Shown: in pieces, positions 1 to 64,000 of the stretch | How positions within the stretch are numbered: position 1 is the first letter of the stretch | Layout of the letters: each line of letters starts with the position of its first letter | From: Dimorphilus gyrociliatus | Taxonomy: Eukaryota; Animalia; Annelida | DNA length: 64,000 bases | Direction: 5' to 3' | NCBI GenBank assembly: GCA_904063045.1 | Contig: CAJFCJ010000004.1 | Location: 2,101,713-2,165,712, forward strand | The notes under the pieces: generated by a model | The model's input: only the letters and a program-made list of their open reading frames with translations | The model's database searches: none | Told to the model about the DNA's origin: nothing | Program-made: the position numbers and the translations under genes

Positions 1-2662
1 GATTATCGCAGCAGAAGAACGCCTGCTGGATGTTGGGTTAAATAATAGTAATCCATTGAATAATTTTCATCCTTAATTACAATAATCGATATGTAAGAAG
101 AAACGTCGGGTTTCTATTAGATTCTTCTTAATTAGATAGTATTTAACTTCCTCTTAAGAATTTTAATTTCATTGAGTAGTAAGCCCTTTTTTTTCTGATT
201 TTGCATTCACCTCAAAATTTTTATTTATTAATTTCTCTTTTACGTTTTCTTTATTTTAGGTCTCAAGTGAAATTAAATTAATCATAATGAAATGAACGAA
301 TATAAAAATGTTAAACCTTAATAATGTCTCTTATCGCTGTTATATTTATTTAATATGTATTTTTTTTTTAAAAAAAATAATTTTTATAATATTTAAAGTG
401 TACTTTGATTTCTACAACAGTATATTAAAGGAATTCCTTATTTTTTTGCCTCTTCTTTTAATGATTAACTTTGAGAAATTTTAAAAGATTTACTATTAAA
501 TGGTAAAGTATGTTAGCTATTTAAAATCTAATCTGATAGGTGAAGGATATTCCTAAGAAAAGGAAAAACAACTTTTTCCTAAAGGAAAAGATCTTGTAAC
601 TATATACATAAAAAGAAGAAGAAAATACTATATAAATAAGTATCTAACGGTAGAGAATTTACAATAATTTATCTATAAATTGATAGTAGATTTACTGAAT
701 AGTAGCAACATTTGATACCGTTTGCTTTGCTGTAATCGAATAAGACTAATTAATTAAATCAAGGGTATGTCTTTACAGAATCTTGTAGAATCAGATTCCG
801 ATAATCAATAGGTTTAGAAATTATTTACTGGCTTCTCTATGCTTTAATACAATTATTAGTTCATACGCTTATATAAACAGTTATAGGCTGTAATGATAAA
901 AATTCGAACATATTCATCTAACGTTAGTTACTCTTCACTGAATCCAATCGCTCCTCTGATAGATTTTTCCGAAATGATATTTATTACTTAATTGATTTTT
1001 TGTTTCGTGATAATGCCTAAAACCTCCACACTTGTAAAATGTGTACATTGTGTCTTAAATGTTTTGTGTTTCGTGTTGTTTTATTTGAATAATAAGAAAG
1101 AATGAACTTATTTTATACTATTTGTCAAGTATGATAAAAACCTATTTTTATTTGAGAGATGTACTTTATAAAAAGGAAAGAAAGTTTTTTCCTCTTTTCA
1201 TTCATCTCTCTTCTCACCTCTTTCTTCAAGGGGTTTGTTATAATCGAAGAATGGCTTGCCAGCCTCCTTTATAATTTTGTGGCAGATATTACTGAAAGGA
1301 GTATGTCAGTGGCACACCAGATAAAACAGTAAAAATAAACTAAACACTTTTGTAACCATAAGATGAGCCTTATTTTATATATTAGTTCCAAATGATATGT
1401 CATCTTTAAAAGCCTTTCCTTTCTTCATATTTAATTAATTAGTAAATTTTACAAAACTGGCTAAATATAACGTAATATATGTATAATGTATAAATTTATA
1501 CTTGTAGATATACATACACACATATTATAACTATGAATATCTTTGTATGATATATTTTATATAAAATTTTGCTTGTAGGGAAATATATTGACTCTAAACA
1601 TCGCTTATACTGTGTCTAAAGTAAGAAGAGGAGGCAAAGCGGGTGGTAATTGTGCAATCAGTTAAAAACTTTGTACATTCAGATAAAGGTAAAGAAACAT
1701 ATTTTTGTTTCATAAGTTCTAAAAAAGGATATAAAGACTTTTTGTTAAGGGCAAATGACAAAGAAAGGTGCAGCCAGCTTATTACTTTTGTTAAAAACAC
1801 TATGAATTAAACTGTGCAATTATTAGACTGAGGTGTTTTATGTACAGAAATCCAACTATAAAGAAGTGATAGATGAACAATGATAGACAAAGAAATTGTA
1901 TAAGAAATTGTCACAGAAGGGTAGTCTTGCACTAAAATTAGTTTAACATTAAATATGACAATTAGTAACTTTCTAAAAGATCAAGAAAATTATGGAATGT
2001 AAACCAGGAGAAAGAAAAAAAACATAGCAACAGCAGGGGAAAAATAATCTCCATTATTACATATGAATTAACATCTAAATTAAGCTTACAAAGGAGCAAC
2101 CTACTACTAATTTCACCAGAACATTAAAGAATATATCCAAGAGAGAAAAGCTAATAACTGGAAAATTCTGAAAACCCCTAAAAGCACATGGAAGAGACTA
2201 AATGTTTATTGCAGTTATTGTAATTTAAAACTTAGGTAATGACAAAAAAATTGTAACTTTGACAAGACAAATTGCCTGCCTCATTACCAATAAAACCTGA
2301 AGAGAAGAAAAATAAAATCTTTTGAAAGAGACCATTTCGATGAAGGAGCAGTTGAAGCATAATCTCGAAGACAAAAATGACTCAAGAAAAATGAAAAAAA
2401 GAGTTTACGAATTTTGTAGCTATTTTGAAAGTGTACTTGTTAGTCTTCTACTATGGAGACACTTTATAATTGGGCATATACAGTTCTTTTAACTTTTCAA
2501 CCTTTAGAGAAAATATTTGAGAAATATTCTCTAAAGAAGAATTAAAACAACCGTTTTTGAAATAGCGATTACATTCAATCAATAATAAGGAATAGTCCTG
2601 AATGCCTTAACAATAGAAGAATGAATAGTAAATATTAAAAATCTCTGTAATATACATATACA

Positions 2663-2663
<1 letters not shown>

Positions 2664-2726
<63 letters not shown>
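2664..2726. repeat. Compound microsatellite (TA)n(GA)n
   Basis: Directly visible, 3' of the ankyrin gene. Confidence 0.95.
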
Positions 2727-2729
<3 letters not shown>

Positions 2730-2986
2730 GAAAGAAAGAGATGAATCCTATTCCAAAATATAACACTGTATTCAGTCATTTTGAATATGTAAGGCACTTT
2801 GAAAGATACAATGTTTGAAAATATCCTTCTTATTTGTAAAACTATTCAGCATTACTTGTTTCAAACAAAAAGTAACTAATTTTCAATTGTATTTCAGTTA
2901 AAAATGAATTTTCTTTTCGTAAGTCTTTTGAAGAGAGAAAAAATGCAAAGAAGATAGAAGGTTCTTTTTCAGACTAATTTTTACTG

Positions 2987-5900
2987 TCATAGAGTTAATG
3001 CCCGTAAGACGTCTTTATAACCATTCTTTTTTGCAATATCGAATGCAGTTTTACCATTTGATGTTTTAGAGTTGGCCATTCCCCCAGCACGAATTAAAAG
3101 TCTAACAATCGGAGCGTGACCTTCCGCTGCTGCCAGGTGCATAGCTGTCAGTCCTCCTATCTTATTAAAAGTTTGCTTGGCATTTACGTCACTTCCTGAC
3201 TCCAGGAGTTTCCTTACTATCTGTCTATTTCCAAATTGAGATGCCAAATGTAATGCTTGAAGATGTTCAGATCCTTGGAAATATGCCAATCTTCCTACAT
3301 CCGCTCCGTTCTCTAACAGGAAAATAACGCAATCTAGTTTGTTGTGTCTCACTGCCATGTGTAATGGGGTGAAACCAGCGCTATCTTGCACATTTAAGTC
3401 AAATCCCATTTCTAATAATACTTGAATGGTTTTAGTATGACCATTTTCTGCCGCTAGATGGAGTGCTGTTATACCAGTTCTACCGCTAGATGATTTCACA
3501 GCATTTAGGTCAGCACCGGCTGTTATGAGATATTTAATAATTGCATAATGTCCTGAATTAGATGCTTGATGTAGAGCTGTAATACCACTATTCCCGTCAA
3601 CTTCACCAGCAATTTCAGTATCCACTCTTGCGGCTAACAAAGTCCTCACAACATCCACATGACCATTTTGCGAAGCGAAATGAAGGGGTGTAAAACCAAC
3701 TCCATCTCTACAGCAGCCATTGGCACCATAACTTAAAAGAACTTTAACAGTGTTTACATGACCCATTGCTGATGCTAAATGTAAAGGAGTGATATTTTTC
3801 AAACTCCCTTGCTTTTTAAATGGTTCGATTGGACTTTTATAGTCAACTAAAAGTTTTACTATCTCTGTATGACCATGTTGAGCAGCCTGATGAATGGGTA
3901 AACAATCTTCATGACCATCAAAAGCAGCGGCAGAGGTAACAATTCCTCCTGAGCGTAAAAGACATAGAGCAATGTCATAATAATTGCAGCTAGCCGCCCA
4001 GTGCAAAGCAGTCCATCCATTTGATTTTTTAGCATTTACATTGCAGCCAGCATTTACTAGTTCTAGAACGGTATCTGTTTGTCCACTTTCCGCTGCTAAA
4101 TGAAGCGCAGTTATACCCGAATCTGATTTCCACTTTTTACCAACATTCAAGTTTGCGTTTGCTTTGATTAAACTTCTGACTATATGAATATGGCCACCTT
4201 GAGCAGCCTGGTGAAGGGGAGTTACATGGAAATTATTATCAAAACTCGCTCTAACGTCGCTTTTTGCTTTATTTTCCAATAATAAATCAACCATTTTACG
4301 AAAACCTTGTTCGCAAGCAGTATGCAAAGGTAGCCATCCGTCGTTTCTAGGTTTATTCACATCAGCTCCATGGCGGAGTAATAAACTCGCCATATCCAAA
4401 TCGTTATTTCTAACAGCCAAATAAATAGGTGTGAATCCACCTAAACCATCGTAAGTTTTAGTCGCATTAACATTTGCCTTAAATTCCAAAAGAACTGATG
4501 CAACCCCTAATGATTTATTCATTACCGCCAAATGGAGAGGTGTTACTTTGGTTAATGAATTAAATTGGGCTTCTTTATCGCAATTTGCATGATATTCTAA
4601 TAAAATTTTGACAATCTCGATAATACCATGTTCAGCAGCTGTATGGAGAACGGTAAAACCATCTTTTAGTTCAATATTGGGATCAGCTCCAAGCTCCAAT
4701 AAGGTTTTTACTACGTTAAACAAGTGATTTTCAACAGCCAAATACAATGGTGTTATTTCTCCTCCTTCCTCTGATTTTGCTTTTATATTTACATCGCATC
4801 CTGCATCACTTAAAAGTTTCACTATTTCTTCTTTGTTTATAAGGATAGCCATATGGAGAAGACTTACGCCAGATGAGCTTTGTGGTTCTTCTATACTACA
4901 TTTAATCTTTAATAATTCTTCAACAACTTCTGTATTACCTTCTTTCACAGCTAAAAATAGCACAGTACTACCCGAAGAAGTTTTTGCATTAATATCACAG
5001 CCGAAATTCAATAAGTCCAAAAGTAGAGAGGCATGACCACAGACGGCAGCTAAATGAAGGACGCTTACATCGTAAACTTCCGCTATTTGACATGTTTTTG
5101 TTAGGTCACTGCCATTTCTTATAAGTAAATCAACAACCGCTTTTTCACCGGTTCTAACTGCCAAATGTATAGGTAAGAGATCAAAACAATCTTCGTAAGT
5201 AGCTATCTTGTCGATTGCACAGTTTTGTTTCAATAGCAATTTAGTAATCTGTAAAATTGTAAAAGTTTATTGATTTAAAGCTTAATAATATTAGAATTAC
5301 TTCAGAATTTCCGTTTTGAGCAGCAAGATGAATTGGAGTAAATCCATCACTGGCTTGAGCATTAATATCAGCGCCGTATTCAATAAGTAGGGTTACAATA
5401 TCAACGTTACCAGTACTACACGCCAAGTGTAATGCAGTAATGTTTTCAGCTTCAACACAAGACTTTCCCTGTGAAAAGAAAACACTTTATAAGTTACAAG
5501 TACTTTTGAATGGACGAAATGTTTGCTAAGAACAAAGTCAATAGGACGTTCACTAATCAATATAGTATTGATCATTAGAAAAAAGGTTCTTAAAAAATTA
5601 ATTCATTTCAAATTAAAAACAAATTCGTACCAGAGATATATCTGCTACATTTCCTGGTGCTTTATGCTCTAGAAGAGCCTTCACAACTTCTAAATTACCA
5701 AATTCAGCAGCACAGTGTAAAGCTGTTCCGCCGTCGCTTGCTTGAATATTTATCTTGGCTCCCGCCTCAAGGAGAATCTTAACAACTTCTGTACAGCCTC
5801 TAGCTGATGCCGCATGAAGTGCTGTTATATTCTTATGCATGCCAAAAACTTTTGTAGCATTTAAATCAGCTCCTCCTTTAATTAATTTCTGCACAATTTT

Positions 5901-6308
5901 ACTACTTCCACTTCTAGCAGCAATATAAAGTGGCGTCACATCCGATCCAACAATGAATAAATCATTCCTGTATAAATCACAATCTCTTGGTAATAAGGTG
6001 ACCTGTGTTGAATCTCTTGACATATTCCATCTTGTTTTATAAGAATCGCTTCCCTTACAGTTCACTTTGCATCCCGCTTTAAGGAATTTTTCAACGAGAT
6101 TTTCTAAATTGTACCAAGCTATAAGATGTAAACAAGAAATATCTGAGATATTTGTGGCCTTAGGATCAGCTCCAGAGATAAGGAGGACATCAAGTATAAT
6201 TTTGCAGTTCTTCAAGTCCTTTTCGTGATCAACATCTTCAGTCAATTCAAACATTTTATGTGCATTCCCGTATACCCATAGACAATAGTGGAGAGGTGTC
6301 CATCTATC
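2987..6308 (-). CDS. Large ankyrin-repeat protein (~28 repeats, ~1035 aa from three supported exons; 5' end uncertain)
   Basis: Exons (minus) 6308-5631, 5468-5301 and 5248-2987 join in phase 0 via GT-AG introns of 162 and 52 bp. Continuous TPLH/TALHxAA...G...IV.LLL..GA.VN repeats. A candidate first exon ends in ATG|GTATAC at 6998-6996. Confidence 0.9.
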
Positions 6309-7063
6309 CTTTAAAGAAAACAAGGTTTATACAGCATATCTGTGATGTTGTAATGTAAATAGCAACATTAATTAATCAATAATGTTTCAATTGCAGTCTT
6401 TATTAGCATTCTACTGATCTAAATTTGTGAATAATAGTATATAATAATATTTACAATTGCTCTTAGTCACAGTTATTGGAAGGAATCATAATCCTTTAGG
6501 GTTAAATTAGAACAATTAAGCAGTCTTCTGATTTAAGAGATAAAATCTGTGGCCTTGAGATACAAGCCTACAGTATACAGTATTTATATATATATGTTAA
6601 AATAAAGAATTTGTGTTGTTTTGAATAAGAAAGATTAGGGATTTATCAAATCAAAATGATATAATCCGCAATAAAGGTTGCTCACCCTATCCCTTGCGTT
6701 AACTATGTGAAAATGGGGACTATCCCTTAATACTTTCTTTACTTTTTCAAGATCATTCATATACACGGCTAGAAATAAGTCCAAGCTCTAAAAGCACATT
6801 AAAATAAACAAGTATTAATATCATTGATTAGGTGTTATTAAAAATAGAAAGAAAAACCGTGGAATAGTCTTCCAAGCTGTTTTGTGGAGCATATTTTGTA
6901 TATCTCTTATCCTTATTCATCTTTTGAGTAATCCTGTGTAATTATACATCAAATCCCTTTCATAAAATATATATTAATACTAAGAAAAGGTATACCATCA
7001 GGTCACATCCGTTGTTTCTAAGGACGCTTCGATCAAAACCATATGTTCTCTCAGTGGCGCCAA

Positions 7064-7073
7064 GTCACGTGAC
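7064..7073. promoter_or_regulatory. Palindromic extended E-box GTCACGTGAC (MiT/TFE CLEAR- or USF-type) near the presumed ankyrin gene promoter
   Basis: AGTCACGTGACT at 7063-7074, about 65 bp upstream of the candidate ATG exon. Motif match only. Confidence 0.4.
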
Positions 7074-8342
7074 TCGTTTGTTTATTGATCTGCAAATTCA
7101 ATACGCACAGTTTCGCTGAGTGAGATTGATTTTTATCCGTTTATAGGCTGAAAACTGTTTTATCGATTATCGTATAACAGTTCATTGTTCAAGTATTTGA
7201 ATGGTTCAATTTGAATAATTTATTCAACAATAACATTGTAATCTCATGAATAATTATCGGAAATTTAATTTTAATATCCGGTAAAACGAATATTTCGAAT
7301 ATATTAGTACATTATTAAAGTTTTCAGATTAATAGAAAAGCAATAAAGGAAAAAGATAGAAAAAGAAATCAATAGTTGTATTGTTTATTTTTATAAATAA
7401 AAGAATGTGCGCTAAAGAGAACATTAGTTGAAACTTTTGCAGGTGTTTATTTATTGATCTCTGTCAAGGTACAAAATGCTTATAATAGACAGATTTTGTC
7501 GCTAAGTTACATTCCAATTTAATAAAGTTATAAAAACTATATTAAAATGGCATACAAACAGTTTGTTTTAACGATCATGGTTATATTTCTTTTTAACTAT
7601 TCTTACTAGTATGATGCATTCTAAATACTATAGTTTATTCTATATCCATGAAGTATATAAATAATCATTAATATATTAGGTTTAATTGAAACTGTTACGA
7701 AAATTGATTTCATATCTATTTAAACGATTTCTTTTATTCCATTTCCTTTAATTAAACACTAAACTAATTCGCGAGATTCAAATATATATACAATATGTTA
7801 TTATAGTATTTATGTAAATATGCTGTATATGTACTGTCCATATATAGATATATATAAATATTATAGAAACAATATACTGTATAATAAATGGACAAAAACA
7901 ATACGAATATTTACAATAATAGTCTATAAATAAGTAAAATATATATATTTATCGTAAATTTCGATTTTTCATACATCACTCGAAATCAACAGAGCCTTCA
8001 TTTTTTCAGTGGAGGATATTTAATCTCTGTGTTTCCTATGGATATTTAAACGATATCTGACCTAATTAAATTTCAAAATTTTTTAATAAAATACATTTGC
8101 TTATATATATTTGTCTCGTGTATTGATACAAATGTGTATTCAGACATTGTATGTAAGTTTAAAAGTAAATCATAAAATGCATGATAGTTAATTCTATTTT
8201 TAATAAAAATCGAAGAAATTTATTTTTCTTTTATTCAACCAATTTTTTTTATTTGCTGTTTTTTTGCAGTTTTAAAGAATAATATGATTAAGTTTTTACA
8301 AATAAGTACCATTCACAAGAGTTATTCAAAATATTCAAAGAA

Positions 8343-8382
<40 letters not shown>
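8343..8382. repeat. (TC)n microsatellite
   Basis: Directly visible. Confidence 0.95.
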
Positions 8383-8384
<2 letters not shown>

Positions 8385-9178
8385 AAACACTCTCTTCTTC
8401 TCCCCCTCACACACGTAAACACTTGTTTTTATCAAACTAATCGTATTAAAAGTTAGAATATGCGAAAGCAAGTAGTGTTTTTCTGCACTTTTTAGTGTTT
8501 TATATTTCACAAGTATGAACGTTGAAGCCTGCAAAAGTACTTTAAAAAAATCCCTGAAATGTTTCACTAACAGAATTAGCGATTGTAGTTGATTATCAGT
8601 GTATTTAAACTTGTATAAAGTATGGAAGAACTTTGGCATTGTTCAGTATATACACTATACTTAAATTCTATTTTATACATATATATTTATATATCATGTA
8701 GATAATCCCTGTTTGCTCCTTTATTATCTGCTAATCGCCCGCTGTTTTTAGTTTTATAATAATAAAGATATTATATAAAAAAATGAAAGAATAAAGTATC
8801 GTAGTGAATTATTGAATTGAACAAAGAAGTATTACACGTGTTACCCCTAGTTTTTGTTAAAAATAATATAAAAAGTATAAATGTTTTATGTTTGTTGAAT
8901 AATAATGAAGATTATTCATCACTTTTAGAGTTTGTTTTTTCTTTTCATTCTTTCTCTCTCTCTCAATCTCTCGGCTAACAGGCCGATTCTATTGCGACAA
9001 TCGTGTCTTATCTTTTGAACGAATCTTCTATAAATTTATTCCATGGACGTTCCCATGGTACCGTTACCAATTATGCCTATAATTAACAGGTGAACAAAAT
9101 TTTGTAGGCCTGGTTAGTCGATATTGGCAACATCTGCATAACATTTTGTACAAAATTTGCTGCTGAACATTAAAAACT

Positions 9179-12100
9179 ATGGACCGTTCGAATGTCGATA
9201 GTGCTTTCGAACGCTTTATCACGTCCACAATAGCTACATTGATTACAATAATTTTTTCATGGCGTCTTCTTGTCGAAATGAACGACGTTCCACCTGCCCG
9301 ACAGGAGGCGCTTGAGGTGAAAGAGACGCCTGTACAAAGGGATATAGACATCGATTCTGATTCTGAGAGCGAAAATTCAGGTATTTCAGCCGTTTTAGCT
9401 CGACCTCTGGAAGCGATAACGGAAGAGGACACCGATGATTTATCTGAAGTCGAAGATAAGGAAAAATTGATTCTTGTTACCATGGAAACAAGTGAAACTT
9501 GGATGTTTAATGATAATAGTCCAAACGATAGCCCGATAAAGGAGAGATTAAATTCTCAATTTACTTATAGTAAAGAATTAGATATACAGGTAGGATAAAT
9601 ATTTTCCGAATTTTAATAATTTTTCAACAATTTTTCTTTTAAAAAAAAAACTTTTAACTTTAAAAAAAAATTATTAAAAAAAAGTTCATACATTTCATTT
9701 TTTTCCCTTCTTTATGATGAAAAAACAAAATAGTTAGGCTTATTTTCAATTATAGAAATTAATATGATTCACAATAGTTATTAAAATAATAAATATAGCA
9801 ATTTTTATATTATATGTGAACAATAAATTAAAGTTATTTTGAATAGTTAAGAGAAATTCTTATAATATAAATTTTTCTATTTATAATCATGTGTGGACAA
9901 TACAATAAAAACTATAATAATTTGTACAATATACAGTATAACGACATACTTGTATATAAAATAGTATGAGCTTTGTTGTGTGTGTGTGTGTGTGTGTGTG
10001 TGTGGTCGCGTGTGGCTGTGTGTTTGTGTACTATATTAAACTGTGTATATTTTCATTCAAGTGTCAACAAACCTGATTTCAATCTCCAAAAAATATTTGA
10101 ATTAATAATGTAATTAAACCAGCTAATTAATTCTTTAATGATCTTTTGCTAAATTTGCATCAATATATCTGATTGATTATTGTTAAACTTTCAATTATTG
10201 ATTTCAGGACGATGTAGATAGTGATGAATTTCTCTTAATACCAAATTCAGCCAAGATATGTACAGCTGTTGCTACTAGTAAAGCTAAGGCGGAAGAGAAC
10301 AGTACCGTGGCATCTGCTAAAGCCACTGGACTAAATCCATACATAGCTGTTGCCAGAGCCACAGCAAAAGCTGCTTCAACTGCTTCAGCTAATCTACATA
10401 AAGATTCTCCTAGGCAATTAGACGTTACAATTTCTACTTCTGTTCGGCTTACGGATGATAATAGTAATTTTAGACCCTCGGAAGAGAAACAAAGTAACGG
10501 TTCAATTTTCTATGTTACAAAAAATCAGTTGGACGATGGCGAAATTTTAAAAGTTGTAAGGGAAGAAGTTCGTGTAGAGGACGAGACAGACTCTTTGAGT
10601 CCCTTGATTTTACAGAAAACTTTTTCTGGCGATAAAAATACAAAAGGTTTTGCCCATCATGGATTTTCATTTGGAGGAGCTGAAAGAAGAAGAATCCTAA
10701 CCGAGGGTGAAGACTATCAATCTTCCACGGATAGTCTTCGAAGACACGATTGGAACAGATCTAATAGCTCCCGAAATGAGGACCTCCTCAGTCTAAGAAG
10801 TTCAGATTGGATTGATAGAGAAACAATGGGCAGTGAAAATTGGAGTACTTTCTCCGAGAATCAGTGGGTTGAAATGGAGAGCGATAGTCAACCTTCTGGA
10901 AGAAAAAATCAGTTAGGAATGTCTGGATCTGAGAGTTTAGGAGAAACAAGTAACAACCAATCAACTGATATATCATTTTCAATAGACTCTAATACAACAT
11001 CGAGATTTTACACCGAATCTGATAGCAATCTAGACAACACATCAGAGGTAAATTTCAAGAAAAAGTCTTGGACGGATATCTTAACTGTACCATCCAAAAG
11101 TAAACCGAGAGAAAAAGAGATTCCATTTGAAAGAGTTGTCAGAAAAGTGTCTGATCGAAATTTCGGTGAGAAATATTCCGCGTCAGGCCCTAGTAGCCTT
11201 TCACGATCTGAGGGACTTGAAACGAATTATTCACAAAATTTCGATAATAGCCTCAGAGAGAATTTTTCCATTACACAAGAAAAGTGTGACGATCGATTCG
11301 AGGTTAACGATTGTTTAAGCCGCCAATCAACAAATAGGCCTAAAATCCCACCTGAGGGACCTGACAACAATAACTACACTGTGCTGGAAAGAGAACAGAA
11401 AGAAGGCCCTGGATATTCTAGTGAAGAAAGTAAGTTTATTTCTTTTCACTCTTTCTCGTCTATAATTTCCATATTGGAGTATAAACATTCAATATAAATT
11501 CTTCTATTACCAAATTCTAGAGTCGTCCGACTCAACTCTCAAAGACGAAGATAAAATGTTGAAATCAGCACCAAAATCAATTATTAAAAACGTTCCTCTC
11601 GTTCCTTTCTCGACGTTACCACAGCCAGTTCCTCTTAAAGATGAATTTGAAAAAAGAAAGAAGAGACATAAGCAGAATTCATTAAAGAACTTGATAGTTG
11701 TAGATATAGATATTGAAAATGATAAGAAACCTCAAAGGAAAAAGAAGCTATTGGAGAAAACTCTAAAGCATTTATCGGAATATAGGCCAAAGGTGCAAGA
11801 AATAACTAAAACAGATTGGAACCTTAAATTGAATAGACGCTACAAAAGTCAAGGAAATATGGCATCTCTATCATCATCAACTAGTTCAATAGTCGGACAG
11901 TTTTTTAACAATAGAGGTAGTTCTTGCACGAATTTATTAGAGACAGATATCGACAGTCTGGAACAAAGTCACGTCCAGGAAACAGATATCGACGAAGCGT
12001 GGGCGGAAAAATCTCAAAGTATGACAAATTTAAATAAATCGAAGGATGCTGAGAAGAAAAGATTCGTTCCTACTTTTTATACATCGGAAATTCAATTAGA

Positions 12101-14240
12101 TATTTGGAAATCATCGGAAAATCTTGATGTTCCTAAGTGGTTTAAAGATAATTATTCTGGAGAAAAAATCAATATCCTAAAGAAAAACCCCACGTTAGAT
12201 TCAAGTAATAAAAAATATAATACTCAAACTAATTCTAGTACAGACAAGGTGGATGGCAGACAAAAGCCTATTGTTATAGTCAAACGGGTGACAAAACCTC
12301 TATCGAAATCATGTGAATCTCTTAGAGCAGGGAGGAAACTTGAACATTTTGAACTGCCGAGTGCAAAGTTCAAGAAGCACGCACCACCAATAAAACCTAT
12401 TAAAATAATGAGTAAAGAGGATATACTTGGTAAAACTCCCCCAAAAATTCCCCAAAAAACTGATGAATGCCGTGAGGCATATCTAAAATATCGTATGCAA
12501 ATGAGTATCAATTCCGCTAAAGATGGGCCAGATGGTGCTCAAAATCCTCTTTCATATATTAAAGACGACCGTAAGCAATTCTTTAACGATCCAATTTTAT
12601 TAAATGATGTAAACACAAACGACAAAGTTAATATTTCAGGAGAACTCTCAGAGAGCTCTCTTGCGAATGGACAAAATAAAAATAATGAACATCAAGATGA
12701 CCCAAATTCAATAAATAAGTTTGATGCCAATAAATATATCATTAACAAAGATAGAAACATTGAAAAAGAAGAAAGTCTACCAAATGACAAATCGAATATC
12801 CAAAATGGAGATGAAAGAGCTATTTCCCGCTGGGATGATGATATTGACAAACCAAACTTTATTAGAAGAGAAAATGAAATTCAACAGAACACAAGAGAGT
12901 TACAGAACGAGTCAGAAAGTAAATTTGAAGATGGTTTTCCAGTTCTAACACTTCAAATGAGTCCAGGGTCAAGGAGGAGATTGCGAAGTCCTATTTTACC
13001 AAAGAAGGATGTCCAAATTCAACTAACCAAGACAGACTCTGATATCGACATCGAACGTGTATTTAATCAGCTACTGGGAAATAATGAATGCCTTGGCGAT
13101 GACGACAGATCAAATATTGAAATTGTCGGAACGGAAGAGTCCAACATAGGAGTATCAAAGTTTGCCAGAAGAGAGTCTGTTTCAAGTTTTGAAGAGAAGT
13201 TAACATTCACTGACGTTCCTATTGAAAGTTACGATATGCCTACTAAATCAAAACCTCTTAGACCAAGCGTCAGACGACTGGGAGATTTACCTGATAAAGA
13301 TTCGCTTGGCATTGAAATAAAATGTAGAAATTCCTTTTGTAACAAAAGGGTTCCCTTCTCCTCGGCTAGGGAAACCTACAAAACTTGCCACAGTTGTTAC
13401 ACATACTATTGCAGTAGAGATTGTAGAACTCAACATTGGGACCAACATAAACGTAAATGTTTATATTCTAAAGTAAATTCATTATGTAAGAACATACTAA
13501 AGAAAATACACGACGAGAAGAAATTACTTTACGAGTTTTCAAAGAAGGCTAGAACTGGCTTTTTAACCAAAGGACGTGGTTGCTTAATTTTAGTCTTCAA
13601 AGATCAGAGAAAATCTGAAGACTTTTTAAATATTGGAAATTTGAAATCATTGCATCTTAGCCCTTTATATGTTAGCTTGAATGATTTAAAGAGAGCTAGC
13701 GATGAGAAATCTGGTCATTTATCAGAACTAATTGATATGGTTAATTCTTATAATCCAGATTTAAAATGGGTCATGGATGTTGAGATCGTTGCCTCTGAGT
13801 TAGAATATCAACACAGGCCGAAACCTCGTAAGACAGGACCTGTTATTAAGAGATGTGTTAAATTAAGATTAAGCAATGATTTTACGAAACAAAAGAGGTC
13901 CGTTCCAGAATATGAAACACTTATTCTAACGGCTGTTCCTGGTTCGGAATTCTCTGAGAATTTAGATGAAAAGAAAGCCAGAGAATTATGTTTTGCAAAT
14001 ATTCAAAGAAAATTTCAGGAAAGAGGCGTCAACTTGCAAAAAGAATTTACGAAAGTTTATGGTCAGTTATGTAGATTTGTGGAGAATAATGAGCATTTTA
14101 GCCCAATATCTATCTATCCAATTGATAGAAGAACTGGAAAAAAGTTTATGTGCTTGATTATGCCTGATTCTGAGCCAGAAATTGAATGGATTACTCAGCC
14201 CGATATTGCTGCTGAATTGGACTTGAGTACCGATTTATAA
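9179..14240 (+). CDS. AJM1: Apical junction component 1 (AJM1/AJM-1)-like protein with MYND-type zinc finger, ~1450 aa
   Basis: Exons 9179-9589, 10208-11429 and 11521-14240 (4353 nt, in frame, GT-AG). A long low-complexity Ser/Glu/Lys region precedes CRNSFC...TCHSCYTYYCSRDCRTQHWDQHKRKC and a globular C-terminal region that I recognise as AJM1-like. Orthology not computed. Confidence 0.7.
9977..10004. repeat. (TG)n microsatellite in AJM1-like intron 1
   Basis: Directly visible. Confidence 0.95.
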
Positions 14241-14704
14241 AATTAATTTATTGTACAAAAAAAGAAGAAAAATGACACTTTCCTATATTTTCTACATTCG
14301 AAACATTGATAATAATTTTTATATTTGGATGGTTGCTAAAACGAAAATTAATGTATTTAAATAAATCAGTGCTGTGAAAAAAGACGGAGGTACTTTATTA
14401 ATTAGTGAAGCAAAAGAGAATAGTTTTTAATGTCTTGCCTTATTACGGAAATGAATTTAATTGAAATATGCAATGTTTTTTAATAGTAATACATTTCTAC
14501 AACAATGACAATTTATAATTGGAAAAAGACTTGATTAGTTCTAATGTTATACATATACTGTGTATACAAGTATACTGTATGTATATATATATTGTATATA
14601 ACAAATTTGGTAAAACTAGTATAATTATAAGTAAATGAATAAATCAGTTTTGAAATATAATTGAGATACTATTTTTCTCATATAGCATTTCTTACATTTT
14701 CTCT

Positions 14705-14735
<31 letters not shown>

Positions 14736-14967
14736 ATAAAAACTCTACAATCATAATTTATGATTTTTTAATTAATGGCAACTTATTCAAGTATCCAAAA
14801 CTATACAATAATTTATTAAGCTATAAACAAACTTCGAAAAACAGTATATTTATTATCTGTGACTGATAAAAAGAGAAGAAGCATCTGTTGTTGTAATTTA
14901 TTGAATATTTTGAGTATTTAACCCTTGAATTGCTTAAATTATAGATGAACAAAAGAGAGAGATAACA

Positions 14968-17756
14968 ATGATGATTGTTAAATTTCTATATATAATTTGT
15001 TTCTTTTTGTCATTAAATGGTAAGTAATAAACAAAATTTCCATATATACTACATATATATATATATATATATATTGTATTTGTATATGTGTATTAGACAG
15101 GATATATATTATATATATACTTATATCTACTTGATTACCCTAATTCAAATTTCTATTCTTATATTTTTAACTAATAATTAACTACTAATTGCTATTATTA
15201 CTATAGAAACGCGACTTAATGCCCACTCAAAAGTTATTCACTTCGATACAATGAATATTAGAATATCTCTTGGGAAGAGAGATATTGTACTTTATTTAGA
15301 GAATAACAAAAATATCAATCCCAACATGCAAATTTCCTTCAGTGATAGAATGGAAGCTCATGGCTATATTTCCAATTACCAACTTTTTCAAGATGTACAC
15401 AATGGTGCATCCATCACTTACACTGAAATTATTGTTAACAGTCACATGAGTTTTTATATCGAAGGACATTTTGAGGTCGATGGCGCTATCATGCAGATAT
15501 CTCCATTATTTTCGGAGAAGGAATTGAGATATTACGTTATTAATTCAAAAGATAAAATAGATGAAAAGCTTCCGAAAAGGAATGTTACCATATTAAATTC
15601 AACAAATACATTTAAAGAGAATAGAAGAAGGAGTTCAAAATTAATAAATCACTTTTATCTAGAGCTATACTTGGTAATAGATTATAGTTTATGGTCTTTT
15701 TATAAATCTCTTCAAAACAACAGTCAGTTGTTACTAAATTTTAAAATTATACTCTTATTATTCATATTCCTAGAATTTCCTATTTGTCATTAGAATGGGA
15801 TTTCACACTTCACTTACTTCAAATTTAAATTGTAAATTAAAAGTAAAATTTAAGAACTGACTGTTGTCGTTAGATGAAGAAGCAACAGTTCAGTATGTCA
15901 GACGTCGGTTTTCCTTTTTTATCAACAGTATTGATCTTGTTTATAGAAGAATAAAACATCCTAAATATGATATATCCATATCTCTAAAAGATGTGAAAAT
16001 TATGACAAAATGGAGTGATAGTTTCGTTCAAAGAGCTAAATCAAAGAATGGAAAAACTACAGTCGACCTGTCAAAAACTCTACAAAATTTTACTATATCA
16101 CTTCATAAGCTGAAAATTTTTGATAATTTAGATTTTATGGACTTGGATCACACCATGCTGTGGATTAAAAGGGTAAGATATAATCAAATTCTCATAGATA
16201 TGCCTCCAAATTGATTCTTTTATCTCTCAATTTTTTAGACTAATATCAACGGGCAAAGAAATACCCTGGGTATTGCTTATTTTGGGTCTATATGTACTAG
16301 ATTTTCCACGTCAGTTATCTTGGACCATGGAAATGAGGCCTATCTAACAGCAGCTCATGAAATTGGTCATTGCCTGGGGGCTAGTCATGACGGGAATTCA
16401 TCATCAACAGAATCATATAATCAGAGTCAATGCAGAAATGACCAATATTTAATGAGTTCTTTAAAGCACGTAAAAAAAAGTAGATTTGTCTTTAGTCCGT
16501 GTTCTGAATCATCTATATACAAAACTATAATGGGTTTAAACAAAATGAAATCATCTTTTCCAAGAGTATGCCTATCCAACAAAGTTTGCGGTCATAATTA
16601 TAATTATATTCGAAATTACGAACCCTTCGGCCAAATAGAAAGTCAAAGAGAACAATGCGCTAAATGGTAATGTTATAAGCGTCTATAATTTTTTGCATAG
16701 ACAATTTTACAATATATTTTCGTTTCTAAATCCTAGGATAAAAAGCGTTGGAGCAGATTTAGAGTTATATAGAGTATCTCCAAGAGGAACAACTTGCGCA
16801 TTCCTCCGATGCAATCTTAATGGAAAGACTTACGGTAGCCAATACGGCGTTGCTGATGGAACTCCTTGCACAGCCGGTAAAATATGTTGGAGAGGAAAAT
16901 GTAAATCAGCCGATGTATTGCAATATGAAAGTAAGGCTTTCTCGCAAGATAACATGTGTAAAATTGAGAATGAAATCGATAGGAAAGTACCCAAAAAGTA
17001 AGATTAATAGCTATTATCTATTATACATATTAGATTGGATAATAATACTTTCTTTTTGAAAGTTGTACAGATAAGGATGATATTGCGGCTTTTTGTGACG
17101 TATATGTGTCGAAATATCCTCGTTTCTGCTTTAAATATAAAGACTATGGCGGTTGTTGCGAAACTTGTCATAAATACGGTTTGAAGAGTTTTAGATTGAA
17201 TTCTTTAAGAGATCAGTGTTCGCCAAATCCGTGTAAAAATAAAGGAAGATGCTTAAATTTTGAAAGTCGTAAAGGGTTTATGTGCGAATGCGACGAAGGA
17301 TATATTGGAGAATTTTGCGAAATAAAACTAATACAATGTCAAGGATTAAACGATATTAATAATATTCAATTAGCAAATTTGGGGTATAAAATAGATTGCC
17401 AACAACTTTTTACTGAAAAACTATCGTGTTCTTCGCGAGATGTTTCAGAAATATGTTACCAACAATGTAAACCTTGTCTTTGTAAGCCATGTTTGAATGG
17501 TGGAACATGCATACCTCAAGATTTTGATTATGAATGCAAGTGTGCAAGGGGTTATGCCGGTAAATCTTGTGAAATTATGAGAGGTTGTATGGATACTAAT
17601 GGAAGATTTAAGATAAGAGATGGAATAGGAAATATTATTGGTTGGATAACATGTCAGGAAGGAATTCTTTTATTGGGATCATCGTACTTTTGTTCTGTAC
17701 GAGGAACAGAATGTTGTAAAACCTGTAAAGAGTGGATTAAACGATTAGATCTTTGA
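14968..17756 (+). CDS. Secreted M12B (reprolysin/ADAMTS-like) zinc metalloprotease with Cys-rich, PLAC/ShK-like and EGF modules, 749 aa
   Basis: Exons 14968-15019, 15207-15722, 15874-16172, 16239-16666, 16737-16997 and 17063-17756 (2250 nt). Signal peptide MMIVKFLYIICFFLSLN, furin-type site RRRS before YLELYLVID, zinc motif HEIGHCLGASHD, Met-turn YLMS, ADGTPC..GKICWRGKC, and two EGF repeats (CSPNPCKNKGRC, CKPCLNGGTC). The donor at 15723 is the least certain junction. Confidence 0.85.
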
Positions 17757-20700
17757 TAGGATTTATACATCTTTCCTTAGATACAAAAGATTATGCTCTA
17801 TTATTAATTAAACAAACAGAATTACTATTAATAATATTTAAGACTAAAAATAGATAGTTGAAAAATACTCTTTTCATTTTTTTATCAGAGAAAAACATAC
17901 TTTACATTTTCTATCTATTCAGAAAAAAAAGAGAGTTATAAATGACTCTCGATAATTATTTCGATAATAGAATATAGATGGCAATACCATTGGTCATACT
18001 TTCCATCTTGCAAGAAGAAGACAGTAAACTGCTTGCAAGAGTTATATATGACGCGAAGGCCAACAATAAACGACCGTCATCTAGACAGTTAGCTGTCGCC
18101 TGCACTTTCCCAGTTGGGTCATGATTAGATATAGTCATTCCATTCTGATGCTCCGCTTCGTTAACTATGTCTCATTGATCATTCTCTTTTACATAAAAAG
18201 TGATAAAAGGGACCTTATTGTAAAAAATTCCTCATTTAGGTTTGCAAAAATAGACGTATAGTTTTGATCGATGTAAGAATACGTTAAAGATTGCATAAAT
18301 ACCTAAAATCACAATGAAATTATTGACTGAGCGAAAATTCCTTACAAATAAGAGGAAACTAACTATAAATTACATATGCATTTTGGCTATTTCCAACTAA
18401 ATAAACTGGTGCGTTTAGTTGTATAAGCAATTCACTTTCTCTTTTCCTCCCCCCCTCTCGCAGGCTTGTTCTCTTTGTTCTTTATTTTTTAAAAAATCTA
18501 TTCACGGAGAAAACCGTCGAATGATAATTTGTGACTTCCGGTTTCTTATTTCTCTTCATTCAATTTATTTTTAAATTCATTAAAATTTCGTTTCCCTTAG
18601 AAAAGCTTAAGCTATAGAATAAGAATGATCAATTTGGAACAATAGAAATGGTAGAAAGGCAACCTTAGTTAATTTTTACTGACATCTAAAGTAATCAACC
18701 GTGTTATGGAAAAGGAAAAGAGAAGACTATAGCGTTTACGAAGATACAGTATTATTCCTTTTTTATGGAAAGAGAAAGAAAACAGATCAATAGATATTAA
18801 CCAAGAATGGAACAATATTTAAGAGTGCTGTCTCCTTTTTCTTTATAAAGAAAATTTCTTTTTCATTTACCCATGGTATAAGAGAAAAGAAACATTATCG
18901 ATCTACAAATGAAGTAATAACAAAGTCTTATGCTCTCATTCAATAATTAAAAAAATCGCTTAATACCTTTCTTACATCAAAACTCTCATTCCTCTAGTGA
19001 GGAATTCTATTAAATTACTTATTATTTAAAAGAAAAATTTTGAGTTTTTGATGTTCAGTACTACCAATAGAACGATTATTTGAAGAGAAAATGAAACTAT
19101 CCTTATATTCGCTCTTTTCATCATAGGAGATAATATCTGTAAGGTAGTAAAGATTTTGTATGCTGGCGGGTACTGCTTTAGAATTAGTCAGAAATCAAAG
19201 TCAAGTCATTCACCACCATCTGAAACACTTATCCCAGAAAAAAGACTAATATTGATAGTTCCCGCCTGATTTCCTCTCACAGATCGAACATCTTGAATTC
19301 TTTATATCCTCTAATATCTATTATTACTAATGATCTATAGGTGTACAGAGAAACAGATCCTTCAATAAATACACTTTTTTTAATTATTAAAAAGCCCTAG
19401 AATGTATAATAGTGTGAAAGGAAGAATCATTAAATTAATAGTAATAAATACAGCAAAGTAATTAAAAATTTTGTTTACTACGCATTTGTTGCTTATTAAT
19501 ACGGCGTATTAGTACATATTTTATATGATATAAATCTAGCATAATTTCATTGAAAACCTATGTATCTTCTCTTTGACAAATAAGCTTTTCTAATTTATTC
19601 TATCAATAAATTAAGCTACCTAATCATTTTGATGATTATAATTAACGAACTAATATATGAGGTCTCCCACCCACAATACTTGGTTTTTTCGTCCTCTTTT
19701 TCCATTTTAACATAAATTCATCGTCAACCATATTAGCAAATGAAATGTTGAGCTACAAATATATGCTAATGGCGAGAACGGGAACTAACGCGAAATAATA
19801 GTCCTTTGAAGAAGCCTTTTGTATAGACTATAATTTATTGTACTACCTATAATAATTGATAATTACTCAGTGCTTTGGTAAAATTGTTGACTTTCATTTA
19901 GGTAAAGGTACAAAGGCTAGAATAGTACAGAAGTACCGTTTCATACCTCCATCCTATTTAGTCCCTTACATCTGTTGTTTGAAATTAAATTAGCTATTAA
20001 TTGAATCCTTTTCCGATAGAATGATCATTCAAGGAATGCCCGTTACGAAGCAACGCCATTACGTTCAATTAAACAATCTCGTATCTTTGGAAAACTTGCT
20101 TTATGCTGTAAAAAAAAAATATTTTGTAGAATTAAAAAGGAATGCTTGAAAGTAAATTTATACTTTAAAGCTATTCTTTTTTACCCTAAACGATATAATT
20201 AAACTTGTGAACTTTACTAAAGTTTCGCAAAGTCAACACTTCAAAGTGATTTTAATGATAGATGAAAAAACAAGGGCAAAAATTTATAACAAAAAGGAAA
20301 GAAAGAGAACTGAAGTATGCAAATTTAAGAAATTCGTAGAAAAGTAGAAAAACGATTTCTAATATCAGTATAATTATGGATTAGAAGGGAACTTTATTAT
20401 CTTATTTAATGACCGTTATATTTCTAATGAAACATTGATAAGTCTGTTTTTAGATAAAGTATAAATTTATACTATGTATATATTTTTACACAATTAATCA
20501 TTCATTAAAAGAACTTGAACAGCAAAATTTTCCGTTTCATTCTTTTTATGCCTTAAAAGAGTGTTTGCGTGGGTAAAATTCATATTATTTACTTTTATTA
20601 TATTATAAATATTCATGAATAATTAAAAGGATTTTCGTATAAAAACAAAAAAGAACCTCTAAACCAGTTTACGCAACGTGATCAACTTGAGAGGCTAATT

Positions 20701-20766
20701 ATCGAATATCTTTAAAAACGCGGCCTTTTCGTGCCTTTGATGGCACACCGCCCATAGGGGTGTTCA

Positions 20767-21699
20767 ATGGTCATAACCGGAAACGGCTTTAATCGAAGCT
20801 CTCAGTCTTCTAGACGCCGGCGTTGCGACGCTATGGACAAGCGTATTTTCTCTTCATTTCTCTCCGGCTTCATTTTAGCTTCAATCTTTTTCTCTTTAAT
20901 TAGCCTAATCAACTTTGAAGCACTACCAGAAAAACGTCTACCATCTGCAGTGATTATGGGAGTAAGAAAATGCGGAACAAGAGCTCTGCTACAATTTTTG
21001 AGTCTGCACAGGGACATCGAAATCGCAAAAGAGGAAGTCCACTTCTTTAATCGGAAATGGAGCAACGGGCTAGATTGGTACCTTTCTCAGATGCCAACAG
21101 TTAAACGCCATCAAATAAGTGTAGAAAAGACACCTGGATATTTCATATCTTTTCAAGCTCCTTCAAGAATATATGCGGTGAATTCTGCCGCAAAATTGCT
21201 GCTGATAGTCAGAGAGCCAGTTGCAAGAGCCATTAGTGATTACACACAAATATTTAATAATCGTTTAGCAAGGAATAAGTCTAAATTGGCCGAGTTCGAT
21301 AATCTAGCTATAAAGAATGGACGCGTTATGGGAAATTATAAACCGATATCAACTTCCATTTATCATCTACATATAAGAAAGTGGTTGGATATATTTAATC
21401 CAAATTCTATACATATTATTGATGGAGATAATCTCATTCGTAATCCTTTAGAAGAATTGCGGAAAGTTGAAAAATTTCTACAACTTGATCCTTTTATTAA
21501 TAACAGTATGATTTATTATAACTCGACAAGAAAATTCTATTGTATGAAAAAGGATAGTAAGAACATATGCCTAGGATCTACAAAGGGAAGATCTCATAGA
21601 CCCGTCACTAACCAGACGATAGAAACTCTAAAAAAATTTTATTATCCTCACAATAAGGAATTTTTTAAAATTGTTAACAGGACTTTTAGTTGGAATTGA
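20767..21699 (+). CDS. HS3ST: Heparan sulfate glucosamine 3-O-sulfotransferase (HS3ST1/5, Hs3st-A type), intronless, type II membrane
   Basis: PAPS-binding loop GVRKCGTRALL, EVHFF, EKTPGYF, REPVARAISDY and KGRSH, plus an N-terminal hydrophobic anchor. The true start may be the ATG at 20833. Confidence 0.92.
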   Translation: MVITGNGFNRSSQSSRRRRCDAMDKRIFSSFLSGFILASIFFSLISLINFEALPEKRLPSAVIMGVRKCGTRALLQFLSLHRDIEIAKEEVHFFNRKWSNGLDWYLSQMPTVKRHQISVEKTPGYFISFQAPSRIYAVNSAAKLLLIVREPVARAISDYTQIFNNRLARNKSKLAEFDNLAIKNGRVMGNYKPISTSIYHLHIRKWLDIFNPNSIHIIDGDNLIRNPLEELRKVEKFLQLDPFINNSMIYYNSTRKFYCMKKDSKNICLGSTKGRSHRPVTNQTIETLKKFYYPHNKEFFKIVNRTFSWN

Positions 21700-24473
21700 A
21701 TCAATTTTTCTCTTTATTTACTCTCTTGATTTAATCTTCAGTTCTCCTTTTTTTTCGCTCCTCTCTTTCTTTCTTAAAGATTTTCTCAATTTTAAGAGAA
21801 AAGCATTTTTTGGTATAGAGTATGTATATTAAATAACTTGTATATAACTATATATATATACATATATATTACACGTTCATCTGTTAAAATGTATATTTAT
21901 AGCACAATGATCAAGCTTAATAGTTTAATTATTAAAAGAATAACAACAGGTCGCACCTCATATTTTTAATTAATTACCTTCTTATCCCTATTTTACAGTA
22001 AAATTGACATGATTACTTGGTATTTTATTCATCTTATAGCGTCTTTAATGAGTGACTGTAAGCGCAATATTTTGACATTGATGTCGTGAAAATCTATACT
22101 TTCTCTATGAATAATATATATAAATATATATATATATGTTACACCTTGCATCTTACGTCATATTTTGAAGCGTTACAGCCACCTTGTTTTTCTTTGCATT
22201 TTAAATTGAGGCAATCGCTGTTATTTTCGTATATTTATTCTTGACGTTTGATTCCCTAATGATATAGTAAAATGGATATTGATGGAAGAGATGACGCTTT
22301 ATTCATATGCTTTTTCTGATACAAAAATTTGATTGATTCTTGAGGCGTGATTTGTATATATATATTACTTAAAATATCACCTTAAAAGATTAATATTTCA
22401 AAGCGTTAACCTTTCAGAATTCCTCCTTTTATCTCTCTTATTTTATGTTTCATAAAAACTTTCTTATAAACACGGAACTGTTCCTTGTCTTCTCTTTAAA
22501 CTTAAAGTTACTTTCCTAAGTCATGACCGTCATATGATTTCTTTTTTCTAAGATATCTTGTATAAAATGACCTTTCTATTGATTAGCCCCTATCCTTCAT
22601 CTTTCTCGATTCTTTTCCCATTCATTTATCCACATTTCTCTATTTTTCCATTAACCCCTTTTACAGTCTACCTGTTTACACGTTTTCCTAAAAATTCTAC
22701 TATTCACTCTACAAGAGAACAGTCATCTTATTCTAATAAAGTAATTACTTTTTTTTGTTTTCAAAGAGAAAAACTTAGCAAGGATATCTACTTTAAATCA
22801 TCGGCTATAATGGAATTTTGGGATTTTCGCTAAATCCCTTAGCGCGATTAAATGCGAAAGACGATTGAGGAATGTAGTAATTTACATACTTTTAATCAGA
22901 TAACTCAGTTAAAAATCTTCTAGAGATTCCTTGAATTAAAAAATATATTATCTTCCAAAGACCATTTCCATAAAGAAGTGTAAAGATCGAATTATTTGAA
23001 TATGAATAAGGATAATATTTGTAAAAGTAGTTAAAGAAGAGAATCAAACGAAGAAAAGCGTTTATTAGCAAAGAAAATGTATTTAATCAATTATTCTGAA
23101 GTATTTAACGAGAACTTTATAAAATTGAGATAAATTGACATTTCTAAAAGAGAAAAAAGACTAATTCTTTGCAAGTTTGTTTAACTGAACATCTCAAATT
23201 TATATTAAACAAATTAAAAAGCCACTTAACGTCACTTAGACTTTCTTGAGTTTAATTAAAAATTGTTAACTATTGCCTCTCTTAATTATTATCAAGGGAA
23301 ACCTTACAACTTCAGTTTAGCGTGGAAATAGATGCTCGTAAATTGTTTACTTTTCTTTATCTATATCAAAATATAAATAGTTACATATTACGTAATAGTA
23401 AAAACATTTGTTTTCAAATAATTTAAAGCGAACAGAAGTTTTAATTTTTCATATTAATATAATACTTATACTGGATTAGAAAGTACGTTTGTACGTGATA
23501 TAATCATAGAGACCTGCAAACACTTAGGATAAAGTAAATAATTCTAGTACATTACCCTCATACATTACAGTGTTTTGCTAAACCTATATAGTACACACAT
23601 GCACACTCACATATGTTGTATGCATATATATATATATATATATACTGTATATATGTTAGTTTCATACAATATAGAGTCAAATATTTGATAATATATTCAT
23701 ATTATAAAATTTCTCTTTTATCTTTTTTCTTACTTTTGAAAAAGTTTACAAGTCCGTTAAAAATTGATTTTACTCTAAATAACGGCCACTGAGATTAATT
23801 TTGCATAAAATTCCCCATAGAGTAGCTGAGTCTCTATTCGAAAACAATACGACCGCCCTTTCGCTAGCAAATCTGATAATCTTCTAGGCCTAAATAAGCC
23901 TATGCAATAAATTGTGGCGAATAAGCCCAACAATTCTATCATCTACATCCACACAGCCAAATTTAGAATATTTTCTGGTAAACTTCTAACCTTTTATAAA
24001 AGAACGGATATAAGAAAAAGATAATTAAGCTTTAAACGATTAGAAATAAACTACATTCCTTTCCTTTCTGCTATAAGCAATGTAAATTAAAACAATAATA
24101 TAATAACTATTAAAAATCCTATGGCTAAACGTTAAAGGACCTTGCACTTGCCATATATTATGTGTTATTGTTAATCAAGTCTCAAATTAAAAGATTGATT
24201 TTGAAGATTCGCCAAGAGGCATCATTAGGCTAAAATTTAGAATAGAGTTCTCTGTCTTTGAAAGGTACTTCGATCCATGTGTAAACCCTTAAAAAGTAAG
24301 GAACATTATAAAATTTATGAGAAAAAATTCTAAAGGTCTTATAGTGTAGTAGTATGAACAAGCAATAGGAGAAGTAATTTTGGATTCTAGCCTCAAGAGA
24401 TATACGTAAGAAATAGCTAATATTATACTTTATTTTTGGAATATATATATGTATATATAGAATATGCAACGTG

Positions 24474-24474
<1 letters not shown>

Positions 24475-24524
<50 letters not shown>
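24475..24524. repeat. (TA)25 microsatellite ending in CTGTA
   Basis: Directly visible. Confidence 0.95.
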
Positions 24525-24525
<1 letters not shown>

Positions 24526-26603
24526 TGTATGTTTATATGTTTTGTTTAGTCTTATACTTACTTCATAAATTATTTTTACACTTATCGTAACTACTATTGG
24601 CATAATTTATCATGGTATTTTGAACTTTACGTAACGTAGTACAAATGCTTTTGGTAAATGAATGGATTGTTATGAATAAAAGCGTAAAATTTACTGTAAA
24701 CATTTTACGCTAAAATTAACGATCAATCAAAACTGGAATCTAGACGGAATTGTGTTGCTTAGTTGTTACTCAAAAAAGGCCAAATTCTGTCATTTAATAG
24801 CTTTATACATATCTTTGTTATTGGAAATTTTTTCTATCTTTCTCAATCTTTGTTCTAAAATATTTAATTAAAATTTTCTTTACTCTAAATAGTCTAAAGA
24901 GAATACGATGATATAAGAATATATGTAAAATAACTTCACTTAGAAATGATAAGATCACGTGATCAAATAGTAAGAAATTTCTGTAAACAGGCAATCGACG
25001 AAATTCCATCATCTAAAATCTACAGCTCACGATAGAGACTACTTATGGAGGGTTACTAAAAACAATTTTTATAATCTAAATTCGTCTCAAAATGCTTTTA
25101 TCAACCTATGAACGCTAATTAGACGGCTCTCACTAAATGTCGCGACCCAGACATCTAATCTACTCGTCGTCTTCCTTCCTGTTTTCTTTAATCCCAACTA
25201 GTCAGCCTTGGGCGCGGTCGATTGACCGCCGTAAATCGGGCGTTACTGAAGGTGAAGGACATATGACAAGTCGACTGCAACAACTGCAATAAAAATATCG
25301 CGTCCCTTTTTATGTGTCAAGTGCGTGTAAGGACGTTATTTTCGTATTCTAAACACCGCCGCTCTCTAAACGAGGTGTTGTAACGCAGTTGACGAAGGAG
25401 TAATTATTTCCACGCATCCTAACCGAGCTTGATAGACATTTGAGTACTATATATAGATGATAATACTTCCCAGTTATCTATTTTAAACGTAATTTACCTG
25501 AAATTTATGAATATTACTTTTTCTTTAACTATACACTTAATTTATTTCTCTTTCGCTTCTTTTTATTACTTTATGGATGTCTCCTCGAAGTCATTAGATT
25601 CTATATATCTTTCATCCTAATTGCTAGGATGAGTTTGCCAAAGACATCCCTTGTAAGACTAGTAGATAGGCTGACAAAGCTCTTCTACTAAGGGGAAATG
25701 TTACCAAGTCCTTGGTATTTCAGTCATTATTCCCCCTCTATTATTCCAGATTCCTGACTATATAGGAACCAGGATGAAATTGAAAGAATCTATGCCAAAT
25801 CTATATGTTATGTATATATGTATTTTTGCAGATACTGTATATATAGTATAAGGTAAATGATGTATTTACTAATAAGTATTATAGTGTAATATATATTTTA
25901 ATAATTTATATGATCTATTTGTAATTATATTAAACGCTTTTTCACATGATTACATGGCAACGCAAAAAAAATATGTATACACAGATGGATAAGATTTATA
26001 ACTTTAGTTTATTACCCTTAAATAATTCCTACTTGTACTCATTAATCATAACCCAGATATAGCCTTTTACAATGGCTAAACAACACGATTGCGCTTAGAC
26101 TGGTAAAGAAAACGACTTGTCCCCAGTCAAACAGCCAACTTTTTTTCTAATTTATATAAAAAGTTTTCGTACATAATTGAGTACGTTAACAAATGAAACG
26201 TTATATAAAATATAATATTAGGTATATTAATTTAATCAGCCTATTTTGCACTTGTTTATTATTATATAATTATTAAATAAATTTTGAGATGAATAATTAG
26301 ATATTCATATTTTTTTGCCTCCTTCTCTTTCTTTTCTGCCTGTAAAAACCACTACGCTATACATGTAGCATTTGTAACATTATACTTTACAGGAAAAGTC
26401 TAGAAGATGGCAGGCCAATCGTTTAATAAATAAATGATATATCTATGCAAAGAGAACAGTTTTTAGTTTATTATTCTTTAAATATGATTTAAGAGAATAT
26501 AGTGTAAATAAACAAAGATTCGAAAAGAAACTCCTTAAACCACTTAGGATATAACAAAGTGAAAGAAAAATGAAAACTTTACAAGATATAAATGAAGAGG
26601 AAA

Positions 26604-26634
<31 letters not shown>

Positions 26635-28525
26635 AAAGACTAGCGTCAACTCATTCATAAAAAGAATTTAGACGTCTTTTAGTGCGTCATTTCAAATATC
26701 CGGATTACCTTGAATAATTCGTATAAGAGAAAACGAACTAAAAACGTTTATGAAATGAGAGGGACTTTTTTCTGATAATTCTATTTTTCATCGTCCTTTC
26801 CAGTAAACGAATCGCGAAAACGTGATTCGAATACGGTGGAGGGGCTAATAAACGGTAATTAAATTAGATTCGCTCTAATTAATCTCATTAACCTCGTAAT
26901 ATACGGCGGCGTCACTAATCCATTTCGGCTAGTAGGGAAATTGATTAAGAGCAATTAGTTCTTAAATTATATCTAATTGGCGTTTATTAGTTAGTTTATT
27001 AACTTTTCCTATTGAGAAAAAACAATACATTATAAAGTCTAAAAAATACGGTAAAAACGGACTTTGGTTTTCCCTATTCCTGATGCATTTTAAAGTTTTC
27101 TTGTCTGGTTTAAAGTTACTATCGTATAAATAGAAATTTGCATATTAAACTCATATCCTGGAGATATAAGTCAAACGAATAAATGTACTATATATCGCCA
27201 AAACAATTATATATATATAGATTTAATTTGCATAGAAAAACTATTGAATTTAATAGAAAAACATTTTATAGTTATTGTCTATTTATCCACAAAATAGGAT
27301 ATATTGAATTAACCATATTTCTAAAACACTTTAACACATGACTCATCATAAAGTAAAGTATTCAAATTACCATCTTACACAGCTTATGAAATTATCTTCT
27401 AAGGGAAATTGTAAAAATTATTTTCTCTTTTCATTACAATGAGTCACAGTTTTCTTTCTAGAGTTTTCCATTAGTCTCTCTCTCTCTCCCTCTCTCTTTT
27501 CCTTTCTTACTTTCTTTCTTTCTTTCTTTCTATCTCTTTTCTTCCCTTTCCTACCCTAGATGCCCCTTCACTTTTTTTTTAAGATATTGATTAGAGAAAT
27601 ATTAACTTACAAAGGTTTTCATGGTAACCCTATTTTTTTCTTTACTTTTTTTGGACTTTCTTTTATCCTCTGTTATGCAACATTTTGTATTCTATTATTA
27701 AATAATTTTTCAATTTACAAACATAAGAAAAATGTAAAGATAAAAAAAGACTTGTGTTTTTTCTGTTGTCAATCACAAAAGAAAGAGGTAAAGAAGAAAG
27801 ATAAATAAAAGAAGTATACTTTTTTTATTTTAAGCGTCGCCATCTATGTTGTAAATATTAAACTAGACGAAAGAAATTTGGCGTCTATTTTATTTATTTC
27901 TTATTAATTTCATAGATATTATATGAAACTATAAGCATCAGTAGTCAATATTAGATCATAGTATTTTGTACAATATGATTATAACATATGTTAGGTAATT
28001 AATAATTAAAGAAGAAAAGATTATGTTCTTACTTCAAATATTACTAATGTTTTTATACATAATTAAAGTAGAAAAAAGAACAATTTTCTGTTTCTTTCCC
28101 AATACAACCCAAGTAATAAAAGACATAAAAGGAAGAATATTTTAACCATTTGACTTCAATCTAATAAAAATAACAAATTGGAATAAAACAAAGAAAAAGA
28201 GAAGAGTCTATCTACTTTCCATTCTCTTTTCATATTTCTTGATGTCAAATTGTTTTTTTTAAATATTTCACTATTTATTCCTAATTAAATTAATTAATAT
28301 TTTGTTTATTTACGAAAAGTCACGTTTCAACAGTTGAAGAACTACGCTATTTACTACAATATTCTTTATTCATAAATAGAACAATCATTATTTATAAATT
28401 ATTACTTTTTTGTTATTCTAACTGGAAAATGATTTCTTCTAAAATATATTAACAAATACATTTACGTTAATTCTATTCATAAATACTAAAACTTCATATA
28501 GAATAAATTATGACAAACATCTGCT

Positions 28526-28533
28526 TGACGTCA
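28526..28533. promoter_or_regulatory. Perfect CRE palindrome TGACGTCA in the Hdc proximal promoter
   Basis: 123 bp upstream of the Hdc ATG, followed by the GC palindrome GGCGCGCC at 28546-28553 in a local CpG-rich patch. Confidence 0.5.
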
Positions 28534-28656
28534 CTTGGAAGAAGAGGCGCGCCTGAAGGTGCGGATATTAAAGAAATTCGCAGCGACTTCGGCATTCAAT
28601 TAAACTCAACCAGTTTGGTATTGTCGAAACAGTAGCAAATAAGTTTTAAAACGGAA

Positions 28657-31600
28657 ATGGACGTGGAGGAATATAGAAAGAGAGGTTAGTAAAAGTAAGA
28701 AAAAGAAGAGAAAAAGAAAAATTAAAAGTTATATAATAAAGATAAAAATAGAGATTATCCAGAAAATAGAGGAAAAAATTGAGAAACGAAATAGAATTTT
28801 AGTTATTTCTTTAATTATCTTTTTAATAAAAGTAAATAATTATTTTATACATAAACTAAAAGAAAAGAACTTTGAATTTTTTATTAGAATTTTATGTTTC
28901 ACCGAGAAAAAGTTTCTTAAAATTAAAATATTCATCCATATTTAATTTTAGTCAAAGTATTTCGTCTTTATTTTAAACAAATAGGTACTCAATGAAATAA
29001 ACTGTGTGTAAAAGAACATATTTCTTTTATTATATACAATATTTACCAAGTATATACCGTATCTTATAATACAATAGATAACTAATGTAGTATATTGCGT
29101 ATCTGCATATCAATGCATCTAATAAGAACTTGTTTGAGTTTTTCAAGTTTGCTTTATACCATCATACGAGAAGTAAAACGTTTGCTTTGTTTATTTAAAT
29201 AAAATCTATAGAGAAAATTGCTTTGTTGCAAAAAATGCAATTACATGTATAGAACATATAACAAATATATATATATATATATACATTATATATATACAGT
29301 ATATATAAATAGTATATATATATATATATATATCAACCTACTCTATACGGTATATACTGTATATATATAGTGCCGAAAGCGTTTGTAAAAATGAGATGGC
29401 CAATTACAAGCTGTTTACTAAGCAGGTGATAAGGCGTGTTTTCTATCGAAGCATCTATTTCGGCTTCTATTATTTGTTGTATTGTTAAAAGAAAATCTAG
29501 TTTCGTTGTCATTTAGAGAAAAACATCTGGTAGAAACGAGCTTCTTTTGAAGTAATGCTTGAAACGGTTTTAACTAATGTGGTCAGCGGCGACGAAGTTA
29601 AGAATTAGCTTGATTAATTAGAACCTACAGGCTAAATGGAACATGCATTGCTTTAGGGTAGAACGACGCCTACTTAAATGTTGGTTTTGTTTAGCTTTGT
29701 CTGTCTTCTCCTTCCTAGAAATATCTATGGTTTTCGCAGAGTATACTAAGGACATTTTTTTAATTGAGCCTTTACAAACATATTTATTAATCTAATTTAC
29801 TTATTATACACTTCTTTAAAAGAGTAAAACAACTGGCCTAAAACCAAAATTAAAGAGAGATATTCTTTCAAATTATATCTCTTATGGTCAGAACGCTTTT
29901 TTCAAAGAATGGAATGAAATGGAAATACTGAATCTTTTCGGTGTATATATTTATATATGTGTGTATTCGTGTATTACTTTAATTAATAAGAATCATAAGA
30001 AAGCTAATAGTATTCCAGTTGAGTAAAGATTGTCAAATTTTAGCAAATAAGATAGTAATTAATATGGTATTTCTTATGTTATCTTTCGTTAGTTATAAAT
30101 TATTTTTGGAAATCGACCAATGACAAATATTACAGAAATATATATATATATATATAGATAAACGAAAAAAAATATCCTACTTAAACAAGTTTTTATCCAT
30201 TTCTAATAGAAATTAATCTCAAATTATTCTTTTCTTATAACAAACCAGAATGAATGAAAGAATTATGATAAATGTTTCAGTAGAACTTTACTCAACCAAA
30301 ATATTAAATATATTAAAAATATGATTATTAAAACCGATGATGTTACTTGAAAACTATTTATTATTTAGTCTAATCAATGGATGATTATTTCTTATGCTAT
30401 AACGCCACCTTTACAACGATATAAAATACAAGTACTTTAAGGGTTAAGTTTGCAAGTTTTTCAAGTTTACACTTAACGTTTCCCAATTATCGAATAACTT
30501 TTAGACTTAAAATACTAAATAAAATGTTATGGTTTAATTCTTACTTATCGTCACAGGAAAGGAAATGGTCGATTATATCGCCGACTATCTTATTAATATT
30601 AGACAACGTAATGTCTTCCCAGATGTAAAACCAGGATACATGCGAGATTTACTACCCGAGAAAGCCCCAATTAACGGAGAAAGTTGGCAAGAGATATTTA
30701 ACGACGTTGAGCGTGTCGTTATGCCTGGTGTAAGTAACCTCTGTAATAACTTGTTGTAGGTCACGAAACTGATGATAAACTTGACCAAATAATTAAATTT
30801 CTAAAAATAACTTAGAAATAGTATCTTAACTTTCTAGAAGAGCAGACAAAGAATCAATATTGTTAATTTGCAGTTTCTACCATTTAACGGATATTGAAAA
30901 AATGCATATATTTACAGAAACTTCTGTTTCTTCTTTTTTCTTTTTAAAGCTTTAAAATAATTGATTAGTAAAGATATATATAAAAAGAAAAGAAACGCAT
31001 TTTTCCTACTAATTTTAGTATTAAATGTTAACAAAAGAAAAGGAAAAATGCATTATCATGTAAGTACGTTTTGCCCCTGAAAGTAGAGAGAGGCTTCAAG
31101 TGATAATTGCTACTTTTACATGTCTAAATTAGTAATGTAGAAGAAGCACATGAGCTCGAAATGTCTAAAGCATATAAACAAATAATATAAAAACACAATT
31201 TTCTACTGCAATGATTTTTGCAAAAACTAAGACAGCGACAATTCCGGCTTAAAAACATTCCGCATCTTCCGATTTCTTTAAAAAAGTGCGCAATCATTTC
31301 CCGTCCCCTAAGCTTTAAAGGAGTATGTAGATATAATTGGAAAAACGACAAATCGAGTGTTTACCATCGCGAGCGTCTCTTCAACGTCGTTTGGTTTATG
31401 TATACAAATTCTTAGGGATATTGATTTGAAAGTGATATGGCATAGTCTCCGGCTTTCGATTCATCAATTTTTTTTTTTAACAACGCTTTCTTTAATAGAT
31501 TATTCTTTACTCTGCTTCTTAATTATAAAACTTTCATATGATAAGACATATATCTTTATATTGAAAATCAGCTTATTTCAATTTTTTAATACCACTCAAT

Positions 31601-34600
31601 CGAAATGAAGCATTTTTCAGAGTATGAGCTGAAGCAGATATGTGTTTATAGTATCCAATTTTGATCCGTGCCTAATCATATTAGATATCGTAAAGATATA
31701 TACAATAGTATAGAAAGACACACTAAGTCCCAATGACCTTGCTTAAACAAAGTATCTTTCTTTCCCTGAAGATAACACACTGGCAATCCCCGCATATGCA
31801 TGCCTACTTTCCGGCCTTGAACTCGTTTCCTTCACTACTCGGAGACATGCTGGCCGATGCAATTGGTTGTTTGGGCTTTACTTGGGTAGGATTTTTTAAT
31901 TGAAACCTGTTATACGCCGCTTCTAAGTATTAAATATATTGTAAATATACAAATTTTTAACTAAAGGCATCTAGCCCTGCTTGTACTGAATTGGAAATTA
32001 TTGTTATGGATTGGCTAGCAAAAATGATCGGGTTACCATCAGAATTTTGGCATTGTACAAATTCAAAGAAGAATGTTGTAGAGAAAATGGGAGGTGGTGT
32101 AATTCAAACAACCGCTAGTGAAGCTACTTTTGTTAGCCTCCTAGCTGCTAGGACATCAGCTATCAATAGGATGAAACAAGTTTGTAAGATGAAAAGTATC
32201 GAAGTAGATATTGCAGATATCAACTCAAGATTGGTAGCATATTGCTCTGATCAGGTAAGTTTTGACGTTTATCAATAGAATTTGAATTATATTTAGCAAC
32301 AAAGTTCTGTGCTAAAATTTGAATTAATTTGTTCTAAAGCGATTTCTAATTAAAGAAAGAGAAAAAGAGAAATTATTAGTTTCCTTATACTATCTAAAAA
32401 TTAATTTATATCGCCTCAGCTATATATTATTTAATTGTTTATTCCATTGATCACCTCCTTCAGTAAGTTATTTCCGGCGTTCGATAATTAGATTAAAGAT
32501 CATGGAGGTGACATCTCAATGTCGAGTGACAACGTCATCATTCCCTTTCGATTTCACTTTAAGAGTTCTATAAAACCTTTAATTATATTTTGTTTGTCTT
32601 TTGAAAAAACTATCCATTCGGTTTAATTTGTTTAATAGTTATATTAGCTACCAAACTAAAATCGAATGAAGAAAAATAACTCTTATCTGTCTAAAAAGGG
32701 ATAAAATAATTTATTTTCAGGCTCATTCATCTGTTGAAAAAGCAAGTCTTATTGGACTTGTAACTCTTCGACTGCTTAAAACCAAAGATGATCTCTCGCT
32801 GGACACTGATCATTTGAAAGAAGTGATTAGAGAAGATGTTCAAGACGGTCTTATACCTTTCTTTGTGAGTATATCTTATAGAGAATATTTTAACATTAAA
32901 TTGTTTAAATAATTAAAATTTCAGTTATGTGCAACTTTAGGAACAACAGGAGCTTGTGCATTTGACAATTTGGAACTTATCGGACCAATATGTTAAACAT
33001 TTTTTGTAATCATATAAATTATACAGTTTCTAAATTGGTTCTTTACAGGTGAAAAGGAGCAAATATGGTTGCATATTGATGCTGCTTACGCAGGCTCAGC
33101 ATTTGTTTGCCCTGAATATCGTCACTTTATGAAAGGAATTCAATTTGCGTCTTCCTTTGCGTTTAATCCATCGAAATGGTTAATGGTACATTTTGATTGT
33201 ACTGCGATGTGGTAAGAAAATATAAACATAGACTTTGAACTGAACGAACATGATTTTATGCATCGTTTAATTATATTTAAAGGGTTAAAGATAGTGGTGC
33301 ACTTCATAGAACATTCAATGTTGAACCTTTATATCTGAAGCATGAAAATATGGGTTTGTATTCATTTTTAAATTAAAATAAAGGAAATTTTAATCATCTT
33401 TCTTTTTCTCCGTGTCTTGTTCTCCTTATTATAATATGAAAAACAGGTGCAGCTATTGACTTTATGGTAAGTTTTTTTTAAGCAGAGGCCAAATTATCTT
33501 ATGAGTAACGTATAAAAATATTTTGAAAGCATTGGCAAATTCCGCTGAGTAAAAGATTCCGATCTTTGAAGCTGTGGTTCGTACTCAGAAGCTTCGGTGT
33601 CTCTGGACTTCAAAAGCACATTCGCCAGGTGACTAAAGAAAAGAAGAGAGAAAGAAACTCTCATATTTCCTTCTTAAAAATAAATAATTACTCTTATTGC
33701 TTCAATTAAATAGTTGTTTACTTTTGTGTAATGAAACTATATGTTTAGGGCGTACGACTAGCTAAACTCTTCGAGAAGTTGTTGTTAGAGGATGGAAGAT
33801 TCGAAATACCAGCTAAAAGACATCTTGGTATGGTTGTATTCAGATTAAAAGTAAGTTTAGCTATATTCCAAAATCTTCTTAAAAGACATCTTTTTAGAAT
33901 TAAATAGAAAATCTTAACAGAAAAATATTTAATATCATATTTGCCCTTTTCCTCCAATGATTAGGTGGTAGATACCCTATCAATTACGTGACATTTCCTA
34001 AGTCGCATTGAGTCACGTGACTGGTTATATAAGAGAAATATTTATTCCTTATTTAATTTATCTATTGTTTCTAGGGTGAAAATGAGCTGACAGAGAGATT
34101 GTTGAAGAAGTTGAACGGATCTGGAAAAATTCATATGGTTCCGGCGTCTTTTAAGGAAACTTATGTAATCAGATTTACAGTAACATCTCAATTCAGTAGC
34201 GAAGAGGATATTAGAAGAGACTTCAAAATTATTCAAGAAAAGGCTAAGAGTATTCTTAACGAAGCAACTTTGCCAGTTACAGATGAAGTTGAAGAGGAGA
34301 AACCAGAAACAGAGGTTCTGGAGAGAAAGAGGCCTATAAGTGCTCGTGGTGAAATACGTAAAGAGGCACTTAGAAATAGAAGAGACGAGTTTGGTCTTAG
34401 TTTGATGCTATCTAACGTTCCAATGTCACCAAAATTTGTCAATGGATCATTTTTGGCCTTATTCGACCTACAACAGGAAACTGTTGCTGAATACGCCAAG
34501 CTGTTTAGACGTCGACCGTCTACGACTTCAGGTCTAAAGAATCGGCATCTGCTGGCCTGGACGCCTCGAAATATGCGCTTACAGGATGGCAATAAAAAGT

Positions 34601-34839
34601 TTAGTAGTTTTGACTCGGTTTTACCTACAGAAAAAGCCGTTAAGCCGTTGAGACATAGGAACGACTCCCTCGATTCGAAAATTGAAAAAATATTCGAATC
34701 ATTCGATTCCAGTTCAGATCTAACTGCTGACGAACCGGACATGGAAAGTAACGGTCACGTGACTAGGTGCGACAGATGCGGTCATCTGGTGGCGAATTGT
34801 AACAAAGCTGCTGAGTGTCGAGTCGATGGAGAAATATAA
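28657..34839 (+). CDS. Hdc: Histidine decarboxylase (PLP-dependent group II decarboxylase), 677 aa, 12 exons
   Basis: Exons 28657-28684, 30557-30729, 31772-31885, 31967-32254, 32721-32864, 32925-32991, 33049-33211, 33283-33353, 33447-33466, 33530-33628, 33749-33850 and 34075-34839 (2034 nt, in frame). HDC-type signatures [16 protein letters not shown] and [13 protein letters not shown] (DDC has NPHKW, TDC has NPNKW), plus RFTVTSQF. Confidence 0.93.
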
Positions 34840-34997
34840 ATAGAAAAATAGAATGAAGGAAAAAGAGAAAAAAAGTGAAAAACAAAGAAAAAGAGAAATT
34901 TTAATGGTCTTATTTTAAGTGTTTTGTAATAATAATAATTATCCCCTGAAAAGGAAATCCCATTTAAATCCATATAGTTATAATAATATCCAAAATT

Positions 34998-35037
34998 TAA
35001 TAATAATAATAATAATAATGATAATAATAATGATAAT
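34998..35037. repeat. Imperfect (TAA)n microsatellite in the Hdc 3' region
   Basis: Directly visible. Confidence 0.9.
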
Positions 35038-36584
35038 ACTTTTTTCATCTATTTATGCTAATATAATTCATAAATTAGAGAGAAATATTGAAGAAGTTGT
35101 ACCACGAAGTAATATTAATATATATATATACATATGTATATACATATATAAACTAACGTTTTAAGGTGAGTGTGGGCGTTTACATAATGAAATGAATATT
35201 TATTAATTGAATACAAACTAACCTTCATCGTGTTGTATTATGGATTATACGGATATTTATTATTATGATTATAACTAAATACACACATATATATATGTGT
35301 GTGTGTGTTATTTCGATATTCTTTATTATTAATATTTTATATTTTTACATTGAATTATCAGACAGAAGCAATCCTGACTTAACAAGCTTTCTTTTATTTA
35401 TTTCGTCGTTATTACTATTATATCTTTATTCAAAAAAAGAATTTCTCTTTCTCTACCTCTTAATGATTTATTGAAAATCTATTTAATCTTCTATAGATCA
35501 TGTATGCAAAGTTAAAGTTCATTGATAATATAACCTTACACTATCTAAGTCGCTTCATTCGGGAATAACAGAGCATAACCCCCAAGCGAAATCTAGACAG
35601 AATTGAAGTCCTTTCTTTTTACTTTCAACTGCTACCCTTAACAAGAGTTTGCTGTTTGCTAGTTACAAATATCAGAGATAAACGTCATCCATTCTTTAGT
35701 CTACAGTAACCTTATCTTTACAATCTAATTGATTTTTGTAAATAGATCCTTTGATTTTATCCCTTTTGTACAATATCTTTTATTAATTGTGAGAGGTAGA
35801 TTCTAAGAACAATTCAAAATCCAATTTTTATGATTTTATTACCGATAAGCTAAATAATCTCTGCTTTATCTTCTTATGCAACTCGTTTACTAATCCCTTA
35901 GGTTGTTATTATGAGTTACAATTTGGTTAATATCGGTCAGTACAGTAGGATACCATAGCCGAATTTTTTGTATCTAAATATTAGAAAAATGAGTCATTAA
36001 TAGATTAATAATTGAAACTTTTCCACGCTCTCATATTAAATCCCTTCAAGACTTCTTATTAAATGGCAATTAGCCAAACTTATTCAAACCGACTTGAACA
36101 AAGAAATATTATTTAACTAAGCGAACTAAGGAATGATAAGAGCGTATTAAGTTATTTCTTGATTTAAAGATTTATTCCAAAATTATAGATTATCGTTATT
36201 ATTAAATATATGAATGTGTATGTGTGTGAAAGTATATACAGCATAGATTAAATTATAAAATATAAAAATACACAGTATATACATTTACAGCATATACAGT
36301 ATATATATATTAAAACTCAAAAGTCATACTGTCGTCTGTGTTTTTTTTTTGCTTTACCTCTTTTAAAACCGAAGAGGAGAAATAAACAAAATAGGAATTA
36401 TGTTAACGCCAGTCTCTATTTTTAAACCTTCGTAAAAGTATGAATGGTTAGAATAAATATTGTTTTTTTTATATCTTCTCGTGTTTAGCTTCGTATTTAT
36501 AAGATATTTAAATGCATGCATATATCTTTCTCTTTCATACCATTGTTTTATCTTAAATTTTTTAATTGTTATGCTTCAAAAAAT

Positions 36585-39500
36585 TCAAGTTTTTCTTGGG
36601 AAGCTAATTTTTAATAATTTCAATAATTCAACTTTTCTCTCTTCTTCGGATATTGCCGCCAGCATTTGCCATTGTTTTAAATTTTCCCTATTAAATTTAA
36701 ACAATTATATTTATACAGTATATAGATATTTATATTTTTAATATATTTGTTGTTTTGTCTTACTTTGCTCCAGTAACTATGGGTAAAGCATCAGGGAATA
36801 TTTCAGTTATTAATTCGTAGCATGGCAAACAAATGCCAACGAGAAATCCAACTTCTAATTGGGGAAGTTCATAATACTTTTCGCGATCCATCATTGTAAT
36901 GGTTCCCTCCTCCTTCTTCTTTTCGTCATCACCCTTTTACGATTAAAAATTATTGAACTATTAATAACTCAAAGTAAAATTTGAATAATCAAAAAATGAA
37001 ACAATACACTAAATTAAAAAGCATTCAATGGTTCGTTAACGTTTATTTATATTTAATTCGTAATAAAGATTGAATATCTATCTGCTAGAAAGAATTTAAT
37101 AAAACCACAATAAAAGAAAGAAGTTATATTACATCACGTTACTAGTCTAAATGAATTCTCTTTAAAAAAAAAAGAAAAAAAGTTCTAGAATGGTAAGGGA
37201 GAAATAATTATGTTATTGCAATTGCGCCATCTACCGTTTATCAATTTTCTAAAATAGCACATAAACATTCATGTTAAACCTTACCTACATACGTAAGTAG
37301 AAGAATAACATATACTTTAAATTTTGATAAATGCGTATAAAGGTAATAAGTACTATTAAAGAAATATGATGATGATCAAATGGCTTTGCAAACATAAGAT
37401 AATTACGTAAATTAACTACTAAAGTAGAGAGTAGATAGCTAACTCTGCTTGATAAATTTCATTAAAGTGGGACATAGAGCTAATAATTATGATTTTAGAA
37501 ATCAGTGTCGATTGAAACGTTTAGGAATTAGAAAAGTTTATTATCATAAACATTTTTAATAAATATTTATGATATGCATTTTTAAGCTGAAAAACAAAAA
37601 TCTCTTTGTTTCTCTTAAAAGAAGAGAAATTGTTTACAAGGCAAAAAATGAAACTTTATTGTTTTGTTTCATTTAAAAATATAAGGCAAAAGGCTTTTTC
37701 GTTCGGTTTTTTTTTTTTGGAAAAAAGAAAAGAAAAAATAAGAAAAAAAGATATATATATGTTAAATTGTGCTAAAAACCATTTAAGCACCTGTTGCCAA
37801 AATTCTTCCATTATAACATTTACTAATTTCAATTGAAGATTCCAAGGTTTGTACATACTGCACAAATCAGATGCGGTCATGCTTATTGCCATAAGCAAAA
37901 GGCTGCGCAATCACATTTGAAGATTAGAAATATGAAAAAAAAACCGATTAATCGCGGCGTCGCTCAGCATCTAACAACACTAACAAAATAGGACAGCATG
38001 CTCGGAAAAAATCACATGACATATTGCATATTGTAATTAGATTTGTTTTTGCGATTTCTAACCTGTTCCCAAAACTCTTCATATAATTCTTTCACTTGTT
38101 CTGCATGAATGTCCCAAGGTTTCATATTGGCACATAAATCACAAGATGTCATTGTGATAGCCAATACCAGTTTGCTGGATAGTATATGATATTTACAAAG
38201 TATATTTAAATGATGATGATAATATATATATATGTATAAATATATACAGTATATGTATATAATATAAATATCTGAGATCTATTAAAATATGATTAAATAT
38301 AAAACGAGATGCTGAGCAAATATGCGCTTTTTATACAAGTATTGTAAACTAACCGACAATTTTCATTTTGCCAAGAAAATGTTCCTTCGTCAATGTTGTT
38401 CCTTAATTGGGATTTATTTGGAAAGAACAGTGCTAAGTCTGTAGCTAAGATACAATGCTTTATATTTGATAAAATTTGTCTGTACTCGTCCGATGATAAA
38501 GTATTGAATATATTATGGCCGTCATGCTGTAATTGCAAAAAAATAAAGTAAATAAAAGACATTTCTATATAAAATACATTTTAGCTCGGAATTTATTTTA
38601 AGTCGAATTTTGCAAATACCAAAGATATTATATCAATATAATCGGTCGTAAAACTAAAGCATACTTGTTATATCTGCCTTTTTCTCGCTTTTCATAAAAA
38701 CTACACTTTTATTTTTTATTACAGCCGAAAAGGAAATAAGATAGAATTCAAATGATACTCGAACTGAAGCCCGTGAAAAAAAAGGCTTTTATTTCAATTT
38801 TATCTACACTATAGTCTGTTCCAATTGTTTTTTAGAGTACATTTTTTAATATGTATCCTCAGTGTAAAGTAATACGCCGCTATATCTTTTGTATACGTTG
38901 TTTTTTTTCCGTATAGTGTATATACACAGTACACACGTAGATATATAAAAATGGAAGATATACAGTATATATATATATATGTATATGTATACAGTATTTT
39001 TTCTATATCTAATATTTGTACAGTTTATTGAATAATTGTAAATACCTGTAAAATGGCGACAGTTTGATTGAAATGGTGATGCTCCATTGTTGAAGTACTG
39101 TATATGGCTGCTAATGGGGAAGAACTTTTGACCATAAACGAATTGGTTTTACCTCGATGATCTAAATCATGACATAGTGAACCAACAAACAAACCGATTT
39201 TCTGTAATAATAATGTCAAGGACGATAGTTGAATAGATAAAAAAGAAAATTTTTGAGTTATTATACTTCAATCAAAGTAAATTGATTATTCGTATTCTTC
39301 AAAATCGTATACATTGCATGGGCGACACTAAATGCGTGCTCCCAATTGTGATAAGGTACATTTCTGTAGTTTTTCCTGACAGTTAAGGTAAATCTCATGA
39401 GTGTTTTCGCATCGAATCTATAGGGAGGGAAGGAAGAGAGGATTAAAAGAGCCATTAATCAATTTATTATAGTGTCATTTATCAAAGAATGATTCAGAAA

Positions 39501-39658
39501 TGTAGATCTAATTAGTTTGTGATTTGTGAATTATTGGCAACAAAATCTTTAAAATATATACCACAAATAGAAAAGCATAAATGAATTTTTTTGATAGCCG
39601 CCTTTCATTCTCTATTCCTCGCCTAAGCAAGGAAAATAATCTCTAACTTACATTCGCA

Positions 39659-39692
<34 letters not shown>

Positions 39693-42600
39693 TTATCTAG
39701 CTAGCTCTATCCTTATCTTTGTCCCTCCCTCTATCTCCCTCCTCCGTCTTGTTCTTTTAATATTTTGTTCCGTCTCCACATACTAAGTATTCATTTATTG
39801 TATTAATGTGATGACGTACACTCGTTTCTATTTACCTTCCATTATTAGTCTTGTGTACAAATATGAATAGCAATAAGAAAAAATTATACTTACGTCGCCA
39901 TTCCAAACAAATCATTGAACATGTAATAAACGTAAAGCGGCTTATTATCCAAAGACCAAGGTGAAAAATCGAATTTTGTAATATTTTCACATTTTTCTGG
40001 AAGTGGGACATCAGCCAACCTATTCACTTCGTCTTCAACAGCTTGAGAATGATAACTTAAAACTTCTAAAGCAACTTTATACTTTTGCTCTGATCTTCTA
40101 ATTTTATCATATAACTTGGCATGATACAAAGCTAAGCCGCAATAAATTCCGAAACTTTCAAAAGCCTCCTCGTCGTCTTTTGTAAATATTCCATTCGATT
40201 TGTTCAGCATTTGAACCACTCCGATAATTCTGTTTTTATCAACATTATTTACGAATTAATAGACAAGAAATAAGATTGAAATTAATTACTTAAAAATATC
40301 TACTTAAAATCGATAATAATTGCATTTTTGTTATCTAATCTATACAAAAGATTGTTCCATTTGTAAGAGATAGCTCTAAGGCGTGGCTAAATATCGTTTT
40401 AACTTGAAAAGAAAATAACAGATAGAAAGAAGAGTAGGGAGGAGACTTAAACTTATGTTTTTTATTTCTAAAATCTATTAATAATGTAATTAAACAGTTA
40501 AAGTGTATGGATAATTTAACACTGTAATTAAGCTTTTGAGGGTGTAAACTAATCTAATATTCCATTCTGGAAATTATTGATAAAGTCTAAAGAAAGATAA
40601 TGTAATTTGTTACCAAAAATATTACTTATACTTATAAAAAAATCGTCTTCAATGACAACAACGTTAAATTAAAGCGAATACCAGCTAAAAGCATTTTATC
40701 AATACTTCCGCATTATAAGTATTTTTTTATAGAAAAACTCAAACTGACTGTCTTTGAAGGTGAATAGAGGCTCCTATACTTTTATACGCATATATAATAT
40801 ATGCATATACGTAAATTGTGTACGCATATATAGCCTTGTATTCTTTGTACTAGAGTAGGTATTGTAGGTATTGAGTTGAATGCCTTTTCATATGTATTAT
40901 ATGTAAAAGTATATAGATAGTGTATGAAAATGATCGCTATGCCTATGAAATGTATTTATCGCTGTATAGTATCTTTAGATGTATTCTATATCTTATATAC
41001 TAATATATGTATATATATATATATATATATATTATACCCCGCGTGTAAAATTAACAGGTGTATCTAATGGATAAGTAATCTCTTGTGCATTTCAAGAAAA
41101 CGGTTGATCTTGGTTCAAAAGCATAAGTCAATAAGAATATATAAAATTTAGGCAAGGGTAAATACTGTAGAAATATTTAACCCAATTAATCAACATTATC
41201 GCATGATTTTGTGATAAGCCCTGTCGTAGCTAAGACCTACTTTAAAACAGGAACGTTGCATTGACAAGCAGTAGCCACTCTTATAATGTTGATAATCTTA
41301 TCAACTAGATACTCTCTCCCTCAACAGTTTCTTTAACTGTAAGTTCTTTGTAAAGCATAGACTCTTTGATAGCCATATACCAAATGAAACAAGCTCATAA
41401 TTCTATCAAAGATATTAATGTTAACTTTACAGAATCATTCTACTGTTGCCTTACTTTTAGGAGAGAAATGATATTTTCTTCAAAGAAAGAAAACAATATA
41501 TTCATACATTTCTCTATTAAGTTATTTAAGCTATTCATTTTAAAACCTAAAATGGGTTTTACAGCACTAACACAATCTCAGATAGGCAATGTCTATATTG
41601 GTGTGAATGTGATATTGTTTTATGAGAGATCTCACAGAGAGCATCTATTATTTTCACTATTTTGAAAGTAAGAGGAGAGTCATAACTTGAAATAGTCTTT
41701 TGTGTGAGATTTTAGAGCTCACATATGTAATGTTTAAGGGGCATATATTCTGTATATATATATAGACTCTATATATAAAGGAAAACAATCAAATGCTACT
41801 ATGAATAAATACTTTACGTACTATATTTAAAAGCTAAAAACTTTTTCAATGTTTCTTATATAAGCTATATATAGAACATTTGTTATATATAAGGTATCTA
41901 TTCATATTTAAAACTACCTTCATTCCTTTACCAGTTTATGGATCAAAAACCTTTTATCTCTAACGTTATAGTTTGACGCATTTGATTAATTTACCTATTA
42001 AAATTCTTTCAAAGAGAGCTGACTCAAGCATGCTTTTTCTATTCCATTACTATTTTTAATATGACTATTAATTTAATAGATTATCTATTCAATTATTTCT
42101 TTTTACTTAGTACTTTGTATCAGTTATCCTTATTTGTCTGTTTCCTTTCTCTCTTACTTTGAATATCAATAACAAATGAATGTTAGGGTAACTTACGTTT
42201 TCTTCAATTTTATTGGCATACACAAAATTGTTTTAGTTGTATAACCAGTTTGAATATCGACTTGTCTATTAAATCTCTCATCGCTGTAGGCATCGTGGAT
42301 ATTTACAGTTTCACCAGTTGTAGCAACGTAGCCAGCAACGCCTTTGTCCATTGGAAATCTGTATTAGAATTATGAGATTGATAGATTTATTCCCTATACG
42401 ATTTGTTTCTAGATATAAAGCTAGGAAAGAGCTTGATTTAGAAAATTAAATAAAAATCACTAAGTAAAAATATTTATTCCTAAGAAAGAATTGATGTTAG
42501 CTTTGGCCAGTGCAAGACAATAGTACTGGTCGACCTTATTTCCTTTTGAATGGAGAGTGCAGTAGATTCCTTTTCGTCTGTACCCATATCGAATACTCTG

Positions 42601-45600
42601 GCATATAGTTGTCTGCTTTTATTATCCAATAAAAATAATGCCGTCCTGTCGGCTTGAACGAGTTTTTTGGCAAAATCCTGCAAATTTGCGGTGAGGTTAA
42701 GTGCAATTAAAAAGAATTCCAAAAATTAAGTGATTAGATCGTTATATAGGAATCTTTAATCGTCTTTTTCATTTCTATAGTATTCATTAATTATGTAGTT
42801 AATTAATTCTAGTTTGTATTGCATATAGGATGCCAGATATTTTCCTTTTTGTTACTTACTATTAAAAACTATTTATCAATGAAAGGTTTTGTAAGTTAAA
42901 GTACGATAAATTAGTCAATAGAAGAGAAAAGAGGTGAAGATAAATGTAAAGGACAAGAAACTGGAAAGAAAGAGAGAAAGAGAGAGAGAGAGAATAACTA
43001 AATTGAACAAGTGAGATAAAGGCGAGAAGCACAAATCAGAAGAGAATAAGGGGAAGTAGCATTCGTCAAAGTTCTTTAAAATGTGTACAGACAGAAAAAA
43101 TTTAGAAAACTGGCAAATTAAGCATTGGACTAAAATTTCGTGTACGTTTGTTAATTAATTTGTTAAAAACTAGTGTGTAATTTAAAAATAGACTCGTCTG
43201 TAAACATCAGTCGTGTAAATTATTCTCTTTTTTTTATTTCTCTCCCGTTTCCTCTTATATAATATTGTCTTAATAAGTATACAATGAAGAGTAAAAGGAA
43301 TGAGAAAATATATTAAAGTTACAGATAGAAATACAATTTCAAAGTAATATTTTATAAATGAAAGAAATATGATGGATAGAAAATTGATAAAACAAGTTGT
43401 CCAAAAAGAATTATATAAATTAGAATTGAACCTAAATCGTGCATGCAAACCTGACTTCTTTTCTGCTGACAGTTGAAAATTCAGTATCGAAAACACGCGC
43501 ATATAACTGCTTGTTGGTTTGATCAACGAGGAAAAGAGACGCCCTATCTGCGTTTACTAGAAACTGGGCTAATTTCTGAATAACTTTCACTTAAATTTTT
43601 CATAAAAATTTTATAAGAATAAGCCTTACTCACCATTATCTTCATGATTACTGTATCCATGGAAATATCTTGAAATATAGATCTGTTTAAATTATAAGCA
43701 AAAGAAAAAAAACGTTTAATTATGATTGCGATCTATTGATCATTAAAAGTTTATCCTTAAGAGCTTACTTGGCAACACTTAAAAGGAATTCGTTCAATTT
43801 TCTCTGTCTCGTCATATTGTAGTACATCTGTTAGCAGATTAAATACATTAGATCTTAATACATAATTGATGAAACAACACTAGAAAGCAGCAGACAACAT
43901 AATTAATCAATAAAATAGATGGATGTAGATGTCTAGAGAAAAAAAATAATAATTTTGTTTTATTAATAAAATAATCGCAATCAAACTTCATAATAATAAT
44001 AATGATAATGATAATAAAAAGAATAAATAAAACAAAGTAAGAGAGAAACGAAACTAATACGAAGATGAGGGGAAAAAAATAACAAAACAACAGTAATAAA
44101 AGTTAGTATTACGACGCCAATTTGATCATCAAAATGAAATAAAAAAAGAATTTTTTATATAAAAGATATATAAAATATTTTTTTTACCAAAAACAAAAAA
44201 TATTTTCGAGAATCTTTTTTTTTTAAAAAACAAAAAAAAGGAAATATTTATAAAAATAAAAAAAAGAAGAAGAGATCTATTTTTTTTTTAAAATAAAATA
44301 AAAGTGTACATTGCACAAATTGGGTCAAACCTGAGCAAAATTCACAACTAATTCTCCCCAAACTGTTAATTCTCCCGTTATCTAAAAAAATTAGTTAAAC
44401 ACAAAAAAAACTTAGCATTAAAATAATTAGAAAATTAGTATTGTTAAAATGGCTTTGAAGCTAAGACTATGGAACAATTGAAGATAACTAGGCAATTATT
44501 TCATGGCGAATAAAATAAAATTAAATTTTCTATTAAAGAAAATTAAATTAATTCACACTTTTAATTTTTTTTTATTGTCCTTTTATAATTGCCTAAAAAT
44601 CTCTATAGCGCCTTTTTTATAAGCACGATATCATACCTTTTGACACGGTAGAAGGTAATTTAAATGCGTTAATAATATTTCTCCTGACTGATTTTATATA
44701 AAAGAAGGTAAAAGAAATAGTAAAAAAACTTTTCATATATATATATAATTACATATAAATATCCAAATGTCTCATATTAATTTTTATACATATATATATA
44801 TAGAATACATATTTTTATGTTTCTTTTATATATAAAGTACAATATTCACCTCTTGTTCGTCCTCATTAAATGGTGTATGCCCAACAGTCCTGTATAATTC
44901 AATGACACCCAATAACTCTTCCGTGTCCAAATGAATAATAGGAAAGGCGAGAACAGATTGAGCACTTCCTCCATCATTTGCCGGACCTAATCCTTCAGGA
45001 TATCTATCATCCTAGATAAAAAGTAATTCGTAATAATTTATAATTGTCAACGTATCATGAAAATCGTTAAATTCCATTGTAATACTAACTATAATATGCT
45101 ATCTCTATTTTATATTGAAAAGAGAGACAATAGACTATTAAATAATACTATATAAACAACTAAAAACGGAAAAGGATGAATATATATGCTTTAAGAAAAA
45201 GTACGAAATCCGATAACTTACTTAAAGAAAAAAAATAAGAATCCTATTATAGCTAAAAATGATTAATCTATTAGATTAACAAAAATATATTTACCCCAAG
45301 AATTTCATCAACCCTCGTTGTTTTCCTTACATGAGCAACAAAGGCGGCCAGACAACTTCCTTCGCCAACGTCTCGGACCAAAGGAGAAACCGATCGATCA
45401 CTATTATTACGCAATAGAATTAGAGGAAGAGAGATAGATAAATATATAGATGGATAGATAGATAGATGATTAGATAGATAGACGGCTATATAGATAGATG
45501 GTTAGATAGAGCGGAAGAGAGTAAAAGAAAGAGAGAGAGAGAGAGTAGGAGGGATGGAATGAAAGATAAAAAACAAATAAGATATATATATATATATATG

Positions 45601-48600
45601 CAGAGAGAAAGAGAGAGAGTGATGAAAAAAGAACATTTCAAATAATGTAAAAGCAGAAAAAGTAAAATATATAAACAATGAAAAAGTAGTAAATAACCTG
45701 AATTTTTCAGTAAAGTAATATATCTGGTTAGTGCTGCTATCGCACATGTACAAATTTCCTCCATCTGCGTTGATTGCTGTTTCCATGTATAATACATTTA
45801 TAATTTATTAATTATGAATTATTTAGACATTTTACCTTTAGCTACAGTTTGAGATAATTCGTATAAAAGGAAGGCTTGATTAGGCTGTTGCCAGATATTT
45901 TTTGTTAATTGAGCTAAATGTTGGCATTTTTCGACCTGTATAAGAATTTAATAGTATGGACAGGATATAAAAAAATAATAATCAATCTTTCTTTTCGTGA
46001 TGAAACCTTTTCCGTATCTTCGAGAGAACTTTCATTTCCAGAAGTATTTTTGTCTTTTTCTGCATTGTAATCTTCTAGTAAAATAACAAAGACATCATTC
46101 ATATTAATATATGTATGTGTTGTAAATTGTGAAAATAAATTACCGTTGATTTGTCTATAACGTTTTTTAACCCAATTTTCAACTATATCCGGTGGTACAT
46201 GTCGAAAAATATATTTTTCTAAAAATTCCGGATGCTCCTTCAAGTAAATTTTTACTGAATCTTCGTTCATTTCTGTATAATAACAAAAATTAATTGATTA
46301 AATTTACAAGTAAGAATTTTGATCCTTTGATGAAATTAATGAATCAATTGAACAATCGATAATCAAGTATTTCTCCATTCAGGAGAGATTTCTAGCTAAG
46401 CAATATTGGATTTATGTTAATTAGTTTGATTGATTCATTTTTCTTAGTAATTTAATTGAAATTTTAATTAAAAACGTTATGACCAACTCTATTGATTTCA
46501 ACTTGGGTTTCGGAATATTTTATACGCGACCGTAGAGTAAAATGTTTCGTTTTATCCGTCACTAGCTAAGGCCGAATATTTTATGCCGGACAAGGACGAT
46601 TGTTCACTATAGCGATGAATTTGTCATACTAATCTTTGATAATTCGCTAGTAGATTAAAAGGCCTATTTTTTTTTTAAATGTAAAAACACTTAACTTCTC
46701 TATACATGCTTAGCGCTAATATACAAACACTTTCCCGCTAAGTTCTTGTTTAAGTTAAGTATTTAATTCAGTACATTGAATTATACCGAAAGTTTAAATA
46801 ACTTAATAGTGGAAAACGAAAGAGAATGTGAGAAGAAAATAGAGATTTTTAAAAAGTTAGAAAGGGTAAGCGTATTATTATTTCTTTTTATTAAAAATAT
46901 CATGTTAATCAATCTACGCCTCTATCCATCTTTATTAATATAAAGAATGTTGCGGGATAGGGGTGCGGGCGCAGGGGTAAGAGGGAAACTAATAAGATAT
47001 TTTAGGAACGAAATAGCTGTCGGTATTTTTGGAAAGGAAAAAGAAGTATTGTTGAAAAGTTCTGTTAGAAGACGAGAACAAGGGAGAGAAAGAGAGAGAG
47101 GCGTGGGGAGGAGAAGGAAAAAAAGAAAAGTAATCACTTTACTATACACCTCCATTTAAATGGATTGAAAACATATAAAATCAATTCATTAAATAACGAT
47201 ATTTTAAAGATATTTTAAAAAGATTAAAATGTTCTCTTTTCCTAGTTAATTGATTTATAAAAAATGATGACATATAAAACTGTCGAGGAACCTGTAAAAG
47301 CTCTTAAAATATTTGTCTAGGCTCTCTGTCTTAAGCCTAGATGACTGTAAATATAATCAATAACTTTTCATTACAAACAACAATGTAAAAAAAGAAACTA
47401 CAAGTAGAATAAGCATAAAAAAATTGAGAGTGAGAGAGACAGAGAGAAGAAAAAAACGAAAGAAAAAGAGAAAAAAAAAAAGGAGTACAAAAGAAAACTT
47501 GCACCTTACCAACTCTCTTTTAATAAAAGAAACGCAAAAGTAAAGTCACCAAGACACTCTAATCCCTTCTTCAAAACATATTTTCACTAAAATTGAATTG
47601 TCCATTCAACGAATAGGTCTGGTTGTTGAAAATATCTAACGTATGTTACATATATGTTATTACAGATACATATATGTAGTTGTAATATCTAACTAGGTAT
47701 ATTTGCGAAGATAAAAAAGACACAAGTTGGGATAATAACAATCTCTGCTAGCTTTTATCTACAGAGCACTTGATATCTGATAGCTAGTAATTTTTCACAA
47801 GGCATTTTTAGGATACACAGTAAGAGAGAGTTAGTCTTTCTACTTTGCTAATTACACCTAACTTTGCCCTAAACTGTCGTTGAATGTTGAAAAAGAGATT
47901 ATTCCATTACAAAAGAATATTTCACTCACCTCTATTCGAATTGTGTAGGCCATTCAGCGGTTGACCTGAATGTATTGCTCCGGATTAGACAAGGATTAAT
48001 AAAAGAAATTAAAAATAAAGAAAAGAGAAGAAATAGAAGAAAACCTTCAGATTTTCTTCTTTATAGAAAATTTATATATTATCAATAAAGAAACTATTTA
48101 ATTGATATGAGATAAGAGTTAGTCGCTTATTAATTTTTACTACTACCGTATGTTTTTCAAATTGTGATCAAACTATATATTTAACCGAATGTCAATAAAC
48201 AGGTGCTAAATCACAACGTCAGGTTAGAGCTCAGTAGCATAGTCGATATTGAATAGGTTGATATATGATTAGTTAAAGTCATTACAGTTTTATAAAAATA
48301 ATACAATTGTGCAGATAAACATATTCCTCTATTATTAAGATATTATCAATATCATATATATATATATATATATTATTTATTACTAAGAGCGAATACTCTG
48401 TTTTGCACAGTTTTTCTTATAAACAGCATATCTACTTGCATATATACTCTATATAACAGAGTTTAATTGTAAATATAGCTTGTATTTTTAACCAACCGTT
48501 TTACGATGATATTAATAAGTTTAATAGATTAATTTATCATCAAAAGTCCTTTTCTTTTAGAAACAAACACCATTCGTCTTATAAGATATACTTCCAAAGG

Positions 48601-50520
48601 CTAGCATGTGGTATTGTAATTTTTCGAACACGTTGATTAATTAAGTACTTAATAAATAGGCCTAGATTGCATTTAAGTATGTCTTTGCTATTAGAAATTT
48701 TATTTTTTACGGCTTTACCTTAATCTTGATTATAGAATATATTGAGTTATTCAAAATTGCAAAACTGGAAAAATTCAATTGTTATAAAAGAAAGATGAAA
48801 GGCCGCCTACTCATTAACCTTGCGTACAGATTATTAAATTAGTGGAAAGAAAATTAATCTATTCTTATGGCAACAACGAAAAATGTCTATAAGAAAACTT
48901 AGTTATATATATATATATAGATATAATAGCTAAATTGCCAAGGGTTCTTCTTTAAGAAATATACTATTATTCGTATAACCCTTTAAATTCCCTTTATCCT
49001 CTATTTTTCTTTCTTTCTGTTTGTTTTTTATTTTTTAACTACCCCCTTCATAAATTTTTGGTGTGTTTTCGTCTATCGTCTATTCAATTTTTACTATTTT
49101 CATTTGTTTTTTAATGCTAAAAAAAACGAAATAATAATAATAAAAACAACAACAACATACAAAATAGTCTATGTTTTTTAATTCTACTTTGTTAGCCTTT
49201 GTAAACTTTTCTTTTAATACAAACAACGTATGGCTTAAAAGTAAAAGTAAACTTTTGAAAATCTCCATCAACAAATGAGAAAAGAAATACTGACACGTTA
49301 ACACGTTAGCTTATCCTTACACTATTATTAAATAAGCTATGACGCAACGAAGAGAAAATATATATATATATACTAATATATATTTATATGAAAGTATATC
49401 TAAGACATAATTTATTGAAAGATTAAAATATTATATAAATAAATAACATTTATTTTTTATTATACTATTTAAATAATAATTCAAGATTGACCTGTTTTTT
49501 TTTCTTTTCTTTTGCTGTTAGCTTTTTTTACCGATTGTTATACTTAGTTGATTTTTAACGCAGATATTAACCAATCGTTACAAAACCTACAAATATAATG
49601 TTCTGTTGAGAGGTTTTAGGCATTTAGTTTACAGTATTTTTACCCCCCTTAAAGGTAAAAATAGGAACAATACATTGAGGTGACGTAAATGCTTTTAATT
49701 TCGTTTCCTTATCTGACAGGATATGAATGAGTTTGTGTGAAATTACAAGTGTCGATATTAAGCCTTTCTATCACTCGTCATAACAATTTTCCAACTTGAT
49801 TTCCAACCAAAAATAAATTAACCTTTTAACTACGATTTCCTTTGCTTTACTTTCTCTTCCATTCTCATTTTTACCTACACTTTCTATCCATTTTAACAAT
49901 TTGTATGGCTTATTTGCCTGTTAAATTTTGACTAAACTTTAATCTTTATTAAGAAAGCTACCATTAACGAAATTAAGACAGCTAGGTCTACAAAAGATAT
50001 CCACTCACTAAATGGAGGGATTAATTAGGGCAAGACACAATCAGTGAACTGATTTTCAGACAGTTTTTGTAAAAAAAAATAATAAAAAACTATTAAATTT
50101 CTACTTATCAAATGGTATCAGGTATGTAATTCTATTAAAAGGTGTACACTAAAAGAATTCAATTCTTTTTTGTTGTCTAAAATATGATTTGACATTCGGT
50201 GTTAAGTTGAAAATAGTAAGTAAATTTGTATATTCCTATCGAAAAGCAGCTTTTCAGGCTTTATAAGTTACGTAAAATTACTTAATGCGTTCAATCGTAA
50301 CAAAACTTTGCGATCGTATTTAAATTAGTTTTAAAAGAGAATAAACTGATGCTAAAAACTTACCAGTTACCATCATATCATTATTCCTCCTAGGCGATCT
50401 TGGATTTAGCACTGGTCCTGGTCCAGGCGATGTTACGCCCGGGCTTACCGCCCCTCTCCTAGCAGCACCCGGAAGAGGGGGTAATCTTCTAGTATGCATT
50501 TGTCTTGACGGACTACTCAT
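36585..50520 (-). CDS. PDE10A: PDE10-like cyclic nucleotide phosphodiesterase (GAF-A, GAF-B, PDEase), 821 aa per isoform
   Basis: Exons (minus) 50520-50364, 46272-46144, 46074-46007, 45935-45836, 45776-45698, 45400-45295, 45011-44850, 44381-44331, 43827-43769, 43682-43634, 42677-42535, 42358-42197, 40229-39894, 39417-39267, 39201-39046, 38526-38354, [38174-38063 OR 37902-37791], 36933-36764 and 36687-36585. Total 2466 nt, in frame with one alternative exon. Motifs: [25 protein letters not shown]...[40 protein letters not shown]. Confidence 0.9.
37791..37902 (-). CDS. PDE mutually exclusive exon B (R|[37 protein letters not shown])
   Basis: 112 nt, CAG acceptor, GTGCTT donor, phase 2 in and phase 0 out. 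Paralogous to exon A. Confidence 0.85.
38063..38174 (-). CDS. PDE mutually exclusive exon A (R|[37 protein letters not shown])
   Basis: 112 nt, CAG acceptor, GTTAGA donor, phase 2 in and phase 0 out. Paralogous to exon B. Confidence 0.85.
45433..45500. repeat. Imperfect (GATA)n tract in a PDE intron
   Basis: Directly visible. Confidence 0.85.
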
Positions 50521-50567
50521 CAGCAATGACACTACTTCAACACGGGCGTCATGGAAACGAGAAAATG

Positions 50568-50580
50568 GTCGCCTAGCAAC
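50568..50580. promoter_or_regulatory. RFX X-box GTCGCC-T-AGCAAC upstream of the PDE start
   Basis: Exact match to GTNRCC(N0-3)RGYAAC, 48 bp upstream of the ATG at 50520. Confidence 0.6.
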
Positions 50581-52876
50581 GTATAAATTTTTTTGTGCTT
50601 TATTGAATCACCTGCTGCATCTTAGATGGCGTTTGCAAGCAAAACGATTATCTTCTATTTTTCCACAGCACAAAATAAACAGATTAAGTAAGTTTCCGGT
50701 TAGAATATTGCTCAAAAGGAGAAAACAGAAGAAAACGGAAAAAATGAATAATTAAAGGGAGAAAGAACAATCTGCGGGAAAGGGAGAAAAATCGCTGCAT
50801 ACATCAAGAATTATTGATCAATAAAGGAAAAAGGCGCCACACACAGCAATATTGGCGTAAGCAAGTTATTTAAAGCGAAGACAACTTAAAAGCTCAATTT
50901 TCTCCTTACCTGCCACTTTTTCCATCCATATTTTCTAGAAAAAAAACTGTAAAGAGAATGTTCAAATATTTTTCATAAAGACCATTTTAGAGACAACCAA
51001 AAAAACACTTGCGCAAAACCTATATGTTCTGGAGGCGATTCAATTGCATTGTGTGAATAAAAATGTGATCAATTTGTAATTATGGCCTTTTGAGAGTATT
51101 GTAGTACTTTTATGGTTTTCTGATATTGATTATGCGTATAATTTCTTCTTTCAATCAATTATTGGTAAATACGCGACACATATATAAATATATTTCCTTA
51201 TGTGTTGACATGCATTAAAGTATATACATCAATAAACATATATATATTATATATATAATCACTAATCTATACTATTTCTTAGTTAATAAATGTATAATCG
51301 TATCTTTCTTAGTAACACAGATTCAAATATATATCTTACCATATATTTTATAAATATACTAAGTTCTTATTCACCTGAATATACCTTAAATATACTTATT
51401 ATACAGTTTCAACATAGTTTTCTGCTCAAACTTTTTATATAAACAGGAAGTTCTATATATCATAATGCCTATGTTTTTCTCAAATTTACCTTTGAATTTT
51501 AGCTCACCATACGTCAGACCGTTAATGCTTACATTGAAAAATATTAACAAACATTACATAGTAGTCCATAAGGACAAAAGGTGTCGCCACATTATGACCT
51601 TACTTTTTTCATGTCAATTCAGTTTACTATTTATTTCAATTATTGAATAACTTAAATGTATTCTATCTAATGTACTTGCACAGATTTTTGACTAAATCTG
51701 CAATAGTTACTTGTTCTATGTCCAGTTTTTGAAAGTTTTCTCAGAGAGTTTGTCACGCAGATTTTCAAAGATCAAATTTCAATTACGAAATTACTTGCGA
51801 AACAACTTTTGCTAAAAGTGAATAAATTAACAAAAAAGCTCTTTCATTGGATACTTAACAATAGTTAATTTGTATATATATATGTGTATTATATTGTATA
51901 TTATAACTATATATAAAAGCCAAGGAAATTATGAATATTTATTGATTGAAATCAACACTGAAAATGACGTAAACGACCTGTAATTTGCAAGTTATATTAA
52001 GTAAAATACTGTGTTTATTATTCTAAACTTGCACGTATTGATATAATGCAAAAGGGATACTATATCAAAACTGTCTTTTTATGGTTCACCTATAAAGAGT
52101 AACCTGAAAGATGGAAAAAGCTATTTATATTTTCATATACAGTAAATTATATAGTAAACACTTAGGAAATAAAAAACAATTTTGTTAGTGATTTGAAATA
52201 TGAAGTCAATCTATAACTTAAAGCTGACTAAGCGAAAACTTTCCATTAATTTAATATACATTATAAGAAATAGCAAAAGTAAATATTTGAAACAAATGGA
52301 TGACTATGAAATTATTATTTAATTGTAAATTGTTCGATTAGGAGTTGTAATCTTTTAGTAAAACATTAAAAATGAATTAAATAATAATCTTTATAATTTA
52401 ATTTTATTACTTAAACCTAATTTTAGTAAATTTAATAACTTTTACATAATAGTTTGTCATATTACTAATTCTTAATTGACCTATCAAAACAACACCCTAG
52501 AATGTTATTGTAACGAGTTGAAATTGCTGTAAAAGCCATTTTTTCAATGTGAAAGTTTTACAATTTTGACAGAATGCAATTGCTTTCCGTTACCTCTAAT
52601 GGAAGGAAAATCGAAAGAAATCGATAAATTACAAACAAATTTTATGATAAGATAAAATGACGATAAATTAGAGATAAACTGCAAAAATGATAAGATTACA
52701 AGAGAAAAATGCAAAAGCAGCGAATATACCGTAAGGAAAAAATGCATTAAATGCAGATTAGAAATATGATAAGTAAAAAACTCTGAAAGAGATAAAATAG
52801 AGAGAGGAACTTCCATTAAATAATTGTAAAACTGCTATTTGATAAAAAAGATATGTATATATTGTATATACATATA

Positions 52877-52879
<3 letters not shown>

Positions 52880-52912
<33 letters not shown>
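52880..52912. repeat. (TA)n microsatellite adjoining the left inverted-repeat copy
   Basis: Directly visible. Confidence 0.95.
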
Positions 52913-52915
<3 letters not shown>

Positions 52916-52918
52916 ATG

Positions 52919-53108
52919 GTCTACACTAATGGAGGAAAATATTGAGTACAGAGTCTATAGGGATCAGTATATGGATTTAAACGAATGACGCGGATTGTTA
53001 ATTCTAAAAATGAATGATAGCAGCATATCGATCTAGTAAAAAGGCTTGAAAATCGATCATTTTCACAGCTGGCTGCGATTGTGGTCGGTTCAACCTATGA
53101 GAAAATTT
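52919..53108 (+). repeat. ~190-bp dispersed repeat, left copy (inverted relative to 56513-56701)
   Basis: Manual alignment to the reverse complement of 56513-56701 gives about 24 mismatches and 1 gap in 190 bp (~87%). The core 52962-53070 has 5 mismatches. It abuts a (TA)n tract. Confidence 0.9.
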
Positions 53109-55216
53109 CTTGTCTTTGTTTAACTTTTGAAACAATATTCAATACTTTTCTATCCGAATAATATAAAACTTTCAAAAATGGCTCTGTCCTTTTCCGATTA
53201 GGAGGAAATGCATATAAGATATTGTTTTTAAGACTTTTTCAAAGTCAACAAAATACCTTTAACAATACTGTCATATCGACTACAGGATTAGGAAATGATT
53301 GAGTAAATAGAGTGTTGTTAGTACTAATATAATTATGTATTTTTTAAAATTTTATTATTTATATGATAAAATCAATTATTAGCTATCTTCAATCTTTCTT
53401 ATAGTGTTATTCTTATATATTTTTGTATAGGGGATTATAAAAAAGAATGATTGTTATAGCATTTAAAAGAAATATTGGATTCTATATTTAGCTATCATCT
53501 CTTATTATGTAAAATTTTAGATGAACATAAATGAATTGGACATATTTTACAGGTTTACTTAAAAATCTGTCAAGTTTATTTCAACTAATCTCTTTTTATT
53601 ATTATCATTTTTTATATTCTTAGTATTTAGTTTAAAAGGTTTTATTGGAAGTTTTAGAATCTAGAGTTTCTTTTTTATTGGTTGTCAAGTAAAAATTAAC
53701 TTGTATTCTTTATATACAAGTACAAAGGAAGAACTAACTTCATTTATATATTCATTGATGCATCTATATCTCCATTACCTATATGATACATGTACTTTTA
53801 TAAACATACTTTATTATATTTATCATTTAAGCATTTAATTTAAGATATTTCTATCTTTTTAGTATGTTTGCATAGAATTTTAAAATTTTCTATTTATTAC
53901 TTGTTATTGGTTTGTTATACATACGGTTTATCTAAATATTTATAAATAAGGTCATATTTAATGCTCTTTTGCTTTTTATTGGTTTAAAAACATCTTACAA
54001 ATAGCTTTTTTTAATGCTTGTCCTTCCCCTCACCGTTTACTTATCTAACCACGTTTCTTCTTGGAAACTAGTCTTTTATAAATGGATAAATCATCTTCAA
54101 TTTTTTTACAATAAAGTATATATACCATAAAGTATATGCCTTAAATAGGTAATTATGGCGAATATTTTAAAAATGGATTTATTTAAGAGGGAAGACATAT
54201 AAAATGAAGAGGTCTTTAACAAAGTATGTTTTATATCTAGTTCTTCTCAAGTTAGTTGTGCAGTCATTCAATTTCATTGTAAATTCATTGATTGAAATTT
54301 TAGAATTAGGAGGAGTGTAAAAGTTGAATTCGTTTCATATATAGCTGGAATAAAAATATTTTCGTAAAGGTATACGGTGTAAAATTAATCTTCACTCTTA
54401 ATGGAAAGTAAGCAAACTATAAAACAAAAGACTTCATTAGTTGTCTAAAGAATAAAAATTATAAAGCTATTTAACTACATTATAACTTAATTAACTAATT
54501 TGTTTATTAATTATTAAAGCCTGAATTTAATTGACATCTTGCACCAATAAAAATATTCAACACAATATCCCTTTAACTACGAAGCCAATAAAATTTTATT
54601 CTTATGATTAGATTATCTTCAGAAGAAGACAAATCAAGCCTGCAGCATCTTTCTACATGGAATATATAAACTCCATAGCTATAAATATACCTTTGTTATC
54701 ACTTATAGACTAGAAATAATTACAATTATAGTATATAGAATATTTTTGAAACAGCATATTTATTAAATTATAATGGAAATGGATTTTAATAATAAATGTA
54801 CAAGTATTGAATCAATAATATATATGTTTATACCTAGCGTTTGGCGTATCTTTATATAATAAAAGCTTAATAAGCCAATCAGAAAAGAATAAGTGATTCG
54901 TAAAAACGCAGTATTTAAGATTACTTCAGAATTATTATTGTAAAAATATATAAAAAGAGAAGGTCAATTTATAGAGTTGTAAACAGACTAAAATATGAGA
55001 ATATTATAAATAGTCTTCTATATTTTTTAGGAAGCTCTTAACGATTCTAAAAATAGGTTCTCTTAAAAACTCATGAAATCTTTTATATAAACTTTATGAA
55101 TTTGATTAAATAGAGATCACAATTAAAAAAAGATTTTTACTTAATTCTTTCTTTCTTTTTCAAATTTCTTTTAATTTTTACATTCTTATATTTTCTATTT
55201 AGTAATAAAATAATAA

Positions 55217-56278
55217 TTATTTCCATGCAGATTTGATAAAAGGAGTTCGAGAATTCATAATTGGTGTACTCTTTGGCCTTGCCCTTTGAGTTGGTACAGG
55301 TGTGCTTCGTGATTCTGTTGCAGTAGAAATTCTCGACATTGGCCTTCGACCTCGTACTGCAGCGCTTATAGATCTTTCATTCCTTTCTCTAGCTCTCCTC
55401 TCTTGTTCAACTTGCTGTAGGACGTGAGGCGGATAGTAGCTTAAATTCTCTCTCCATTTATATGGATCATTCAAGTAACGCTCATATAGTTTTTGCCTAA
55501 CAACGTCTTCACTTTGAGTCATATTTTCGAGGCAGTGCTTAAGCACACCCCAATTTTTATCGGAACTAGCCGCCTTTCTATCAGCTTTAACGTCTTCAAC
55601 ATTACGTTTGATCTTTCCCCATCCTCTTTTTGCAATTTTTTGAACGTTCTCAGATATTTTTGGTTTAGTAGATATTTCTCCATCCGTATCTTAAAAATGA
55701 ATAAAGAAGTAAATGATTAAATAGGAGCCATTTTCCTTATTTTTACTGGTCTTCAAAGATTAAAAAATAATGAAAAAAAGTTGGTGAATTTGTTAAGATT
55801 TATTAAGTGGTTATTGAATACTAATCTATTCAAGCCTACTTGATCATTAATGAAACTTTTATATAAAGTACGCACTAAAAATTTAGTAAGTTACTCGAAA
55901 TGAAAAAAAAACATGCTTTTCTAATGTTAATAAATAGTAAGATTATAGTAAGAAACTTGAGTAAGATACGAAGAAAACCTTTTTTTTATGTTTTCCTTAT
56001 CAAAAACTAGTTAAATTCTTACCTTTGTTCAATGACTGTAAAAAAGAGACGTTATTTAACGAAGGTTTTTCTTTGGCTTTTTCTTCCTTTTCAAGTTCTC
56101 TTTTGACCTTAGCAAAATGCGTACTAGGTGTTTTTAAGTTAACTTTTGTTCCTATTTCTAAAAGGTGAGTGGAATCGTCGCTAATCGCTTTAACGTGATT
56201 CTCGAACTGACTCCACAATGAAAACTTTTTAGAACCGTCATCTTCAATTTCTTCTAATGTGCACTCCTCCTCTCCCAT
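55217..56278 (-). CDS. Uncharacterised 242-aa protein (charged N-terminus, helical core KRGWGKIKR...RQKLYERY, Arg/Ser/Pro-rich tail)
   Basis: Exons 56278-56023 and 55689-55217 join in phase 1 via a GT-AG intron (729 nt, single open frame). No domain recognised. Confidence 0.7.
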
Positions 56279-56512
56279 AACGACTATATACGATATATAA
56301 ATATACGAGTATTAACAACACATTATTTGCTTAATCATTTCATAATCCTGCAGTCAATATGCCAATATTGTAAAGGCGGTTTATTTACTTTAAAAAGCCG
56401 TAAAAAACAATATTTTCGATGGTAAATGTTCCTTTTTGTTGAATAAAAATAGTATAAGATATCAATTTCGTATTGAAATTGTTGAATCTAATTTTGCAAA
56501 TAGAACAAAGAT

Positions 56513-56701
56513 AAATTCTCTTGTAGCTTGAACAGACCAAATTGCAACCAGCTGTGAAAATGATTGATTTTCAAGCCTTTTTACAAGATCGATACGCTGC
56601 TATCATTCATTTTTAGAATTAACAATCGTCGTCATTCGTTTAAATCCATATACTGATCTTTATAGGCTTACTGTTCAATATATTCCACCATTAATATAGA
56701 C
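56513..56701 (-). repeat. ~190-bp dispersed repeat, right copy (inverted relative to 52919-53108)
   Basis: See the left copy. Lies 235 bp upstream of the ATG at 56278. Confidence 0.9.
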
Positions 56702-57848
56702 GACTATTCGGTCATTTGCACGCTTCTTTAAATACTCTAACAATCATTCAATATAATACTTAAGATGATAGCAATTTCATTTCCTTCAATTTAAAATATA
56801 GGATTTATTCGGTTGTTTGACTTTATCATCATCTCTATAAGATTATCAAGGATTCTATTATCTTTTAAATAAATTGATGGATAACACTTCAAATCTTCTA
56901 AATGATCTTTTTGTATTGAATATAAAATGAGAAGCAGAGAGGGATTAACATTAAAAAATAGTTTAAACAATTGCATTATTATCTATTGCTTGTTTTGAAT
57001 AGTTAATTTACTTAATACTGTCATTTTTCTTTACTTTGATTATTACTTTATATAGGTTGAAAATATTCAAAGGTATGAGATAGTTTTCTTCAAAATTCTA
57101 TGAAATACTATATACAGTATATATTTATAAAGATAGCTTTATGTCTATTTACTGTAATAAAAACCTTTCTTTCTTATTCACTATTCCAGTAGTTTCTTAT
57201 AATAAAGGTGGATAAATTTCAACAGTAAGAAGACAATACACAGAAAGACTTTTTATGTAGTACATAATACTTCAATTAGTATTAAAAAGATAATTAGTGT
57301 TTTTCTTATTGTCTTTGACGTTACATGTTATTGTTTTTAGTAGGCTGTCATTTAATCTTTTCTGCTATTATTCAAGAATTCAAGATTTAGCAAAATTATT
57401 CCTAAAGGATAAAATTCAAAGACCTATAGTTTTCTTTTAATCATCCAGGCGTCGCTAGTATATTTTAAAAATAAAGCCAAAGTGGTAGGATTGTATGTAA
57501 CAACAAGTTTTAAGATGATTGCAACAATATTAATATTTATTCAAAGTATATAATTTATTCCTGGTTATATATATATATATATACACTGTATATATATACC
57601 AATATATTAATACATACCGTATATATGTTAATCAATTTCATTGATAGAATACTGTGTAACAAATGTTCCTTTTTTAAAATAATAAAAAGAAAATAGAAGT
57701 ATAAAAATGCTTTCACTTTACCATTAACTTTAAAGAAGTCTTTTTTTTTGCAGGAAATATTAAAAATTGAAGCTAGGAAAGTTGTTCTTTTGATAGAAAA
57801 ATACTTAGATAACATAATAATATTAATATAAGCCTTTTAGAGAATCTA

Positions 57849-60276
57849 CTAGTATGCTGTAATATCATCGGAGCCGCTAAACTCTACAACAAGATTACCA
57901 GGTATTTTTTTAAAACCTTGTTTCTCTCCGCTGATTAGTTCTAGACTTTTTTCCTGTATTTCTTCTTTAATGTCTCGACCCTCTATTTGTCCTTCGGCGA
58001 CAATGTTACTACGTATTCTTCCGTATTCAAAAACCTAGAAACGATTTAATATATATTATCTTTTCATTTAGCTTGTTTATAGAGAAGATACAGGAGTGAA
58101 GAGAAAAATAGGGAAAAATTTACCTGAATAATTATTGGTTCAGTAAATTTTTTTCTGTAAAATATACAACGGGTATCGTATTCTGCATCGAGTTTTCCAG
58201 AGTTTTCTTTCGCTTTGACAGGAATAGATTCGAATTTTTCTTTTTCACTCTTAATTAATAGATTTGTCATAAAATTATCCATTCTGGCTTTGGTCATATC
58301 GGGTAGATCCATATTTTCAACTTGTTTAATTCTTAATCTTGTAATGAAATTATATGGTTTTGAACAGCAAGTTGCTTTAGTAGGTACGATATCATTCATC
58401 GATCTATTGGTTAATATTGAATAAATTCAAAAAATAAATTCAAAGAAAGGTTTTTGATGTAATATCCCTACTTGGCATTTAATTTTGCTGAAGAGTAGAG
58501 CCTCAGGTAAAATTCTCCTGCAAAACCAGCAGCTTCTGTACATGGGATTAGGATGTAGCATCCCCTTTTAAACGTCTCCTTTACATAGGCACTTCGCAAT
58601 TTATTAAACGTAGTCTTAAATACTGTTTCTCCCTTATCGTTTATTCGGTATTTTCTGCATTAGGGGATAAATATGTATTAAGTTTAATAAACAAATTGAA
58701 TTATTTGATTTTTACTTACTGATTATCAGCAACTCTCATAATGTGTAAGCCAATAGCTCGTTCATTCATGTCTTTTCCAGAAGTTTCAAGGGAAATAATA
58801 ACATCATCTTTTACATTACTTATCTCGAAAAGATATTGTGGATTGTTTAAGAATGTTTTCTGAGTTTCGTTTCCACCACTTCTATCTTTTTTTGTTCCTG
58901 CTGCTCCAATAGACCATTCGCCTTTAAATGCTGTTTCATTGAGTGATTTTCCAGCCGAAAAGAACGAAGTATTTAAAAAGTGACATATATCAACGTTTGT
59001 AAATTTATCCAAAAATTCATCAAAGTCCATCCAAAACTCACTATCATTAGAATAAAGAATACCATTTTTTTGTTTCTCTTTTGGTGATAATTGCTTCATA
59101 GGTTCGGATTGTTCATTCCATTTACCATTCCATTCTTTATTACCCAAAGGATTTCTAACTCTTATTAGGCCAAGTTTATTTTTCCCCAAGTAATCTTTTA
59201 CCTTTGATTCCAAATTAGGACCCAAAACCGAAGAGACAAAATAATTTAGGCCATTGTATAAGCCATCCGAAGATGTCGTTAATTTCTCTTCAGCTGAGCA
59301 TTGCTTCCTCACAATCATAAGACTTTTATTTTGACTTGCTTCGAATAACATTTTGAAAATTTCTTGTCGAACCTCTGTGCTTAATAGGTCGTAATCTTCA
59401 AAGGATATTGGTTGAGCAACTCCACCAGTAAAGTCAACTAAAGCATTCGAAGCATTAGTCATATTCATACTTTCATAGTCCCCAATGAACCTATAGATAT
59501 CAATAATTTCATAATCAACTTTAAGCATAAAAACTGTTTGGACATATTACGACTTACTTTGCATACGCTTTCTGGCACAAAGCTCCCCAGTACTCATTTT
59601 TAGCCTCCGTATGAAGATAAATCAACTTATTATCTTTAACTGGTAAAGAATCGTCAACAACAACTTCAAACCACTCGCCAACGCTCCAAAATGAAAATTT
59701 AAATATTCCAGCGTATTGGCTTTCATCAGTAAATTCTTGTTTCTTATAATCGGGCAGAACCTATTGATAATAAAATATACATTAGTGTTTCAATATAATA
59801 TTCAATAAAATCAGAATAGAATGGAATGGCTTCAGCATTCAATACTCAATATTTGATTAAAACAAAGTTTAACAAACTTTTAAAGAAAAAGAAAGACTTG
59901 AGAAAATTGAAAAAGATCAATAAGTTATGTACATTCTCTATTTTTCACAAATTTATACAAGATAAGCATTAGAAAATATTTCTTCGATATTTACCTTGAA
60001 AAGTAACTTTTTATCTGATAAAAGAGCGCAACAAGTTGACCCAAACCAGCCAGCTCCGGTTGGTCCTTCAACATAGTCATCGCTTGTTGAATTTTCAACT
60101 AGTAAACGGGGTATTTTACTCAACTCTTTCGGCCTCCTCCATTCAATAGAATTGTCAACTTGACTAAAAAATAACGATTTATTATTTGGAGGAAATTCTG
60201 AATCTACAAATAGTTCTCCCGATGCTAGATGCTTCTTTTTGAGGTCTTTATACTTTTGATTCCGAAAAGCCGTCAT
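57849..60276 (-). CDS. CAPN5: Calpain-5/6 (TRA-3)-like protein, CysPc + domain III + C2, predicted catalytically inactive, 634 aa
   Basis: Exons 60276-59995, 59760-59558, 59490-58720, 58654-58472, 58403-58124 and 58034-57849 (1905 nt). LFVDSEFPP, VVVDDSLP, EYWGALCQKAYAK, ALVDFTGG, NPQY, and the C2-type IFYRKK..PI.IQ of the CAPN5/6 clade. A 5' UTR intron is likely (donor 60713, acceptor near 60313). Confidence 0.85.
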
Positions 60277-61132
60277 TGTCAATTGTTAAGAATATGTGCT
60301 ATTCAATCTGTAAAAAGGAAATGAACAACAATGAATACCGAGGATAGAACAAATTCTAGTTACCTATTATGAAGACTTATTAAAGGAATACTTAGAATTA
60401 AGACCTCTTGTTAAAGCAGATTTAATTTTGACACTCGTCTCAGCCAAAAGTGTGATTGGAGATATGACACAAAATGAAGCCTTTAGTTACGTTATAAATA
60501 TTTACCGCTACTTATACGAATTTCTTGTAATTAGAAAAAGACTTTATGCTTGATTTTGTTCAAAAAAATTTTTGTACAGATGTTTATTGATACTTTAAAA
60601 TAATCAATTATACAAAAACAAATTTATTTATAAATATAACGTTTTAAATACTATAAAATATATGAGACTATACCCTTTTTTAGTGATAAGCAGTAAAAAT
60701 TCCGGCAACTTACCTTTCGTATCTCTTGACTACGAAAAACAGATCAATGAAAATTGTTCAAACAAATTATGCGCAAAATAGAAATGAAAATTAACAGCTC
60801 TAGTTGTCATTTTTATGCCTTAAACATTAGATAGAAAAATTACCAAAATACATAGGTAATAAATATTTCTTTATGTAATTAACAAATCTTTCAACACTTA
60901 GAACATACCATTCAATACTCAATATAACGTTATCATGTTCAATATATATATAAATATATATCAGTATTTTTAAGCTATTTATTTCGCTTTCACTCTGTTT
61001 TCTGTACAGTTTTCACATTATGTCTTCCCTCTTTTCCATAATTAGTTTGTCAAATAATGAATTCCATACACAGTTTGCAGTTTGTTTAAAAAAGAATATT
61101 AATTATTCAAAAATTTCTTTTTCGTCGTTGTT

Positions 61133-61951
61133 TTAAAATGGAAAGCTAGTATCTTGAAATTTTTTTGGACTTTTCCAGAATTTATTTATCTTATCTTTTT
61201 CCCTTCTAGGAGATTTTAATGTAAATTCTACAGCATTCTCCGTTGTTACTTTTTCAGATTTCAAATATTTTGGAGGTATAGTTGACAGTAGAATTTGGAA
61301 TGCTTCTTGTACATTTTGTCCAGTTTTTGCAGATATTTCAATAAATCTTGACTGATGAATGCGAGCTAATAGCTTTCCTTCTTTTTGTGAAACTTTCCTT
61401 TGAGATCTTTCTATTTTATTCGCGATTAAAAGAGATATAGCTCTCGGATTAACAATACTATCCAAGCAATATTGAGCATATTCAAACGAACTCCGATTAG
61501 TGACATCATATAGAACGGCTATTGCGTGAGCTCTATGACAAGATACAAGCGCAGCATTTAAATCTCCACCTATTAGACAACCGAAATAATAATAAATAAA
61601 CAGCTAAAATTTAACTGTAAAACAATCGAAAGAATAGATTATTTATATATAGTAAATCCTATAATATCGACTTGATTCAACAAAATTTATGACATATTTT
61701 TGAATAATTTATAAATTTTTCTATGAAAGAAAACTTTTACCATAAGCAACGTAAACATTACCTTCAACATCGTAAACTTGCACTGTAACGACTCTATCTA
61801 AAGCTTGAAAATGAGTATTAAACGTATGCCTAACAACTTTAGCCCTTCCTACGCTATTCTCCGTTACTTTTCCATTGATAATTCTTTGCACAAATGTTGA
61901 TGTTCCCACGTTATAATCCGAAAGAAATACCAATTGCGCTGGTTGACTCAT
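61133..61951 (-). CDS. Atypical Rab/Ras-like small GTPase with degenerate P-loop, 208 aa
   Basis: Exons 61951-61762 and 61569-61133 (627 nt). G3-like DVEG, AVLYDVTNRSSF, G4-like NKIE, G5 EISAKTGQNV. G1 reads SDYNVGTS. Confidence 0.8.
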
Positions 61952-62871
61952 TCTCTGATAGCATGAAAATATTTCTATGAAGATTGAATGTAAAGTAATT
62001 CGAAACTAACAAGAAATTTGAAAAACAGCTGTTTCTTAAATCAATAAACCCAATTCTCCTTTTTAAAAGTTGAATATATATAAATATAATAAATTAATAT
62101 TTCGCATCATCTGAAATGCAAAATCATTAAATTAGTTGAGAGAAATTGACTAAATTTCATTGAACTATTAATAAATCAAAGTACAAAATATTTACACTGG
62201 AAGACATAAAATTGATTCAATAATTCTTCTTCATTAAAACAATACGTGTACAATGTTAAACGAAGAAATTTGAGTAAGAGAAAAGGGATGCTAGATTATG
62301 GAACACGATTGCCAGTATATTACAATTATTGTTCATATTGATTTGAAGTATTAGTGTTAGTAAGTTGTTGTTGAATTTAATACGTAAGAGACGAGTAAGA
62401 GTTGTTGGTTTGGTTAAAAACGGTTTCAACTTACAAAAAATTGCTTTATCAATCAATGAAAATTGTAAATTATCGTAAACTATATGATAGATGGAATTTT
62501 AGGTGTTTTTTTTTAAATTGCACAAAAAGTAAAGAATAACTTCATCTCTAATCTATAAAATCATGGATAGAGTTGAAAGTTTGAATTGAAATGATTTATC
62601 TAAAAAGAACATATATTCAATGAAACATTCAATAATTTCTGTTTATAAACAAGTCTACGAAAATTGCTTTTGAGGTTTTTTACAGCTAAAGGAAAATATA
62701 TTGGTCTATCCATAATACAGTACGCTATATATGTTCCTATTCTTTTTATTTAGATTTCTTGTGAAATGCTTACACCCATACTTCCAATGAAATATATACT
62801 TCAAAGGTAAAAAAAATTGGCATAGTTGATGCTATTCCTGTTTATTTCTATAATTACACAAAGCATGTATA

Positions 62872-62912
<41 letters not shown>

Positions 62913-63035
62913 CATATTGTATACTGTATATAATGCATACGAAATCATGGGCCGAAGTTTGATTATATTCAATTTTTCAGAATCTATAACACAAATCCTT
63001 TTAAATTTTATTAAATTTAATGAAAGCTATCTTGT

Positions 63036-63646
63036 TTATTCAGGCATTATCATGGTCATGTTTGCCAATGGTGGCTGCCATTTTGTTTCATCAAATTTTT
63101 CCATAAATTTTTCAAGGCATGTATCATCTAGAATTTCTCCAGTTCTCGACTTTTTCTCCAAATATAAAGCTAGAATGATAATAAATATAAAGAAAACATT
63201 AGAAAATACACTATCCATTCTTCTTCTTATCTCTTTCCTTTTTTAGTATTTAGATCTATAATAAACTGTTACCTAAACTTTCCCTTGGGGCTAGTGATAT
63301 ACTTCTAAACCAATCTTCTACGTGAACTGTCAAGAGCATTCTTATACCTCTGGCCAATTCCTTTACATCTTTCCAATCATAAACTCCTATTTTTGGTAGA
63401 TTTGCAGAAGTCATATGCACCAGTTTCCTTCCATCAATGTTATTTTTTTCGAAGCAATCCTAAGTAATAATTTATTGATTTTCATTCAATTTCAATCAAT
63501 TGTTTAATAGAGAAAATTATAGATCAACATACGACATACTGCGGAAATCCAGCTTCGTCTTTCACCCACTTACAGACTTCTTCAACTGTCCAAAACCATG
63601 TTCTCGGAACTCGTTCATCGACCAAATCTTCATTTATTCCACTCAT
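63036..63646 (-). CDS. SAMD15: SAM-domain protein, SAMD15-like, 144 aa
   Basis: Exons 63646-63533, 63459-63273 and 63169-63036 (435 nt). WTVEEVCKWV...GFPQY.DCF..NNIDGRKLVH...NLPKIGV.D..D.K, followed by RSISL.PR..LYLE.KSRTG, which I recognise as SAMD15-like. Confidence 0.75.
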
Positions 63647-63716
63647 TGAAAATAATAGTAATAGAATATAAAGAAATCATATAAAGTAATTTTTCAATAA
63701 GATATAGAAAAGTACG

Positions 63717-63729
63717 GTTACTAGGCTAC
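63717..63729. promoter_or_regulatory. RFX X-box (GTAGCC-T-AGTAAC on minus) upstream of the SAMD15-like start
   Basis: Exact match to GTNRCC(N0-3)RGYAAC, 71 bp upstream of the ATG at 63646. Confidence 0.6.
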
Positions 63730-64000
63730 TGTCGTCTGCAAAAATTAGACAATTCGACATGCGCCATCTGAAATATTTTTTTAAATAAATAAACCTATGT
63801 CATATAATACGCCATCTTGTGTATTTTAACTCTTCTCCTTTATAAACAGTTTAATATCATCAACACTGTCATTATCTAAACAAAATACAATGAAAAAGAT
63901 ATGCAAATTAGCTATAACAAATAAAAAATTATCCTCAGGTAGAATAGGAAATATAAGATTTCCTTTTAATTTTCTATTAATTAACTGAGGGAAAAAACCA

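What the first reader, a model, noticed from the sequence alone, without database searches (positions are those of the whole stretch)
37791..38174. Mutually exclusive duplicated exons swap the substrate pocket of a PDE10-like phosphodiesterase
Seen: two paralogous 112-nt exons in tandem, A (38174-38063) and B (37902-37791), each with CAG/GT sites and both phase 2 to phase 0. Including both or neither breaks the frame, while either alone gives an 821-aa protein. Both keep MT..DLC...KPW...........EEFW.Q, so both look selected. Established: this segment carries the metal-binding Asp (PDE10A2 D674) and the pocket wall around the invariant Gln. Counting from that Asp: +3 is Ala in A and Ser in B (PDE5 A767, PDE10 S677, PDE4D N321); +4 is Asn/Met; +11 is His/Gln (His in dual-specific PDE1/PDE3, Gln775 in cGMP-specific PDE5, Tyr329 in PDE4D); +18/+19 is Leu-Tyr/Ile-Met (PDE10 I692-Y693 selectivity pocket versus PDE4D I336-M337). 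Inference: one gene encodes two enzymes with the same GAF sensors but different cAMP/cGMP preference or inhibitor sensitivity, a splice-operated specificity switch. I do not know of this being described for PDE10, but I could not search.
Basis: partly seen in the sequence, partly recalled or inferred. Interest (0 to 1): 0.92.

Follow-up and report, generated by a model that had tools for sequence, protein, structure and literature searches.

The report
Alternative pocket exons in PDE10 gene
An invertebrate PDE10-type cyclic-nucleotide phosphodiesterase gene carries two swappable 112-base copies of the exon that builds one wall of its active site; the same pair exists in molluscs and a ribbon worm, but here only copy B is confirmed in RNA, and that RNA comes from a close relative.

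Summary
Exons A (38174-38063) and B (37902-37791, minus strand) are both 112 nt, share AG/GT sites and phase, are 60% identical in DNA, and both match Pfam PDEase_I. Either alone keeps the frame. Both or neither gives an early stop.

The pair is old. Tandem A-type and B-type exons lie in the same order in a snail and a pearl oyster. RefSeq isoforms of one gene differ by exactly this exon in mussel, oyster, abalone, scallops and a nemertean. A coral has one copy. A starfish and an acorn worm have a pair of their own at this exon.

RNA contigs from a close relative join upstream exon, B and downstream exon. No contig with A was seen in the four runs laid.

The copies differ at positions that line the PDE10A pocket.

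I found no paper describing this, but public gene models already show it, so it is a new member of a known kind. The gene holds a second swappable exon pair in GAF-B and has Glu in place of the invariant Gln. Earlier scan notes report other exclusive exon pairs, in other genes, elsewhere in this genome.

The parts
38354..38532 (-). 3' part of the constitutive upstream PDEase exon. It ends at 38354 with ..TGT CG, followed by the gttagt donor.
   Evidence: Pfam PDEase_I 42.3 bits.
38063..38174 (-). Exon A: 112 nt, ancestral-type ('A-type') copy. It encodes the metal-binding Asp and the helix lining the pocket. The copy is divergent (long branch).
   Evidence: It is 22-25/37 identical to gastropod and arthropod A-type exons. 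No RNA contig was seen.
37903..38062 (-). 160-nt intron between A and B. Its GC is 35%, against 20-24% in the neighbouring introns. It holds one arm of the candidate looping helix.
37791..37902 (-). Exon B: 112 nt, spiralian 'B-type' copy with Met-Tyr before KPW and Ile-Met before EEFW. It is the form seen in RNA.
   Evidence: RNA contigs of three runs cover 37790-37899 with no mismatch and continue into the upstream and downstream exons.
36763..36933 (-). Downstream exon ([17 protein letters not shown]..). It carries Glu (36853-36855) at the place of the invariant Gln. Here it is fused with the following exon of relatives.
   Evidence: Pfam PDEase_I 34.9 bits.
38307..38317 (-). Arm 1 of an 11-nt perfect inverted repeat, in the intron upstream of A. 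Paired with arm 2 it would loop out exon A.
   Evidence: I25. The duplex between the upstream intron and the A-B intron is -44.1 kcal/mol, against -33.3 +/- 4.9 in 200 mononucleotide shuffles; 1.5% of shuffles reach it.
37962..37972 (-). Arm 2 of the same inverted repeat, in the A-B intron.
43451..43575 (-). First copy (125 nt, phase 0 to 2) of the exon that starts GAF-B. It is a candidate second mutually exclusive pair in the same gene.
42535..42677 (-). Second copy (143 nt, phase 0 to 2) of the exon that starts GAF-B. It is the copy closer to relatives.
   Evidence: Haliotis and Lineus isoforms differ at this same exon.

Best explanation
Exons A and B are this animal's copies of an ancient tandem duplication of one 112-nt exon in the catalytic domain of the PDE10 orthologue (the C. 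elegans pde-5 type: GAF-GAF-PDEase). One copy is spliced into each mRNA.

Shown: the length of 112 nt (3n+1) means that mRNAs with both or neither copy run into an early stop.

Inferred: such mRNAs are removed by nonsense-mediated decay. The choice between A and B is probably regulated, perhaps helped by pairing between the intron before A and the A-B intron, which would loop A out.

B is the spiralian-specific type and is the isoform seen in RNA. A keeps the ancestral type and is most likely a minor or tissue-restricted isoform.

The swapped 37 residues hold the metal-binding Asp and the helix that forms one wall of the nucleotide pocket. The two proteins therefore share their GAF sensors but differ in pocket lining: Asn/Met at Asp+4, Met/Tyr at +5, His/Gln at +11, Leu-Tyr/Ile-Met at +18/+19. 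That this changes substrate kinetics, nucleotide preference or ligand sensitivity is inference. Which property changes, and in what direction, is unknown.
For: Anatomy and frame logic. Both copies score as PDEase_I and align to the same helix of solved PDEs.

Orthology and age:
- A-type and B-type 112-nt exons lie in tandem, in the same order, in Bulinus (L001) and Pinctada (L003).
- Porites (L004) has a single copy.
- In the tree, a B-type clade holds spiralians only (support 96/85) and includes window B. Window A falls with gastropod A-types in the ancestral group.

Use of both copies in relatives: RefSeq isoforms of one gene differ exactly by this exon in Mytilus edulis, Crassostrea virginica, Haliotis rufescens, Argopecten, Pecten and Lineus. 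Proteins predicted from Logan run assemblies carry an A-type (P0179) or a B-type (P0152, P0405).

RNA: contigs of runs X2, X4 and X10 join upstream exon, B and downstream exon.

Pocket positions: the PDE10A active-site list for 5UWF in PMC8979230 includes L675, V678, I692, Y693 and F696, all inside this exon. The types differ systematically at the 678 and 693 equivalents.

Exon A keeps an open frame, canonical splice sites and exon-like GC.
Against: - No RNA contig containing exon A was found in the four runs laid, and contigs drop rare variants.
- The RNA comes from a relative, not the same genome: 7 of 57 flanking-exon bases differ.
- Window A sits on a long branch (0.52 against 0.16 for B). 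It departs from the A-type consensus at otherwise conserved positions, Gln+11 and Thr+14 among them. That could mean relaxed constraint.
- The annelid Ridgeia appears to have lost the A-type copy, so loss does happen.
- The intron pairing is supported only by one genome and mononucleotide shuffles.
- No biochemical data exist for any isoform.
Confidence: 0.7

Rival explanations
1. Exon A is no longer used in this lineage. It is a recently silenced copy of the old pair that still looks intact, and the gene makes only the B isoform.
For: Only B is seen in RNA contigs. Window A has a long branch and unusual residues at conserved positions. Ridgeia shows that the A-type copy can be lost.
Against: The frame is open over 37 codons in a 29% GC genome, where about 8% of random codons would be stops, so roughly 4% of such stretches stay open by chance (my estimate from base composition). 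Both splice sites are intact, the length is exactly 112 nt, and the catalytic Asp and the KPW and EEFW motifs are kept. GC is 36.6% against 20-24% in the outer introns. The peptide scores 29.1 bits on Pfam, as good as B. Contigs cannot show absence.
Confidence: 0.2
2. One reading: the swap is a dedicated cAMP-versus-cGMP specificity switch.
For: The differing positions include equivalents of residues that anchor or flank the purine-recognising residue in other PDEs. From my own knowledge these are PDE4D N321/Y329/M337 and PDE5 A767/Q775. The partner of the invariant Gln in PDE9 is Glu406 (PMC3069055); by my own numbering (D402 as the metal Asp), that is the +4 position, which is Asn in A and Met in B.
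Against: No assay exists. PMC3069055 argues that the invariant glutamine is unlikely to decide between cGMP and cAMP. The His/Gln contrast at +11 is not conserved between types. The recognising residue is Glu here, so analogies with Gln-based PDEs are weak.
Confidence: 0.2
3. The pair works mainly as a dosage control. Inclusion of both copies, or skipping of both, makes stop-containing mRNA that is degraded, and A has no protein role of its own.
For: Both and neither give early stops.
Against: A poison exon needs no conserved catalytic residues. The A-type peptide has been conserved across phyla for hundreds of millions of years and is annotated in productive isoforms in relatives.
Confidence: 0.05

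Closest known systems
RefSeq isoforms of 'probable 3',5'-cyclic phosphodiesterase pde-5' (PDE10 orthologue) in Haliotis rufescens, Mytilus edulis, Crassostrea virginica, Argopecten irradians, Pecten maximus and Lineus longissimus
   Same: The same exon, the same two types (ancestral A-type; B-type with MY..KPW and IMEEFW), and one or the other in each isoform. The genomic order is A then B in Bulinus and Pinctada.
   Different: Those are automatic gene models, and I found no paper describing them. The window's A copy is more divergent (Asn-Met at +4/+5, His at +11, Trp at +23). Oysters, Pinctada and Ridgeia add a second alternative pair in the next exon (Gln or Glu version), which the window lacks.
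Tandem pair of the same exon in Ambulacraria (Asterias rubens L005 42425-42535 and 46133-46243; Ptychodera flava isoforms)
   Same: The same 112-nt exon is duplicated in tandem and used alternatively.
   Different: The second type there (KPF..) groups inside the ancestral cluster, not with the spiralian B-type. It is probably an independent duplication; a 37-residue tree cannot settle this.
PKM exons 9/10 (pyruvate kinase M1/M2) and similar enzyme MXE pairs (my own knowledge)
   Same: Equal-length paralogous exons, mutually exclusive, that swap a functional pocket of an enzyme while the rest of the protein is unchanged.
   Different: In PKM the swapped segment forms an allosteric and dimer-interface site, not the substrate pocket, and its splicing regulators are known. 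Nothing is known here.
Vertebrate PDE10A splice variants (PDE10A1, A2, A19)
   Same: The same gene family, with alternative splicing.
   Different: As far as I know, and as in PMC4872433 (listed), the vertebrate variants differ at the N-terminus, not inside the catalytic pocket.
Insect MXE clusters selected by competing intronic RNA pairing (Dscam1, 14-3-3 xi; my own knowledge)
   Same: Tandem duplicated exons. A candidate intronic helix (38307-38317 with 37962-37972) would loop out one copy.
   Different: The pairing here is a single 11-13 bp helix with weak statistical support. No conservation test was possible.

Membership tests
Class I PDE, PDE10 orthologue (GAF-GAF-PDEase; C. elegans pde-5 type) | PDEase_I catalytic domain with the His/Asp metal motifs | tested here: met
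   Pfam PDEase_I on four consecutive exons plus A and B. HNWEHAF and CHDLDHRG are seen in the translations.
Class I PDE, PDE10 orthologue (GAF-GAF-PDEase; C. elegans pde-5 type) | Two N-terminal GAF domains | tested here: met
   Pfam GAF scores 27.2 bits on 42211-42360, and 21.1 bits (just under the cut-off) on 44847-45011. Full-length relatives carry GAF/GAF_2/GAF_3 plus PDEase_I.
Class I PDE, PDE10 orthologue (GAF-GAF-PDEase; C. elegans pde-5 type) | Closest to PDE10 rather than PDE2, 5, 6 or 11 | tested here: met
   The HD exon scores 68 bits to PDE10A, against 55 to PDE2A and 49 to PDE5A. The best database relatives are named pde-5 or PDE10. Exons A and B alone score slightly higher to PDE6 than to PDE10A.
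Class I PDE, PDE10 orthologue (GAF-GAF-PDEase; C. elegans pde-5 type) | Invariant purine-recognising glutamine (PDE10A Q726) | tested here: not met
   The window reads LPQLE-VGF, with Glu at 36853-36855. The same Glu is found in most mollusc orthologues. Orthology is not in doubt; this is a departure from the family rule.
Mutually exclusive exon pair from tandem exon duplication | Adjacent exons of equal length and phase with sequence homology and canonical splice sites | tested here: met
Mutually exclusive exon pair from tandem exon duplication | Joint inclusion or joint skipping is non-productive | tested here: met
   Early stops in both cases.
Mutually exclusive exon pair from tandem exon duplication | mRNAs with exactly one copy, each copy seen | tested here: inconclusive
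   B-only contigs were seen in three runs of a close relative. No A contig and no A+B contig was seen.
Mutually exclusive exon pair from tandem exon duplication | Both copies conserved in other species and used alternatively there | tested here: met
   Genomic pairs in Bulinus and Pinctada. Isoform pairs in six spiralian species.
MXE cluster selected by competing RNA secondary structure | Conserved docking/selector pairing in the introns | tested here: inconclusive
   There is one perfect 11-nt inverted repeat. The duplex energy is exceeded by 1.5% of shuffles for the upstream/middle introns and is not unusual for the middle/downstream introns. No close relative's genome was available to test conservation.

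The most novel reading that the evidence does not exclude
Spiralian PDE10 genes encode a combinatorial set of catalytic pockets through several mutually exclusive exon clusters. These are the helix exon (A/B), the next exon in Gln or Glu versions, a candidate pair at the HD-motif exon, and a GAF-B exon. In this animal the purine-recognising residue is fixed as Glu. On this reading, the A/B swap changes the residues that sit against that Glu (Asn/Met, His/Gln, Tyr/Met), and so switches nucleotide preference or affinity between cell types.
Probability: 0.25. Interest if true: 0.8.

Novelty: new member of a known kind. Interest (0 to 1): 0.55.

Why it matters
As far as I know, PDE isoforms have been described as differing in their N-terminal targeting and regulatory parts, with a fixed catalytic pocket for each gene. 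Here the pocket wall itself is exchanged by splicing. The arrangement has been kept since before molluscs and nemerteans split (rotifer proteins also carry the B-type), and a pair at the same exon exists in starfish and acorn worms.

Together with the natural Gln-to-Glu change at the 'invariant' glutamine in molluscs, this gives a ready-made natural experiment on what sets nucleotide preference in PDEs. It also shows that automatic gene models for this gene are sometimes wrong, because they read through the pair or include both copies.

For the window itself the result is more modest. It is one more, rather divergent, member of that conserved pair, and only the B form is so far seen in RNA.

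Tried and rejected
The second had to be limited to 37775-38215. Joints to the outer exons therefore appear only as loose ends, and no further runs could be laid.
- two metagenome scans found nothing. One used a degenerate exon-A pattern, the other the end of the upstream exon.
- a profile of window exon pieces on a Ridgeia scaffold did not bring up the window's own protein or any close relative. The best relatives are about 54-56% identical. I could not look for annotated A or B isoforms of this species or name it.
- the look-up of encoding contigs had no record for five RefSeq isoforms, and the Diadema gene was too long to fetch.
- a dinucleotide-shuffle script timed out, so mononucleotide shuffles were used instead.
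- pairing between the A-B intron and the downstream intron was not unusual, with 74% of shuffles as good. This holds despite a 13-nt U-run/A-run inverted repeat (I12), so I do not propose a helix looping out B.
- Steric hindrance is rejected as the exclusivity mechanism, because the A-B intron is 160 nt. U2/U12 incompatibility is also rejected, because all three donors are GT with U2-like context.
- Assembly artefact is rejected. The copies are 60% identical and 160 nt apart on one contig.
- no Gln-version copy of the downstream exon and no second HD exon were found in the window.
- The 821-aa gene model was not rebuilt.

Full report
**Observation**

On the minus strand the window carries a GAF-GAF-PDEase gene, running from about 46300 to 36590. 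Two 112-nt exons lie 160 nt apart between the exon that ends at 38354 and the exon that starts at 36933. They are A (38174-38063) and B (37902-37791).

Both have AG acceptors and GT donors. Both start with one base that completes a codon begun by the upstream exon, and both end on a full codon. They are 67/112 identical in DNA and 17/37 in protein.

Spliced in silico, either one alone gives an open frame. A plus B stops after 11 codons of B, and skipping both stops after 13 codons. Each peptide on its own passes the Pfam gathering score for PDEase_I at the same profile positions, at 29.1 and 30.1 bits. Each aligns to the helix that carries the last metal-binding Asp in solved PDE6, PDE5 and PDE10A structures. 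I did not check the 821-aa length.

**What the gene is**

The HD-motif exon matches PDE10A best among solved structures: 68 bits, against 55 for PDE2A and 49 for PDE5A. A library-wide search with the longest exon, and then a search with the best full-length hit, return the family that NCBI names 'probable 3',5'-cyclic phosphodiesterase pde-5' or PDE10. This family runs from cnidarians to amphioxus.

No relative closer than about 54-56% identity was found. The nearest are a sea urchin model, a nemertean, an annelid and molluscs. The animal is therefore probably a lophotrochozoan, but I cannot name it.

**The pair is old and is used in relatives**

Across the fetched proteins the homologous 37 residues come in two types. 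The A-type resembles arthropods, cnidarians and deuterostomes. The B-type has Met-Tyr/Phe before KPW and Ile-Met before EEFW, and occurs only in molluscs, annelids, nemerteans and rotifers.

Genomic loci:

| Species (locus) | Exon copies found |
|---|---|
| Snail Bulinus (L001) | A-type 6765-6876, B-type 8238-8349, in tandem |
| Pearl oyster Pinctada (L003) | A-type 18053-18164, B-type 18572-18683, in tandem |
| Coral Porites (L004) | one copy |
| Tubeworm Ridgeia (L002) | only the B-type |

All of these exons are 112 nt, share the same phase, and lie in the same A-then-B order as in the window.

A maximum-likelihood tree of the 37-residue segment has few columns, so only the main split is trustworthy. 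It separates a spiralian-only B-type clade (support 96/85) that contains window B from the rest. Window A sits next to gastropod A-types on a long branch.

Members of 90%-identity clusters show RefSeq isoforms of one gene that differ by exactly this exon. This holds in Mytilus edulis, Crassostrea virginica, Haliotis rufescens, Argopecten irradians, Pecten maximus and the nemertean Lineus longissimus. Proteins predicted from Logan run assemblies carry either type (P0179 A-type; P0152 and P0405 B-type).

A starfish (Asterias rubens, L005 42425-42535 and 46133-46243) and an acorn worm have a pair of their own at the same exon. This is probably an independent duplication.

**RNA evidence for the window**

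The run index found RNA runs that hold words of the stretch.

The second lay, on 37775-38215, placed contigs from three of four runs on exon B only, with no mismatch over 110 nt. The loose ends read straight into the end of the upstream exon and the start of the downstream exon.

Those loose ends differ from the window at 7 of 57 positions. Six of the seven are synonymous and one changes Glu to Asp. The RNA therefore comes from a close relative, or possibly from a paralogue, and not from this very genome.

Exon B shows no difference over 110 nt. The Fisher test gives p = 0.0004, or 0.017 if the first three bases of B, which do differ, are counted. This points to extra constraint on the DNA of exon B, as is common for regulated exons. 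The comparison is biased, however, because the runs were found through exact 31-letter words.

No contig with exon A, and none joining A to B, was seen. Contigs drop rare forms, so this does not show absence. Run X2 held more sampled words (0.35) than exon B alone should give (about 0.23). That is a weak hint of something more in that run.

**Mechanism**

Shown: the frame rule.

Inferred:
- Stop-containing A+B or skipped mRNAs are removed by nonsense-mediated decay.
- Steric exclusion is unlikely, because the intron between the copies is 160 nt.
- All donors look U2-type.
- One candidate selector exists. It is an 11-nt perfect inverted repeat, with one arm before A (38307-38317) and one between A and B (37962-37972). 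It was already noted by the scan (s1-081106).
- The best duplex between these two introns is -44.1 kcal/mol, against -33.3 +/- 4.9 in shuffles, and 1.5% of shuffles reach it. Pairing would loop A out and favour B. This is weak evidence from one genome.
- The A-B intron is also unusually GC-rich, at 35% against 20-24%.

**What the swap changes**

The vertebrate PDE10A segment stands in P0206 and aligns without gaps, so the exon corresponds to PDE10A residues 663-699 if the Asp is D674. The numbering is from my own knowledge.

A published active-site list for PDE10A structure 5UWF names L675, V678, I692, Y693 and F696 (PMC8979230). All five lie in this exon.

I compared 15 distinct spiralian A-type and 42 distinct B-type sequences (the Tyr/Phe at +5 and Met at +19 were my criteria for picking the B-type set). 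The stable differences between types are:

| Position from Asp | A-type | B-type |
|---|---|---|
| +4 | mostly Ser | Met |
| +5 | Ala/Thr | Tyr/Phe |
| +14 | Thr | Leu/Val/Ile |
| +19 | Phe/Tyr | Met |
| +23 | Tyr | Trp |

The window compares as follows:

| Position from Asp | Window A | Window B |
|---|---|---|
| +3 | Ala | Ser |
| +4 | Asn | Met |
| +5 | Met | Tyr |
| +11 | His | Gln |
| +18/+19 | Leu-Tyr | Ile-Met |

The His/Gln contrast is peculiar to this animal, since both types have Gln at +11 almost everywhere.

The residue the pocket is built around is not Gln here but Glu (36853-36855; noted as s1-082448). The same Glu is found in most mollusc orthologues. This weakens analogies with Gln-based PDEs. 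A PDE9 study of the Q453E mutant concluded that the invariant glutamine matters for binding but probably not for telling cGMP from cAMP (PMC3069055). A change in pocket properties is thus a reasonable inference. A cAMP/cGMP switch is only one possibility.

**Rivals**

- The main rival is that A has fallen silent in this lineage. Points for it: only B is seen in RNA, window A has a long branch, and Ridgeia has lost its A copy. Points against it: the frame is open, the splice sites are intact, the length is exact, the catalytic motifs are kept, the GC is exon-like and the Pfam score is full. I put this rival at about 0.2.
- A pure poison-exon role is unlikely, given the conserved catalytic sequence.

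**Novelty**

Four full-text searches found no paper on mutually exclusive exons in PDE10 or any PDE catalytic domain. Public RefSeq models nevertheless already show the isoforms in many species.

The mechanism, tandem exon duplication with exclusive use, is well known, also for enzymes. I therefore class this as a new member of a known kind. Its interest is moderate and comes from three points: where it sits (the pocket), its age, and its neighbours in the same gene.

Earlier notes of this scan report other exclusive exon pairs elsewhere in this genome (s1-080237, s1-080243). They concern other genes, so the scan had not met this PDE pair before on other DNA.

Noticed in passing
window 43451-43575 and 42535-42677 (minus strand): The exon that starts GAF-B is also present twice (125 and 143 nt). 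Both copies run from phase 0 to phase 2 with AG/GT sites, so taking both breaks the frame. Haliotis rufescens and Lineus longissimus isoforms differ at this same exon. It is probably a second mutually exclusive pair in the gene.
   Followed up: partly
window 36853-36855; proteins: The 'invariant' purine-recognising Gln (PDE10A Q726) is Glu here and in most mollusc PDE10 orthologues (LP.LE-VGF). It is Gln in arthropods, cnidarians, deuterostomes, nemerteans and Owenia.
   Followed up: partly
L003 18911-18991 and 19566-19640; L002 25018-25098 and 26533-26607; C. virginica isoforms P0156/P0331/P0328; Lineus isoforms: The next exon (GDEEK..MMDR..LP..) is also duplicated in tandem in Pinctada and Ridgeia, as a Gln version followed by a Glu version. 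Oyster isoforms use one or the other, in the combinations B+Q, B+E and A+E. Lineus has two Gln versions. At 81 nt, joint inclusion keeps the frame. The window has only the Glu version, fused to the following exon.
   Followed up: partly
L002 18019-18171 and 19798-19959: Ridgeia piscesae carries two copies (59% identical) of the exon with the HD metal motif. This is a further candidate alternative pair in the catalytic domain.
   Followed up: no
L005 42425-42535 and 46133-46243; Ptychodera isoforms P0372/P0377: A starfish and an acorn worm have their own tandem pair of the same 112-nt exon (a KPW type and a KPF type), used alternatively in RefSeq isoforms. In the tree the second type does not group with the spiralian B-type.
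   Followed up: partly
window 37903-38062: The intron between A and B has 35% GC, as high as the exons, while the flanking introns have 20-24%. This may reflect splicing control elements.
   Followed up: no
window 37791-37902 against RNA contigs of X2, X4 and X10: Exon B is identical over 110 nt to RNA of a relative whose flanking exons differ at 7 of 57 bases, six of them synonymous. This suggests constraint on the DNA or RNA itself, but the comparison is biased by how the runs were found.
   Followed up: partly
P0211 (Bulinus), P0155 (Pinctada), P0238 (Periplaneta): Deposited gene models mishandle these clusters. P0211 reads through from the A-type exon and includes both copies. P0155 and P0238 include both versions of the next exon.
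   Followed up: partly

Follow-up and report, generated by a model that had tools for sequence, protein, structure and literature searches.

A candidate intron-intron helix at twin exons of a PDE10-type phosphodiesterase gene in the annelid Dimorphilus gyrociliatus

The closest described counterpart of the locus reported here is exon 4.1/4.2 of Drosophila serpent (srp), a mutually exclusive cluster of two exons (Yue et al. 2016, PMC4691838). In stem I of srp, an element that follows the constitutive exon pairs with the intron between the two variants, so that the proximal exon is looped out and use of the distal exon is raised. When this pairing between the first and second introns (I1xI2) was disrupted, distal exon use was lower, and when it was restored, use was restored as well (PMC4691838). 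The srp elements are conserved across Drosophila. A related arrangement is seen in Dscam1 exon 6, 14-3-3 xi and Mhc of insects, in which a site at the constitutive exon pairs with a site upstream of a variable exon and the splice sites are brought together (PMC11802352). Outside the arthropods, exons 7a/7b of human ATE1 form a two-exon exclusive pair with short, conserved complementary boxes in the introns (Kalinina et al. 2021, PMC7797038). Complementarity between flanking introns can also enclose a single exon and promote its skipping, as in Alu-mediated skipping, FGFR1 and DNM1 (PMC11802352).

Neither full-text literature searches nor a 2024 review (PMC11802352) yielded a published annelid or rotifer example. 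The helix described below, between two introns of a D. gyrociliatus phosphodiesterase gene, is probably a new instance of this known kind of splicing control. Like stem I of srp, it would join an element downstream of a constitutive exon to the intron between two variant exons.

Twin exons and intronic arms

The window, that is, the whole 64-kb stretch of DNA that was analysed, contains on its minus strand a phosphodiesterase gene of the PDE10 type ('pde-5'). The part of the gene considered here is made up as follows, in the order of transcription:

38354-38526, minus strand: constitutive upstream exon, 173 nt, PDE catalytic domain; donor GT at 38353-38352
38175-38353, minus strand: intron I1, 179 nt, GC 20%, from the upstream exon to exon A
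38307-38319, minus strand: arm 1 (upstream 'docking' arm) in I1, RNA UUGCUCAGCAUCU; 11-nt exact core at 38317-38307
38063-38174, minus strand: alternative exon A, 112 nt, AG/GT; 37 residues, including the metal-binding Asp segment
37903-38062, minus strand: intron I2, 160 nt, GC 35%, from exon A to exon B
37960-37972, minus strand: arm 2 ('selector' arm) in I2, RNA AGAUGCUGAGCGA, 59 nt before the exon B acceptor
37791-37902, minus strand: alternative exon B, 112 nt, AG/GT, same phase as exon A
36934-37790, minus strand: intron I3, 857 nt, GC 24%
36762-36933, minus strand: constitutive downstream exon, beginning GDDEK

The boundary of the upstream exon is common to many animal orthologues. Exons A and B are 60% identical at the DNA level and share 17 of 37 residues in the protein. 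As 112 nt is no whole number of codons and the two exons have equal phase, inclusion of both or of neither causes a frameshift, and mutual exclusion is therefore already enforced by the reading frame. The exon pair is ancient, and every copy in 30 foreign loci has 112 nt with AG/GT borders. The residues of exon A carry an A-type signature in common with the loci L031 and L062, while those of exon B carry a B-type signature common to mollusc, nemertean, annelid, bryozoan-like and rotifer sequences. The NCBI isoforms X19 and X9 of Mytilus edulis (P0140 and P0130) have an A-type or a B-type exon between identical flanks. A second candidate pair of twin exons in the same D. gyrociliatus gene is without a comparable helix.

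The initial annotation of this DNA had pointed to an exact 11-nt inverted repeat around exon A, and the repeat was found precisely where it had been placed. The sequence AGATGCTGAGC has exactly two matches in the window, at 38307-38317 on the plus strand and at 37962-37972 on the minus strand, with 0.01 matches expected in shuffles. In the pre-mRNA, GCUCAGCAUCU (38317-38307) lies in I1 and AGAUGCUGAGC (37972-37962) in I2, and the complementary sequences are present in both introns of exon A, which they flank. The proposed extension by a U-G pair (38318/37961) and a U-A pair (38319/37960) is also real, and gives a compact helix of 13 bp with no mismatches and a GC content of 46%. Arm 1 starts 36 nt past the upstream donor, which together with the 59 nt between arm 2 and the exon B acceptor agrees with the distances first given (36 nt and about 60 nt). 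The description of the arms as GC-rich islands in AT-rich introns holds as well, both being the GC-richest spots of their introns. A weaker element, AGCAUGCUG, had been reported in the same intron; its pairing extends over only 6 bp (CAGCAU/AUGCUG, -10.3).

Chance expectation and predicted fold

When RNAduplex was applied to whole introns, it returned unrealistically long multi-loop duplexes. It was replaced by a stacking-energy search for ungapped helices in which 1x1 mismatches are allowed, and this search was used for I1xI2 scoring. The runner-up helix between I1 and I2 reaches only -11.8, under half the energy of the 13-bp helix (-24.9).

A chance complementarity of two GC-rich islands, with no effect on splicing, is an alternative that we consider rather unlikely. 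An exact complementary run of at least 11 nt between I1 and I2 occurs in 20 of 1000 dinucleotide shuffles, or 2% of shuffled intron pairs, and eight helices that equal or surpass the present one in energy, with spans of 30-700 nt, are found on the minus strand of the window. The case was, moreover, picked out of very many windows, and some selection bias remains. Judged by energy, however, the helix was matched in 1 of 500 and then in none of 3000 shuffles (z = -5.6), which makes 1 in 3500, and eight helices per minus strand translate into about 0.005 expected for the I1/I2 intron pair. The shuffle test is not over-generous, as counts look uniform in about 21 other non-redundant loci, one clade excepted. 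The background helices of the window are mostly long, imperfect and of low complexity, unlike the compact, mismatch-free helix found here. The latter also brackets exactly one of the twin exons, in a topology proven in srp. Evidence from other animals, which bears on both sides of this question, is given in the next section.

An origin of the arms in a repeat or transposon was ruled out. The 11-mer occurs at 16 copies in the 77.9-Mb genome and is thus not a repeat family. Neither arm coincides with a known RNA family or an intronic snoRNA in Rfam.

In the predicted folds of 451-, 736- and 1593-nt contexts, the helix is part of the minimum-energy structure with a pair probability of about 1.0, and the pair probabilities of arm 1 are 0.73-1.0. 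Before arm 2 is transcribed, arm 1 is predicted to be about half unpaired. The helix comprises only 13 bp, however, and its predicted probability drops to 0.33 in a 2-kb fold. A competing partner of arm 1 in that fold (38674-38685) forms a broken 3+5-bp pairing, which was judged an artefact of global folding. Two further candidate pairings were noted:

38323-38327, minus strand: candidate outer helix arm GCGCA, pairing with UGCGC in the predicted fold; 5 bp, post hoc and weak
37905-37909, minus strand: candidate outer helix partner UGCGC at the 3' splice site of exon B, ending 2 nt short of the acceptor AG
37935-37947, minus strand: candidate downstream-pairing arm UCGG+U9 in I2, complementary to A9+CCGA in I3
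37703-37715, minus strand: candidate downstream-pairing partner A9+CCGA in I3; the pairing would bracket exon B

The candidate downstream pairing is exact over 13 nt. A run of at least 13 nt occurs in 13 of 1000 shuffles, the energy of the pairing (-16.5) falls short of significance, and 64 of 500 shuffles equalled the best helix between I2 and I3 in the window. The elements follow each other in the order arm 1, exon A, arm 2, U9 box, exon B, A9 box, with no crossing. Being located 3' of arm 2, the weak downstream pairing would not exclude that between arms 1 and 2. Neither a further selector that could pair with arm 1 nor a further docking partner of arm 2 was found in this locus, the best alternatives being 6 bp long or weaker than -12. 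The initial proposal of a docking/selector switch of the Dscam type calls for a second selector that competes for the docking arm, and is not upheld here.

The exon pair in other animals

No close relative of the D. gyrociliatus locus was found among the sequences searched. A word search with the open reading frame that contains the upstream exon and arm 1 gave best identities of 54-69%, and the reading frame with exon B matched only oysters and two further contigs. A metagenome scan gave at most 72% identity and only a partial match. In the best relatives found, the flanking exon is 54-72% identical and the introns are unalignable. The D. gyrociliatus genome itself contains no second allele, haplotig or copy of the region.

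An orthologous exon pair is present in bdelloid-rotifer-like contigs, with 79% identity to Didymodactylos carnosus P0210. In seven species-level contigs of this clade, the I1xI2 and I2xI3 helices were equalled by 0-1 of 200 shuffles. RNAalifold recovered the I1xI2 helices, with pairs kept through changes on both sides. The rotifer intron helices are conserved, partly covarying and laid out as in Drosophila serpent. A central box, AAGAAAGCAGCA, has complementary boxes in I1 as well as in I3, and the pairings are in crossing (interleaved) order. In this clade, the first exon copy is found in the cDNA-like contig L042 and the second in protein P0210, which, with the Mytilus isoforms, indirectly suggests that the exons are used one at a time. 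The presence of conserved helices at matching places in orthologous loci argues against chance as the origin of the D. gyrociliatus helix.

In most other clades, the same exon pair is handled without such a helix, as would be expected if the complementarity were fortuitous. Bryozoan-like, bivalve-like and crustacean-like loci, and the loci L031 and L035, keep the exon pair without a significant helix. A helix universal to this exon pair across phyla was accordingly ruled out, significance being confined to the D. gyrociliatus window and the rotifer clade. It follows that a helix is not needed for mutual exclusion as such, and for the same reason we describe the D. gyrociliatus helix as a bias-setter and not as the switch. 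That helices accompany this exon pair in some lineages and are absent in others makes it a natural experiment on when helices are needed.

Proposed mechanism and relation to known systems

On balance, we lean towards the view that the 13-bp intron-intron helix biases splicing toward exon B by a serpent-like upstream pairing. We infer from the features described above that the helix forms in vivo, favours exon B and is regulated. The arms would pair in the pre-mRNA and enclose exon A, and the donor of the upstream exon would be separated from the acceptor of exon B by about 95 nt plus the stem in place of 451 nt. The upstream exon could then be joined to the distal exon B, with the proximal exon A skipped, following the logic of 'upstream pairing' (stem I) in serpent. 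Placement and predicted fold agree with the loop-out of exon A and the approach of the donor to exon B that had been proposed at the outset. The accompanying claim that the helix is the switch for exon B stands in part. The helix is statistically unusual, dominates the predicted fold and has an srp-like topology, but 'switch' is too strong a word, and the evidence goes no further than a bias-setter toward exon B. The helix may set the A:B ratio, with exclusion itself left to the reading frame. In D. gyrociliatus the median intron is 66 bp, and short introns are removed more efficiently (PMC7854359). Where splicing is geared to introns as short as these, the helix might serve to offset the head start of exon A, which is transcribed first.

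The helix could also form and yield a main product other than exon B choice, which we regard as improbable. Inverted repeats in both flanking introns are a classic trigger of exon circularisation, and the product might be a circular RNA of exon A. Other outcomes would be skipping of exon A followed by decay or, with the GCGCA/UGCGC pairing, a masked exon B acceptor. Flanking inverted repeats are likewise a classic trigger of exon loop-out (PMC11802352), and the predicted outer helix ends immediately before the exon B acceptor AG. However, at 112 nt the exon is very short for circularisation, the outer pairing comprises only 5 bp, skipping of A without use of B results in a frameshift, and in srp the same topology raised use of the distal exon. 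A reading of the arms as sequence, by a protein recognizing the GCUNAGC core in opposite orientations or through GCAUG neighbours, is very improbable: both arms do contain this interrupted palindrome and the Rbfox-type word GCAUG occurs 25 nt upstream of arm 2, but the arms are reverse complements on the RNA, so that one single-strand-binding protein would not see both, the complementarity spans all 13 positions, beyond the palindromic core, and 16 copies do not amount to genome-wide enrichment.

If the helix biases the choice toward exon B as proposed, RNA-structure-guided exclusive exon choice would extend to annelids and, by comparison, to rotifers. The two exons code for a portion of the catalytic pocket of a cyclic-nucleotide phosphodiesterase, and two forms of the enzyme would therefore be made in a ratio set by the helix. 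With a module of about 450 nt, a small genome and an animal that can be cultured, the system lends itself easily to mutation and rescue. The data raise the wider possibility, which we put forward tentatively, that the twin catalytic-pocket exons of spiralian PDE10-type genes are steered by lineage-specific helices. These would have arisen independently, as a single strong upstream pairing in a miniature annelid and as a full serpent-like set with a competing central box in bdelloid rotifers, and would be the first systems of the docking/selector type to be described beyond arthropods and vertebrates. Where genomes are compact, they might reduce the effective length of the long 'skip' intron, to suit a spliceosome geared to introns of about 66 nt.

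The repeats that cause exon loop-out elsewhere usually have long arms derived from transposons, whereas the D. gyrociliatus arms are 13 nt long, unique in the genome and apparently devoted to a choice between twin exons. In Dscam1-type genes, several selectors compete for one docking site and exclusivity results from this competition; the D. gyrociliatus locus has a single selector, and its exclusivity comes from the reading frame. In ATE1, the boxes R1 and R4 compete for the central box R3 and a pairing over 30 kb sets the bias. No such competition is seen in the D. gyrociliatus window, while a competing central box, AAGAAAGCAGCA, is present in the rotifer loci. In srp, the middle intron also pairs with the downstream intron; this second pairing, likewise proven, is interleaved with the first and leads to competition or a pseudoknot. 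The only downstream candidate in D. gyrociliatus, the U9/A9-based pairing of 13 bp, is statistically weak and not interleaved, and the rotifer orthologues are far closer to the layout of srp than the D. gyrociliatus locus is.

Twin exons and an inverted repeat in a PDE10-type gene

The gene around the helix is encoded on the minus strand, at about 46270-36600; its product is a GAF-GAF-PDE phosphodiesterase of the PDE10 kind, whose counterparts in other animals carry the NCBI label 'probable pde-5'. Its alternative exons A and B have identical phase and encode homologous 37-residue segments (17/37 identical). As 112 is not divisible by 3, the reading frame would shift if both exons, or neither, were included.

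Features around the twin exons (window positions)
38526-38354, minus strand: constitutive upstream exon, 173 nt
Arm 1, GCUCAGCAUCU: in I1 (intron between upstream exon and exon A, 179 nt), starting 36 nt into the intron
38174-38063, minus strand: exon A, 112 nt, AG/GT borders
Arm 2, AGAUGCUGAGC: in I2 (intron between exons A and B, 160 nt), 59 nt upstream of the exon B acceptor
37902-37791, minus strand: exon B, 112 nt, AG/GT borders
From 36933, minus strand: next constitutive exon, beyond intron I3

The window contains exactly two copies of the 11-mer AGATGCTGAGC, one on the plus strand (38307-38317) and one on the minus strand (37962-37972). On re-checking, all coordinates and distances in the initial annotation proved correct, and the U-G and U-A pairs by which it had extended the repeat bring the helix to 13 bp.

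The GAF-encoding part of the gene holds another candidate twin-exon pair (minus strand, 43575-43451 and 42677-42535). These exons of 125 and 143 nt, each 2 nt over a multiple of 3, have AG/GT sites and encode homologous peptides; no strong helix was seen flanking them, and a UGCAUG lies at 43447-43442, immediately 3' of the donor of the first. On the plus strand, the neighbor gene at 30565-34839 converges on the PDE gene; judged by eye, its ORFs suggest a pyridoxal-dependent decarboxylase of the aromatic amino-acid or histidine type, extended by a long C-terminal tail.

Strength and predicted folding of the helix

A perfect I1-I2 complementary run of at least 11 nt appeared in 2% of dinucleotide shuffles, a measure that takes no account of the GC-rich arms within AT-rich introns. 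Scored with nearest-neighbor stacking energies from ViennaRNA, the 13-bp helix reaches -24.9, against an average of -13 for shuffled intron pairs and -11.8 for the runner-up I1xI2 helix. This energy was matched in 1/500 shuffles in one run and in 0/3000 in another (z = -5.6). As a shuffle-free control, the whole window was scanned for helices with spans of 30-700 nt. The minus strand holds eight of equal or better energy, most of them long, imperfect and of low complexity, and at this density about 0.005 such helices are expected for the I1/I2 pair. Pure chance is a possible explanation, as the case was chosen out of a very large scan and the window-wide scan indicates that helices this strong are not extremely rare in the genome. 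Two compact, nearly perfect local helices were conspicuous in the same scan, both on the minus strand: 15868-15851 with 15733-15716 (18 bp) and 59830-59818 with 59136-59124 (13 bp).

The arms are unlikely to represent a protein-binding motif, since they are complements and not copies. An origin in a repeat family is ruled out by the 16 copies of the 11-mer in the 77.9-Mb genome, and neither arm matches an Rfam family. No close relative turned up: word searches with two ORFs, one holding the upstream exon and arm 1 and the other exon B, yielded oyster sequences or identities no higher than 54-69%; a metagenome scan returned partial matches of at most 72% identity, and no second copy of the region was found in the same genome.

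The minimum-energy structure predicted by ViennaRNA partition-function folding contains the helix, with a core-pair probability of about 1.0 whether the folded stretch is I1+A+I2 (451 nt), runs from the upstream exon to exon B (736 nt) or continues through I3 (1593 nt). In a 2-kb fold, a broken 3+5-bp pairing farther upstream competes and lowers the probability to 0.33. Until arm 2 has been transcribed, arm 1 is predicted to be about half unpaired on average. The predicted fold also contains a 5-bp outer helix (GCGCA, 38327-38323, with UGCGC, 37909-37905, minus strand) whose end lies 2 nt short of the exon B acceptor AG. Stacked outside the main helix, it would draw in the exon B 3' splice site or mask it, a weak, post hoc suggestion from the folding model.

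Exon B would itself be bracketed by a 13-nt exact complement on the minus strand, UCGG+U9 at 37947-37935 in I2 and A9+CCGA at 37715-37703 in I3. Its run length was reached in 13/1000 shuffles (p about 0.013); by energy, the pairing is not significant. The four introns surrounding the twin exons contain a single GCAUG, an Rbfox-type word, 60 nt 3' of exon A (38001-37997, minus strand), within AGCAUGCUG, which the initial annotation had listed as a weaker element; it may serve protein binding rather than pairing.

Age of the exon pair and helices in other lineages

Comparison of the A and B peptides by tblastn with 66 fetched contigs of other animals indicates that the exon pair is ancient. Tandem copies (two or three) are present in 30 of the 66, each exactly 112 nt long with AG/GT sites. 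A second copy with the exon B signature, DLC-S/A-M-Y/F-KPW ... IM-E/D-EFW, occurs in bryozoan-, bivalve- and rotifer-like contigs, and annotated proteins of molluscs, nemerteans and annelids share the signature. In Mytilus edulis, NCBI isoforms contain either an A-type (P0140) or a B-type (P0130) segment between identical flanks, and Haliotis species have the same alternatives. The distinctive CAN-KPWD-H signature common to exon A and contig L031 argues for selection on both exons.

The metatranscriptome-like contig L029 (340-854) resembles a partly spliced message, in which upstream exon and first copy are spliced together, as are second copy and downstream exon, with the inter-copy intron kept. 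Some lineages have a duplicate of the next exon (GD-E-K...) as well, as in JGI contig L001 (3083-3139 and 3399-3482) and in bivalves. The oyster duplicates differ at the nucleotide-recognizing position, SQVGF (P0131, P0148) versus LEVGF (P0139); the window has solely the glutamate version (ELPQLEVGF, 36933 downward).

The helix-versus-shuffle test was extended to about 21 non-redundant loci. Shuffle counts were evenly spread, so the test is not over-generous, the exception being one bdelloid-rotifer-like clade. No significant helix was found by this test in bryozoan-like, bivalve-like or crustacean-like loci or in contigs L031 and L035. Within the clade, the cDNA-like contig L042 has a full-length ORF with 79% identity to Didymodactylos carnosus protein P0210; the differences are concentrated in the alternative exon, which is the first copy in L042 and the second in P0210. 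Contigs L040, L044 and L050 have a 17-29-bp I1xI2 helix with core GGUGAUAGUGC/GCACUAUCACC, equalled in 0-1/200 shuffles. An I2xI3 helix is present in all seven species-level rotifer-like contigs (0-1/200 shuffles), as CUCUCUCUUGCUCU/AGAGCAAGAGAGAG in one subclade, which has the additional helix AAGAAAGCAGCA/UGCUGCUUUCUU, and as UCUGUCUCUCU/AGAGAGACAGA in the second.

RNAalifold, applied to three long-intron rotifer-like species, recovered the I1xI2 helix together with two outer I1xI2 helices, with pairs maintained despite two-sided changes (e.g. columns 121/779, 129/772 and 224/695). It also paired the AAGAAAGCAGCA box with a box directly upstream of the first alternative exon. As the box thus pairs both before the first exon and after the second, it has two alternative partners, in I1 and I3.

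Central box AAGAAAGCAGCA, with partners in I1 and I3 of each locus
L040, 1180-1196
L044, 838-849
L050, 4792-4813

The downstream intron of the rotifer-like contigs also conserves UGCAUGC. Introns remain alignable among these species, so simple relatedness accounts for part of the conservation, though not for the complementarity or the compensating changes.

Proposed mechanism and comparison with known systems

RNA pairing is established as steering mutually exclusive exons in insect Dscam1, 14-3-3 xi, Mhc and srp and in mammalian ATE1 and DNM1 (PMC11802352, PMC7797038). Full-text literature searches returned no report of such pairing for annelids, rotifers or PDE10-type genes. Drosophila serpent (srp; exons 4.1/4.2) has four conserved elements in its introns, which pair upstream (I1 with I2) and downstream (I2 with I3). 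When the upstream pairing is disrupted, the distal exon 4.2 is used less; compensating mutations rescue its use, and exon usage tracks the strength of the pairing (PMC4691838).

The initial annotation had proposed the helix as the switch that selects exon B. Its topology is that of the serpent upstream pairing, and by this analogy we read the helix as a bias-setter towards exon B rather than a switch. Once arm 2 is transcribed, the helix would enclose exon A and leave about 95 nt plus the stem, in place of 451 nt, between the upstream donor and the exon B acceptor. In D. gyrociliatus the median intron is 66 bp and short introns are removed more efficiently (PMC7854359), so we infer that such shortening should matter. 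Alternatively, the main effect of the helix might be circularization or plain skipping of exon A, or aid in masking the exon B acceptor.

The window helix differs from serpent in that the sole candidate downstream pairing, UCGG+U9/A9+CCGA, which could be a counterpart, is weak and not interleaved with the first. The docking/selector scheme of insect genes, also invoked in the initial annotation, does not carry over, as arm 1 has no second selector competing for it. In the rotifer-like loci, the elements follow the interleaved order of Drosophila serpent, and the central box AAGAAAGCAGCA with its two partners forms a true competing arrangement like that of human ATE1.

What the first reader, a model, noticed from the sequence alone, without database searches (positions are those of the whole stretch)
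36853..36855. The 'invariant' nucleotide-recognising glutamine of the PDE is glutamate
Seen: the constitutive exon reads [26 protein letters not shown], with codon GAA at 36855-36853. Established: class I PDEs have an invariant Gln three residues before the clamp Phe (PDE10A2 Q726/F729, PDE5 Q817/F820, PDE4D Q369/F372) that hydrogen-bonds the purine. The metal ligands (YHN..H, HDLDH, D of the alternative exon) are intact. Inference: a carboxylate here can only accept H-bonds unless protonated. That could favour guanine N1/N2 or another nucleotide, and would make specificity depend more on the residues supplied by the alternative exons. It is one base from CAA, so an assembly error or polymorphism is possible.
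Basis: partly seen in the sequence, partly recalled or inferred. Interest (0 to 1): 0.7.

Follow-up and report, generated by a model that had tools for sequence, protein, structure and literature searches.

The report
Glutamate replaces PDE10's invariant glutamine
A small marine worm's PDE10-type cyclic-nucleotide phosphodiesterase really does carry glutamate where all textbook enzymes have the base-reading glutamine. The same glutamate sits on an old 27-codon exon cassette shared by annelids, bivalves and snails, and oysters swap it against a glutamine cassette by alternative splicing.

Summary
Codon GAA at 36855-36853 (minus strand) encodes Glu at the position of the invariant purine-binding Gln (PDE10A2 Q726), three residues before the clamp Phe. 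It is not an error: contigs of a related species keep GAA while 25 of the exon's 57 codons differ synonymously.

It is also not private to this animal.
- All 44 bivalve and gastropod PDE10/"pde-5" clusters examined read L-E-VGF; 74 clusters from other phyla read Q.
- The Glu/Gln codon is the last codon of an 81-nt cassette.
- Crassostrea virginica has a Q cassette followed by an E cassette, and both appear in RefSeq isoforms. An E form also occurs in cDNA-like assemblies matching Magallana gigas.
- The annelids Owenia and Ridgeia carry an unannotated E cassette behind their annotated Q cassette.
- Pomacea and this window have only E. Here it is fused to the next exon, so E is constitutive.

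The biochemical effect is untested. The only precedent, the engineered PDE9 Q453E mutant, stays active but loses cGMP affinity 25-fold and cAMP affinity 2.5-fold.

I found no description of this in the searchable literature.

The parts
36853..36855 (-). GAA codon = Glu at the position of the invariant purine-binding Gln (PDE10A2 Q726)
   Evidence: The same GAA occurs in the related species' contigs L001/L002.
36853..36933 (-). E cassette part of the exon (27 codons, [27 protein letters not shown]). It is homologous to the separate 81-nt E mini-exons of Owenia, Ridgeia, Crassostrea and Pomacea.
   Evidence: An AG acceptor lies at 36935-36934. There is no intron after the Glu codon here.
36764..36852 (-). 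Rest of the same exon ([29 protein letters not shown] + 2 nt of a split Lys codon). It holds the clamp Phe at +3. In the other taxa this is a separate 'common' exon.
   Evidence: The donor is GTAAGA, from 36763 downward on the minus strand.
36585..36687 (-). Last coding exon (..[33 protein letters not shown], then stop)
37791..37902 (-). Alternative pocket exon B (..[36 protein letters not shown]). It holds the metal-site Asp and has Met at the PDE10A Tyr693 position.
38063..38174 (-). Alternative pocket exon A (..[37 protein letters not shown]). It has Tyr at the Tyr693 position.
38323..39419 (-). Three upstream catalytic exons at about 39419-39264, 39201-39046 and 38532-38323. They carry YHNWEH, CHDLDH, TMEHHHF and ATDLA. 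Boundaries are approximate, taken from tblastn matches.
39896..46288 (-). N-terminal, GAF-A, GAF-B and linker exons of the same gene. Approximate; taken from tblastn with the oyster and Owenia orthologues.

Best explanation
The gene is the PDE10-type (GAF-GAF-catalytic, 'pde-5' in NCBI naming) phosphodiesterase of a lophotrochozoan.

Shown:
- Its Glu is real and selected.
- It is the last codon of a 27-codon cassette. In a model of the oyster orthologue, that cassette encodes the end of helix 14, the M-loop and the first turns of helix 15.
- In Owenia, Ridgeia and Crassostrea the cassette exists twice in tandem, first a Gln version and then a Glu version. Both are phase 0/0 with AG/GT sites.
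- In Crassostrea both versions are in RefSeq isoforms, and an E form is in cDNA-like assemblies. The Gln/Glu choice is therefore made by mutually exclusive splicing.
- In this genome, as in the snail Pomacea, the Gln cassette is absent. Here the intron behind the Glu codon is also lost, so every transcript encodes Glu.

Inferred:
- The enzyme stays catalytically active.
- The carboxyl(ate) weakens or re-biases the hydrogen bonds to the purine. It probably raises Km and shifts the cAMP:cGMP ratio. By analogy with PDE9 Q453E, cGMP binding would be penalised more than cAMP binding.
- Sensitivity to ligands that need the Gln NE2 donor would also change.
- The residue before the Glu is always Leu or Met, against mostly Ser or Asn (64 of 74 clusters) before Gln. 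This may bury the carboxyl group and raise its pKa.
For: Reality of the Glu: codon and alignment; second species: GAA kept, 25 synonymous against 1 replacement change.

Distribution: 28 found E only in the nearest representatives (Nucella, Ostrea and a metagenome fragment). In some searches, 44 of 120 cluster representatives have L-E, all from bivalves or gastropods, and 74 have Q.

Splicing in oysters: searches show isoforms that differ only in the cassette. One search gives the genomic order in C. virginica L003: Q 23628-23711, then E 24291-24371. In some searches, P0116 comes from 3.3-kb contigs with a 909-aa ORF and is identical to M. gigas isoform X6 except for the E cassette and 5 N-terminal residues.

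Other taxa: searches give Owenia Q 44011-44091 plus E 44433-44513, with splice sites. Searches give Ridgeia Q 30518-30598 plus E 32033-32113. One search shows Pomacea has E only. Searches show the window and L001/L002 have E only.

Covariation: in 46 aligned catalytic domains, only the E/Q column and the column before it separate E rows from Q rows.

Fold and family: the AF2 model of the oyster E isoform has pLDDT 87.9, and its best structural matches are PDE10A at TM 0.84-0.85. PDE10A is also the best PDB sequence match, at 300 bits against 245 for PDE5.

Precedent: PDE9 Q453E remains active, with cGMP Km raised 25-fold, cAMP Km raised 2.5-fold and kcat halved (PMC3069055).
Against: - No raw reads or RNA were laid on this window, so use of the exon in this animal's mRNA was not seen here.
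- No enzyme with a natural Glu has been assayed, and PDE9 binds cGMP differently from PDE10. The direction of any specificity change is therefore a guess.
- The E cassettes of Owenia and Ridgeia are unannotated. Their expression was not shown, only an intact frame, canonical splice sites and a matching position.
- The 25 cassette residues outside the last two do not group the E cassettes together. A single origin rests on position and on the shared [L/M]-E ending.
- The nemertean Lineus has two cassette versions, both with Gln.
- The joined protein of this window was never searched or folded, under an operator rule. Structural statements come from the oyster orthologue.
Confidence: 0.72

Rival explanations
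1. Assembly or sequencing error, or a private polymorphism one base away from CAA.
For: GAA and CAA differ by one base. Raw reads could not be checked.
Against: A related species' independent contigs keep GAA amid 25 synonymous changes. The homologous cassettes in Owenia, Ridgeia, Crassostrea and Pomacea end in GAG. All 44 bivalve and gastropod clusters have E.
Confidence: 0.01
2. The Glu marks decay of function: a relaxed or non-catalytic PDE10 (pseudo-enzyme or nucleotide-blind scaffold).
For: The same genome is said to hold catalytically dead PDE10- and PDE2-like genes (earlier notes s1-081686 and s1-082500, unchecked). Gln is a key substrate contact.
Against: All metal-site motifs and the clamp Phe are intact. 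The exon is under strong purifying selection, 25 synonymous against 1 replacement change. Glu is kept in two phyla and is the only form in snails and many bivalves. PDE9 Q453E keeps half its kcat.
Confidence: 0.07
3. One reading: the carboxylate accepts H-bonds from guanine N1-H/N2-H2, or from another base, making the enzyme cGMP-preferring or able to take non-canonical cyclic nucleotides.
For: This is chemically plausible, since carboxylates read guanine N1/N2 in other protein families (general knowledge). Nothing in the sequence data excludes it.
Against: In PDE9, Q453E cut the cGMP/cAMP efficiency ratio from 337 to 29, which is the opposite direction. No pocket residue outside the cassette co-varies with E.
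Confidence: 0.15
4. The Glu of this worm arose independently of the mollusc Glu (convergence), rather than from one ancestral Q/E cassette pair.
For: Cassette residues outside the last two do not cluster the E cassettes. Lineus has two cassettes, both Q. The bryozoan Watersipora has one Q cassette. Octopus isoforms show Q.
Against: The tandem order is the same (Q, then E) between pocket exon B and the common exon in two annelids and an oyster. All cassettes are 81 nt (84 nt for the oyster Q cassette), all are in the same phase, and all E cassettes end in [L/M]-E.
Confidence: 0.2

Closest known systems
Vertebrate PDE10A (dual-substrate, GAF-containing class I phosphodiesterase; e.g. PDB 2OUR, 5I2R)
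   Same: It shares the GAF-GAF-catalytic layout, the metal-site motifs and the clamp Phe three residues after the site. PDE10A is the best PDB match of the orthologous oyster catalytic domain, at 300 bits with 45-46% identity and model TM 0.84-0.85.
   Different: Gln726 is Glu here. Gly725 is Leu. Tyr693 is Tyr in pocket exon A and Met in pocket exon B. The invertebrate gene carries tandem alternative exons inside the catalytic domain, which I do not know from vertebrate PDE10A (own knowledge; none turned up).
Engineered PDE9A2 Q453E mutant (PDB 3QI3/3QI4; Hou et al. 2011, PMC3069055)
   Same: It has the same Gln-to-Glu change at the invariant position. The fold was unchanged and the enzyme stayed active. 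Binding of a selective inhibitor that needs the Gln fell more than 1800-fold.
   Different: It is a laboratory mutant of a cGMP-specific, GAF-less family. There the Glu sits beside Glu406, which has to be protonated. The case here is natural, old, and accompanied by a Leu/Met at -1.
Mollusc and annelid 'pde-5'/PDE10 orthologues (e.g. Crassostrea virginica XP_078317258 E form vs XP_078317253 Q form; Owenia CAH1773313; Ridgeia KAK2187073)
   Same: They are orthologous genes with the same A/B pocket exons and the same E cassette ending in [L/M]-E.
   Different: Those three species also keep a Q cassette upstream of the E cassette, and an intron after it. This genome has lost both, as Pomacea has lost the Q cassette.

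Membership tests
Class I cyclic-nucleotide phosphodiesterase (Pfam PF00233 PDEase_I) | Significant match to the PDEase_I profile | tested here: met
   Six catalytic exons each match PF00233, with E-values from 1.5e-5 to 6e-19. The Glu exon scores 9.7e-8, above the gathering score.
Class I cyclic-nucleotide phosphodiesterase (Pfam PF00233 PDEase_I) | HD-type metal site: H..H, HD..H, E, D ligands | tested here: met
   YHNWEH, CHDLDH, TMEHHHF and ATDLA are present, and both pocket exons carry the CDLC / SDLC Asp.
Class I cyclic-nucleotide phosphodiesterase (Pfam PF00233 PDEase_I) | 'Invariant' purine-scanning Gln on helix 15. This is a hallmark residue, not what defines homology. | tested here: not met
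   It is Glu (GAA) here. That is the finding itself. Membership rests on homology, the metal site and the fold, and all of those are met.
Class I cyclic-nucleotide phosphodiesterase (Pfam PF00233 PDEase_I) | Hydrophobic clamp Phe three residues after the Gln position | tested here: met
   The sequence reads L-E-V-G-F.
PDE10 family (orthologues of vertebrate PDE10A / C. elegans pde-5) | Tandem GAF domains N-terminal to the catalytic domain | tested here: met
   There are GAF Pfam matches on upstream exons. Exon-by-exon tblastn matches run along the whole oyster and Owenia orthologues, including GAF-A and GAF-B.
PDE10 family (orthologues of vertebrate PDE10A / C. elegans pde-5) | Catalytic domain closer to PDE10A than to PDE5/6/11/2 | tested here: inconclusive
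   For the window this could be tested only exon by exon. The Glu exon alone ties PDE10A with PDE5/6, both at 34 bits. Its orthologues, which are 56-84% identical to the window's catalytic exons (28-47% over GAF-A), match PDE10A clearly best: 300 bits against 245 for PDE5 and 222 for PDE2. The joined model of this gene was not searched, under an operator rule.
PDE10 family (orthologues of vertebrate PDE10A / C. elegans pde-5) | Hydrolysis of cAMP and cGMP | not testable with these tools
   This needs an enzyme assay.

The most novel reading that the evidence does not exclude
Lophotrochozoan PDE10 implements the debated 'glutamine switch' at the RNA level. A splice-selected 27-codon cassette swaps the base-reading Gln for a Glu buried next to Leu or Met. 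This gives two enzymes from one gene with materially different cAMP/cGMP selectivity or pH dependence, with a protonatable Glu acting as donor or acceptor. Lineages such as this worm and the snails have fixed the Glu form.
Probability: 0.35. Interest if true: 0.85.

Novelty: new variant of a known kind. Interest (0 to 1): 0.72.

Why it matters
The glutamine on helix 15 is described as invariant in class I PDEs. It is central to the long-running argument about how these enzymes tell cAMP from cGMP, and most PDE inhibitors bind to it.

A natural Glu at this position, conserved in two phyla, offers matched enzyme pairs for testing what this residue contributes. In some species it alternates with Gln by mutually exclusive splicing while the rest of the protein stays the same.

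It also shows three practical things:
- Public gene models of annelids miss the E cassette.
- Drugs or probes designed on the Gln contact may not act on mollusc or annelid PDE10.
- Catalytic-pocket residues can be placed under splicing control.

Tried and rejected
- **Metagenome scans.** An exact 35-mer around the codon and a degenerate pattern for [13 protein letters not shown][E/Q]VGF both found nothing.
- **Word search with the exon alone.** It found only the related species' 44-aa ORF.
- **Genomic loci.** Ostrea, Lineus and Tubulanus were not on record, and the Octopus gene is too long. Nemertean and cephalopod cassette structure is therefore known from isoforms only.
- **Second word search (Owenia query).** It brought no further annelids.
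- **Cassette similarity matrix.** It was uninformative about orthology.
- **Wang et al. 2007** on PDE10A substrate complexes (PMC2001251) is not held. Statements about the Gln726 contacts are from memory.
- **Left out under an operator rule.** Orthologues with references were used instead.
- **Literature searches.** They found no natural Gln replacement and no catalytic-domain alternative exons in PDE10. This library lacks most subscription journals, so absence is weak evidence.

Full report
**1. The observation.**
On the minus strand, the exon from 36933 (after an AG at 36935-36934) to 36764 (before GTAAGA) reads [56 protein letters not shown](K). Codon 27 is GAA at 36855-36853.

- phmmer against all PDB chains aligns this Glu with the Gln of human PDE10A (..VPQGQLGF..) and of PDE5/6 (..PKLQVGF..), with the clamp Phe at +3.
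- Pfam PDEase_I matches this exon and five others. GAF matches lie upstream.
- The metal-site motifs are intact.

**2. Error or polymorphism?**
The one reads call was lost to a filter on places 38218-38261, which lie in an intron. I worked beside those places and sent none of their letters to any search tool afterwards.

Independent evidence came from the protein word search. A 44-aa ORF from two Logan contigs of other runs (L001, L002) is the same exon in a related species. Over the 171 aligned bases, 27 differ. That is 25 synonymous codon changes and one replacement, the introns have diverged, and the Glu codon is GAA in both. This shows strong purifying selection on a Glu and rules out an error.

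**3. Relatives.**
A search of 1.84 billion representatives with the exon found 95 proteins, and a 96th, P0001, was tabulated with them. Glu at this column occurs only in P0001 and the nearest hits: Nucella lapillus, Ostrea edulis and a metagenome fragment. One further E in the table, in P0053, comes from a spurious low-identity alignment.

I then searched with the oyster catalytic domain and tabulated 120 cluster representatives.
- 44 read L-E-VGF, and all are bivalves or gastropods. They include Ostrea, Saccostrea, Pinctada, Mytilus, pectinids, Mactra, Dreissena, Mercenaria, Potamilus, Mya, Solemya, Gigantopelta, Haliotis, Patella, Littorina, Babylonia, Nucella, Pomacea, Elysia, Bradybaena, Physella, Biomphalaria and Bulinus.
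- 74 read Q. They include Octopus, nemerteans, Owenia, Ridgeia, a bryozoan, rotifers, echinoderms, hemichordates, amphioxus, arthropods, nematodes, a tardigrade, cnidarians, Trichoplax and a vertebrate PDE10A.

These proteins are PDE10-type. Human PDE10A is by far their best PDB match, at 300 bits against 245 for PDE5. The window's exons are 56-84% identical to the oyster and Owenia orthologues across the catalytic exons and 28-47% over GAF-A, matching them through GAF-A, GAF-B and the catalytic domain.

**4. The cassette.**
One Crassostrea virginica cluster did not fit the pattern. Aligning its isoforms showed that they differ only in a 27/28-residue segment ending at this very column. One version is GDQEKVKIGYVQNPIMDRDKVNELPESQ and the other is GDEERSQGLTPMPMMDRQKKNELPHLE.

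In the genomic locus L003 these are two neighbouring mini-exons: Q at 23628-23711, then E at 24291-24371. They sit between the A/B pocket exons and a common exon that starts with VGF. The Gln/Glu codon is the last codon of the mini-exon, and both have AG/GT sites and phase 0.

A protein from 3.3-kb contigs that carry a 909-aa ORF must be cDNA, because the C. virginica orthologue spans 25 kb of genome. That protein is identical to Magallana gigas isoform X6, a Q form, except for the E cassette and 5 N-terminal residues. The E form is thus seen in cDNA-like assemblies, and the Q form is represented by RefSeq isoform models.

**5. Annelids.**
I did not check this.

The annotated Owenia and Ridgeia proteins have Gln, but their loci hold a second, unannotated cassette downstream of the Q cassette.
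- Owenia L004 44433-44513 reads GDEEKNQGQTPITMMDRTKSDELPMME.
- Ridgeia L006 32033-32113 reads GDLEKAAGQKPRPMMDRSNRHKLPQLE.

Both are 81 nt long, with an intact frame and canonical splice sites.

Other taxa give this picture:
- The snail Pomacea has only an E cassette.
- The bryozoan Watersipora has only a Q cassette.
- Lineus isoforms show two cassette versions, both Q.

In the window and in L001/L002 there is one cassette only, the E one, and no intron follows it. The simplest reading is an old Q/E tandem pair at least as old as the annelid-mollusc ancestor, with loss of Q in several lineages including this one. Convergence is not excluded, because the short cassettes do not resolve a tree.

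**6. What travels with the Glu.**
In an alignment of 46 catalytic domains, only two columns separate E rows from Q rows. They are the site itself and the residue before it: Leu against Ser, Asn and others. Owenia's E cassette has Met there.

Because Q and E isoforms of one gene share everything else, the switch is self-contained in the cassette. An AlphaFold model of the oyster B+E catalytic domain (pLDDT 87.9) places the cassette at the end of helix 209-232, the loop 233-242 and the start of helix 243-271, with the Glu inside that helix. Its best structural matches are PDE10A at TM 0.84-0.85. From general knowledge of PDE structures, that loop is the M-loop, a mobile wall of the substrate pocket.

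**7. Mechanism.**
Two things are shown. The Glu is selected, and it is splice-selectable in some species. The rest is inferred.

The only experimental precedent found is PDE9A2 Q453E.
- Its fold was unchanged.
- kcat was halved.
- Km for cGMP rose from 0.113 to 2.8 µM, and Km for cAMP from 501 to 1233 µM.
- The cGMP/cAMP efficiency ratio fell from 337 to 29.
- IBMX inhibition was about 2-fold weaker, and a Gln-dependent inhibitor was more than 1800-fold weaker.
- A neighbouring carboxyl group appeared to be protonated.

By analogy, I expect the natural Glu forms to be active enzymes with weaker, re-biased base recognition and altered pharmacology. The Leu/Met at -1 may favour a protonated Glu.

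**8. Novelty.**
Six literature searches found neither a natural replacement of this Gln nor alternative catalytic exons in PDE10. The library is incomplete, so this is weak evidence of novelty.

I saw both types again in Owenia, Crassostrea, Pomacea, Watersipora, Lineus and Tubulanus, and only the B type in Ridgeia. The Q/E cassette is a second, adjacent switch.

**9. Limits.**
- No reads or RNA were laid for this species.
- Expression of the annelid E cassettes was not shown.
- No biochemistry was done.
- The joined protein of this window was neither searched nor folded, under an operator rule.
- The PDE10A contact details are from memory, because the key paper is not held.

Noticed in passing
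window ~43593-43444 and ~42686-42534 (minus strand): There is a third tandem exon pair in the same gene, in GAF-B..[35 protein letters not shown].. and ..[32 protein letters not shown]... Both have AG/GT flanks. Two versions of this segment also occur among isoforms of Haliotis, Lineus and Tubulanus.
   Followed up: partly
L004 44433-44513 (Owenia fusiformis) and L006 32033-32113 (Ridgeia piscesae): The intact E cassettes, with canonical splice sites, are missing from the public protein models of both annelids. Those models show only the Q cassette.
   Followed up: yes
L004 39998-40111, 40301-40414, 42901-43014: Owenia has three copies of the pocket exon, two A-type and one B-type, not two.
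   Followed up: no
window 30565-34839 (+ strand): A multi-exon gene resembling histidine/aromatic-amino-acid decarboxylases by eye (no search run) lies tail to tail with the PDE gene. Its last exon is a 246-aa ORF with an acidic, low-complexity tail.
   Followed up: no
P0160 (Biomphalaria glabrata model), P0201 (Bradybaena similaris): P0160 strings both GAF-B alternative exons together, which looks like an annotation artefact. P0201 is a second stylommatophoran PDE10-like protein that reads L-Q at the site, so some snails may have a Gln paralogue.
   Followed up: no
The tool says the filter also trips by chance. I did not examine the stretch or send it to any search tool afterwards.
   Followed up: no
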